Shown here piece after piece: positions 1-64,000 of a stretch of 64,000 bases of DNA. The position numbers and the translations under genes were made by a program. Under the pieces are notes generated by a model. It was given only the letters and a program-made list of their open reading frames with translations, did no database searches and was not told where the DNA came from. Source of the stretch: Geosiphon pyriformis uo1 (taxonomy: Eukaryota > Fungi > Glomeromycota); contig JAAOMT010000502.1 in assembly GCA_016748015.1 (NCBI GenBank), forward strand, positions 310,001 through 374,000, in the 5' to 3' direction. Numbering within the stretch: position 1 is the first letter of the stretch; every line of letters starts with the position of its first letter.

Positions 1-420
1 GAATGACCTCATTATGCAAGAAATTATAATTGGCAATTTCTACTTTAAAGTGTAAAAAACACAAAAACCGACGATTTGACAAAATAGTCTTTGCACATAC
101 GACAAAAGATTGTGCGTTTACAACATTGAAATCAACAGAAAAGGGATTGTGGTTCCACTCATGAGTTTGTCATCCCGTCAAACATGACGATTTGTAAGGT
201 GAGAAAAACTACTTGAAAGACTTCTGATAAATCCTTTGCTAGACACATTACCATTTTCGTCAACGTCTGATTGTCAAGATGGAAAATTTACAAGTCCGTA
301 TTGCAGTAAAAAATGAAAAGCATTAGAGGGTTGAAAGTTTATAACCGTTAAAATTTGGTCTGTAATGAACGGGAGATGAAAATTACGTTTGGGGACATCT
401 TCTCGCTTGATGGAGCTTTA
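1..420 (+). pseudogene. Fanzor2/IS607-type TnpB nuclease relic A (C-terminal half; continues left of the window)
   Basis: Manual translation across frameshifts: NDLI..KKHKNRRFDKIV..IRQKIVRLQ..EINRK..THEF.VIPSNM..RKTT*KT..ILC*THYHFRQRLIVKMENLQVRIAVKNE..GLKVYN..DEN..G.IF..LDGAL. This follows the Fanzor2 order: bridge helix, Pro-substituted RuvC-II, W-x-HY-x-FRQRL, alternative Glu (315-317), zinc-finger remnant, RuvC-III D (375-377). Confidence 0.8.
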
Positions 421-537
421 AGATTCATGCGAAAAATAGTAGTCTTACCTACTACTGATGTGTTACAATTCATTTGGACAGTTAATAAAATGCCACAAAG
501 TTTTGAGGATGTTAGGGTGTGGTAAGACATTATCAAG
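400..537 (+). ncRNA. Candidate omegaRNA scaffold / right end of the Fanzor2 element
   Basis: Directly follows the Fanzor ORF end. Stem 437-443 (tagtagt) pairs with 451-457 (actactg); its loop cttacc (444-449) is complementary to ggtaag (521-526), giving a pseudoknot. Sequence becomes more AT-rich after ~540. Confidence 0.45.
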
Positions 538-1042
538 AATATTACAACATTCAGTTGATTAGCCAAGAAAAAATTTAAATTTGACAATTGTTTTCACAAT
601 AATTACTAATCTCTGAGACTTTAAAGCACAAAATTATGCAAGTTTTTTTTTTCATATCAAAAGAAAGATTCTAAAATTAAAAAAAGCTTTACCTGCAAAA
701 AATTAATTTTAAAAAGTAATTCAATGTTTCATGTATGGCAAAAATTTATATAGAAACTTTATTTAGTGTAAACCTACTCAATCTTTTTTTTTTTGGGGGA
801 AACAAAGAATAATAATTAGATAAAGAAGTAAATATTTCATTATCACTGATATAAATATCTCAATGAATAATGTTCATTTGGAAACTTTCCCGTAGAATTA
901 TTCATGACAAAATTGAGCATAATTGTAATAAAACCTTAATCCAATTTCTTTTGCCAACTTTTCATAGCCTGTTTATAGTCTTGCAATAGCTTTTTAATAA
1001 CTTATTTTAGTCATTTATGGTTTTAAGAAAATTTTCTAAAAA

Positions 1043-1110
1043 GTTTATCACCTAAATAAATATCATTCAAAATGTTTATCACCTAAATAAATATCATTCA
1101 AAATGTTTAT
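1043..1110. repeat. 31-bp tandem duplication (gtttatcacctaaataaatatcattcaaaat x2)
   Basis: Exact direct repeat; units start at 1043 and 1074. Confidence 0.9.
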
Positions 1111-2403
1111 TGGTATTATTTAATACAGGTAACATTAGTCGCTCAACTTGAAAAAAAATTTGATGATCGCTCAACCTTATAAGCGTAAATAACTATCATA
1201 TAAATAAGACTGAAAAACAAGGTTTAGCACCATGTTTTGAACACATATTTTTTTGAGTAGTTTTTAAGGAAAATCATGGAATTTTTTTTCAATTAATAAT
1301 TTTTAAAATTAAATTCTTCATTGAACAAAAGAATGTTTTTATTTGACAAATTTTCAATCTTTATTTTCAATATTTTTAAATAAATCATAAAAAATTTTTC
1401 CCCTGTATTTTTCCAGAATATTTTCAAGGATATATAAGGATATACAATATTAATTAAGGCTCTTTCCTATTCAATTTGAAAAATTAAAAAGTACTAAAAA
1501 AAGGTTCTTTTTTGTAATTTTTAACCTATTTTTGGATAAACTTGATTGCAGAACGAAATAAAAAAAACTATTCTTCGTTCCATTGTTATTGTTGAAGAAG
1601 TGGGGTTCAATTAATATTTGATAAATTTTTTTGCACTGTATCCAAAGTATAATTTTATGTGACTACTTTTGGAAATTAATTCCATCATTCTATTGGTTCG
1701 ATCCTGAAAGGGATGATCAACATATTACATATACTTTACCATTTAGGTTTTAAGAATAAAGCTCAGTAATATATGCATAATATATCATGGGGGAAGCATT
1801 CAAATTTCGATATCAAAAGGGTTCGGTTTTTTTCAATTTACACTCTAGAATATCAACTAATTGAGAATATCCCGAAAATGAATGCATTCATTTTCGGCCG
1901 TTTCGATAAAAGCTGAAATATTTAAAACTGAAATTGTGGGTAAGATTAAAAGTGTAGGTATCAATAATTGGCAATGATTCCAAAAACTTAAATGAATGAT
2001 GGTAACGCAACCCCCAGTTTGGAAATAAAAGTTTTCACGTTTGCATCTGATTTTCATCCAATAAGATGAAAAGGTAAAATGTCAATATCAACATTCTGAA
2101 CATCAATCATGAATCACGTTTGTTACTTAGCATCATTAATACAGATTGCTTATTTTGCATGTGAGAACAAAATATCAAACTCTTTTTTTTTCAAAGAATA
2201 AATAGAGCGAGAAGGTCCAGAAGCTGAAAGAACATTTTTCATTTGTTTTTACCTGAGCTCAATTTAAGTTTGCATACTTGTTTATAGTATTTCAAAAATA
2301 GAAAGCACTGAAACATTGAGTTTGTGCAAATCACCATTAATAACGTTTAAAAAAAACTTTTCTAGCTTATAGGTTATCTTTAAGCGTCAATTGCCCAAGT
2401 AAA

Positions 2404-3622
2404 ATGACAATACACTATTCGGCCCCAGTTATTCTCTATATAGTTCTCAATATTCTGAGCATAATATTTTTAACAATATTAATATTTCTCATTCTCACTT
2501 CAAAAGCTTATTTTACAAAATGGACACTTTTCCAACTCTGTATTTGCGCATATATGAAACATTTAACAGGTCTGCCAGCTGTATTATTATATGGTGATAA
2601 CCTACTTGAACGAGCATTTGAAAATTCAACTTGTATGATTGCTCAGAAAATAAGTGGTATTTTCAATTATCCCACGCAAATTATACCAGGTGTATTAGCC
2701 TTTTACCTTTGGTATTCGTTGGCCAAGAAAGATGTTGAGATCGAGAAAAGGTGTCAGTGGTATGTCTCTGTTGGAATTTGGGGCGTTTCAATAATAACGC
2801 GAGTTCTAAGAACTATTGATGATTCAAAAAAATTAAATTGGAATGTTGAACCGAATCGATTGATGTGTCAAGCTACTTCAAACGATAATTTTTTGTCATT
2901 CATTGTGCCAGCTGTAATCGTATTCATTTTAGCAACGTTTTTCACATGTAAGTTTGGGGGGGGAGGGAGAGAGGAAGGGAGGGGGAGGGGGAGGGGGGGT
3001 TAGAAATCGATAAAATATAAATTTATGGCTTCCGAGTCAGAATGATTACATGATTACATGATAACTTTATTTTTATTCATTTTTTGGCTCTCAAGTTGAC
3101 TCTAGTAAAATTTTGATGACAAATTGGCAACTATTTTCCCTACGACAAAATCGGCGAACCGCTTTCAACTTGGGCCATGCGGTACGATTGACGGTTTTCA
3201 GTTTAGCCTACCTTATTATCCTTTGCATGTTCATCGTACCAGTTGTGATAAGGAAAATAAAAAATGCATCAGATGCCAAAATTTATACAACTTCCCAATA
3301 TTCTACCAGTTTTCTGTAAGTAATAAACTTTTTATTGATAATTTATACCATGTCAATTTTGAGAATACTTTTTACTCAATTTTATCTTATTTTTAGGGGA
3401 ATTGTTCTCTTTCTAATTTTTGGAACTACCCGTTCAGCAGCGTTATTTTTGCCCTGCTTCTACTATGCTCCTCACGATGCTCCAAAAAGGAAGAAAAGTG
3501 TAAATTTATTTAAACCAATGGCATCAGATCCTCATCCTCTTAACTTTATCATCAGTCATTCTTTTTTGGACCCTGAAAATACTCAGATTACAACAACAAC
3601 AACAACAACAAGTAGTAATTAA
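2404..3622 (+). CDS. 7TM GPCR-like protein 1 (cAMP-receptor-like/class B-like), 329 aa; exons 2404-2947, 3096-3315, 3397-3622
   Basis: GT-AG introns in phases 1 and 2 join an open frame. Seven hydrophobic segments, Cys at the top of TM3 and in ECL2 (NRLMC), TM7 GIVLFLIFG, and a helix-8-like SAALFLPCFYY. Confidence 0.85.
2956..2999 (+). repeat. G-rich polypurine tract in intron 1 of GPCR1
   Basis: 44 nt made only of G and A, with more than four G-runs of 3 or more, in an otherwise AT-rich region. Confidence 0.85.
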
Positions 3623-5532
3623 TGATAAGTTACTTGTCAGAGAATTTATTCAAGTGTCGGCAATTCCTAAGTAGTGTATATTGTATCGGTGCATTTGAAG
3701 ATAGTAAAATTTTAAACCAAGACGAATATTCTCTAAATGAACAATTATATGAAATTTTAGATATTTTTATCAATTGCATAATCACAAAATAGTTTTCATT
3801 TATATTTTTTAAGTCAACAAATAAGTGAGTTCTAGAACTTACAAAAACAAAATTATTCTTAAAATCTTTGTACAGGCTTTCTTTGAAGTCTGAACGCTTA
3901 TATGAACAAAAAGCTAAATACCTTCAACAAAATAAACAACCAATTATAATTTTTTTATAATGCTAATCTTTTTAATATTATCATGAAATAAATCTGTTTA
4001 CTTTTTAATTAATGACACCATAGTTTGTTGATGATGATGATGATGATGATGGAAATTGTTTAAAAGTTAAAAATGCCTTTTTTAAGCCCATTGTAGATTC
4101 TGTATATTATGCCATGGGAAATTGTGAACTATAAATTTTTATTTCAAAATTTTGAATAGTAATATGTCAACTCAATTCATGAGAAAGTTTATCGTACCAC
4201 TGAACCTTAGAAAATATGCAGGTTAACTGATTTGGAATTACAATTTAAAAGAAAATGTAACCTTTTCACAAAACATGTGAGGGAATATATAATATTTATT
4301 TTTATTTGTAATCATTTGGTAATTTTAAATAGTTGACTAAAAATAGTAATATTAACCGAAACCTAAACTCTCATTTTACCAAACAAAAAAAGCGGGAATT
4401 ATAAAATCATTTGGATAATGTCTAGAACTTTATTTTTCCGTTTTTTATTGATGCATAAGGATCAAAACTTACACGAAAAAGTCTTGGAAATTCTAAAAAA
4501 GCCGAATCTGAGTTTTTAAAATTATTTCTATAAAGATAGTGTACGTCTGATTTCAGAAGGTAAAAGGCTTAAGATGCGTTATGTAATAATATAATATAGT
4601 TGATAAACCTATAATAATGCTTAGTAGTAGCTTACCAAAGTCTAGATTGTTAAAAATTTCGGCAACATATATGATAACGATTTATTTATTTATTTAAACT
4701 TTTCATAAAAAAACTTTTTTGACGTGAATTTTTTTTTTTTACAGTTTTAAAAAGCCTTTCCTAATAATAATAATAATTATTATTATTATTATTATTAATT
4801 TTTATAGGAATTAATAAATAACGAGTAAAAAAGTTTTTTGTAATCTAGTTTTTAGATAGATTTATCTAATAATAAATTTTAAAATGAAATATATATCATC
4901 TGGAAGAAAAACAAATGGCAAAAGATGCACATTTAATTGATCAACTCGAAAAAAGAGCAAGTTAATCTGGTTGTTATAAAAATATTTTTATATTCAAGAA
5001 AAATTTTAGTTAGAGAAGCCAACAAGAAAAAAAAGTCAAAAATCGTTGTAAACCTAGTATTTTGTACGAAATTCTTGAACTTCACATAATGTTTTTTACT
5101 AATTTATTTTAATTGAAAATATGAATCTATAAATTCGTAATGAGATGAGAAAAAATTTAAGAAATGAAGTAATTTCTGTTGTAAAGTAATTTGTATGTAC
5201 AATGTTCAAATGTACAATGTTCAAAAGTGCATGAAAAATAACTTTTTTCTCCAAAAAAAAAAAAGACCACAAATGCTACGATCTTCTTTTTATGGTTAGA
5301 GCTGATATCGTTTATTTATGTTTATTTATCTTCCAATTTCCGAGGTTAGATTTCACAATAAAAAAGTGTTTTTGCCTAACGAAGCATGTTGATTAACTGG
5401 TAAAAAAAAACACTCAAATTTAGTATTATTATCATTTGAATAGTTAGTATTGTTTCCTTTTATTTATTTTTAGGATAAAAATCTTTGACAAGAAAAGACA
5501 TATTTAATATGATAAATATTTACTTTTAATAT

Positions 5533-5764
5533 TGTTTGGTTGGTTGGTTGGTTGGTTGGTTGTTTGTTTGTTTGTTTACTTGTTTACTTGTTTGTTTGGG
5601 ATTTTCTTCAAATAAAAACTTGTTATACAAAAACGTAAATAATTAATTTTTACTTTTTTTTTTTAAAAAGAATAAGCAACAAAAAAATAAATTGGTTTAA
5701 TTAATCTGAACCATATTGTTTCCAAAAAATAATTTTTTTGAGTTAGCTTGTTTTTTTAAAAACA

Positions 5765-5806
<42 letters not shown>
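5533..5806. repeat. (TGGT)n/(TGTT)n microsatellite (5533-5598) and A39 tract (5768-5806)
   Basis: Directly visible. Confidence 0.9.
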
Positions 5807-5809
<3 letters not shown>

Positions 5810-8716
5810 GAAATCGGCAAAAAATTTTTCAACAGCTGAATGCATAAACCTAATTTAAAAAATTTTATAAAAATATTAAATTTTGTTTAAAAGTCTAAAT
5901 TATGATATAAAAATATTTATAAAAAAAAAAATACTTTTTTTAAATATTACTTCTACCCAAACAATAAAATATTGTGAATTATATATATAGATATTTATAC
6001 AAAAAAAAATATTTATAAAAAGATTTGAAAGAAATTGAAAATGAAAATTTTTTTGTAATGTTTATTAACTTCTAAATTGTTGTTCATTTAGTTTTATAAA
6101 CAGTTCTTTTGATCTCGTTTAAAAATTAATGTCGTATATTTAACATTTTTGGTTAAAAAAGAACTTTTTTTTCATGTTTTAACAATATATTATTCTGTAA
6201 ATATTTATATTTATATTCTCAAACAAAAGCTTTAATAATTCCAAGTTAAAAACTGTAAATTATTATTTTTTTAATAGTAAAAATAACATTTGTAAGATTT
6301 TTTTTTTAATATCAAAAAGTTTAAAATAATAAAATTTTATTTTAAAAAATTGAAAATTAAATGACAAATGAATATTGAGTTTTAAATTATTTGGTTATTT
6401 TAAAAAAATTTTAATTATTTTTCAATTGGAAAATATTATAAATTAGTTTAAGTAAAATGTCAAAATGATTAATTTATTTTTTTTTGCAATATTTATTCCT
6501 GTATTTATTTGATTTTCAAATTCTTATACTGTACAAAGCAAAACATATATTTAAATTTTTGTCAAATATATTCTCAAATAGATATTAAAATTAAAAGCAA
6601 AATAAATTAAAGAAAGAATAAAACATTTATTTATAAGAATTAATATTTGTATATTTCAATAAAATTTTTATTAAAATGTCATGTAAAATGTTATCACATA
6701 CGTAAAACACTTTTTTAAAACTATTTTAACTATTAATAAACATATAAAGTCTATTAATGAGCAAGCCTTACCTTTTTCTGATAGAATTTTCTTATAAAAT
6801 TATTGATTCATATCGAAAATCAACGAAATAATATATTTATTATTATATCAGCCTATAATTTTTTAGCAGCAATATAAAGGATGCATTTATAAGAAAAAGT
6901 ACAATTCTATAGTTTTATACAAATTTTAACGATTGAATAAACAGAATCTCTATTTCAGCACAGAGTCATAAATAAATATTTCCTTTTTCTAAAAAATAAA
7001 CATTGCCTGTAAGTATACTCTCGATTCTCATAACCATTTTATGCTTAAGTCTTATTTCCTATTTTAAAAAGTTATAACTGAATGCGAAATAATCATATTT
7101 TAACAGGATTTTGAGAATTTTTGATTGAATGAAGCAGGCTGTAAGTTTTTCTTTTTTTTATTAAATAACAGATCTTGAAGAAGGATATCATCAAAAATGC
7201 GGATTAAATAATCAAAAGACTCATAAAAATTGTGTCAAAAATGATTCTAAATTTAATTGTTATATTTTAAGAAGTATAGCCTTTAGTTTCTATTTAAAGG
7301 AGAAATTGTTTTTGAACGGTGTAAAAAGTTGAAAAAAGTTTTTTCCATGTTTTTAAAAAATAAAGCCAAAATTTTTACAGAATTTTAAAAGCTCAATATT
7401 CTTCCACAAAAAAAACATACTCTTATGAATCATTTTAGTATTAAAACAAAAAACAAAAGTTCCTGATTCCATAAATTACTTTATGCCCATCCTATCCCCA
7501 AGCGAATGAATTCTCACTTTAATTATAGTCGTTTGTGGTTTTTGTTTATCGCAACTCATGAAAAATCTCGTGGCATAAAATTCAATTGAATAAAATATTA
7601 AAATTATTCTTGGAATTCTAAATTTGTTATCTGATAGGTCCAGAGGTCAGGCTGTTTAAGAATCTTGACACATAGAAACAATAATCGCAGATCTGAAGAC
7701 TTGCAGTATTAAGATTATAGTCCAAAAGATTTTTATATAAATTACCAGTTTGGCTTCAATTTGTGATAGGAAATTAACAAAAAGTAACAAACTGATATTG
7801 AAATAAAATAATTGATTGATTTGGAATATGTCATTTACATAATATATTTTCTACAAAGTTTATTTCTTCAAATGCTAATCAGTTATAGACAATACTTTCA
7901 CAAAATATTAAAAAAATTACAAAAATATTTTGAATAAAATTACATGGCAAAATAAATTTTTTATATTACAATAAAAAAATTTATTAATTAATTAAAATTT
8001 ATTTATACCTAAAAATAAAATAAAATGAAATAAATTTTTTTTTATTGTCATCATAATTTATATATATTTTTAAATTTACTATAATTATTAAAAATTAAAT
8101 ATTATTTATTAAAAATTAATATAGTTTAAAATTTTACAATAATTATTATTTTGTATAATTAAAGTTATTTAAATATGTTTACAATTTTCATTTATTAATA
8201 TTTTGAATTGTATTATTTTATTTTATTTTATTTTATTTTTTACTTATATTTTTAAATATTTTTTTTCAAATTTTTAATTCTTAATTTAAATTTAAATTTT
8301 AAAAAGCAATATTTTCAATTCTATTTAATAAAATAAGAATTTTAAATTACAAAAAATAATTTAATATTGTTTGTAAATATTATTAGCACTTCAAAACTTT
8401 GAACTTTTAAATAATTTTTCATTGTTAAAAATAGTAATTATTTGTAGAAAAACGGCCGCAAAAAAAAGTTGAAGTATTCAAATTCTGTTTTGCCCAACTT
8501 TTACTGGGATAATACTTTATACGGTTTTAGTGAAGGCTTAAATTTCTACTTTCTTTGTAGGGCAATTTGTGATCAATTAAAAAATACTGAGACACGAGCC
8601 CTGACACGAATATAAATAAATAAGATAAGTCGCAATTAAAACCAACGCCACTTTCTTTTACTTTTAACCTACCGAAATTCAAAATAAAATTCATAGTTAG
8701 GCACATTATTTCATTT

Positions 8717-9987
8717 TTATTCAGTTGTAATTTGAATTTCTAATTCTTCAGAGTCTAAAACTTGACCTTTGCTATCATTTCCAGGTAAATTTAAAGCTTT
8801 TGTCCAAGGATTCAAATCATTAATATCATTATTTAAACCTCGCGTTAAAGTTGAAGTATTACTTTCAAGCTCATTGTTCTGGGAATTTTTCTCTATATTT
8901 ATTGGGTAGTTATATTCTGGAAATGAGAGAATTCTAGTACTTTGGATGTTTTGTTTTCTCAATTTCATAATATTTTTTATCCCGTCAGAATCAGTAGGTT
9001 TGTAATAAAAACATGGAAGGAAGCAAGCTGCCGAACGGTGAGCACCAAATATTAAAAATAGTACAATTCCTCTGAAAAAGAAATAGAAAGTCACTAAAAA
9101 GAGTAAAAGAAATAGGCTAACTAATGTTGGTGTTTATTTATAATCAATTTTGACTTACATTATGCTTCCAGTATATTCGGATAAACTCAAAGCATTTGCA
9201 TCAGGAATTTTTTTAGATCTATTTATTATCCTTGGAACCAAGGAAGATAATAAAACAGCAATATAACCAATACAACAAACGTGCAATCGAATCGCTTGAC
9301 CTAATTTTATCGCTGTGCCTCTGGTTTGGTTCTTTGAAAATTTCTCCCAATGTCTGATGAGAATGATAGTTGAATGACCTTATTAAAAAATTAATATAGT
9401 CAGAAATTTTTTTAATTTGTGAATTTTTCCAATTCATACTTACCAGTAAACCCTATACAGATTAATGTCACAATTACTGATGGAATTAAAAATGCCAACC
9501 AATCCCTATCATAACTTGTACCCTTACAATACAATCGATTAACATCCACACCCCAATGTTCATATTTACTAGAAATGATCAGCTTGACTCCTTGATACAA
9601 CGAATTCAATCCCCAAATTCCTGCAGATACTTTCCAACCCCATCTTTTTTCTATTGTAATTTCATTCTTCCAAATTCCATACCAAAGATAAAATATGATT
9701 GCTAAAGGAAAGATTTGTATAGGATGAAAAAAAAATTGTCCAAATTTTTGGGCTATTATGCATAATGATGTTTCGAATGCTTTTTGGCGTAAATTTTCAC
9801 CATATTTTAGTAATGGAGGAAGATTTGAAATTTGACTAAAGAATGCTGAAATACATAGCTGGGAAAGCGTCCATTTTGTAAAAAAACCGGGAGATTTATG
9901 AATTATTACTAGGAGCAAAACTAGCAGTGTGGAGCTAAAGAGGTTCAAGACTATGTAAATAATGAGTGGGGGAGAATAGTAAGTCAT
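8717..9987 (-). CDS. 7TM GPCR-like protein 2, 372 aa; exons 9987-9444, 9378-9159, 9071-8717
   Basis: Same exon sizes (544/220) and intron phases as paralog 1. Motifs FTKWTLSQLC, AFETSLC, FYLW, WGVDVNRLYC, TAIKLGQAIRL, GIVLFLIFG..SAACFLPCFYY. Confidence 0.85.
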
Positions 9988-12167
9988 CGAATCTTCTTAT
10001 TTAGAAGCAATAGTAATCAAATGATAATGATGATAACTTTATCAAATATTCTATTAAAAAAAATTTCACAATTTTTACTACTCCTTTTATATATATATAT
10101 ATATATATATCACATGTATCGTAAACTTCGGGTAAATTCTATCGAAACTCAAATATTATGTCTCGATTGAATCGAGACAAAAACGTTTAATTCAAATATA
10201 TTATATATCATTTGCTCACGTTAAAGATGACCTAATCACATGTACATGTATATGGTTTTCACTATTTTTTAATATCTAAATTACAAAGTTACACATTAAA
10301 TTTCCTTGTGATAAATTTAGCATATTCAGTATGCATATAAAATAAAACTCCCTTTTTCAATCTCACCTGATATATGAGCTTTTAAAATTCAATGTAAGCA
10401 TCGATCGTAGAATTTTTCATTTATCATAAATATATAACATTAACAAAAAAAGGGTTTCATAGTAATTTTTGAGATTTATAATATTAACGTAAGAATATTC
10501 GATAATTTTTATCTTTTGTAGATATTTAGCCATTTCGTTTTACAAAACTATATTATTTGTCCTTGATAGCTTTATTAAATTATAAATTTGATTATAAGAA
10601 TCGTCATTAGCTTTCAAAATATTTTATTTAGAGATTAAAGATAATCATTTGATTACTTGAATATAAATTTGAATGACTCAAGTTGCCTAAGCCGTTAAAT
10701 CAAATCCATCCTAAAATAATTTCGTGCAGGATTATAGAACTCGCGGTATGAAACCATAAATACAGATCCTCAGTTGTACAAAAGATTTTTAAAGCTTTCA
10801 CAAAAGCAATCCCAATAAAGCCTTCTTTCAAAGAAGCTTTTTACCATTAAACATTTTGAGCTTCGCCATAACTATAATAGGATACATGAACGGATATTTC
10901 GGATCATTTCTGAATACATGAAAAATTTGTGTATTTATATTTTTGCTGATCTATTTCATTATAAACATGTCAGCGTAATTGCCATTTATATCTTAGCTCC
11001 CTTTAAAGTTTGTAAACCATAAATACCATCAAAGTCAAAGAATATTATGAGAATCGAAATACATTAAACTATAAGAATTAAATTTAAAAAAGAAACAAAT
11101 AATAATAATAAATATCATGCGAGTCTATATAGAATGAAATAATATATATCGAATGACCCGTCTTTATTTATTATTTCAAATGGTCAAATACATTCAAACT
11201 TTGTAATCACCTTTTTTCCGAAAAATGATATTACTTTTATCATTATGAATACAGAGATACAAAATATTAAGGTTAACATATAATAAATAGAAAACAAAAT
11301 AAGTAATAAATGTATGGAAAATATATATATATATATATTGATATATTTTGATATATTGATATATTTTGAAAATTATTTTTGATTTATAATAAAGAATAAA
11401 GTAAAAAAAAAAAAAAAATTTTTTTTAATAATGTATTAATTAATCTTGAAAATATATAATTTTTGTTGACAAATATGATAACTTGTTTACTTTTTATAAT
11501 AATTTATTGTAGTTTAATTGACCACTATGGTTTTTGTTATTTTTTAATCCAATCAATTTTATATTTAAAAAATTTGTTGTTTCATTTATATTTTTAAGTA
11601 TTTATAATGTATTATTTTATTAAAAATTATTTCAATAAATGTTAAATTATTTTAGAATATATTTTTAAAAACCAAAAGTAATTAATCATCGAAATATAAA
11701 CATTAATAAAAAAAATTCTTTAGAGCTAACAACAATATTCCTTGATTTTACTAAATTTAAATCAAAATTTTTGTTAAATCACAAAACTAGTACGTTTTTA
11801 ATCCATAAATCTATGAACTTGAACCAATATAATGTAAATTATTCACAAGTCAAGCAAATAAACAAACTTAAAGTAGATTGGAATGCATTAATTGGTTTTA
11901 TAAAATTCAGCTTAAACTGTTGGGAGTTAACAAAACAAAAATTTACCATCTTTCCATTAAAGTAAAACTATTCTAGAAACTTGAAATCTAATTTTTTAAT
12001 TTTTAATTTCTTAATAAAAATAGTAATTAAACTTTAAAATTTGACAAACAAGGTACCTACTTAACTTTTCTAATCGGCTTTAAATTATTCCAGAGAAAAA
12101 AATTGCAACTCCCAAAGATATATTTACATAGAAATTCTATTTAATAAATAAATGCTTCTTTTAAATA

Positions 12168-12810
12168 CAGTGTATCACAAAAAAACTTAAAGATCAACAG
12201 GCAAAAGTTACCACATGTAAGACTTTTTTAAATTTCGAAAGCGGAATTAATTTACAACTTTTGATGTAATTTATATTATATATAAATCTGTCGATCAAGA
12301 AACGCAGCAAGCAAAAGCTAATCTACTTCTATAGTGAGGACTGTCAAATTAAGTAAACTATGCAAAAAACAATGAATGATGGAAAATTTGAGCATAAAGG
12401 GGGTAATGATCGTCGCAATAAAGATTACGGGACACGTAGTAGGTCAATATGTCCCTTTGTCTCTGGAAAAAATTGTTACTAAATCAGATAAACATTTAAT
12501 ATTGTACAATTGGCAGAAATTTAAGTTTTTCCTTTGGATATATGAAAAATTTACCAATTACCACGCTAATGTTGACAAAATTTCAAAACAGAAACATGTT
12601 GAATGGTCAAATTTCATCTTAATAATAACTGAAAAAAATCTTACTTGCAATTAAACTTCATTTCATGTAACAGCATGTTGGAGAAGTTAATGAAACACTT
12701 GAAAAGAAGTGCCACTTTCAACAAGGTAAAAATGCCGAGCATAAAAGTCAAGTAGCCAAGGCGTTTGTTTCTTTGGGGGAAAATGTATTTTAAACTTATT
12801 GACTGGCCAT
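12168..12810 (+). mobile_element. Degenerate Tc1/mariner transposase relic
   Basis: TA|CAGTG at 12166-12172 resembles a Tc1 TIR start. Fragments KGVMIVAIKITGHVVG (cf. GGSVMVWGCIT..GVG), HFQQGKNAEHKSQVAKAF (cf. FQQDNDPKHTSK) and FKLIDWP (cf. LDWP.QSPDL). Stops and frameshifts; no right TIR found. Confidence 0.6.
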
Positions 12811-13690
12811 TGTTAAAAACATGAAGTAGAACGATAGATGATTAAATTATGAAATTCTTTGCCAAAAAACTATATTGATCAATTTAATAAATTCAATGTT
12901 TGATGCATTGTGAATTGATTATCAAGAATAAAAAGCATATTAAGTTTTACATCAACAACAACAAGCAATATATCAATCATATAAATTTTATTTTTTGTTA
13001 CACATTGGATTAAATTAAACCTTGATAAAAACATATTGATTAATTGAATAAAATCAAACATTATCTTGACAAGATATGAATCCCGGTAATCTTTTTATTT
13101 CAAAAGTTTAAAATTCTTTTTTAATGATAAAATGATCTTGAACTTTCGAAATCGCCTCATGAAAGCTGACGTGACCTATATTCCCTGCCTTTGCATATGC
13201 GTTTTTAAAAAATTGACCCATACAAAAAGTTTATATTTTAAGTTTGAAATCACAAAAAGCAGTTTTTTATGATTTTTCATGAACTTTTATTAAGGAAAAT
13301 ACATTTTATAGTCCATTTCAAATTAATTTCACAGATATTACTGGTCTTCCTTTGGCAAGATTATATTTCATCCTGGGTACTTAACTCGCAAGTATTGGAG
13401 TCTTTGAAACTCTCAATGTTAAAAGGAAAGTTTAAATTCCATGTGAAAATATTTTATAAATAATTGGGCATCTAAGCTATTTCTCGAGAAACTATTCGAT
13501 AGATCTAACGGGGGAAAATTTCGAAATAACCTTATCTATTAATAAAGATAACATTGGTTTGACTAATAATTGTGTGTAAATTTATGTTACTATACAAATT
13601 CTATATCGATTTTATTTTCATTCTAAGATTAGAATCATAATTCTTGTTTGAACAGATTAATTTGACATGAAGAATAACCCCTTTTTTAAT

Positions 13691-14905
13691 TCAAATGGGA
13701 TCGAAAGTAGAAACTCTAAATAAGAAACTACTGGAGGAAGCACTAAATTCATCAACTGAGGGTTCTTTTTCATCACTATTATTGTCCATTTGAGTGCTGT
13801 ACCATATAGGTTCTGGAGTTTTTACATCGAGAGTGGTCATTGAATCAACTATTTCCTTATTCGAAATGGCATCATTAGGTTTCAGTGATGGACTTTCAAG
13901 ATCCCTTCTGCGATCTGGAGGGGCGTAATAACAACATGGTAAAAACACGGCTGCCGATTTAGTAGTTCCAAAGATCAAGAATAAAACTATTCCCCTAAAA
14001 AAAACTAGATATTTATTTTGTTGTTCAATTAGGAAAAAAAAGTCAATAAATTCTTTGCTTACTGGATACTGCCTGCGTAATCCGAAATTACGAGCTCATT
14101 TGGATCAGGAACCTTCTTGGTTCGCTTAATTAGAGGTGGCAGTAATGAGAACAAAAGGCAACATATATATACGTTGCTAGAAATAGAGAGTCGAACAGCC
14201 TGTCCAAGTTTAATTGCAGTATTTCTATTTTGTCTATGTACATATTGTCGCCAATGTTGAAAGAGCATGATTGTGGAATGACCTTAAAAAGAATCTATGT
14301 TAACACAGCCTAGTTAACCTTTTTTCTTTATTCATTGATTCATTCATGAACAACTTACTTGCAAGGAAAGCAGCTATCAAACTAAGTATTGCCATAGGTA
14401 TTAGAAATATTAGCCAATTCTGTTTCATATTTGAAGCTGGTCTACAAAACAATCGATTTACTTCGGTGGCCCAATGTTCTTTACTACTTTCTATAGACCA
14501 ACGAATACAACAACTTATGACTGTATAACCCCAAATCCCACCAAATATATATCGAAAAGATTTCTTCTCAATTTCAGTATCCCTTTTATAGAGAGCCCAC
14601 CAAAGATAAAAGGCAAGTACTGCTGGAAACATTTGAAACGATGGAAAGAAGAAGAGTGCTACTTTTTGCTGTATTATACAAATAGGGGTCTCATAGGCTC
14701 GCTCCCTCAAAGTGTCACCATATATTAAAATTGAAGGCAAACCAGAAAGTTGCTCAAAGAAGGTACTAAAACACAATTGAAAAAGTGTCCATTTTGTAAA
14801 ATATGCTTTTGTACGAAGTATCATGGTAATAAGGATTGATAATAAAGCAAGGTTTAAAAACTGTAAAAGAATGTAAAGAATGACAGGCGTTGAATAACTC
14901 GGCAT
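13691..14905 (-). CDS. 7TM GPCR-like protein 3, 356 aa; exons 14905-14359, 14282-14063, 13994-13691
   Basis: Conserved intron positions. AYETPIC, WATEVNRLFC, QNRNTAIKLGQAVRL, TM7 GSIQGIVLFLIFG (resembles the class-B/adhesion/cAR SxQG motif), FLPCCYY. Confidence 0.85.
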
Positions 14906-17088
14906 ATTTTAATGATGAAAAGTGGAATCGAGGGTTTATAAAAAAAGTGCCACTGACATCAATGATTTTTTTAAAAGTAATTACAAAATGGTTTATTCGA
15001 ATCTAAACCCAATTGCATTTATTGCATTTCAAAATATGAACAAAAGCAAAAAGCCAAGGACCACAAAATCTGCAGGAGTGTGTAATTTTGGGAAAGATCT
15101 CTTCTAATAAATATGCCCGATTTACTTTTAATATGCAATGAAGCCTTTTGTATTCATGAATGTAAAAATTTTCGGATAAATATTAGTCAAATGTTATACA
15201 AAGTTTTTGATGCAAAGTTTAAAAGTATTTCTTGTGTTTAATCAACTTTAACTTATCGTGCGAATGAGCTTCTTAGACCAATTATTTTTACTCAATGACT
15301 AAAATAGTTAAAATTTATTGAATAAATAACGGTTTAAATCTTGGATAAACAAATTTTCTATCATTGCTTTAATAATAAATCTTTTAAAAAACTTTGCAGT
15401 TTACATATTTCTTAAAAATTTTGAATAAAAATAAACCTTTATTGTAGCATTTTGGACGTTTAAATGAATCAAGGGATTGTTTGATTCTTTGAAGAAAAAT
15501 TCAAAAAAGTCCCTTTTTCAAAATGACTTATCCATAATGGTCGTTTTCACCCATCATAGTTAAAAGGAAAATTCATTAAGCCGCCCTAATATTTCATTTA
15601 TACACATTAATAACAATAATCTACCCTTTTTGTAAATCATAATTAGATTTTTGCCGAACAGATACATTTACAAAATGACAAAAAAAGATAGGGAGGTTTT
15701 TCATTGAAACTGAAATTGTGGTCTATCCCAATATAGAAATAAATGAAGATGATGTGACACCTTTTAATTTCATGCACTATAAGAATGAATCTAATCGTTA
15801 AACCAAGCATTTAATATATATATATTATTTTGTACTCTATGAATAGTATCTAATTGTTAGGTAAACATTTAATATATTATATGCCCTTGTATAAATTTGG
15901 TAATCGTCTATCGCCCTGTTGTTTTAATTTAAAAGTTTCTAGAATATTAGAATAAACTATTTTTAATCAATAGATTTGGAAAGATTAAGATAAACAATAA
16001 TCCTATTTAAATCTCTGACAATCAAACATACTTTTCTTATTCCTTTTCTTCATAGAACGGTAGTTTTTACCCCGAAATAAACACAATTTACCTAATATTA
16101 TTATATTGAAAAAAATTTCCGTTCTTAGCAATTGATCATATTAATACATAAGGAAAAATTTTTTTAAACAAGTGACGAATAGTATATTTTAAAAAATTTT
16201 CAGAAAAAAGAAACCGAAAAATCATTCATTTAACCAAAAATTCAAAAAACTAAAAAATCCTGAATACACTTGAGGAAACCTTTGCCAAGAAAATGCTTTG
16301 AGCTGTCACCAATCCTAAATTCAACATTATCTAAATAAAATCCAGCATCAAAGAGCTTAATAATATTACAAAGTCGTTTTCAACAATTAAGTTTCATTTA
16401 AATTTGGAGTTTCGAAATAGAAAACCTTTTTATCAAATATCTTTTCTGACAATTGAAACTATTTTCATGAAATTATGATTTTAAAAACAGATTATGTGTT
16501 TTTTTAATTTAGTTCAAAAAAATTTGACTGTAAAAATTTATTTATTTCCTTTGAGTTTATAAAAAAAAAGGTTTAATATTTGGTACTCTCAAAAACAATA
16601 CCACTTCTACATGTATTAAATGAAGAATTGGGCGACCGTCTTATAATGAATTTTAGTTTCAACATATAATCTTTTCCAAAAATTTGGTTTTCAATTTGCA
16701 GTTCAAATTATTTTTGACCCTAAATCATTGAAAATATTCAAATTCAAGGCACACCTTTTTTAAATTTATTTTCGAGGCACGCAATTTGAAATGTTACTGT
16801 AATCGAAATTAGTATTTAAAAGTTTCTTTTGTGAAACTTTAAAAGCTTAACTTCAGGCTCGTTTGTTAAATGAAACTTTGATATATACAATAGGTATTTG
16901 GCTGATTTATAATTTTAAATTGAACGATTGAATCTTAACAGTAGATGGTTTAAAATATTGAATTACAATCCTTTTAGCATGAAATGAACACATAAAAGGC
17001 ATCCGAGCCTTTGAAGTTTGAAGCTCTGAAGTTACGTTGATTTCTTCTATTCTATTAAAAAAATTTTTTTGAGCTTTACGACACATAC

Positions 17089-17629
17089 ATGGAGCACCCA
17101 ATGGCAGTCAAGCAGGAAGCTGACCAAGGAATGATCGAACGTCAAGATACAATTGATGGGGAGAGTGTAATGTCTTTTTTAAAATTATTATTAATACAAA
17201 GTAAACGTATAGTATGTTTCTATTAGATAACAGCTGGTATGATGAGAAAATAAATTACTTTTTAATTGAAAGAAACCTGCGAAATGTGAAGAGAGATACG
17301 ACCCAGGCAAGAATTCATCTAAAGTACCCCCTACGAAACGACGAAAGGCAACTTTTAAATCTATCAAACAAAAAAAGGAATCTCTATCACTTGAAATGAA
17401 GTCCGATCCAGATTTAACATTGACTATAACTAAAAAATCCCTGCCTAAAAAAGGAACCATCTCAACTGGTGGAAAGTGGACAGCCGAGGAGGATAAATTA
17501 TTGATCGATTGTATTCTAGGCTTGGTCCAAACAATCCCGTGGCAAGAATTTGTTGATCGGTTTCCCAATCGGGATGTAAAATCCTTGCAGAATAGGTGGT
17601 TTCGTTTAAAAAATAAAATGAATGGTTGA
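17089..17629 (+). CDS. Single-repeat Myb/SANT DNA-binding protein, ~144 aa; exons 17089-17166, 17273-17629
   Basis: GKWTAEEDKLL...PWQEFVDRFPNRDVKSLQNRW has the three regularly spaced Trp of a Myb repeat. A phase-0 GT-AG intron links an upstream ATG exon. NLS-like PTKRRK. Confidence 0.8.
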
Positions 17630-19944
17630 AAATAGGGAGAATCAATTTTTTTACTTTATTTCTGATCTCACGATAATTTTTTAGGCAAAGAACCATTCAG
17701 AAAGATTAATATCTTATTTCAACATAAAATAACGAAACTTTTTCAAATTTTGTTACACATTAACTATTTTAAAGATTGATGGGATATTGGTCAAAAAATA
17801 ATTTTCAAAGTACTCAAATTATCATAAGCGAGTTGAGCGTAGAAACTTTTTTCAAAAAAAGTCATTAATTTAAAATTTTAATCTGTTTAGCCACTTCCTT
17901 ACACTCAATAATACATGAGATCTCAGTAGCTTTGTTATAATTTAAAATTTTCAAATTTAATTACGTCATTTAAGAAAAAAGTATACTCGATATTTGTCAA
18001 ACATTTTAAAATCCAAAAAAGTAAATTCATCCTAGCCCAACCTTCTTAAACGCTCAATTATTTAACCGTTCTCGGATGAATGAGATTTGGTTCACGCAGT
18101 TGAAACTATTTGAGTGTGACAAAAAATAATTGGGGCCCAATTACGAATATTTGTTAAAAAATTTTCAAAATGGTATTTTTCCTAAATTGAGTTCATTCTT
18201 GTTAATAAAAAGCTTTTGGTTGAGCATATTTGATATTTGGTTCCCACACTTTTGAAATAATAGTTGTTTTTTAACTGTTTGTTAATCTAAAAATTGATGA
18301 TAGTCAATAATCAGGAAATTTTTTTAAAGCTAACTGAATGAGGTGTTAATCATGTGAGCTAGATTTCTCTATATTTATAAAGGGTAACAATATACAAATT
18401 TTGAAATTTTGAAATCACATTTATTTGTAAAAAAAACATCTCTTTTAAAGAAAGTCATTGTTGTCAACATTGATAGAAAAATCCAAAACTGTTTCTGTTC
18501 CAATCTATGAAATCTTAACCCTTTTTTTTTTACTACCTCTCATTCAATATGAAAAATTCTTAACTTGCAGTTACACGTTTCATACAGATTAGAATATAGA
18601 GATTTTAATCTGCAAATAGTTTATCAAAGTGGTTTTCTTTTTTTTAAGGAGAAACCCTTGTTTGAACTGCAAATTCCTAAACTTTTAACTTTGCTATCTC
18701 AGGCTATGCATAATTTTTAATATCGATCCAATAATATTTCAAATTCTTAAAATTTAAAATTGTGTACTCTATAAGAAATATCTTCGAAACTAAAATTTTT
18801 ATCGACCCATATATTTAAAAAAGTTTTATTCTAAAAATTACAAAGATCTTTTTAAAAAACCTAAATATTTGGTAATTTCTTGGTTTTTTGCCTTTTGGAT
18901 AAACATATTAAAACGTGATGAACTAAAATCGGTCTTATAAAAAAATTTGCCTGCATCAAAAGGTTAAATCAAAATTAATTCCGATATACACGTAGTATAA
19001 ACACAATTTCCTATCGCTTTAACCTTACAGCAAAATTTTATATGATCTTCTCAAAAGGCAGTTCATTACGTTCTACTAACAGTTTATAAGTTTGATCTTT
19101 TATTGTGAAATTTAACTGGCAGAACTTTTGTATATTTTTAACCCTCGGGGCACATTCATCTACAATTTTCCACGTGAAAAAAACTGAACTGCTGTGCTAC
19201 ATTTACCAGATTTTATGGAATTTGGCGTGGCCGCAGGCACATAATTGTTATTGTCCCATTAGAATTTAATTTTATATGAAACGGAATTTCATCTTTTCGG
19301 GAAAGGATCAATATATGCATGCAAATTAAAGTCCTTTTATTATTGATGTATCTGTTCTTGGAAATGAATATTTGCCTAATTTCATTTTCATCACCATAAA
19401 CATGGTCCAATGATTACAAACTTAATATATAATGAAACACTATTTATTAATGAATTTTATTTTTCGACCAATGATCAAATTAAATTGAAAAAAGACCCTT
19501 AACATCAACAAGTATCTGGTACAGAATTACTAAAAAGGTAGGAAAACCTTTATTCAAAAGCTCAAAGTCCTAGCATCTGTTTTTAACGGAATTTTTATTA
19601 ATTGATATCTATATTCCCATGCAGGAGAAAAAAAAAGCAACCTAAAAAATGTGTAATAGTGACCTCACAAAAATTTGGTTTCACTAAAAAATATAAATAC
19701 ACTCTGCTTAAACTTTTTTTTCAACAAAAAAGACAATCCCAGAAAAATATTTTTCTAAATTAATAGTTATTGACTCTTGATACTTTGTCATTCTTTTGCC
19801 TTAAATTAGTTGCTCAGAAAAAAGTTTTATAATTTTTAAAAGTCGACATTTGAAGGCATTTAACTTTTCAAGACTCAACCTTTTAAAAAAAAACTTTAAA
19901 GGAAATAGTTAAAAAAAAAATTCTCCCAGAACCCATTATCTACC

Positions 19945-21284
19945 ATGCCAACCTACTCACCTCCAATCATCATATATATAATCCTACAATTTATCAGTGT
20001 AATTTTTTTGTCAATTTTAATTTTTTTTATAATCAAATCAAAACAATATTTTGGAAAATGGACTTTATTTCAACTGTGCCTATGTTCTTTTTTTGAAAGC
20101 TTCGCTGGCTTACCTTCCATACTCATATATGGCGATTCTTTGAAAGAACGCGCATTCGAAACTCCCTTATGCATAATACAAGAGCGAATAGCAGGATTTT
20201 TCTATTACCAATTTTTAATTTTTCCCGCGGTACTGTCCTTTTATTTGTGGTATGCGTTGGTGAAGAATGATACAGAGATTGAAAATAAGTGTATACGTTA
20301 TGTTTCGAGTACAATATGGTTATATGGTGCTGCTTATCATTTTGGCGAGTGGCTTGGTGTTAGAAATGAAAAAAATTGGGGCGTTCAGGCTAATCGCTTG
20401 ACTTGTGTTACCAATTCTAGCGGAAAATATTGGATCGCTTGGGTTATACCTGATACTATAATGACTGCTGTTGCCACATTTTTCGCATGTAAGTTGAAAT
20501 TTAATTTTAATTTTCAACCAAATTTCTTTTTGTTTTCGCAAGCGATTGAAAAAAAAAAATTGATTTTTATTTTATTTTATTTAATTTTATTTCAGTTCAC
20601 TCAGCGATCATCTTATTTTTGAATTGGCGTAATTTCACAAAAAGACAAAATAGATTTACCGCAATAAAATTAGGCCAATCGCTCAGACTATGCCTCGCTA
20701 GCTGCATTTATATTATAGTTCTATTGGCAGGATTGATACCTAAAGTGGTTCTTAAACTTCAAAATGGTCCAGATCCAGATGTATTAACATCTGCCGATTA
20801 TTCTGTGGGTGTGTCGTAAGTAATACATTTATTCTAAACATGAATATAATTAATCCATTAAAAATGCCTGAAGAAAACTCAAATCGAAATTTATTCTTGC
20901 AATCTCAATTTTTTTTACAGAGGTATCCTATTATTTATGGTATTTGGTACGACACATTCCGCTGCCATCTTTCTTCCATGCTGCTATTACGCACCTCATA
21001 GAAAAGCTAGCATATCAACGAACGCGGGATCGTTTCATCAACTTGAAGAAAATTCTAAAGACACTGTACACTCTAAAGGGGTGTTGCCAAAATATGATTT
21101 AATTTTTATAAAACAAGAGAATCAATCACGTCCAAAGGTGCTAACGATTATCAGTGAGGTTTTGGAAGAGGATGAAATGTCGGAAAAAAAAAATAGTAAT
21201 TCATATGCTTATAGGACTGAAAGTACAATCCAAACGTTAATATCTTCTGGAAGAGATTCCTTTGAGATTGTTGAAATTTTGTGA
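19945..21284 (+). CDS. 7TM GPCR-like protein 4, 375 aa; exons 19945-20488, 20596-20815, 20921-21284
   Basis: Same 544/220 exon structure. AFETPLC, WGVQANRLTC, QNRFTAIKLGQSLRL, GILLFMVFGTTHSAAIFLPCCYY. Confidence 0.85.
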
Positions 21285-23041
21285 AATATTAGAATAATTT
21301 TGATGGTGTATGTAAAAATCAAAACTGATTAAAGAAAAACTGGTCAAAATAAATTTGCTTAAAAGACAAAAAAAATGACTAAAAAAGTTTATATATAACA
21401 AAATTCGATTAATTAGATTTGCATATTAAATAATAAACCTTATTACTTTAGACAAGATTTTTATTTTCGGGTAAAATAAATTAACCAACTTTCTAATGGT
21501 TAAGGTTATTTGAAAATTTTTGCTTGATTTGTTTTACCATTTATAATTGAGAAATCCTGAAAAAGATATTCGAATGTAAAAACTTGTTTATCGGCTATCG
21601 GAGGAAGGGTTGTGATGATTGTCAAGGTTGGACGAAACGATTTAACGGAAATAGATTTAATAATATAATTTAACGGTTTTTAAAAGTAAAATCTTTAAAT
21701 AATTTTTTTAAAATCAAATTATAGTGAGGAGAAAAATATTTTTTTTAAAATAAATGTTAAAGTAAAATTTTATTAATTTATTACAATTTTCAAAACCTTT
21801 ATAGTTTATTTTATTTAGTTTATTTTTATTTTAATCTTAATTTTAATTTCAATTTTTATTTTTATTTTAAATAACAAAAAAAGCCATTTCTTGATCTTTT
21901 TAAAGTATTCGGTAAAAGTTTGAATCAAATCAATCCCAACAAATTATATTTAAAATTTAGTAAACAAAAATAAAAGAACTCTTTTTTACTGTAATGAAAT
22001 TTATTAATAAAACGTCCTTCTTAATTACTTTTATTTGTTACAATAAAAACGGGGTTTATTGACTACCTTGGAAAAGATTTGATAAGAATTAAATTTGAAA
22101 TAAATTTTTAATCCATTATAATTCCCATTTAATCCAAAAAAGCTAAATAGTATAAACATTTTTATTGGATTTCATATAATCACAAACTTAAGAATTTAAA
22201 TATATTCTCCCAAATGAAATGAAAATGAAAATGATATTATCATGTTACATTAAAAATTTGAATTTCAGATTTTTTTGTTTTACTAATGAGGATATTTGAA
22301 ACAAGTCTAGAACATGAATATATATATCATTTCATACTCAAAAAAAAAGATTTTCTATTTTCAATTGGAATTTTCTGTACTTGTTTTATCCAATTTTGGA
22401 GTCGAAAGAATTTCTGAATTATTCAAAAAATGAGAAAATAAGATTTTGTTTTCCAGAAAGATTTTCAACCAAATTATAATAACTATTTTTGAAATTCAGA
22501 AATTAAAAGTTTAAAAAATGACTTTTTTTAGTTGAAGAAATGACTTATTTGAAATGAAAAGAGTTCAAGAATAACTTTTTTTGAAATTTGGGGGGGGGAA
22601 TTTTTTTTTCTTTGAATTAATTAAGAAAATTTTTATCATCCTGAAAAAATGTTTCATGTTCAAAGAAAACATAATCAGCGGTAAAAACTTTTGAAATGAC
22701 AATCATCTCAAAATTTATAATCTAGTCACATATGAATTTAAAATAATTTTTTGGCAAAAAAATTTTTTGAATTGAGAAAAATACATTAATTTTAACTTTT
22801 AAATTAATTTCTTTTAAATTGATTTCTTTTAAAACTTTCATTGAATTTTATGTGTGTCCATCAAATTTTCTTAAATTAAGAACCTCAGGATTATTAAATC
22901 TCGTATTAAATTTAAGTATCTCAGTCTGTTGGCACAGCCAACCTTATATACTTATCAAATTATTTCTGTTTCAAAAAATATACATTAAAAAAATAAATTA
23001 CAAATTATTACTATTCTATTTATTCTAGCTTGATGTTTTAA

Positions 23042-24341
23042 TCAACCATTATCCAAAATATTAATGGAGTAGTCAATTTGAGTGTCCAAACTAAGTTTAC
23101 TATTCAATCCTGTTTCACTCCCTTCTGATACCGAGTTAAAACCTTGTAGCGTCATCATATCACTATAAAATGTTTCAATTCCGATTTCTTTTTCGTTCAT
23201 TTCAGGAATAAACAATGGTTTCATTGGTTCAATCATTCCTGATGCCTTTTCTAAATCTAATCGATTGTTAATTACTGTTTCGATCAAGAGTAAATTGTTT
23301 TGAGGTAATTTCGGGTTTGGCTGTGAGTAATAACAGCATGGTAAGAATAGGGCAACAGATCGTGTGGTACCGAATACCAGGAAAAGGAATATACCACTAA
23401 ATTAAAAAATCAGATATTATCAAATTTTTTGTTAATGTAAATTTTGAAAAATAAAGTTTTAAATTTGAATTCAAAGAACTTACGAGAAACTGTGAGAATA
23501 TTGAGAAGGGGTCAAAATTTCTTCCTTTGATGGTATTTCTTCAATCTTTTGTATCAAAGGTGGAACCAATGACGCGTATATCAGAATGATGTATAATATA
23601 CTACAAACCTGAAGTCTTAGAGCATGACCTAATTGAATAGCTGTTCGTCGATTTTGATTTCGCCGAAATACACGCCATTGAGTGAATAAAAGGATGCTGG
23701 AATGACCTATGACAAAGAAAAAGATTAATGTTGAATTTATTTATTTATTTATTTATTTATTTTAAAAAAATGGGGATTTCAATTATTTTTAACTTACAAG
23801 TTAAAGCAGATCCAACAGCAGCCACAAAGATACTAGGTATCAAAAATGCTAACCAATCTCTTTCTTTATTTGATGATTGACAATATAAGTGATTCACCGC
23901 CACATCCCAATGCTCACTTCTACTTGCTAAAGTCCATCTATACGCACAACTTATTAAAGAAGTCATCCATATTCCAAAAGAAATGTATTTACCTACTATT
24001 TGTTCAATATTTATATCATTTCTTACAGTTGCCCACCATAAATAGAACGAAAGCGAGCAGGGAAATAATAGAAGTGGGTAATAGAAGAATTGCATGAATT
24101 TCTGTTGAATTATACATATTGGGGTTTGGAAAGCTTTTGAACGAAGGTCATCACCATAAATTAATAGAGCTGGAAGACCTCCCAAATGTGTGAAAAATGC
24201 ACAAATGCAAAGTTGAAGGAGTGTCCATTTCACAAAGTAAAGTTTTGATTTTATGAATAGAAAGAAAATTACGATTAACAAAAGAATACTAACAAGATTT
24301 AAGCAAATGTATATTAGTTGTGGTGCTGAGTATAATACCAT
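23042..24341 (-). CDS. 7TM GPCR-like protein 5, 373 aa; exons 24341-23798, 23706-23484, 23396-23042
   Basis: Same intron phases. AFQTPIC, WDVAVNHLYC, QNRRTAIQLGHALRL, GIFLFLVFGTTRSVALFLPCCYY. Confidence 0.85.
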
Positions 24342-24353
24342 TTTCGATATGTT

Positions 24354-24390
<37 letters not shown>
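24354..24390. repeat. (TTG)12 microsatellite just upstream of the GPCR5 start codon ((CAA)n on the sense strand)
   Basis: Directly visible; it explains the spurious poly-Cys ORF 24253-24570. Confidence 0.9.
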
Positions 24391-24392
<2 letters not shown>

Positions 24393-27300
24393 TGTTGTTA
24401 TCGTTATTGTTATTATTATTGTTTTTGTTTTTGTTTTTGTTATTATTGAATCTACATTTAAATTTATAATTTTAAAGTTTAAATCATTTCTTTCAACTAA
24501 TAATATTGTTCAAAGGTCCTTTTGTCAATTCCACTTTTTTAATTCTCCCCTAGCAATCCTCAAAAGCTAAATGTAGTTGTGAAATTTCTGACTTTAATAA
24601 AATATAGTTCTTTTTTCACTTTTTCAAAAAGACATCAAAAATTGTAACTGTCGACTTTTCCTATATTTATATTAATCATAATCTTTAGCCTTATCATTTA
24701 ATTTCATTTTATTATTGGTCATATGGATTATTAATAACACGATTTAAATTTTAATGATAAATGTCCGATAGATTTGTTTCACAAATACATTTATATGCAT
24801 TTATCTACTACTATCTTTTAACATATCTTTTAAATGGGGGTTTAAAAGTTAAAATACATTCCCTTTTCCCTTTACCTTCTCCTTTCTCTTTTAATTTAGA
24901 TAGATACGACAAATTTTCTTTTTAGGAAATTTTTAATTTTATGTAATGTTATAACCGTGTACATGTACTAAAATAGTAATTTTTAAAATAATAAAATTTT
25001 CAAAAACAGATATTCTAATAATAATATTAATAATAATAATATGAATTTCGGGATCACTTTATTCCTTTATTTACAAAATTTATCTTTTTATTTTACATCT
25101 ATATTTGTGATAGAAAATTATCAATTTGGATAGTCTCAAAAAAATTCGGTTCTTGTCGCGGTTAATGTGCAAATATGTGTGAAATTATAATAGTCGTGCT
25201 TGGAATTAATTTCAAGACCATAGCCCCTTATCAAGATTTATTATAGAAAGTTCAGTAAAGGGATAACAAGAATCATTGAATTTCTTGAATGAAACAGGCT
25301 TGATAAATGAAATTTTTGCCCCCTTTGAATCGGAAAACTTTTAGCGTTAAGTCAATTTGTATTTAACATAGAAATTTAAATTGCGGGTATAAAAAATGGT
25401 TTGTCGCCGTTCCAAGCTGACTTGCCACAATTCTGCTTTTATTGAATTTATAATTCAAAGGAGGTGAATTTTTCCACATGGTTTTTGATAGTGAAAATAG
25501 GTCTAAAATAGGATTATCTATAATTTATCTACTGTATATCTAAATTCTCATCTCGTTTCTGTCATGAGTTCACCAACATTATCCAAAAAGATTAAGAAAT
25601 TGGTATGATCATATCGTCAGACATTTTTTAATTATTATTATTATTATTATTATTATTATCAAAAGTCTCACAAAGTATTGTTACACTTCGGGAGTGGTTA
25701 ACCTAATTGAGAAATATTTAGAGTAATTTTAATTTGTTCATCTTGTTACACCACATACTGCTCTTCAATAAAGAACACGTTTTTACGATTTTCACAAAGA
25801 CATCCCCTGAGTACCTTAGATCTATTTAATTTAAACCGTCTTGTGTGTCTTTGAATAGCGAACCTAATATAAGTAAACAAAGACTTTGATATTAAATGAT
25901 TCGAAATGATCAAAAGTTATTTGTTATTTTTAATGTTAGTTTTAGCCACATTTCCAAAATGGGAAAGATTCGAATTTTTGAAAATCAAAAAAGAATTAAA
26001 GAATTGCTGCGTGTAATAATATTCAATCATAAAAAAAATTCTCGGAGATATGAATTCCATATAATATGATCTAATTTTAAAACCCAAAAAAAGTTTTATG
26101 AAAATGTTATGGCCTGAATTACAAATTTCCCCCGATTGAGATTTGGAATATGTGGTTTCGTGCCCCAAAACAAAATATCAATTATTCTACTAGCATTCTA
26201 AACCTAATTTAGGTCAATTTTGATTTGAGACAATTGTTTTACCAAATAGAAAATTTTTTTCATTTTAATTTTTTCTCTGTAAATTTTTTAAAGTGTATTA
26301 TTCTCATCAACAAAACTTGAATTTAATCAAACTTTCTCTATTGATAAAAAATAATTATTTCATTTTATTTTATTTATTCATTAAATGGTTGAAAAATTTA
26401 TAAATTTATCCATTTATGAATTTACCATTGCTCAATCAATTAAAACCACCTAAATTAACTTATATTTAATTTTCAATGAAATCTTAAAGAAACATACAAT
26501 TATTAATATTTTAATATGACATACTAGGATCAAATCTTGTTTGTGCAAGAAAATCTTTAAGTTTTAGGTTGGTAAATATCTTGGACAAGAAATTAATTGA
26601 ATTAATAACGGTTAATATAGATAGAATACAATACAATAATATATAATATTTTATTTTTTGAAATTAAATATAAATATATAACCCCAAAAATGGTTTTCCC
26701 TAGCTATTTATGATGTGTCTACAATCTTTCAAATTTTGCTTAATGATAGCCAAATTATAAATGCTAAAACTTAATATGTTACGATAACTAAAAAATTTTT
26801 AAAAAAAGTCATCTATTGATTTATCTTATTTGTATTTTTTTAATGGGTCTAGATCTATAAAAATACAAAATCTAGATTCATTTATGTCCGTCTTTTCTAA
26901 AATATATCCCGTCTCAATATAACAATACCTGCTTCAATGGTACGTTTTTGACAAACTTGTAATTTCAAATGCCTGGCTTTAAAAAGTATTTACATCTAAT
27001 TCTTTCGATCATATTTTTATATACAATCCATAAATTTTTGCCTTTATTGAATATATGATATATGAATGGATTCTATATTTGTAACAATAACAAAACAAAA
27101 ATAATAGTGTCAAACATTATACAATACAACAATATCTTGAAAAAATTAATTAAATGATGAATAATTTTTTTTTAATCGATATATTATTTAAATAATACAT
27201 TTATGAATTTCTTTTTTTATTTTTTAAACAAATATATTTAATCAATTTATTAATTATAAATTCTTTATTCTTACCAAATTTTTCATTATTAAGTAAAATT

Positions 27301-27463
27301 TTGTTTTTGAATTTAAACAGTTTGAATAATATATATATATATATATATATCAACTTTTTATTGAATTAATTAATTTTTAGAAATAAATTTATCAAATTTA
27401 TTTATTTTTTTAAAATGAATATTACGAATAAATATATTCTAATTTGATTTAAAAAATCTTGAC

Positions 27464-27464
<1 letters not shown>

Positions 27465-27525
<61 letters not shown>
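27465..27525. repeat. (TTA)~20 microsatellite
   Basis: Directly visible. Confidence 0.9.
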
Positions 27526-27526
<1 letters not shown>

Positions 27527-27949
27527 TATTATTATTTTTATTTTTATTAAAGATTGGTTGGAAATAATTAATGCTTATTATATATTGTTTTTATTAAAAA
27601 ACCAAATTAAAAAATTGAAATTTGAAAATTTTTAAAACTATTGTCATAAGTTGTTTTAAAATAATAAAAGATTAAATTAATCTAGTTACAAAAAACGAGC
27701 AAATTAAGTATTTTTAAATATTTTTTGAATTGAGAATATTTATTATTATTTATTTATTTTTTATTTATTTCATAATTTTCAAAAATTTTGAATTTGATTG
27801 TTAACATACTTGTTAAACTGATTTTAATTGGATTGTTAATTCTATTTGACCAATATTTAAAATATATTTATTTATTTATTTATATTTAATAAATGTAGTT
27901 CAATCACTATCTAATACAATACAACATTAAATTATTCTAAATTAAATAT

Positions 27950-30900
27950 GATTTTTATTTTTTCTATTTGTTACCAGTTACTTAAACTAATCAAGACAAT
28001 ATTACATAATTATCTCAATAAAAACATTATTATTCAAATCAAAAAAAAAACAAAAAGATTTCAACCCAAAATACACACTATGATCTTTTATAATACCAAA
28101 TAATTTTACCACACTCTTAAATAAAACAGCATAAAGACCACCAATAAAATAAATACAAAGTTATTCATATACAAAATACTATTTTTTTTTTTATTGTTTA
28201 CATAAAATTAAGCAACCAAATACACTTTTTATGATAAATTACAATTTCATAAATAAATTTGACCAACTTTGTTATTGTATTTTTTATATTATCTAAAATT
28301 AACAAAGTTTTTATTAATTCAATTTTTAAACACAATGTTTTTACTTATTACTATATATAAATTATAATTAATAATACTTAAAAACAAAAATTAAAACACA
28401 AAAAAAGTATTCAAATTAGTACTAATTAAAAATATTATGGCAAAAAGTATTTGTTCAATAATATATAATAAGTAATTAAACTTATATAATAAATAAAACT
28501 ATAATTTAAAAATTCTATTTTTTCATATTAAATAAACAATATACTAAGATAACTAATATTATAAAGCTGTTTATAAACTATTTTTAACAATCTTTTATAT
28601 AATGTTTTATTATATAAGTATATAAATTGGTTATAGTTTTGTTAATATATTTAAAAAACATAAAAAAATTAAAATATTAAACCAAAACAGTATAATATCA
28701 ATTAATATTACAAATAAAAAATGAATTAATAGCTTTAATTCCAAATTTAGCATTTTACTAAGCTTTTTTATTTGTATTATTATAATTAAAACTTTTATTT
28801 TTTAGTTTTTATTTATTATTTAATTATAATTAATTACATATTTTAACAATTAATATTATTTAAAATTAGTTATTGATATAATTAATTAATGATTTAATTA
28901 TTAATTTAATTATTAATCAAATTATTATTTTTATTGCTATTTATTAATATATTATATCCAATTATAATAGTATTAAATATATTTAACTAAAATTTTTTTG
29001 TTAAAATAATATTATAAACATAATTTTTTTTTATTTAATAATAATTACAAAATTAAATTTAATTTAGTCTTATAAGTATTTAATAATAATTAATTATTTA
29101 AAAAAACAATAATATTACTTAAAGCTAATATATATCTAAAAACCAAAATTATAATTTATATTTAGCCAGTATAAAAGACAACAAACTATAAATTTTTATT
29201 TTTATTTTCAATTTTAAGTTAAAAAATAAATAATTATACTACTTATTATATTAATAAATATTAAGATTTTATTTAATCCAGTTTTTTTAAACCAGATTAA
29301 AAAACTCTAAAACTATAAGTATTAAACATAGAAATGTTAAATACAAATATTTATCTAAAAATTATTAAATATATAAAGTTTTAATTTAACAAAAAATTAT
29401 AACAGATTTTAGAACATCTAATTTAAAACTTGTAAATTTAATAATTTTGGTTTAAAAAACTGTTCAAAAATACTTATAATATTTACTAAAACACTTTTTT
29501 TTTAATTTAGATTTACTAAAAAGATTATTATCTATATAAAAAGAGATAATACAAAGTTTTATTTAAAAGTTTTTAAACAAATTCACTTTATTTTTCAACC
29601 TTATTTTAATTAAACAATTTTATTTCTTATAAATATTCTTAAATACAAAATTAAATTAAATTCTATAACCAATAATAAATTATAATATAATTAAAACTAA
29701 ATATTAATTACAATTTTTTTAAAACCAAATTAGTAAAAAATCAGATATTTAAATATGTTTTTTTTAAATTAAATATAAATAGATTTTTAATAAATAAAAA
29801 AATGCTAAAATATTTGTATATTTCTTTTTTTTTAACAACAAAAATTAATTTGCCAATTGGTAAAAATAGTTATAGTTTTATTATTATTAATAAAAATATT
29901 ATTAATCTTAAAAAATTTATTAACAATATTCAAAATATTTTTAATTTAATTGTGTTATTAATAAATATATTAGCTATTAAATAAAAATTAAACTAGTTTT
30001 AACTTTAATCTTGCCAGTTTTGACAATAAACTTAGTATTAATTCTGTATTTATACAAACTTTTATGCTTTTTACTTTATGTAAAAAAGAATTATAAAAGA
30101 TTTTTCAAAATAATAAAAAAAACTTTTATCTTAATTTAACTTATTATATACTTAATAATTTTATTTATTTTGCTATTGTAAATATAATTAAAAAACTTTA
30201 TAAAATATGTAAATCATCTTTTAAGTTTTTAAACTTAAAACAAACTTATTACAATACTTTTAAAGTTTATTTAAAATATGAAACAAATTAACAGTTTTAT
30301 TATTAAATAGATTCTCAATTATATTTAATAATTTATTACTAATTATTTTTTTTATAACTTTAAAAAACATTTAATTATTAACATAATTTAGTAAAATATA
30401 TTAATAATATCATAAATTAAAAACTATATCTAATATTGTGTTTGATTTTTTAAGATTGTTGTTTATTAAAACACTTTTATTAACAGCCAATATTATAGTC
30501 TTATTTAAACTGAATTTTAATGTAAATATTAATTTAATAATTTTTTAAAAACTATTTATTAATGAAAATAATTTTTTAATCATTTCCATTTTTTCTATAG
30601 AATATTTTTTTAATAGCTGAAAAATTGATATTTAATGCATAAAATTTATTAATGGCAACTTTAAATTTTTTCTTAACCATAAAAACAGAGCAACCAGATT
30701 TTAAAGCTATAAAAAGAATACATAAAAGAGATGTCTTTTTGTTTTTAGTATTAAAACTAATTATGTTAAGTAGAAATGCCATCAAATTTACCAGTATTTA
30801 CACTTTTCACTTTTGGAGTGTTTATTTAAGAGTTTAAAAAAGCTTTACTTTTATTACCTGTTTCAAATCTATTGTAAATTACTACAGATCTTCTTATTCA

Positions 30901-31230
30901 TATTTAGTATCTGTTTTTATGTCTTTATTTCTGTTATTAACAGCCAAACCATCATTCAAAAAAAATTTACTTAAAAAAATCATCTTATTACCAAAATTCT
31001 TGATATTTTTATTTATATTTTTTGACTTCTACATAAACCACCACCAACAGAACCATAAATGACTCCTCTTATTGACTTTTTCTTAATTATGTTATTACTA
31101 GTAATAACCACTAGCTTTAGAACAAAGGAATTCATATTTTGTAAAATATTGAAAGACAAAGCAGGAAAAAATAAAGAATTCTTTTCATAAAACTATTTCT
31201 TTTTGGAAAATTTGAGATAGGAGAGAAAGA
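27950..31230 (-). mobile_element. Internally deleted, hypermutated non-LTR (LINE) retrotransposon relic (ORF1 5' part plus ORF2 3' end)
   Basis: Minus-strand fragments KKKSIRGVIYGSVGGG, TPKVKSVNTG, VAINKFYALNINFSAI, IIKLIFTLKFSLNKTIILAVNKSVLINNNLKK (ORF1-like). LYKRLLKIVYKQLYNISYLSILFI*YEKIEFLNYSFIY is an eroded ORF2 C-terminal CCHC finger. LVKFIYEIVIYHKKCIWLL and IGGLYAVLFKSVVKLFG...IIM* (stop ~28002) are followed by an A-rich tail. Family assigned from recall of Glomeromycotina LINE proteins. Confidence 0.7.
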
Positions 31231-32019
31231 AGTTTTATATTTATATATATATATAAAATCATTTAAAAAATCAATACAAAGAATATAAATATTTAAATCA
31301 ATTATCATTTTTTTAAAAAATACTTATTTTACATAAAATATTAATTGAAAATAAAATATTCAAATATTAACTTTATAATATATTGCTAATTATTGATCAA
31401 TTTAAAAAAATAAAAAAATAGTTAATTATAAAGGCAAATTGTTTTTAAATAAAAAATTAATGTCTTTTTTCAAAAAAGTGACTTGCGCTAAATAATTTTT
31501 CAATTCATGAAAATGTGATCCAGAAAAAATAGTGACTTTCAATTGATCATAAAACTTATTTAATTTTTAGCATTGTGTTCCTAATATGCATATAAATAAA
31601 AATGCTTATTTGTTTGATAATCACCGTTTTACTGTATCACTCAAATTTGGGAACTATTTTCGTAAATATATTGCTGAAATTATGAAGTCTATTCCTACTA
31701 AAACGAAAATCTATTTATAAAATATTCTATGAAAAGGTTCAATCAAAAAGGTATTTAATTAAGGAATCAAAAATATGGTTGCAAAGAAACATTGTTTAAA
31801 ACAAGTATATTCACATAACAATAATAGACTCATACTATTTGATCACGTGAATATTAAAGCATCTTTAAAGTGATACCTCATTGCCTTTAATTTTTGAAAT
31901 TAGTACTCAAAGATATTTCAATATAAGTTTGCATAAGATTTTACTTAAAATTTGAATGTTCATTAAGAAGTACGAGAGCATGCTTCTCCAAGTTTGTTAA
32001 CAAAAGCATCCTTGAAAAA

Positions 32020-32295
32020 CAAATAATATTTCATTTAGCTACATTTTATCTTCTGAAATTAAAATATCAAACCACTAAAGCTAAATTTTAATTTTTTTTC
32101 GTTATCCGAAACAAAATGAATGAGTTTTATTTTACAGTAGCCTAAAGATTTAATTTTATAAATGAAAGAATCGAATAATTAATCGGACTTCATCTATAAA
32201 AAAATGGTATTAAAAAGAAAAATTATAAGTTAAAATGGATTCACGTTTGATTAGTGCGTTCGTATTCATCTGGATGTTGATTTTTCAACGAGTTA
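32020..32295 (-). pseudogene. Truncated duplicate of the GH5 gene 3' end (last-exon tail plus 3' flank)
   Basis: Aligns in direct orientation with 39421-39745 (e.g. cctaaagatttaatttta.aaatgaaagaatcgaat; tggatgttgatttttcaacgagtta). Encodes NSLKNQHPDEYERTNQT* versus NSLKNQHPGEYEDAGKTWKPA*. Homology stops abruptly at ~32295. Confidence 0.85.
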
Positions 32296-32369
32296 ATACA
32301 GCTGTGACTGTCGGTGTGAGAAACTCTTAGTAAAAAATAAGGCAGAGCAATAAGGAATCAAAAGTTTAA

Positions 32370-32940
32370 TACCTCGTATAATAGCTCTTGTTGTAGACCC
32401 TTGATAAGTGAGTCGAGATCAAATTAGATATTCTCATTGTCTTTGATTTCATCCGCAATTTTTGTCTGTTTTATCTCTGAAAGAATGTTTCGCTCAGTTT
32501 GATCGTAGTTTTCATTAGAAATAAAAGGACAAAATAATTATAGTTAAAAAAATATGCATTTGTTCTTCCTTAAAATCACTTGTGAATCATCTTTTCCCTA
32601 ATGGGTTGCTCTGAGCTTCATTAAAGTATAAGAGCGCGTCCAAAGTGTAAGTGAAAGCTTTGCATAAACCATAAATTTAATAAGTTCTAAATGATCTCAC
32701 CTTTTGGATAATCATCTCCTAGCTTCGGATTTTCAGGAAATTTTGACCCTAATTTTTGAATATTATACTTCCCAACAGATCGAGACTACCAGTAATATGT
32801 ATGTTTTCAACCGACAACTGATTTTATATAAGCAGAGCAATCAAATAACATCTAAGGTTTGACTCACTTCTTTTTGCTCACGCACAATTTCATCCTAATA
32901 GAACTTTAACTTTTGATTTAAACATTCAGACTCTACCTAT
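32370..32940 (-). pseudogene. Decayed multi-exon gene fragment, function unknown
   Basis: Exon-like pieces with GT/AG borders and in-frame stops: VESECLNQKLKFY*DEIVREQKE|gtgagt and NENYDQTERNILSEIKQTKIADEIKDNENI*FDLDSLIKGLQQELLYE|gt. Confidence 0.4.
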
Positions 32941-33237
32941 ATAATGACGATCTTGCAAATCATAGCAAGTCGCCCGACATGATAACCGACCAGGAGCCAA
33001 CCATTATTACTCGGGTCGATATGACAACCGAATACCCCTGATCTAACCATAACCGTTCAGAGTCCCTTTCGCTATATTTGATTTGCGATTATAAATAGAA
33101 AAATAAAACTTTCCGGAGTAACCTGAGTAAATGTTAGAAAAATAAGAAAGTTTTTACCCAATGATCAGGAGTCTTCTTTTCACATGATATAGATGTGCAC
33201 ACGCTTTTGTTACACAAAGATTTTTTTGATACATATC

Positions 33238-35903
33238 ATGAGCCATGTATTCATAACAAAATTTTCAAACATGAACATGTCTGTTCTCAAGGCTTTTTAC
33301 CATGACATCGCGATCAAGAACTGGACCTGTGATAATATGATAGAACATTATCGTACGAAATCGGAACACAAAGATAGGGTAAGAATTCTAGACCGCATAA
33401 GAAAAGATCTTCAGGAAGTAGCGAACTCCGACTCTGAATGTGATATTGTGCGCAAGGGAAAAGCTCAAGATATCCTTGACGACTGGAAGGTATGTTTATT
33501 AGGGATATAAGGGTTTGAATAGTTAAGAACTGCTCATTTGATGTCTGAATGAGTTAAGAACTTAGTCCAACAGTAATGAACTGCTAGTTCGACGCTTAGC
33601 GCAAGCTGGGACTGCTAGTCTCCAGTGATGAACTGCTAGTTCGACGCTTAGTGCAAGCTGGGACTGCTAGTCTGAAGGATAGTTCCTAGTTCAATGCTAT
33701 ATAGTTATTGAAAACAATTATTGAAAATGTTTCTTTTAAATATTAATATATTAATTATGTATTCATTTTCTGAGAATTGGACCACACAAAAAAACATGAA
33801 GCGTTCCAGTGATATGAAAATCGGGCGTCTGCAGGTGGGTTTTAGTGTAAAAATTTTATAAGACAAAAGAAGGATTATAAATAGTGTTTTTATTAGATTA
33901 AGAAGATGAAAAATTTTGCAACTGCAACTGGACGCGCGACCCAGATCGTTGATGGCAATATAGTATTTGAAAACTGTCGTCAAGATGTTAATGATGAAGA
34001 AGAAATGATGAATACTGAAGGAGCTTCGATTCTATCAAAAAAGGCGAGATTATTGCAACGCATCTTAAGAGTGAAAAATCTGAACTCATTGTTTGTCATT
34101 TGTTCTTTATTACTAGAATAATGATGAAAATCAGGCACAAACAAAACAAAAAATAAACGAATTTTTTCCCTTGTGTGATAACGCTTCTCACCCCTTTCAA
34201 CATGAAGAAGCTCATGAAAACGTGAATAATGGATATGATAATGAGGAACTTGTCATTACCTCAGAGTTACAATGTTATAAGGATAATTTTTCCAAAGAAG
34301 ATAGTCTTTTACAAGAAAATCCTTATGCTATTGTTGATTGTAAATTAATTATTAATAGCATATGTATCCGGTCAACAATAGAGAAATGGCGCGAATCATC
34401 AAAATACATTGAAGAAATACACAAGCAAGAGTATGTATATCTGTTGATATTGCTCTCATTGATATGTGTATATATATTTTAAATACTGAAAACTTTGCAG
34501 TTTAATGCGCTACAATATTCTAGACACGACTAGTTTATCTGCAACAGAAGCACGAAAACTTTTTAAGGAGCATTGGAATGATGTTATTAAAACAATAGAA
34601 GAATTTTTGTCATCTAGTTCTAATGTAACATCATTAGCTTCAAATTCTGCTCCCATTTCATCTTTAGCTGATCAAGACACAGAACAAGATGGACGGGCAG
34701 AAGATGTAAAACAATATCTAAAAAATGTATTGAAAAATGTAGTAAGTAAATCTTATTTTAAGATTAGATTTTGATTTGTTGGTAATTACCTATGTTTACA
34801 TTTATTTTATTAGAACAGTGCGAAAAAGTTAGGTGATGCAATCAAAACAGAGCGTGAAAGATTACGGACAAATGGGAATACAAAATGGAAGAAACGGGTT
34901 TTAGAATTAATGAAAATATTGTTAGCATTCTGTGCACTTTCTTATATTATAATTTTGATTTAGTACTAATATTGAATCTCTTTTACTATAGTCGAAAACA
35001 ATTTCAAAATGACAGAAACTGCCTTAAAGAACATCAATCAGAAGGCAATTATATAATTAAGTTTATTTCCCACATCTTTACCATGTTATTTGAAGATAAA
35101 TTGTCTTTGAACTGTAGATGGTAAGTTAGAATGTATTAAATTATGCTTGTTATTTTGTTAGTTATCATTGCTAATTTGTTATTTAATAGGGGTGAATCAA
35201 CTTTACAATGTTCTGCTATTCTGCTTAATCAGTCATTAAGAGATGATTACCGACGACGCTCCGGCAATAAAATTGACTCAATCATTTCAATGGTGGACCT
35301 GGACTTGGAGGTCTCAATCGTGGAAGTTTCGGGATCTCCATCATATCTTGATCATACTCACTATGTTGAGGATAAGAATAAAACTGCAAAGATGCTTAAG
35401 ATTATCCTGAACTACATTAAAATTAATTATTCAGGTGATTTCGAAGAGTTTAGGAGGATAAAAATATATGGTGTTCAAATATATGGTAAGTTTTATGAAT
35501 TGAATAAATGTTTTTATAAAAAGTATATATTAATTTTTTCGTTTCAAAAATCCATATAGATCATAACTTTCACATTTATAGCATGTGTATGCCCTTCGCT
35601 GGCATCTATTACTTTAAACTGGAAAAAAAATTCTCTTATCCAAAAATACCATTTTTGCTCTTCAAGAAGTTGCCAAAGTTCGCTTCAAACTTGTGGATAA
35701 TGCGAGTAAGTATTATATTAAAATATTGGCATACATTTAATGATACTAATGTAACTAAAAATTCTTAAAATTAGGATATGATTATTTCGAGTACTGAAAG
35801 TATACTGATTTATGTCACAAATACTATTTCCGAATCGAGTGATGATGATTCTAAGCTTGATGAAGTAAAAATCTCGCCCAAGAAAAAAAAATCAATAGGA
35901 TGA
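33238..35903 (+). CDS. 10-exon protein (~606 aa) with a C-terminal PD-(D/E)XK/restriction-endonuclease-fold domain; exons 33238-33489, 33775-33834, 33897-34043, 34117-34430, 34501-34741, 34814-34920, 34992-35120, 35190-35485, 35560-35705, 35775-35903
   Basis: All introns can be placed in compatible phase without stops; the intron 3 donor is GC at 34044 or GT at 34071. Motifs SEGNYIIKFISHIF..WGESTLQCSA..GNKIDSII..EVSIVEVSG..HYVEDKNKTAKMLK..IYGVQIY are typical of Mucoromycota/Glomeromycota REase-fold (Crinkler C-terminal-like) proteins. Basic SPKKKK tail. Confidence 0.75.
33571..33673. repeat. 52-bp GC-rich tandem repeat x2 in intron 1 of the REase gene
   Basis: cagt(a/g)atgaactgctagttcgacgcttag(c/t)gcaagctgggactgctagtct; units start at 33571 and 33623. 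Confidence 0.9.
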
Positions 35904-36096
35904 AAATAAGCGAGTCAAAATTAGTGAACTTATTAAAAAATTATTGCATTTATCAGTATATTTTTATGATCAGACTGCTACAATTTTGCATAAAAATTGG
36001 GCTTATTATATATAGCGTGATGGGGTATGCAACTGTGTATAGGAAAAATAAAATTTAATATGCTATTAATTAGTCGAATTCATGTTATTAAATCCT

Positions 36097-37403
36097 GCCT
36101 TTGGTGATCAGACATTAACGAAATCGATAGTGCGCCCAGCATAGCATAATGTTCGATGCCTAAAGGGAAGAATGACAATAACATTAAATTAGTGAGTAAA
36201 AAATGCGACAGCCTTTCTGTAAATTTCTGTCTGCATAATATCTTCTGACACATGCACCCAATCGTCTTTTCTAATCTTCTAGCTTTAGCTTTCTTTGAGA
36301 GGTATTTAATTCATCTTTCTTTGAGCAAAGATCATCCATAAATTTGCAGAGGCAGAGTCTATTTTGCCTACACCTCTTGTTGAAGACCATATAAATGGAG
36401 TACAAATGCTAGGATTTATGGAGACTGAATGAACAGAGTCATTCACGAGATTTTTGCAAAGCTGTTTTTGCGTCTCGAATTCCCAGGCAAACTTTCATTC
36501 ATTAATTTTCAGATATTAAGTGAGCTTGCCATCTTGTATGGATTGGGCCACTTGTTGTTTTCGCGTTTTTCCGAAGTGGAGAGGCCATAGTACATGTTAA
36601 TCCCGAGAATAAAGATACAAAGCAATTTAAAAAGAAACAAAAAAATTTATTATCTTTATCTTGTGTCGCTGTGGATATGCATATATTGCTGGAGTGCGAA
36701 GGTAAAATACATAGAAGCGAATTATTATGATGTGATGCAGTGCCTTACGAGATTGAAAAGATGATGTGTTGATGCACCTTGTTATTGCTTTGTATTATGT
36801 TTAATAACTTCCTTTCGCACAACCAATACTTTATCAATCGTTTTGTCTGTGATTTTAGCAGGATCGAACCTAAACAACTTCTTAAAAGCATGCCAAGACG
36901 AACGATGACTCTGCAGAATTTTCTTTCACCCCAGATAGCTGAAACATCATTAAAAAGATGTTTTTGTTTAAATGTCATAGGTTTTAAACATCCTTTTTCT
37001 GTGATATCATCTTGTTTCATAATGATGCGACGCCTTTCGTTCCATCTCATCCTAATATCAAAGGCAAATATCCCTAAGCCCATCCATCGCTTCATTAGCT
37101 GCTTCTGAGGATCGTTAGGATACATCTTGACAAATAACGCGCAGTTAAGACTTATAACGTTTTCCATGGGCTGCTGTTGCCTTTCCCTTATGCTTTTTTG
37201 TTCCTGCATTCTCTGCAGTAGTGAAAAGCTATCCTTCCTTGCATGCGAGATAAAGACTGTGTTGGAAAAAAGAATATCCTAAGAGTTTGTGCCTGTCAGA
37301 GGTCCCATCGTCGAAAAGAACCACGAGTTCTGCAGAATGAAGGGAGAAGATATATTGAAACTCGGAAGAGTCTTCAGGAACGAATTAACAATTTTTTTCT
37401 CAT
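36097..37403 (-). pseudogene. Fanzor2/IS607-type TnpB nuclease relic B (N-terminus through the W-x-HY motif; zinc finger, RuvC-III and right end missing)
   Basis: In order on the minus strand: LQNSWFFST (N-terminal extension), VKMYPNDPQKQLMKRWMGLG (TnpB YP..QK..W.G), SFQSRKALHHIIIIR, DGKLT..KFAWEFE (WED), VHSVSINPSICTPFIWSSTRGVGKI (RuvC-I, cf. SIDPGVRT), LCKFMDDLCSKK, KARRLEKTIG, QTEIYRKAVAFFTH*FNVIVILPF, MLCWAHYRFR*CLITK. Confidence 0.85.
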
Positions 37404-37500
37404 GACACGTATTTTTATAGGGGGAACGCGTAAAAATATACCCTTCTTGGAGAAGGATATTTTATCCTAAAAGTTGGTTCTTGTGAATGTGTATAAACAC

Positions 37501-37661
37501 AGATCTGAACGTTCGCGAATTTTAACCAAAAGTAATAATTTGTCTTATTTCTACTCGAGAATGTTTAAAAGCAGTAGAAATTCAAAAAAAAATCAAAATC
37601 GGCGATAACATTAATGTTAAGTGTTGACACTGTTCGTAAAGCACTCTAGCAAAATGGTTTA
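37501..37661 (+). mobile_element. Tc1 transposase N-terminal HTH relic
   Basis: RSERSRILT..LISTRECLKAVEIQKK..SVDTVRKAL*QNGL matches the Tc1/Tc3 pattern RSGRPR.LT..AVEIQ..VSVDTVRRAL..GL. Confidence 0.65.
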
Positions 37662-37814
37662 TAACCATATATTAGTCACCGCAAAATATGTAGTTGAAAT
37701 TTAGATACCTTTTTAGTGATGAAAAAAATTTCAAAATTATATTCTCTATTTAAAAATATCGGTATTTCCTTATTGAAGTGCAAACTCCATCGAATTTCAA
37801 CAACTTAACAGTAA

Positions 37815-38027
37815 TGCTCTGAGATAATTATAGATTCCCCATAAAAAGATTTACTGTTAGGATAGTAGAAAAAATTGAAGAAAAAGCTATAAATATTTCT
37901 AATAAAAATAAAAAATCCAAAGTTACTTTATTGATTTTTTAGTGACTCTCACACTACTAAAAAACTTGGATGCTGTTCAGCAAATAAAATTATTTTAATT
38001 GATAATGTCCAAGCTCATCACTCGTCG
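37815..38027 (+). mobile_element. IS630/Tc1-like transposase relic
   Basis: ALR*L*IPHKKI, YFIDFL and KIILIDNVQAHHS (second-Asp motif DNA.xH of IS630-type DDE). Confidence 0.5.
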
Positions 38028-39677
38028 ATGTATATATTAGGGAGAAACCAACTAGTTTACCTATAATTGTGGACAATCTATGCTAGCAAATTGTTAATTA
38101 ATTTAAAGAAGTTTCTTTGGAAATTCTTTTCAAATTCTCCAGAATCTTTTGGATGTCGACAATTTTTAAAAATATTTAATGCTTTAACTTTATTCCATTC
38201 AACTTGTAGATAGCGTTAGGAAGCAAAATTCTTGTTTCCATAACACTCCAAACCGTATTTCAAGGGCCGTAAGCGGGGTATTATATAGTATTTTTACCCA
38301 TGCAACAATCAATTTTTCCCAAAATAGTAAATGAGATTTAATTTGATGTCATTATAAACCATAATTTATAACTCCAAGTAACACTTGTTCATTATCCCGC
38401 ATTTGATTTGATCATTTTGACACTAGCTTCATTTGTGCTTGTTTGTCTAATTGTGGATTCTAGAATATAAAGGATTTCCTCTTTTGGGCTTTTATATCTT
38501 AATGTATCACAATATCAAATTTCCCAAAATGAAAAATTCGGCTACATTTCTTAATTTATTAATAGAGCTAGCCTTCTACTATAAATAACATCCATAACAA
38601 ATTCAATAGAAGTTTATCTCCTGATTTTTGTAGCAGATTATCTTTTCAATTATCTTTAATCTATTGAAAAACTTTAGCAGGCCTGTGAAATATTTAACAT
38701 TGGTAGTACTCATTAGCTCCTGTTGTTAACAAGTTTTGAATTGTATTTGAAAATAAACTTTCGAGACTAGCAGATAGAACAGTGTCTTGCAAAGGTGTAA
38801 TTATGAAAATAATAAAGAATAAATTACTCTATAAATACAAATAAATTAAAATTTAATACCAGAAAGTTTAAAACTGTGATAACCTATTTTTAATTTTCAA
38901 ATATTAGATCCTCAAAATAAAACTTGTTCATTAAAGAAATTTTTAACACAAGATAGATTACTAAATAGGATTATCTGTCCAGCTTTAGAAAAACATTGAA
39001 AAGACTAAGAGTAATTACAACAAAGTGTAGTCTGAGATTAACTCTTTGAACAAATAAATAAAAGTTCTCTAAATAAAAACTTCATATTTTTCTGAGCTTT
39101 GCCTTTATCGAAATAATGAAAGTTATCGAAATCAAAAAGATATTTGGTCAAGTAATCGAAAACATGATTGCAAACAGTGATTTCTTAATCCAATTTTAGT
39201 CTTGAACCACTAACTAATTTAACATTTTGGGTCATTATCAAAAGCTAAATGAATCTGAGAAGATTTTAAAAAATCAATATACTCACATGATTTATACGCC
39301 CTTTTCTTATTTGAGTGAATTTTTTTTGATTCTTTGGATTTTCAAAATTGACATTCAAGTCTACAACTCAATCGCAAGGATATATTTTTTAAAAAGAGCA
39401 TTTTTTATTTCTTAAATACCTAAATAAAATTGTATTTAACTAGATTTTATCTTCTTGAAAATTAAAATATTAATATATCGAAATCCTTGGAACCGCAAAT
39501 CACTTAAAATACTTTCAAAACTAGTTTAAGTTTTTCTCGTTATCTGTAACAAAATGAAATAATTTTATTTTACAGTCGCCTAAAGATTTAATTTTACAAA
39601 TGAAAGAATCGAATCATAATTCGGGCTTCATTTACAAAAAAAATGGTATAAAAAGAAAAATACAAGTTAAAAATAGA

Positions 39678-41612
39678 TTAAGCTGGTTTCCACGTTTTTC
39701 CAGCATCCTCGTATTCACCTGGATGTTGATTTTTCAACGAGTTACATGAGTTCACACGGCTATCGAGATTTTTAGGAATCCATCCATTATTCTGAAATAA
39801 AAGAAATTATAAGTGATTCATTCAACTTGAATAAAAAGGGTAGAAAGGCTCATCTTAAATTAACATACCACCCCAAACTGATAATCCCATTTTGGATTAA
39901 CATTTTTTTCAGTTTTCCATGTCCAAAAGAACCATCCACCTCCAGCTTCAAATGCCTCTATTTGTAGTTCACTCAATGCTAATTGATAATCCTTTTTCTC
40001 TTTCGACCATGACTGCCAATTATTTTGATCCTCACAAGGCCTATTTTTCCATCCAGAGTTTTTATATATAAGACTCTCGGATCCAACACCATTTATGTAT
40101 TTCCCACAATCATCTGTAGTCGCAGCCCATGCACTAACAATACTAGGAGCATAGTTATTACTTTTAGCTAATTCGGGTTTCCATTTCACACAAGGGTAGG
40201 CGAGTAATTCATATTCATTATTTTTGTATAAGTCTTTATCAAATACTAAAAAATTCTGAACACCTGTTGAAAGGGTAAATAGTTTTGTTAATTTTATCAG
40301 AATTGAAAATTTTAATACATCCTTAATGTTTTGGCTTACCTATAATTTTTTTATCAAGAGTCGCCAACATATTAATGTCCGACCAAATCTTAAGTCCGAT
40401 TTTTCCTTCGCCAAAAACAACATAAGGTTTTTGATTGCTACTATTATAAGCATCTTGCATTACATCATAGACTTGTCTGTAAAATTCGGTTAAATTTCCG
40501 ACTATACTTCGAGCATCTGGATTGTCAGCTGGGCTAAATAACGGAGTTACATGACTGTAACTTTCATCCTTGAAAAAATTTGCGAGAGCTCTCATCATAT
40601 TTAAAGTTCTAAGGGTACTGTTGTTAGACTCCAAATGAATCAGCTGGCCTTAAAATCATTAAATAAAAAGTTAGGAAGACATTTGCTACGTTTTCTTTAT
40701 GGATAAAAATCGGGAGAAATACATGCCTTTTTCATCGCCACCCGGTACAACATGCAAATCAATATATACCCTAAGACCATATTTCCTTGCCCAATTTATC
40801 CCTCTTAATAAGAATTGCCAGCTCACAAGTGGTACATACGGTTCGTCTAATTTTTTTAATGTTTCAATAGCCCAGAATCCAATCGGAATTCGTACATGAT
40901 TCAAACCAAAATTTCTCATCTGTTCAAAATCTGTTTCATTGATAAATTCATTGTAATGTTTAATTAATCTCTCTTTGGCTTCTCCAGGCTGCATTAACTT
41001 CACCAGGTCCTTTTCATTTTTCATTTTTTCGTTAAAAAAGGATGGCGTAATAAATGGTTCAAGCACTAACCAACCACCCAAATTGACTCCTCGTATTGGA
41101 GGATTCGAACCTCCATAAGAAAATGGTTGGTTCAAAGGTGGAGTTCTATCATTTGGTCTTTTTGAATCATCAAAGGTGCTTTTTTCTATTATCATAAATG
41201 AAGGATCGAGAGCTGGAAGAATCGGTACACCAAGTTTATCATAAACCACATTCGTTGGATAATTGAAGTTGAAGTTGGTTATTTTGGTTGGCTGAGTTGT
41301 TGATTTTGAAGGTTCTTGAGTTGATGAGTACTTTTTTCTAGGTCGAATTACCAAAAATAAAATGCCACCAATTATCACAAATAACGTGACAATAAATCCT
41401 AATATCAATTTTGACCGATTTCGTTTTAGTACATTTGTAGACTTTTCAGAAGGTTCTCTTGAAATGATTGAGATATCTCCCAGCTTTTGTAATAAAGAAG
41501 AAGGAATTAAATATGGTGAGTCTTCTTGAATTTTCACAAGCTGTTCTGTACTCAGTTCAGCAGCAAAGTCGCCGCCATGAATTTCTTCTGTTATTGCATA
41601 CGGATGTTCCAT
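39678..41612 (-). CDS. Membrane-anchored GH5 (exo-beta-1,3-glucanase-like, Exg2/ExgD-type architecture) homolog, 567 aa, predicted catalytically inactive; exons 41612-40727, 40648-40340, 40263-39869, 39791-39678
   Basis: Cytoplasmic N-tail, single TM (LILGFIVTLFVIIGGILFLVI), S/T/P linker, then IRGVNLGGWLVLEPFITPSFF, GLNHVRIPIGFW, WARKYGLRVYIDLH, DCGKYINGVG, GWFFWTWKTE..WDY. Intron 1 is GC-AG. Confidence 0.9.
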
Positions 41613-44600
41613 TTAACTAAAATATTTCGATTTAAATTATATCAAGAATGAATTATCAAAATGTTGTATTTTTGACTGTATAATTTTCATATTTTTTTTA
41701 AAAAGTTGTTCGAAAAATAGACGAACATAAATGGAGAACCAAGTGATTTTAGAGGAGAAAAAAGAGAAAAATTAATCAATCGGAAAATTGGTGAAAACAA
41801 GAAACATTGACACAATGCAGTTATCCTTAAGATAGGAACAGTAAATATTTAGGTAATTTTAACTGGGATTCTTTTTATAGCCATAATATTCATTAAAATT
41901 AGTTCAAATATCAGGTTTACTTTATTCCTAGCCCAACAAAATATTTAGCCGATAATTTCCAAAAATAGTCCCTTTTATTCCGAAGGGAACTCACATGTCA
42001 ACTTTTTAGAAATTCTTTTCCATCTAAACCATGATAATTAATTGGTCCTTTACCTAGCCGCAGCTTCTAAATCAGTAACTGCCATACAAAATACATTTAC
42101 CAATATAGAAAATTCATTGAAAAAACAATTGCAGTGTATTATAAATGAGACTTATACTTTGTGGCGTAGACTAAAGCTTGTAATACGAGAAGCTGTCTCT
42201 ATCGTCTTGAATGTGAAAAATAAATCTTCATTTTATAGGGTTGTACAAAATTCAAATATCGATGAACGCGCAAAGCCAGTATCAGGTTCCTAATAGCTGG
42301 AAAAGCCCAGAAGAAGACCAGGGCCACAGAATAAAGATGAAATGAATAAATTCGTAATGAAGACTCAAGTTCAGATGATAAGGTAAAGAGAAAGTTAAGA
42401 ATTTCCCATTCGACTAAGTATTTTATTTTGCGTATATAAATTCATTTGGCGAACCTCATTTTAAAAAAAGTGTTGTAGTCTTTTCAATATTTTTAGCGTA
42501 GTTATCTGGTAACATTCTCTTAAATTATGCTTCTCGTTTCTTTTGTTTGTTTGGATGTTTTTTCTATTTTAAATTCTTAAAGAATGCTTTAACTTGATTT
42601 TTGTCATAGTAAAACATACCATTGTTGCGTTAGAAAAATGACAATAATAAAACATTTAGTGATATAAGGTGTATAAAACCCCTAGAATTTCAACAATACT
42701 AAAGGGAAATTCAATTCCTGGTTTTATCGTGTGCTAATGAATTAATCCAAACGATAAGCCTTAAAACGTCTGAGGCGTTTTAATCTCTGAAAGGTGTTTT
42801 ATTTATCACGCGGTTTACTTCTTGATTCAAAAATGAAACGCCTCATTAAAGATTACAATCATTTCTTTCCCTTAAAATGTGTTTTGATTTTTTTCATTGA
42901 GATTATTATTTAAAAAAAAGTTGATTTATTTCATATAAAATTTATTAATCTTTTGTTTCTATCCAGTTAAACTTCAAAGAGGTGCAATAGATAATAAAAT
43001 ATATATCAAAATTTAAAATTAGGCATAAATTTTCTCAAAAAACCTTTCCAATGTTGTTTCAATAAAAATAACTAGGTTGAATGGTAAAAAAAGGAAATAG
43101 ATAAAGTTCAAAAACATTTCCAAGTTTCAAAAAAAAAACTTTTAATGTTGATAGTAATATAAAAATATTATAAATAAGTTTGAGATTCGTGAAAACAGAT
43201 AAAAGTTTAATGAGAAAATTCATTAAAAATGTTAATAGCTAGTTATATCTAAATATTATTTCTTTTAAATTAATATATTGAAAATAATTGTTTTATTTTT
43301 AATTAAAAATAATTTTAAACTATAAACGACTTGGAAAGAAACAGAAATTAAATGAATCAATAAACTAAGAATATTATGTATTATCAAAGATTTGTTTGAT
43401 ATAACATTTTGTTTATTTTTATTCCAAACACGGATTTTATAGCAAAAACTTTTGGCATTATAGCTGTAATAACAAAAAAAATTAATTTATATAAATAATT
43501 TTTAATTCTGAAATACAAAATATAGAACATTGACCAAAATTTTTTTATTTTTTTGTTGAATTTATTGAATTAAACATAATTTTTAGTTTTTTTATTAACT
43601 TTGTACACGTACTTATTTGCAAAATCTATTTTTGAATATAACTAAAGCATGATTATTTTATGAGTCAAATTAAATAATTTTCAAAAACTCTGAAAGTAAA
43701 TAAAAGAATTAATTAGTTTTTGCATTTATTTATAATTTCAAAAATTATTATTATAATATAAATATTTTTTTCTGAGTTTTTTATATTTAATTATGATATT
43801 ACATTTCTTAAAAATCAGTAATCAGTAATCAGAAATCAGAAATCATCACATATATTAAACCATGTTTGATTTGTTTTGATCAAAGTTCATGAGTAATTTA
43901 CATCAATATGATTTGGAAGAGAAACCTATTAACCCAAAGTCACATAGCTTTTTCAAAATCAAATTCATTGCGAGAAGTTTTGATATGATAAATACAAAAT
44001 TTTCAGTACTTAAGCCTTTTGCGTGAAATCAACTGAAAAAAAATTATTTGCTTTTGCTAAAGCCTATAGGTTTTTTATATGACTCTCTCGATATTTTTAT
44101 AAAAAAACTTTTTTGGATACTTTTCCTAACTTTTTTTAATAATTTAGCTGCTATCTCACTTGAATGTTTATTTTACTGCACTGTATAATTTGGCTTTTTA
44201 TCATCTTTTTATATCTTAGTATTTTTAACAATTCTATCTCATGAGAAACCAAGTGTTCATAATATTATGAAAGAATTATAGTAAAAACGATTATTTGTAA
44301 TATGGTTAAATCTTTTCATGCTCAGAATATTATCATTGGATATGAGAAACGAGATTCTGCCGCCGGTTTTATCGAATTCTTTTCGGATGGTTTTGAAATT
44401 TCTGCCTCATGAAACTACAAGTTTTACATTTTAAATTGTATGGCATGCTTTTCACGTTTGCAATCGGGAAATCACGGTGAACAACTAAAATGCCTCACCG
44501 ATATAGCCATCCCGTGTATGTTTCTCTGAATGATAGACCAAAGGCTTTTTTTCATGTGTGTAAGTGGGAAGATGCATTGAAATTTGCATATGGTACGGTA

Positions 44601-44975
44601 ATACCAATGCATGCAGGCTCATGAACCTTTAGGGATGTCAAAAATTTACACTGGAAAATGTTTGGCCTCCGAGCATCAGGTAGAGATAATCATCTGCTAT
44701 AATTTTTGAAAATGGCAGATACTTGCGTGAGAAGTCTCTTCGTTCCTATTAGTTAATTCTCCCTTCGTTTAAATTTGTCATGGTCACTGTCAGCTGTGTC
44801 GATTCTATCCTTGGTTTTGTCTTATATCTTCTCGGAAGAAGAAAAGAAAAGGGTTATTCAAAAAATCCGCTCAACCCGTCAACAAAGGCAAGTCAATATT
44901 TTGAATGCATGTCTATTTTCTGTTTATTAAGTTATTAAAATCTGAGAAAATAAATAGAAAAATGACACATTTATA

Positions 44976-46335
44976 ATGAATCATGGACCCACACTTGTAA
45001 TTCATGGCGGTGCTGGATTGATGATTCGTAAAAATTTTCCTCTAGAGGAACAACGAAAGTATTTAGACGCCCTAGACGAATCTTTGCGAGCAGGAAATGC
45101 CATTTTGCTTGCGGGTGGAAGCTCCATTGATGCTGTTGAAACAGCCGTCAGGGTTTTAGAAGGTAAAAGAATGAAAATTAGAATGTTTTGAATGTTTTGG
45201 CTAACTAAATTTCTTTTATTATCATTAGACTGTCCACTTTTCAATGCTGGTAAAGGTTCTGTTTTTACAATTGGAGGCAAGGTAATGAATTCATCATCAA
45301 ACAACATTTACTATGAGATATTTCATAAAAATTACGTTTTTAATTATAGAACGAGCTTGAGGCCTCAATTATGATCGGGACAAAAATTCATCCAGCTGGA
45401 GCATGTACTTTGCTTCACACTGTGAAAAATCCTATTTCTTTGGCGAAAACAATTTTGCTTGATCCGAAAAATCCTCATGTTTTCCTCGGTGGTGAAGAGG
45501 CAGAGAAATATGCCAAAACAAATGGATTAGAAATTGTTGATCCGGGTTACTTTTGGACTAAGAGTCGTTGGGAACAGCATAAAAGAAGGCTAGAAAAAGG
45601 AAAAGGAATTTCGCTTGCATTTGAAGATTCAATAAACCTTCCTTCCCTACGAAGTAAGAATGATAATTTCGACTATTACCCAAAAGGAACCGTTGGTGCT
45701 GTCGCCGTTGATATAAATGGAATAATTGCTTCGGCTACATCGACTGGTATTCTCTGAACTTTTAAGTTTTCTATTTAACTTAATGCTTTTGTACATAACC
45801 CTACATTTTTTGCTTTTGCAGGTGGCTTAACTAATAAAAAAGATGGACGGATCGGTGATACTCCATTAATCGCATGTGGAACGTGGGCAGACAACGAAAC
45901 TTGTGGTGTTAGTGGGACAGGCGATGGAGAGGTCAGGCAAAGGTGTTAATGTTTAATTAAATCTCCAATACAATTCTGACATTTAAATGGTTTCGAATCA
46001 AGTTTTTTATTCGTTATGGTATCGCTCAGGATGTTGCGGCACGTATGAAATACCTTGGGGAAAATGTTTCCCAAGCTGCCTCTACCGTGATTGAGAATGT
46101 AAAAAAAGTTGGTGGTGAAGCTGGTGTGATTGTTTTGGACAAATATGGCAATGGTAAGTCTATATCAAGTTGAACTTGTGACCATTCAAAAGGCTAACTT
46201 CTGTTTGATTATTACTTTTTTGAATCAATTTTTTTAGTCGCTATGCCTTTCAATTCTCTTGGAATGTATAGAGGATATATTCGGACTTTTGAGGGCGTGC
46301 CTCATATGGCAATCTTTGATGAGATGACGAATTGA
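44976..46335 (+). CDS. Isoaspartyl peptidase / type-2 L-asparaginase (Ntn hydrolase); exons 44976-45162, 45229-45281, 45350-45746, 45822-45931, 46003-46153, 46238-46335
   Basis: [38 protein letters not shown], nucleophile [46 protein letters not shown]. Confidence 0.95.
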
Positions 46336-47824
46336 ATTGCGGATGAGAGATTTTAAAAAACCTTCGTTTTAAATTCATTTTATTTTTTGATAAAATCTAT
46401 GAAATATAAAAATGGTTCTAAAATCTCTGAATATCAATCGCATATTGAAATAAATTAGTCCAAGATTCTTGAGAAGATTTTCATTAATCATCAGTTTAAT
46501 ATGTGAGCTTCAAAAATTCTTATTACCGCCTTATTTAATTTTAGAACCGAGAATAAGAGCGATGAATTCTAAAAATACTGATTTAAGATTTTTTAAATTT
46601 TATAATATTTTCACTTGAACTTTTACGCTTATTAGAATTAATTTTATGATTCATACGGGTGCTGCGGTTATATTAGGAATAGGTAGAAGCAAAGCTTATG
46701 GAACTTTTTTTTGAAAGAAAATTAGTGGAAAGATATATAATTAACATCGTATACTTTGTCGAGTAGAAGAAGTCAACTAATAACTAATTAATTAAATTCT
46801 TATAGTTATAAAAATTTAAAGTTTAGTGATAATGAAAAAATTTTGTCAATTACTATTTGATTTTTGAAAGTCAGTAAAAATTGAACTTGTTTTTAATAAA
46901 TAAATTAATAATATTACATTTTAATATTCATCATAAAAAAAATTTATGTAATTTATTTTGATAATTCTAAACACAAAAAATTTGTTGTTAAGTTGTCATC
47001 CAATGAGGCATATGACTGTGGTAACATAAAGAAGCCTTGATCCTTTCCTAAAGGTAGTGATGCCTAGTTATTTTTCTAAATTTTCTTAAATTTGCACTTT
47101 ATACATGTAGTGCCTTGCGAGTAGAAAAAAATACAAATCTGTAATTGAACAAAGGCAATTAAGAAATCAATAAATTGGGTTGTTCTTAGACAAATAATCC
47201 GTTACTCTAGGATAATAACTAGCCATTTTTGGTGGCTCTTTAATGGCTGAGCTATTTAATGTGAACCAACCTTCACAAAAATCTGGTTAAAAATAGTATA
47301 GCGAAAGAGGGAAGGACACCATATCTTGAAAGCCGGGATTTCGGTCAAGTGAAGCGTTGAGGTGGAAATCGAAAAAAATACCATCTGCAACACATAGATA
47401 AGATTGGCAAACGTGATGTCACATGCTCACTTTATCTGGTTTATTTAAAATAATGGTTATCATATTATTTTAAAAATAAAATGATTGTTATTATCATTAA
47501 AGATAGAATTATAAAATCTAACAAATAAAAATCACATGGATTACAATTATTTGATAATTTATTTCAAAACCCGTATCTAGCATTAACGCTGTTTCCGGCA
47601 AAACCAATTCATCACTCACTATAGTATCAAATTTTTCTGAATCAGAGGATTTTAAAATGATAAAAATAAATTTTTCCTAACATAACTATTTGAAAGCACA
47701 TCTTTTGCCTTTTGCGACACTAAATAATACTCTAGAAAATAATCTCCTTCTAAATTATCGAATATTGAAAGTGAATTTCTTTAAAGTAAGGCACCTTGGA
47801 ATATTTAAAAAAATCTAAGACTCT

Positions 47825-48337
47825 TGAAAGATAAAAACAAAATCCTTGATGTGCTTAAATAGAAAACTTTTTATTCTCTATGCTTATTCAAAAAACGAGG
47901 TGTTTAATAGCTATCCCAACCTAGTTTGAAGAAGTTCCTTTAATGTTTCATTCTCTTTCTTGAGTTTTTCATTTTCTTCTTTCAATTGCATGATGAAAGA
48001 TAAAAGTGAGTTAATTTCACTAAGATTTTCTGTTTGGCCTTGACTGTTAATCCTCTGATCTGTTAAATTCGAATTAGGAATAGATGTGAAGGATTGATTT
48101 TGGTTCAAGGGTAAAAGTGGTTGATTATTTAGCTTAAAGATTCCTGGTGTATGATCTGTTACAATCATTTCGTCAAGAAGTGGGTTCATAATGTCTTCAA
48201 AATTTTGAGTCCCCAAAGGATCAAAAGAGGAAAGTTCTCGGGGAAGATTCAAAAGGAAATTTTCAAGTGAAGCATAGTTTGAATTAAATCTTTCATTAAA
48301 AATATCTTTTGCATTTCTAGCGAAGTCTTTTTATGCA
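47825..48337 (-). pseudogene. Inverted partial duplicate of the HMG-box gene (3' part plus 3' UTR; most of the HMG box missing)
   Basis: Matches 59599-60093. Near-identical from TQNFEDIMNP through LQTRLG* and the UTR; the 5' edge has indels/frameshifts and no ATG or upstream part. Confidence 0.9.
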
Positions 48338-50796
48338 CTCTTGGCACTCAAATATATTGATCAATAATCTTTAAAGAAATAATTAATATAAAATATTTTA
48401 TTATTTTCATTTCAAATAATTATAAAATAATACACCTTTACATGTTTTATAATATCCAACATGTTGTAATTTTTGATGTAATCTTCCAATAATTTCATAT
48501 AAACTATCTTTTAAATACATTATTTTTTATAATTTTTTATCTATTATATGAGTAGTATTATTAATAATTATTAATGACGAAAAATGTTTATAAACTCAAT
48601 TTTTTAAAGTAATAGGATGGTTTTTAGATTCAGAATTAGATAAAATTTCTTGAATTTGATTTTTTATTTATTGTGTAATTAAAGCCTTTTCTTGATGTTT
48701 AGAAGATAAAGAATTTAAATATTTATTTAGAATATTATTAAAATTTTCAAGCGAAATAAAATTGAATTAATTTGAAGTAATTTTTAACGATTTAAAGAAG
48801 ATGTGAAGATCTTTGAATTACAAAAATCTGTGTAAAATATGTATAATTTAACCAATCAAATTAATATTACAAGTCCTAGATATTACTATTACTAGTTGAA
48901 TTTTTATTACCTATATTAATATGGGCTAGCCCAAATTAAATTTTTATTTTGGCTAGATATCGATCAGTCCATTATTAATTTGGTTCGATTTTCATTTTTA
49001 GTCTAGAACATATATGCGCGATAAGATTTACGAAACTGAGTAATTTACAATTAAATAACTTTTTTCCTTTCGCTTTGCAAAATAATAAAACTCATCATTA
49101 AATTTTTTAAATGATATCATACATAGTCCCATAGAACTTAACAAACACTCAATCAACTGTTAAATACAGTCTTAGAAAGTTGAAGGAAACATGAAGTATT
49201 GGACATAGAAGAGTTAGTGACCATTCTAAAAGATTGGAGGATTATTAAAAAGTACTATGTGGAATACACTGAGATATTGAGCTAATTTTCAGTTCAAATA
49301 TTTTTCTCAATAAAAAACAGTGGTTGATGAATGGCAAAGAAAAATTCAAAAGTTTTATAAGCAACTTTAACGTCTTTCATCAATAAAATTTCATTGAAAA
49401 TATAAAACTCTCCGCAATAATTGAAAATTTAATGATTGATTTCGAAATCAAAAGAAAGATGAAATCTTAACTAATTTTGGCATATCTTATTTTGGTGTCA
49501 GGGCTCCAAGCCTATTTTTTGTTGCTAAATTTTTTTAAAAAATTTAAAAGCTCATTTGATTTATCCTTTTGATTTTCTCAATAGTTGAATCTATTTATAT
49601 TAACCAATTTTATTTAAAGTAACCTACTTTTACGTTGATAAACATTAAAAACGTGAATGAGGTGTAAATTATTCAAAATTTATTTCCTCGCTATAATTTA
49701 TAAGTTACTTGCGGGAACTAATTGCTTTATGTGTGGTTGAATGGTTAACACTAATAAATTTTAAATTTAACATTAAAACTTAAATTTTTTTTACATATAG
49801 TCAAATTCCTAATGCAATTTAATTTTATTTCATAATATTTCTATCAATTATTTTAAAAATCTTTATTTGTTGTGATTAGGACAAATTTTTTAAATCAACA
49901 ATTAAACTTAATTACTATAAAAAACCATAACTGATTCAACATTTTGAATATTTTCCCAAGCAGCTAAAAAAAGGTTTAATTTATCTTTTTTTTTTTTTTT
50001 TACAAATGAAAGCAATCAAAGTCTTTAGTTTATTAAGTTATTAGTCCCAGGTTATAGTTTTACAATGTTAAATCTCAATAAATTTGATTATGAAACATTT
50101 TATGCGTCATATGTACTCCTATATGCAACATCGAAGAGGGAGGGACTGTAAAATCAAATAACACGTTAATTATTCCTTCGCAAAAAATTTTACCAGAAAA
50201 TTTTCATGTTAAATGATTCTAAGATGTTCCTAAATCGGAAAAATCTAGATGAGTTTAATTAGTAGAACATCTACTTTGGTCACCTTTCAAACAATAGATT
50301 ATATTCTTGTCTCAAACTCTATTATAAGGATACCTATTGAATCTATAATTAAAATAGTATCCCTGTTTTAAGATAACCAGTTTTACTTCAAATTTAGCTA
50401 AATTTACGCCAATATATTGTGCATCATTATTTAAACATTCATCATTCGTTTAAAGTGAGTAGTTTGTGCATTTAGCCTCATGCAATATGTCATAGATCGT
50501 TCTCAAGAGCAGATTATGAAATTATTAAAACTTGAACTGAGAATTTATAATTTATACAGACATGCTCGACTATAATTACTATTTAAACTTTTTCCACAAT
50601 ATTAAAAAGTCTTACTAATATTAATTGAGCTAAAACGCATTTAGTCCAATGAAACTTTTTGAAGATCAGGGGAAAATAAAGCATTTGAATTTTAGTATAA
50701 CTAGCGAGCAATCTCAAAAATAAAATTGGCTTCAACTGATGTATAATCCAAATTTTTACTTCAAAAAATAGCAGATCTAAAAATCTATTTCTTAAA

Positions 50797-52303
50797 ATGC
50801 ATGCAGTGAATTCCGAGTGCAAACTTACAATAATACAAGTTGGTGAAACATACGGAGAAAAAAAACTATTTGAAGCAAGTTCTTTCATATTAAAAGAGCG
50901 ATCAGAATATTTCAATACAGCATTATCGAGTCAATGGGCAATCAGGAAAGGAGAAAATTACTTTTTTCGAAAGCCAAATATCTCATCAAAAGTTTTTGAA
51001 ATGTTATTAAGGTGATTACTTAAAAAAAATTTTTAGATACAAAGATTTTTCTTTGTTAAATGAAATATTTGATTAATGTCAGATTTCACTTTTCTCTAGA
51101 TCTATTTATCATGAAGTTGTCGATTTAATCAGATATGATTCCTTGACGTGGCTAGAACTTTTGATAGCAGCCGACGAAATGATTTTTGAAACACTACTCA
51201 ACGAAATCCAAACATTTTTCATTCAAAACACAAATCTCTGGATTAACCTTTACCTAGTACAAGTTCTTAACACTGTGTTTCCACGAATAGCTTGTTCACG
51301 CCTACGAAATTATTGTATCGAAGAAATAATAGAACGTGATGCGTCCAAACTTTTTAATTCTCCAAAATTTATTCAGGTTGAAGTACCAATTTTATTGGAA
51401 ATTCTAGTCCGAGACGAGATTGGAATTCATGAAATTGATCTTTGGAAAAGTTTGGTTAGTTGGGGGCTTGCTCATCCTTCGGCTGAGCAACTCAAAATAA
51501 ATGAAAAGACGTTGAAAGAAAATGAAATGAATCACTTTCAATTAAAAAAATCATTTATTGATTTTATACCTTTTATTCGCTTCTTTCATATTTCGTCAGT
51601 TGATTTTGAAAAATCCGTGAAACAATATGTTGAAATCCTGCCAGAAACTCTGGTTAGTCAGTTGAGCAGATACCACTTTTCTAATTTCCAACCAGAAATG
51701 ACAGAGTTATTACCTTCACGAATTCCTCCAATCCTAATTGACTCCAATATAATTCGTCCTAAACATGCGGCACAAATTGTCGCTTGGATAGAAGGAAAAA
51801 CTGATTTTCATGATATTAAAACTGATCTTCTTTCATCATATCGATTTAAAAGAATTTATCGGTCAAGTGATCAAGGAATCTCTGGAAAAAGCTTTCACAA
51901 AAACTGTGATAAATCCGGCCCAACAATTGTAGTGGTAAAATTAAAAGGCACTGATCAAATCTTGGGTGGTTATAACCCAATTCGAAATGGATGGCAAAGA
52001 GTCTGGTTTTCAACAAATCGGGATAAAAAATCGGGGTTCTTATTCTCTTTCGATAACGGAAAAAATTTGCAAGGTGCTCAATTAAGCAAGATTATAGAAC
52101 ATCAATTCGCGACGTATGATCATCCATGGGATGGTCCGTGTTTTGGGGTAGGTCCTGATTTATGGATTAGTATTAATAATAAGCAACGGATCGGGCAATC
52201 GATCAGAAAAACATATCAAGAACGCTTAAGAGCCAAGGAAGGATTCTTCTTTTGGGATGATTGGGAGGTGTTCCAGATTGGGAAAAATGACAATTTCAAC
52301 TAG
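50797..52303 (+). CDS. BTB/POZ-BACK-TLDc domain protein, 472 aa; exons 50797-51011, 51100-52303
   Basis: IIQVGE..KLFEASSFILKERSEYFNTALSSQW..FRKPNISSKVFEMLL (BTB); EIDLWKSLVSWG..IRFFHIS (BACK); IYRSSDQG..FHKNCDKSGPTIVVVK..ILGGYNP..GPCFG..WEVFQI (TLDc). Confidence 0.92.
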
Positions 52304-53703
52304 TAAAATTTAAAAATCTTTATTCATGAAATGTTTGAAAGTTATGCTGTTTGAGAAAATGATTATGTAATTATTTAGAAAATTAGTAGTCACATATTTT
52401 CCATCACTTAGACATCTTTAAATTATGATTGATGCGAATTTTATATTTTACAATACTGAAAAGGGAATAAAACCTGAAATTTTCAAAGAATTTCTTTAAA
52501 AATCTCTTCTGCATAGCCAAAATTTGAAGGAAAAACTTAATACATAACTTAAAAAATAAAATAAAAAAGTTTTGTTATATTTTTGAAAAACTTACTTCTA
52601 AAAACATACTGTATATCACAAAAAGTTATGAAAGTACAAATTCCAAACTTATTTTCAAAAAAAACCATGTTAAACAACCTATAAAAGTTAACATGCAAAA
52701 TCAAAAGGAAGTTGTGAAAATAATTAAGGATCTGTTAAAAGTTTCAAAATTTTGAAAAGTAAAAGTGATAAATGGTCAGTGTTTTCTTCAAAAATGCTAA
52801 ACCTTCTGGAGAATTAAGAATTAATATGACTTACCATAACATATAAAATTACATTTTCAGCTCTTGATACCTAATTAAATTTTTAATAAATTATGATTCT
52901 TTTCATTGATATATATTTTTCAAACACTGTCCAAGTGATTTTACTTTATAATAAGAAAAATTGAAATTTGCTTTGATCAAACTTTAACTTCTGCTAAATA
53001 TTCAAGCTGATAAAAAATTTCAATAAATTTTTCAACGAAAAGTAAACTAATTTGAGTTTGCTTTACAGCAATTCTGAATAATAATATATAGTTGAAAATA
53101 CGATTTTAAAAAGCTAAACTTAGATTCTCTCAAAAAAAATTTAAAATCTCTTTACAAAAATTTGTTTCTCTTTTTAAAAAAAAAATCTTAATAATACAAA
53201 TTATTAATGATTACCCCTCCTCCCCCAAAAAAAACTGAAAACTGAAAACTAAAATTATAAAAATAAAAATTTAAAAGTGTTCATCTTTTAAAAAGTAATT
53301 TCGATTATAAAATTTTAATGTTTTTAAATTTTTTTCTAAAATATAATTAAATTAAAAACAAAAACAGTTCAATTAAATCTTTAAAAAATTACAATATCAA
53401 AACTATGAATGCAATAAAAATATTTGAAAAGATAATTTTGTCATCATTTAAAACATTAGAAAGACATGTGAAAATTAAAAAAGAAACTTTTGTTAATAAA
53501 TAAAGCAAAACTAATATATATATCTAATTTAATGCCATTTTTCAAAAAGAAAAGGGTTCCAAATTTCTAATTGAAATGAAAATTTTACTAGCAGCCATAG
53601 ATTCATGCAAATCAAATCAATTTTGCCTTTAGTTTGTCAAATATAAAAATCTGATATTAAAGCAGACCGTGTATATATCTACTTTGTATAAGTTGATTTC
53701 AAA

Positions 53704-53740
<37 letters not shown>

Positions 53741-55389
53741 TGGATGTAATAAATTTATTTTAACAAAAAATGAAGTTCTTCAATTTTGAAACTTTAAAAC
53801 AAAAAATATCCAATTAAAGAATATAAAAATATTACATAATTGTATATTTTATTTAAATTTTTAAAATATTTAACTTGATTGGAATTCACTTATTAATTTT
53901 AATTAAAAATTAAAATTTTCTACTCTTTATTTTAAAAGTATATTTTCTAAAAGCTTTTAGAATAAAATTTTTTTTCAAAAACCAATTTTAAAAGAATTAT
54001 TGAAATAATAATAAATTCATTTATGTCAATTTCAATTCCAGAATTAAAATTAAAGCTTGATAAAAATTATTTTATGATTATATTTCAAAAAAATTGCCAC
54101 AAAATTTTATCAAAATTTTTGTTAAACCCTCAATACTAATATATAATTTGGTTTTTTTATGTAAAATTATAGCCATAAAAAAATTCTTTTAATTTTTCTA
54201 AAAATATTTTTAACTAATTGAAAATTTAAATCTGACAAAACATTTATATATACCAGTTTTTAAAATTGAACAGTAATTTTTTTTCAAGGATCTATTGTTT
54301 GTTTTGCTGAGTTTTAATAAATTAATATATATATATATATTTTACATCTGAAATTATCTCGCTAAAATTTGATAATTAACTTTATAATATTTGATAGATT
54401 TCTTTTATATTAATTTTTACCAATTAGTTTTATCAATTTAATTAATAATAGCTATTTTTTTTAAACTATATGTATTGACCTTGATAAATAACCAATATAT
54501 TTATAATAAATGTGTAACGTAACTCACTTCTTGATCAACCTGTTTATAGATAGATTGTAACACATCAATAATTAGTATTGTTATATAATCAAGAAATCCC
54601 TGAAGGAAGATCCTCCAAGTACCATTTTTATCTCTTTCCCACAATTTCCTAATTCCTCATCCTTTGTTGATTAGACGTTGCCGAAAGCAATAATGCATCC
54701 CACAAAGCATAATAATGAAAGAGTGTAAGAATGAGCTCATTTCTTAAAAAAGCTTTTAATAATCTTTAGTAAGATCTGTCATTTGTAAATATGCATAGCA
54801 ATTAAATTATAAAACAAAACATAGTTTTGGGTCTTGAAATCCTCACTTATATTAAAAATGGGAAAATTAAAAAGTGATAAATCAAATTTTACAATTTTTC
54901 TTTTGTACCAATTCTTTTTTAGAAACTGTATGAATAAGTGTTTTAAGAATAAATGCAACATTTTTTTGTTATTTTAGAAACTGATTTTTTCTTTTACGAT
55001 TTTCCAAAAGTCTATACTATAAAAAATCGTGATTTCGGATGTTTTTAGGAACTGATATGTAAATTTTTTCTTAATAAACCAATTTTAAAAGAATGATTTC
55101 TTAATGTATAAAAAATTATTATTGGTTATCAAAACAAGTTTTAAAGAGTAAAAATAGTGCTATATTATCATAAGTAACCTTTCATGGATTAATTTTACAA
55201 ATGTAGAAATTCTTGATTGTATTAATTTGTTGCTAAATGCTTTGGGAAATTAAAAAAAAAATTACTTTTTAATGTAAATATTGGTTGTGTTAAAAAAATA
55301 TTTCGAGACTTTGGTAATTAGTTAATTTATAAAACTAAAAATTTTATCATCTCAAGATAGTCCATTACTTTTACTTCCCGCCCATGATA

Positions 55390-56875
55390 TCAACCCCTTT
55401 TTTTCAACACTTGAAATATCTCGCAATCATCCCAATAAAAGTACCCTTCCGTGCCTCTCACATTTCCTATATACGTTTTTTCTACTGTTTGTCCAATCTT
55501 TTTCTCAAGGCCGGTACAAATCCATAAATCTGGTCCCATTCCAAAACAAGGGCCACCGCCAGGATGATCATAGATTCCACAATTTCTTTTCTTTGGTAAA
55601 ATTTTGCAAATCTTTGCTTTATCTAAAGTTTGACGGTCGGTAAACGAAAATAAAAACCCCGTCCGATCACCACGAGCTGAAGAAAATCGTCCATGTTTCC
55701 AAGCTGAATTTAGTGGATTATATCCGCCAATAATTTGTTTGCTATTTTTTAATTTTACTACAATAATTGTGGGGCCGACATTTTTGCACTTATTGTAAAA
55801 GGTTTTGATGGATCTTCCATGAGTGCTTGCTCGATAGATGAGACAAAATTTTATGTATAGAGGAGCTTCAATTTCAAATTTTCCTTCAATCCAAGATGCG
55901 ATTAGCGCTGCTTGTCCCGACGTGATTATTTCTGATTCAATCGGTATGTATTTTTGTCTTGGTGGTTTTGGTTCAAAATAAAGCGGTTTTTTATCAGTAA
56001 GTTGCCATCGCACAAAATCACCGATTAAATATTCCGGTAATATTGATGAAAATGGACGAACTTCTTTCTCAAAGTCCATCAAAGATATGTCAAAAAATCT
56101 AATCCATTGCAACAGGGGTGCAAGTTTTTCTTTCAGTCCCCAAAATTCTTCTTTTTCCCATTCTTCCGGTTGATAGGTTGTTGTATTTTTTAACCGAGAA
56201 GAATTAGGAACATTCGCAATTCCCCATATCACCACCTTTTTCCAAAGATCAATTTCTCTTATTCCTAATTTATCGCATTTTACAATTTCTTCAAGTGCTT
56301 TTTCATTTAATGCATTGAAATCCGGTGAATTGAATAGCAGAGATGGATTTTTCTCTATTGCATCTTTTAAGCAGTAGTCCCGTAAGTCGGTACAAGTTGG
56401 TCGTGATACAACAGCATTAAGGACTTGAACTAAAAGTGAAGAGATCCATTGATGCGGATGGCAAAGAAAATGAAATTGAACGTGGTTGAGTACATTATCG
56501 AATAGCATTTCATCAGCTGCTAATAGAAGATCGAGCCAGGTGGTGGGTGAATAGGTGGATAAGTCGATCAGACTCAAGTTCATGAAGCTGTAAAGTTAAT
56601 GCATTTTGAGAGGTCTGACAAAATAAAACATTTGAAACTCTAGGACTTTGAATAACTTACTCTAACAAAATCTGAAACGCCTCAACAGAAACGTTTGGTT
56701 TCTTGAAGATCAACCTTTCCTCATCAGGTCTTTTTTGTGCCCACCAAATTGACAAAGCAGCTTTAAAATACGGGGAATGACGCGTCAAGATTTCAATATT
56801 TGTCTCAAATTCTTTAGTTTTGTTTGGTGGTTCACCAATTTCGATGCACACATTAAAATCATTATGTTTTATCAT
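55390..56875 (-). CDS. BTB/POZ-BACK-TLDc domain protein, 470 aa; exons 56875-56661, 56587-55390
   Basis: Paralog of 50797-52303 with the same 215-nt first exon and intron phase; convergent orientation. Confidence 0.92.
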
Positions 56876-58258
56876 GGTCCAATTTGGATTAATCAATTTT
56901 TTTTAATGAACCAAGATTCAACATTTTCAGAATGGTCTATTTATTAATAAAGATTTTAAATCACGATGCATAAAACATGACAAAAACCATTGTGTTTTAG
57001 ATTCCTTTTGGATGTGGGAATGGTGTTGTCTAAATTTTTTTTACAAAACGTCATATAGAAGTCATCAAAAATTATTCAATGCGTCATTAAAATCATTTTA
57101 GTGCGGGGATGATCAATTTGAAAGCACAAACTTTTTCTTAAAGATCATCAATTGAGGATGAACTAGCCAAGTATATTTTTTCATTTCATAAATTCGTTTT
57201 TTAAGACAAAAAGTATAATTAAACTGAAAAATCTATGAAAGATAATAATTCTATATAAAGCCACCGTTACCATTTTTGCTTACCGAAAAATTTTGTTGCA
57301 ATTTGCCTATTAAATTTTTAGACTTGTGGAAATTTAAAAATCAAAAAGCTATTCAAACCTTTGTGACTTGAACTAATCATCAAAATCAATATGAAAATTA
57401 TAGTTTTAAATAATCATTTAAATCAGGATATTTTGTTTTCAAATGATTTCATCAGAACTATTTAATATTTCAAGGTCTATTATCATGTTTCGAAAATTTC
57501 AATTAGGAGGAATAAAAGAAATAAGTAAAAATTTCGTTGGGTTCGAACAGAATTACACTTAAAAGTGTAAATTGAATAAAAAGTATGATATTTTATTTCT
57601 TTTACATTATTTATATTAACTTGGATAAAATGGGACAGGGTCATAATATAAATAGTTAAAATGTGATCCCAAAATTAGAAAAGAAAGATATAAAATTTGG
57701 ATCTAACAAAATGAAAGATTTTAACGAATGAACTTTTTATTTTCCGAGTATAATTTTTATTAAGAATCACAATGTAAAGGCTCAAGACGAAATAAAGGTG
57801 AATGAAATATGAATCTTGATAATCATGATCAACAATTTTTTGATCACGTCTATAGCATGAGCTTGCCATTAATAAAGTGCCTGAAAGAGATTAGAGAAAT
57901 CTATAAATTTCAAGAATTATTAAATAATTCAACATTCAAAATGATTATTTGTATACTACTTTTAAAGCATATTTACTTTAAAAGAAATTGAAATTTGCAA
58001 ATCAGTTAATAGAAGTGGCCTTAATATTTTTAAAACAATTTGTCTTGAATTATTTTTTCTCAAAAAAAAAATTCGGCACACAAAAGAAATCTAAAAATAT
58101 TTTTAGAAAATTCTGCAATAAATTCATTCCAGAATTCAAGCAATTTTTATGATTTTTTAATTATTGGTCCAAATACTGATACAAATTGATTTTCTTTATT
58201 AAATTTCCCATCTTTACATAAATTTACAAAAACTAGAATTCTAATTTAAGATTTCCAT

Positions 58259-58428
58259 AAATGGTGACAAATTAAATAAGGGCTTGGACCACAGTGAAGA
58301 GTTCAAATTTACGATTTAATGGTGACAATTAAATAAGGGCTTGTACCACAAAGTGAAGACACAGACCAGAGTTCAAATATACGATTTAATGGTGACAATT
58401 AAATATGAGCTGGTGCCCCAAAGTGGGA
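58259..58428. repeat. Three imperfect 58-70-bp tandem units (aatggtgacaattaaataagggcttg.accaca..gtgaag..gagttcaaat.tacgattt)
   Basis: Directly visible, about 0.9 kb upstream of the HMG gene. Confidence 0.85.
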
Positions 58429-58825
58429 TCTTATACTTACCATTTTATTTGTTGGCCATATAATCCTAATTTTCTATGGCAACACAGCATTTGTCAAATA
58501 TTGGATTCTCGGATGAATGGTTACTCAGGATAGTCAGGAAATGGAGCCAAATCTCAAGTAAACTCCTTAATGTATTTTACATCCCCATCTGCGCACCAGG
58601 TACGTTTAAAGAAATTTTATTTAGTGAAACAGTCCACAAAATTAGCCATATGTATAACAGTGGGAAATAAATATATTTTTATGAGATTCATCCACTTTAT
58701 TATAGCGAGAAAATTTTGGTTAGTTTTTAATTTTTGGGCAAATTATGGAGATAACTAAACAATATTTGCGTACTAATCTATCTCCTTTACAATTGAATAT
58801 TTTGAATCTATTTTAAAGCTGTCAA

Positions 58826-58970
58826 ATTTTTTTGCCTTCAAAAATAAAATATTTGCGACTGTTTATTTAGCAGTAACTTGTGTAACGATTAGATTTTTTT
58901 TGGCTTCAAAATAAAATACTTGCGACTGTTTATTTAGGAGTAACTTGTGATTTTTTTTGCCTTCAAATAA
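58826..58970. repeat. About 2.3 tandem units (ttttg.cttcaaaataaaata.ttgcgactgtttatttag.agtaacttgtg)
   Basis: Directly visible, about 350-490 bp upstream of the HMG gene. Confidence 0.85.
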
Positions 58971-59317
58971 CTATATTTTAAGAGCATTTTTCATTTCGAA
59001 GATTGGGCAAATATTGGAGATCTTGGATTATTTCAACGCAAAAATGATACATTTCACAAAATAAATAAAGTTGTGGTAGTAATGATTTGATTGGGACAGG
59101 AAAAAAAATGAAAAAAAACCCTGTTTAGGAATAATCTGCGAAAATTTAGAATAATTCTAATTTCTTACTTTGGAGAAAGTCTAAAGTTTATAAAGTGTTG
59201 CCGTCGTACAAGCATTCGGAAAATCTATATAAATACCCTACATAAATTTTGCTCATTAGATCCCTTGAATCGAAATAATTATATTTACTAAAAGAATCTT
59301 TGAATAATAATAAAAAT

Positions 59318-60007
59318 ATGTTACCACAAAATGATTCTCTTCAAGCCACTTCAGATACAATAAATGGGCTAATGCAAATTCCATTTAAACCAACTTATCC
59401 ACCTCTTCTTACTATCAATGACCTAATTCCACGAGTTACACGCAAGGGAAGAACCCCAACTAAGCCCCCAAATGCTTTTATCATTTATCGAAAAAACTAC
59501 ACGTCTGAGATTAAAACCAAAAAAATTTCAATTGACATGTCACAAGTTTCATCAATTGTTGGTCAATTATGGAAGGAAGAAGCAGAATTCGTTAAGGATG
59601 CATACAAAAAGCTCGCTAGAGATGCAAAAGATATTTTTAATAAAAGATTTAATTCAAACTATACTTCACTTGAAAACCCTCCTTTTGAATCTTTTAATCA
59701 GTTGGATACTCAAAATTTTGAAGACATTATGAACCCACTTCTTGACGAAATGATTGTAACAGATCATACACCAGGAATCTTTACGCTAAATAATCAACCA
59801 CTTTTACCCTTGAACCAAAATCAATTCTTTACATCTATTCCTAATTCGAATTTAACAGATCAGAGGATTAACAGTCAAGGCCAAACAGAAAATCTTAGTG
59901 GAATTAACTCACTTTTATCTTTCATCATGCAATTGAAAGAAGAAATGGAAAAACTCAAGAAAGAGAATGAAACATTAAAGGAACTTCTTCAAACTAGGTT
60001 GGGATAG
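59318..60007 (+). CDS. MATA-type HMG-box transcription factor with C-terminal coiled coil, 229 aa
   Basis: PFKPTYPPLLTINDLI (typical Glomeromycota pre-HMG motif), KPPNAFIIYRK..MSQVSSIVGQLWKEEAEFVKDAYKKLARDAK, heptad tail LKEEMEKLKKENETLKELL. TATA-like ctatataaat at ~59225. Confidence 0.92.
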   Translation: MLPQNDSLQATSDTINGLMQIPFKPTYPPLLTINDLIPRVTRKGRTPTKPPNAFIIYRKNYTSEIKTKKISIDMSQVSSIVGQLWKEEAEFVKDAYKKLARDAKDIFNKRFNSNYTSLENPPFESFNQLDTQNFEDIMNPLLDEMIVTDHTPGIFTLNNQPLLPLNQNQFFTSIPNSNLTDQRINSQGQTENLSGINSLLSFIMQLKEEMEKLKKENETLKELLQTRLG

Positions 60008-60229
60008 CTATTAAACACCTCGTTTTTTGAATAAGCATAGGGAATAAAGGTTTTACTATTTAAGCACATCAAGAATTTTGTTTTTATCTTTCATACAATT
60101 AATAATTTAAATTAAAAAAAAATTAATTCGAATTTTTACTTAGATAGAAACAATTAATTTAAAGTTATTAAATCAAAGAATAACCGAAATTGAATTTGCT
60201 GTATTTTGTGTATAGAAAATAATAATAAT

Positions 60230-60585
60230 AATATATATATATATTTTATTTGCGTTAACTGAGTGTGATCCTAAAAAAAGCATTACATGTATTAAGAGTA
60301 GCTCACGCGTTTTCCACATGTGACCAGCCACCCGGGGGATAGTCAAGACTACACTAACCAGCCACACTCTACATAATTAAAGCCACCAAAGCTTCCTACC
60401 CTCCTTCTCCGCGTCAGCTCTAAATTTGGCTCGGGGCATCCAAATCTTCTCTCGATAACTATTTGACGAAACTTCTTACCAGATCCACAATTTTCATCCT
60501 CGTTAATTTACCGTCCTTTAATACTTTCAATGCTTCCCTATACCACTCTCCAGGAACAAAATCCTTTATTAATTTCCACATTAAT
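60230..60585 (-). mobile_element. 5'-truncated LINE 3' fragment ending in a (TA)n tail
   Basis: Minus strand LIKDFVPGEWYREALKVLKDGKLTRMKIVDLVRSFV..YREKIWMPRAKFRADAEK resembles the LINE ORF2 C-terminus also seen, eroded, at ~28200-28330. GC-rich, retains CpG. Confidence 0.65.
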
Positions 60586-61243
60586 AAATTTAATTTTTAT
60601 AATTTTGAATAATGCTATTTTGATTTGAATTTAAGCGTTCATTCTGATTTACAATAAAATCGGAAAATTAATAGGCATTTAAATAAATTTCAACCTTTTT
60701 TTTATTCCATTATTGAAATCTTTAATGTTCAATTTATTTTTTTATTCAGTTTTAAAACCGTTCTTTTATATAAAATATATAAAAACCAACATTTTAGGAT
60801 GTCAACCAAAATTTAAAAAATTCGAAAAATATAAATCGATAATTTTTAAATGATAAATTTTCTGAAATTTTACTTTAGCTAGTTTGAAACTCTTAAAGAA
60901 CTAATTGATTCTTAATTTTTAGTCTTTTAAGAATAAAGTACATTTAAGAGTTTTAATATTTTTTCAAATTTTTTTTTTAATTATCGAGTTTTTCATTTCT
61001 TAATTTTTTAAAACTTTTAAATTATTTAATTATCGAACTTTTAGATTCCTTGATTTTTATTAAAAATTGAATTATTATGCTTTTTTTTATACTTTGTAAT
61101 AAAATAATCTTTGTCTAAATATAAGATTAAACCTTTTTCAAAGAAACTTTTATTACAAACAAAATCATTCTCTTTATTAATAATCTTGGGTTGGAGGTTG
61201 TGAGCTACACACAACTTGTTGATACATTTTAATTTTATCTTGA

Positions 61244-61286
<43 letters not shown>

Positions 61287-63467
61287 CCTGGATATTTAGC
61301 TGTTAATGATACGCGCTCGAATTGTGGCGCAAATCTGCAAAAAATTTAGTGCAAATTGATTTATAATCAAACTTTGACAATGCATTTCACTTAATAAAAA
61401 GTAAAGATACTTTAGGATGATATTCAAGCTACAAATATTGAAGGCATGTGCACATCTGAGCTTTGACAAAATCCTTCAAGTTCTGTTGAGAACGACTTTT
61501 TTTCCTCTCTCTTGACATAAGTTGAAAGCGTTCCTTAATATTATTCATTTTAAAAGTAATTATAAATAAAAATCAAATAAAATATATATAGTAAAATTAT
61601 TAATTATAATAAAATTTTTTTTTTGTATAAATTTTAAATATATATATATATATATTAAGTCAATTATAATTGTATTTTAAATTTTTATAGTAAAATAATA
61701 ATTTTTTTTTAAGATTTTATAATATAAATAATTAAAATTGATAAGTATAATTATATTTATAAAATTTGAAATTACAATTTACATAATATTAAGATATATA
61801 CATATTTATATTTATAATTAATTTAACATAAATTATTTACTATTAGGGCAAAAGGATTTTAAAAAAATTGATATATATATATATATATTTGTTTTTTGTT
61901 TTTTAATACTATATATATATTGATAAATGATATTTATTTAAATAAAATCCTTTTTTTTCTAATCAATAATATTATTCCAATATAATTTGCATTTATCAAG
62001 TCAAATTTATTTTTTAATTAAAACTATAATCTTTTAAAAATCAGTTTTTCTTTTCAATTAAAAGTTCCCCCGCTATAGGATATCAGCACGAAACGTGAGA
62101 AAAACATACTCAGCCACACTGATATTAATCTACATTTCACAGCGGAAAATTTTGTCATAGCTTATGACCACACATTAAATTTAAGCCTTACCTATTTTAT
62201 ATTAAAAACAAAACAAAACAAAGCAAATTTATAATTATCAATTTCCCTATTGTCAATCTTTGGCATCATGAGATTAATTATTTTTAATTTTTTTTTCGAA
62301 AAATTACGTCACTTTCTTATTTTTTTTAAACTTTTACCATTTATAAACAGTGGTCGTGGAAAATAAAATTTTTTTTTTTTTTCAAAGAATACACCATTTT
62401 CTTTAAAATTTAAAGCTACGTTTACATTATGAATGATACAATCTTGAATTACTCTGGCGGGACATTTGGCTTGCTTATCGTGAGCATTTTCTTAATATTA
62501 ATTTAGAACTATTACATATAATTCTAACAAAAAAAGAGACAGAACACTATTATTTATATATATATATATATATATAAACTTTGATTTACTTTCTCAATAG
62601 CTTATTCTTGACATCGTGGCTATTATTGAGGTGCTTCAAAGTGATCGTACTACTAGGAGTAAGATCGGTTGGTCGTTATTAATTTTCCTGTTCCCGATGG
62701 TGGGTCTCATACTTTATATGTAAGTATTGTGAAATATAGTACTGAAGTAAATTTCTTTTTCATAATAAAAAGAGAACGAAACCAGAAAAGCGAATTGGGA
62801 AATTTCAAAGTGTTATCAAATTTAAAAGATTTGAATAAAGTATTGAAAATTACATTTTTTAATTCTCACCCTCGTAGCTTCCTCTCCGGTAGGAACGATC
62901 ACGTACGTTATGAACTTTTACCATAAAATATGAATGGGAACATATATGGTATATAAAATTAGCAGCTTGAATTCGAACTAGTTAGAATTCTATTTCTTTT
63001 TTGGGGGATTCTGTTTAAAATGTTTGAAACCTGTTGTAATGATATAATCTTGAGCTTTTTAATGAATGTAAATTTAAGTGATATGGGACAAGAATTTTTG
63101 ATCAAACACCTTTAATCGCGTTATCTGTTGAGTCCCGTATAATGAGGAGTTACTCACATGGAAAAATGTCAGACTAAAAAAAGCTCCATCCTGGTTGGTG
63201 TCTAGTCATTTGAATATTTCAAAAAAAAAGATATTTCATCAGCATACTTATTCCAATCAAAACGAAACTTACTTTCTCATTAAAATGTATCAAAAATCCT
63301 TTCAGAGTTATAGTATTGATAAATATGATATCATTTTCACTTTTAAGTATTGGCTGGGTATCTTAGACGTCATAATTTTTTCACATAATAATCATCAGTG
63401 GGAATAACAACTATTTAATTTCCCAAAGTATTTTTCATCTCCCCTCAAAACTGAAAACTATTCCAAG

Positions 63468-63766
63468 ATGGAACGAACTTTTATCGGTGACAAAGAAGTC
63501 TCCAGAGATACAGAAATTCCTCATCCTTCCCCTCAAGAGGTTGAAAAACTTGAGGCTCAACGGTTCGCCAACAAGAATGAAAAAGGGAAACCGAAAGAAG
63601 GTAAACGTTAAAATATCACTTCAATTTAAAAAGTCAAAAAAGTCAGATTTTTAATTTTGAGATAAACCAAATTGTTTAAACCTTAAAAGGTGGGTCAGCT
63701 GGAAGGTTACAAACTGGCGCTCATAAGACTACAGATGAAGAGCGGAAGAATAATGAAATTAGGTAA
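63468..63766 (+). CDS. Small hydrophilic protein (~69 aa), possibly SMP/LEA-like; exons 63468-63600, 63690-63766
   Basis: MERTFIGDKEVSRDTEIPHPSPQEVEKLEAQRFANKNEKGKPKEGGSAGRLQTGAHKTTDEERKNNEIR*, joined by a phase-1 GT-AG intron. The end could instead splice on at ag|gtaata. Confidence 0.55.
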
Positions 63767-64000
63767 TATATATATATATATATATATGTTTCTCTTTGGG
63801 ATTGAGGTACACAAAAAATTAAAGCTTTGTGATTCTGAAAAAATTTTCTTTTCAATTTGGATTTAGGGAGTTTTAATTTAATCTCAAGATATCGAAACAG
63901 CTTAAACTTGTATAGTAGAAGAAAAAAATTTGCTTTTAAGAACTTTCTAATATTAAAACGAAGAAACGTCGTTATCTCAAGTTTTTGAAATTATTAAAGA

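Follow-up and report, generated by a model that had tools for sequence, protein, structure and literature searches.

The first 476 bases of the window, the 64,000-nucleotide stretch of Geosiphon pyriformis DNA analysed here, very probably belong to a dead copy, truncated at its 5' end, of a transposon of IS607 type with a Fanzor2 gene; they form the 3' portion of this copy, which, as part of the same reading, in all likelihood has no function now. This copy, referred to as relic A, occupies C404:309560-310476 on the plus strand, starting 440 bases to the left of the window and ending at window base 476, and its portion within the window (1-476) was delimited as a 5'-truncated Fanzor2 pseudogene by an nhmmer search with a DNA profile of the family. 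The alignment is weak from about 440 bases to the left of the window start (C404:309560) and becomes confident from about 300 bases to the left of it. The coding remnant ends at window position 420 and the element continues to about 476; this right end was set via the alignment of 17 copies, the nhmmer match itself reaching window position 485.

The motifs quoted in a previous sequence-only reading of this DNA, from RRFDK to GDIFSLDGAL in relic A together with their counterparts in a second copy (relic B), were all found in place when the DNA was translated. All features of relic A lie on the plus strand. The remnant of the bridge helix (69-142) contains RRFDK (69-83, frame 3) and EINRK (128-142, frame 2) and is colinear with the family sequence KAKRLDKAI...NEIHRK. 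It is followed by THEFVIPS (157-180, frame 1; VIPS at 169-180), at the site of the canonical TnpB RuvC-II glutamate, where the family has IP (FDAIVIPSF). The W-x-HY-FRQRLI block, C*THYHFRQRLIVK (237-278, frame 3), has a stop in place of the tryptophan. Beyond it come KNE (309-317, frame 3), the likely alternative RuvC-II glutamate, which corresponds to IIQNE-AYTSKT-CxxC in the family; a zinc-finger remnant (318-374, from the nhmmer alignment), in which traces of IGGSEVY and of the second knuckle persist; and the RuvC-III motif GDEN (372-383, with DEN at 375-383, frame 3), which is DRDEN in the family. RuvC-III and the C-terminus together occupy 375-420 according to translation, nhmmer and the copy alignment, the C-terminal GDIFSLDGAL (391-420) being read in frame 1, and the family's open reading frames terminate in ...DRDENGAWRIFLRALLDGAL. 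The copy alignment assigns 421-476 to the 3' non-coding tail and the right end of the element (...TGATGTGTTACAATTCATTTG).

Relic A was compared with other copies of the family using two profiles: a DNA profile made from 15 other fetched genome copies, and a protein profile for which 12 stop-free ORF pieces were taken from further copies, with neither relic A nor relic B included. When the window and its left extension were searched with nhmmer, the DNA profile matched at three places, which are relics A, B and C. Relic A matches on the plus strand over profile positions 735-1744 with E 2.4e-92; relic B matches on the minus strand (window 37454-36097) over profile positions 94-1472 with E 9.5e-198; and relic C, also on the minus strand (window 54710-54541), matches over profile positions 1422-1489 with E 7e-10 and over 1585-1741 with E 6.8e-13. 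With the protein profile, the match to relic A (stops translated as X) covers window 42-317 and has E 2.2e-10; that to relic B covers window 36276-36097 and has E 8.1e-8.

The motifs in window 1-420 could in principle be chance matches in AT-rich DNA read in three frames, and two results would agree with this: the match between relics A and B inside the window alone is weak and not significant (tblastx E 0.18, over a 16-aa W-x-HY block; blastn E 0.28), and Pfam is silent on the individual pieces. The probability of such a coincidence is nevertheless negligible, given the profile matches at E 2.4e-92 for DNA and 2.2e-10 for protein, the latter from independent copies, and a colinearity over 900 bases that ends at the right end shared by the family. 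The pairwise similarity that had been expected between relics A and B, which is lacking within the window, does appear once the left extension is included: to the left of the window the two are colinear (tblastx E 1.35e-6), with NNKWPYPHKITS in one against NNKWPNPYKMAS in the other and a RuvC-I-like INPGVR against INPSIC. Because of this leftward colinearity, together with the independent DNA and protein profile matches, the observation of relic A as the remains of a transposon gene is confirmed.

No Pfam match was found for the stop-free pieces of relic A, which are 27-44 aa long, or for the pieces of the transposase (tnpA) remnant described below, because these pieces are too short, and the Pfam TnpB zinc-ribbon model PF07282 does not match relic A itself. 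The zinc-finger remnant and GDEN are covered by the family DNA profile only. The RuvC-III region, for which a TnpB profile match had been proposed as a check, is thus matched by the family DNA profile and not by the Pfam zinc-ribbon model, and since no TnpB profile matches it directly, the RuvC-III and C-terminal identity of relic A is transitive, by way of the family DNA profile.

Relic A is 5'-truncated and frameshifted, and it contains many stops. Between the bridge helix and the W-x-HY block the reading passes through frames 3, 2, 1 and 3 in that order, as determined from the nhmmer alignment and translation; the FDAIVIPSF region has deletions of 9 and 12 bases; and a 1-base insertion puts GDEN out of frame with the downstream GDIFSLDGAL. 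At RuvC-I, 90-82 bases to the left of the window start, the sequence reads NPG, the aspartate codon GAT having become AAT (Asn). KNE and VIPS are retained, and the CxxC that should come next after KNE is gone: the spacing from NE to DEN is 19 codons, compared to about 33 in the family, from which it is deduced that about 41 bases are missing from the zinc finger and that the first CxxC knuckle has been lost. The two profiles conflict at this point, since the protein profile pairs VRIAVKNE of relic A with vrviiqNE at high posterior probability, while the family DNA profile instead runs a deletion over KNE. It is likely but not certain that KNE is the original alternative-Glu codon, and the exact site of the zinc-finger deletion is ambiguous.

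Relative to the confident majority columns of the copy alignment, 200 of 682 positions in relic A differ, with two thirds of the differences being transitions and with a mild GC-to-AT excess. Its G+C content is 33%, against 26.6% for the window as a whole; relic B has 37%, and copies that are better preserved have about 40-42%. Relic A, whose identity to any other copy does not exceed 65%, is among the most diverged copies, and it looks to be one of the older fossils of the family. The leftward extension of the contig, which had been suggested as a means of recovering the 5' part, added about 440 bases and reached RuvC-I; the 5' half was not recovered, no family sequence being found in the 27 kb upstream.

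The sequence to the left of the window also contains, at C404:307544-308600, the 3' part of a very abundant LINE-like repeat (593 candidates in a first look at the genome), which ends about 0.8-1 kb upstream of relic A. Copies of this repeat are 64-76% identical, and it has a 285-aa open frame with a Cys/His-rich block (C.WCG..ED..H.F..C). A Pfam search with this open frame gave no match, and the repeat resembles the terminal part of a non-LTR retrotransposon.

Relic B (window 36097-37454, minus strand; nhmmer) contains the last part of the tnpA remnant, followed by the Fanzor2 N-terminus, RuvC-I (INPSIC) and the region from the bridge helix to W-x-HY, and is 3'-truncated. The strings RRLEK, EIYRK, TH*F and CWAHYRFR*CLITK are found on its minus strand at 36097-36340. 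It retains the last 45 or so codons of tnpA, of which relic A has no part; and it ends just past W-x-HY, at profile position 1472, while relic A extends to 1744, through the shared right end. Relic A thus does supply the C-terminus that is absent from relic B, as the sequence-only reading had maintained, and its further statement that the two together cover nearly the full protein also holds, their joint span (profile positions 94-1744) being nearly the whole unit.

Relics A and B belong to the same family and lie 36 kb apart on opposite strands, an arrangement which could arise through local (segmental or inverted) duplication of one insertion or through the splitting of one element into two pieces. 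Since the relics overlap over 538 aligned columns, they cannot be halves of a single copy, and within this overlap they are only 60.4% identical, whereas between relic B and two copies located elsewhere in the assembly, on different contigs (L019 and L021), the identity is 72-73%, and relic A is no closer to relic B than to any other copy; the median pairwise identity among copies, over the columns where the two relics overlap, is 65.5%. A local origin of either kind is judged highly improbable. Because relic B is closer to copies on other contigs than to relic A, the two are independent insertions.

The remaining match, relic C (window 54547-54734, minus strand; nhmmer and sequence), consists of the W-x-HY block joined to a RuvC-III remnant and followed by the 3' tail and right end. 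It has an internal deletion, as a result of which MLCGMHYCFRQRLINKG almost directly abuts (E)RDKNGTWRIFLQGFLD, and its right end is intact-looking (...GTTACAATCTATCTAT). Relic C could be either a fragment or a derivative shortened by deletion.

The unit that is repeated across the genome is compact, about 1.7 kb in length, with its left end roughly placed. Its nuclease gene starts with MQ(G/R)RRA and a basic stretch, after which comes a TnpB-like N-terminus (...YPNHPQKQLL.RW.GL.R..YN..V), and the motifs of the family nuclease are SIDPG, FDAIVIPSF, W.HYRFRQRLI.KAEELG, IIQNEAYTSKTCxxCG, IGGSEVYxCxxC and DRDENGA..IFLRALLDGAL, of which NEAYTSKTCxxCG and DRDENGA are conserved among family copies. 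A glutamate occurs six residues before the first CxxC (IIQNE-AYTSKT-CxxCG), and at the canonical TnpB site the family has IP (FDAIVIPSF) and no glutamate. Family open reading frames match PF07282 with E 1e-11 to 9e-14. In L028, L031 and L036 the basic stretch, KRKGKATAA.RK, directly follows the start codon and precedes the TnpB-like first strand; it is a possible nuclear localisation signal, such as has been reported for Fanzors.

At RuvC-I, DPG (GAT-CCN-GG) is found in 8 of the 14 copies aligned there, and the aspartate codon GAT in 11. The other three, relic A, relic B (at about window 36500) and L026, have AAT (Asn). A nuclease-dead subfamily marked by this shared asparagine was considered and is unsupported, since none of the three copies is the nearest relative of another and one G-to-A transition suffices for the change; because they are not nearest relatives, the substitutions look like independent G-to-A changes.

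The link to IS607 is provided by the sequence directly upstream of the nuclease start MQ(G/R)RRA, where a decayed serine-recombinase (tnpA) remnant is found inside the same repeated unit. Its translation is YLYGRVSSTKQKEDLERQ...SDIGSVFNFKRSGLETLLE...RDRLWEFAFDLFQ...VLFDNTTSDEHELSQD, which was also read as YLYGRVSSTKQKEDLERQ...SDIGS.FNFKRSGL...RDRL.EFAFDLF. The IS607 transposase model NF033518 matches at 37 places in the genome, with a best E of 5.5e-21, all 37 matches falling below the curated cut-off of 110 bits because they are fragments, and PF00239 matches above its own cut-off at 3 places. About a dozen of the tnpA matches lie about 1.1-1.4 kb upstream of a zinc-ribbon match on the same strand. 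The best-preserved tnpA remnant is that of the copy on C783 (L036:2589-4340), which scores 80.9 bits with NF033518 and is followed by the nuclease gene. The same tnpA match, with equal score and stop pattern, occurs both at the end of C649 (C649:450158-450535) and close to the beginning of C783, an arrangement suggestive of either an assembly overlap or a recent duplication.

Two of the family's features, DPG and the glutamate six residues before CxxC, are signatures of Fanzors and of bacterial pro-Fanzors (Yoon et al. 2023, PMC10711439), and the expression 'alternative catalytic Glu' in the sequence-only reading is accordingly apt for Fanzor2. The term Fanzor2, as used in PMC3627910 and PMC10530073, denotes a TnpB-like nuclease in an IS607-type element with a serine recombinase. 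Assignment of the family to Fanzor2 on this basis is supported because a TnpB-like nuclease and an IS607-type serine-recombinase remnant are present in one unit. The description of relic A as a Fanzor2 relic is accordingly borne out by what its family contains: DPG, NE-x6-CxxC, the PF07282 zinc ribbon, DRDENGA and the upstream IS607-type remnant. Among solved structures, the best match is the Fanzor2 of mimivirus, L79 (9b0l), with E 3.9e-11 for a single ORF and 5.2e-15 for the profile; it ranks first at 59 bits, followed by Cas12f-type proteins at about 53 bits, and no Fanzor1 structure is matched at E up to 10.

Fanzor1 genes are found in typical eukaryotic transposons (hAT, Mariner, Helitron and others) and encode a larger protein with insertions. 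DPG and the alternative glutamate are common to both Fanzor types (PMC10711439), and a more divergent Fanzor lineage is present in the genome (L008, L010, L011, L023 and L025), both of which would be compatible with derivation of relic A from the Fanzor1 gene of a typical eukaryotic DNA transposon. We consider this derivation very unlikely in view of the tnpA remnant of IS607 type, which lies directly upstream within the same repeated unit, the compactness of that unit at about 1.7 kb, and the outcome of the structure search, in which the best relative is a Fanzor2. The IS607-type, Fanzor2 reading of relic A is retained.

The abundance of the family, which the sequence-only reading had surmised from two diverged copies, was determined by a direct count in the genome (a 128.3-Mb assembly in 792 contigs), and this count shows that the family was indeed once abundant. 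A six-frame search with PF07282 gives 118 matches, with a best E of 2.8e-18, and a search with a 170-aa family ORF gives 149 scored matches among 240 candidates; these six-frame matches, at least 118-149 in number, set a lower bound on the copy number, and relic A is one of at least 150 decayed copies. Among the approximately 150 scored matches the search turned up no intact nuclease, the largest open frame being 251 aa, and none of the 20 fetched loci has an ORF longer than 177 aa. The family looks extinct in Geosiphon pyriformis. The strongest PF07282 matches in the genome, with scores up to 72.9 bits, belong to L008, L010, L011, L023 and L025 (e.g. C404:445889-446086 and C701:385626-385823), which have 43-47% protein identity to the family of relic A and are undetected by its DNA profile; these loci make up one or more additional Fanzor lineages of greater divergence.

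A 3' tail and a sharp right end are common to the copies: similarity among the 17 aligned copies stops sharply after ...GTTACAATCCATCCG / ...TATTATTGATGTGTTACAATCCATCCG, and the flanks beyond are unrelated. In active relatives the scaffold of the guide RNA would end at the right end of the element. When the last 240 bases of 12 copies were folded with RNAalifold, one weak helix of 7 pairs (-3.6 kcal/mol) was predicted, with no usable covariation, and relic A has an 8-base deletion within this sole predicted helix. The retention of the 3' tail and right end of relic A to the last base could be read as a sign that the host still makes use of the sequence, for instance by deriving a guide-like RNA from it or by employing it in regulation, even though its coding capacity is gone. 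The deletion in the only predicted helix, the position of relic A among the most diverged copies (at most 65% identity to any other) and the failure to find an intact nuclease able to use an RNA derived from it all speak against such a role, for which there is very little likelihood; the reading of relic A as a dead copy is preferred.

The history that best accounts for relic A as a dead IS607-type copy can be outlined as follows. The intact element, about 1.7 kb in length, consisted of tnpA, encoding a serine recombinase, followed by the Fanzor2 (eukaryotic TnpB) gene, with its end about 60-100 bases past the stop codon. To judge by established IS607, TnpB and Fanzor systems (PMC10711439, PMC10530073), TnpA would have mobilised the element in double-stranded form. 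As its guide the nuclease would have used an RNA with a scaffold that overlaps the gene's 3' end and terminates where the element does, at the right end. By analogy with these known systems, the RNA-guided nuclease would have cut sites without the element. The family multiplied to well over 100 copies in the Geosiphon pyriformis genome and subsequently decayed, relic A having inserted independently of relic B. Relic A lost its 5' half, gained at least 4 frameshifts and several stops, underwent the deletion of about 41 bases in its zinc finger, and acquired the Asp-to-Asn change at RuvC-I.

Geosiphon pyriformis is, to our knowledge, the one fungus that houses cyanobacteria (Nostoc) in its cells. 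It is conceivable that the IS607/Fanzor2 burst resulted from a transfer out of the lineage of the cyanobacterial partner and that relics A, B and C are its oldest fossils, an origin that we consider unlikely. In a scan of bacterial sequences in which 80 loci were kept, the matches were to Magnetococcus, Myxococcota, filamentous cyanobacteria (Microcoleus and others), Uabimicrobium and Chloroflexota, at 36-50% identity. An origin in Nostoc itself was set aside, Nostoc being absent from these 80 loci. Viral contigs were also rejected as a closer source: over about 95 aa the viral relatives are 33-48% identical to the family and the bacterial relatives 41-50%, so that the former are no closer than the latter and the two groups are about equally distant. 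If a cyanobacterial transfer did take place, it would provide a datable natural case in which a bacterial RNA-guided nuclease transposon colonised a eukaryotic nucleus via endosymbiosis.

Relic A on its own is a dead and ordinary fragment which changes nothing; it adds one copy of a known kind, an IS607/Fanzor2 element. What gives it value is that it extends, by one dated fossil, the record of a large IS607/Fanzor2 family in a symbiotic fungus of an early-diverging lineage. From a curated census of this family, for which relics A, B and C would be among the entries, one could learn the timing and the manner of the rise and extinction of a bacterial-type RNA-guided nuclease transposon in a fungus. 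As a rule, elements of IS607 type are rare among eukaryotes. A survey of transposons in arbuscular mycorrhizal fungi (PMC11952901) makes no mention of IS607, TnpB or Fanzor.

The closest known system with a solved structure is ApmFz2 (L79 of Acanthamoeba polyphaga mimivirus, PDB 9b0l), whose match is to the C-terminal half of the family nuclease. ApmFz2 shares with the family the motifs W/Y-x-FxQRL, NE-x6-CxxC, IGxSxxYxCxxC and DRDEN, and it also has the IS607 setting with a serine-recombinase TnpA; the two are about 44% identical, over 75 residues only. Unlike ApmFz2, the fungal elements sit in chromosomes, exist in hundreds of copies and are without exception broken; relic A has lost its 5' half and first zinc knuckle, and its RuvC-I aspartate is no longer intact. 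The TnpB proteins of bacterial IS607 elements (the pro-Fanzors, mostly cyanobacterial) have the same signatures and the same partner transposase as the family, and the bacterial matches, which include Microcoleus, Kamptonema and Oscillatoriales, reach 41-50% identity to it over about 95 aa. In the present case, by contrast, the element resides in the nuclear genome of a eukaryote and has LINE-like neighbours; the copies have decayed, and the N-terminus of the family is basic (KRKGKA...) and contains a putative nuclear localisation signal. The IS607-type Fanzor2 elements of other eukaryotes, as portrayed by Bao and Jurka (2013, PMC3627910) and in PMC10711439, share the organization of the family: they are compact, with tnpA followed by the nuclease, and like the family they have DPG, the alternative glutamate and a short 3' non-coding end. 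The fungal Fanzor2 hosts in Table 1 of Bao and Jurka (PMC3627910) include yeasts, with one family each; the copy number reached in Geosiphon pyriformis is unusually high for an element of IS607 type.
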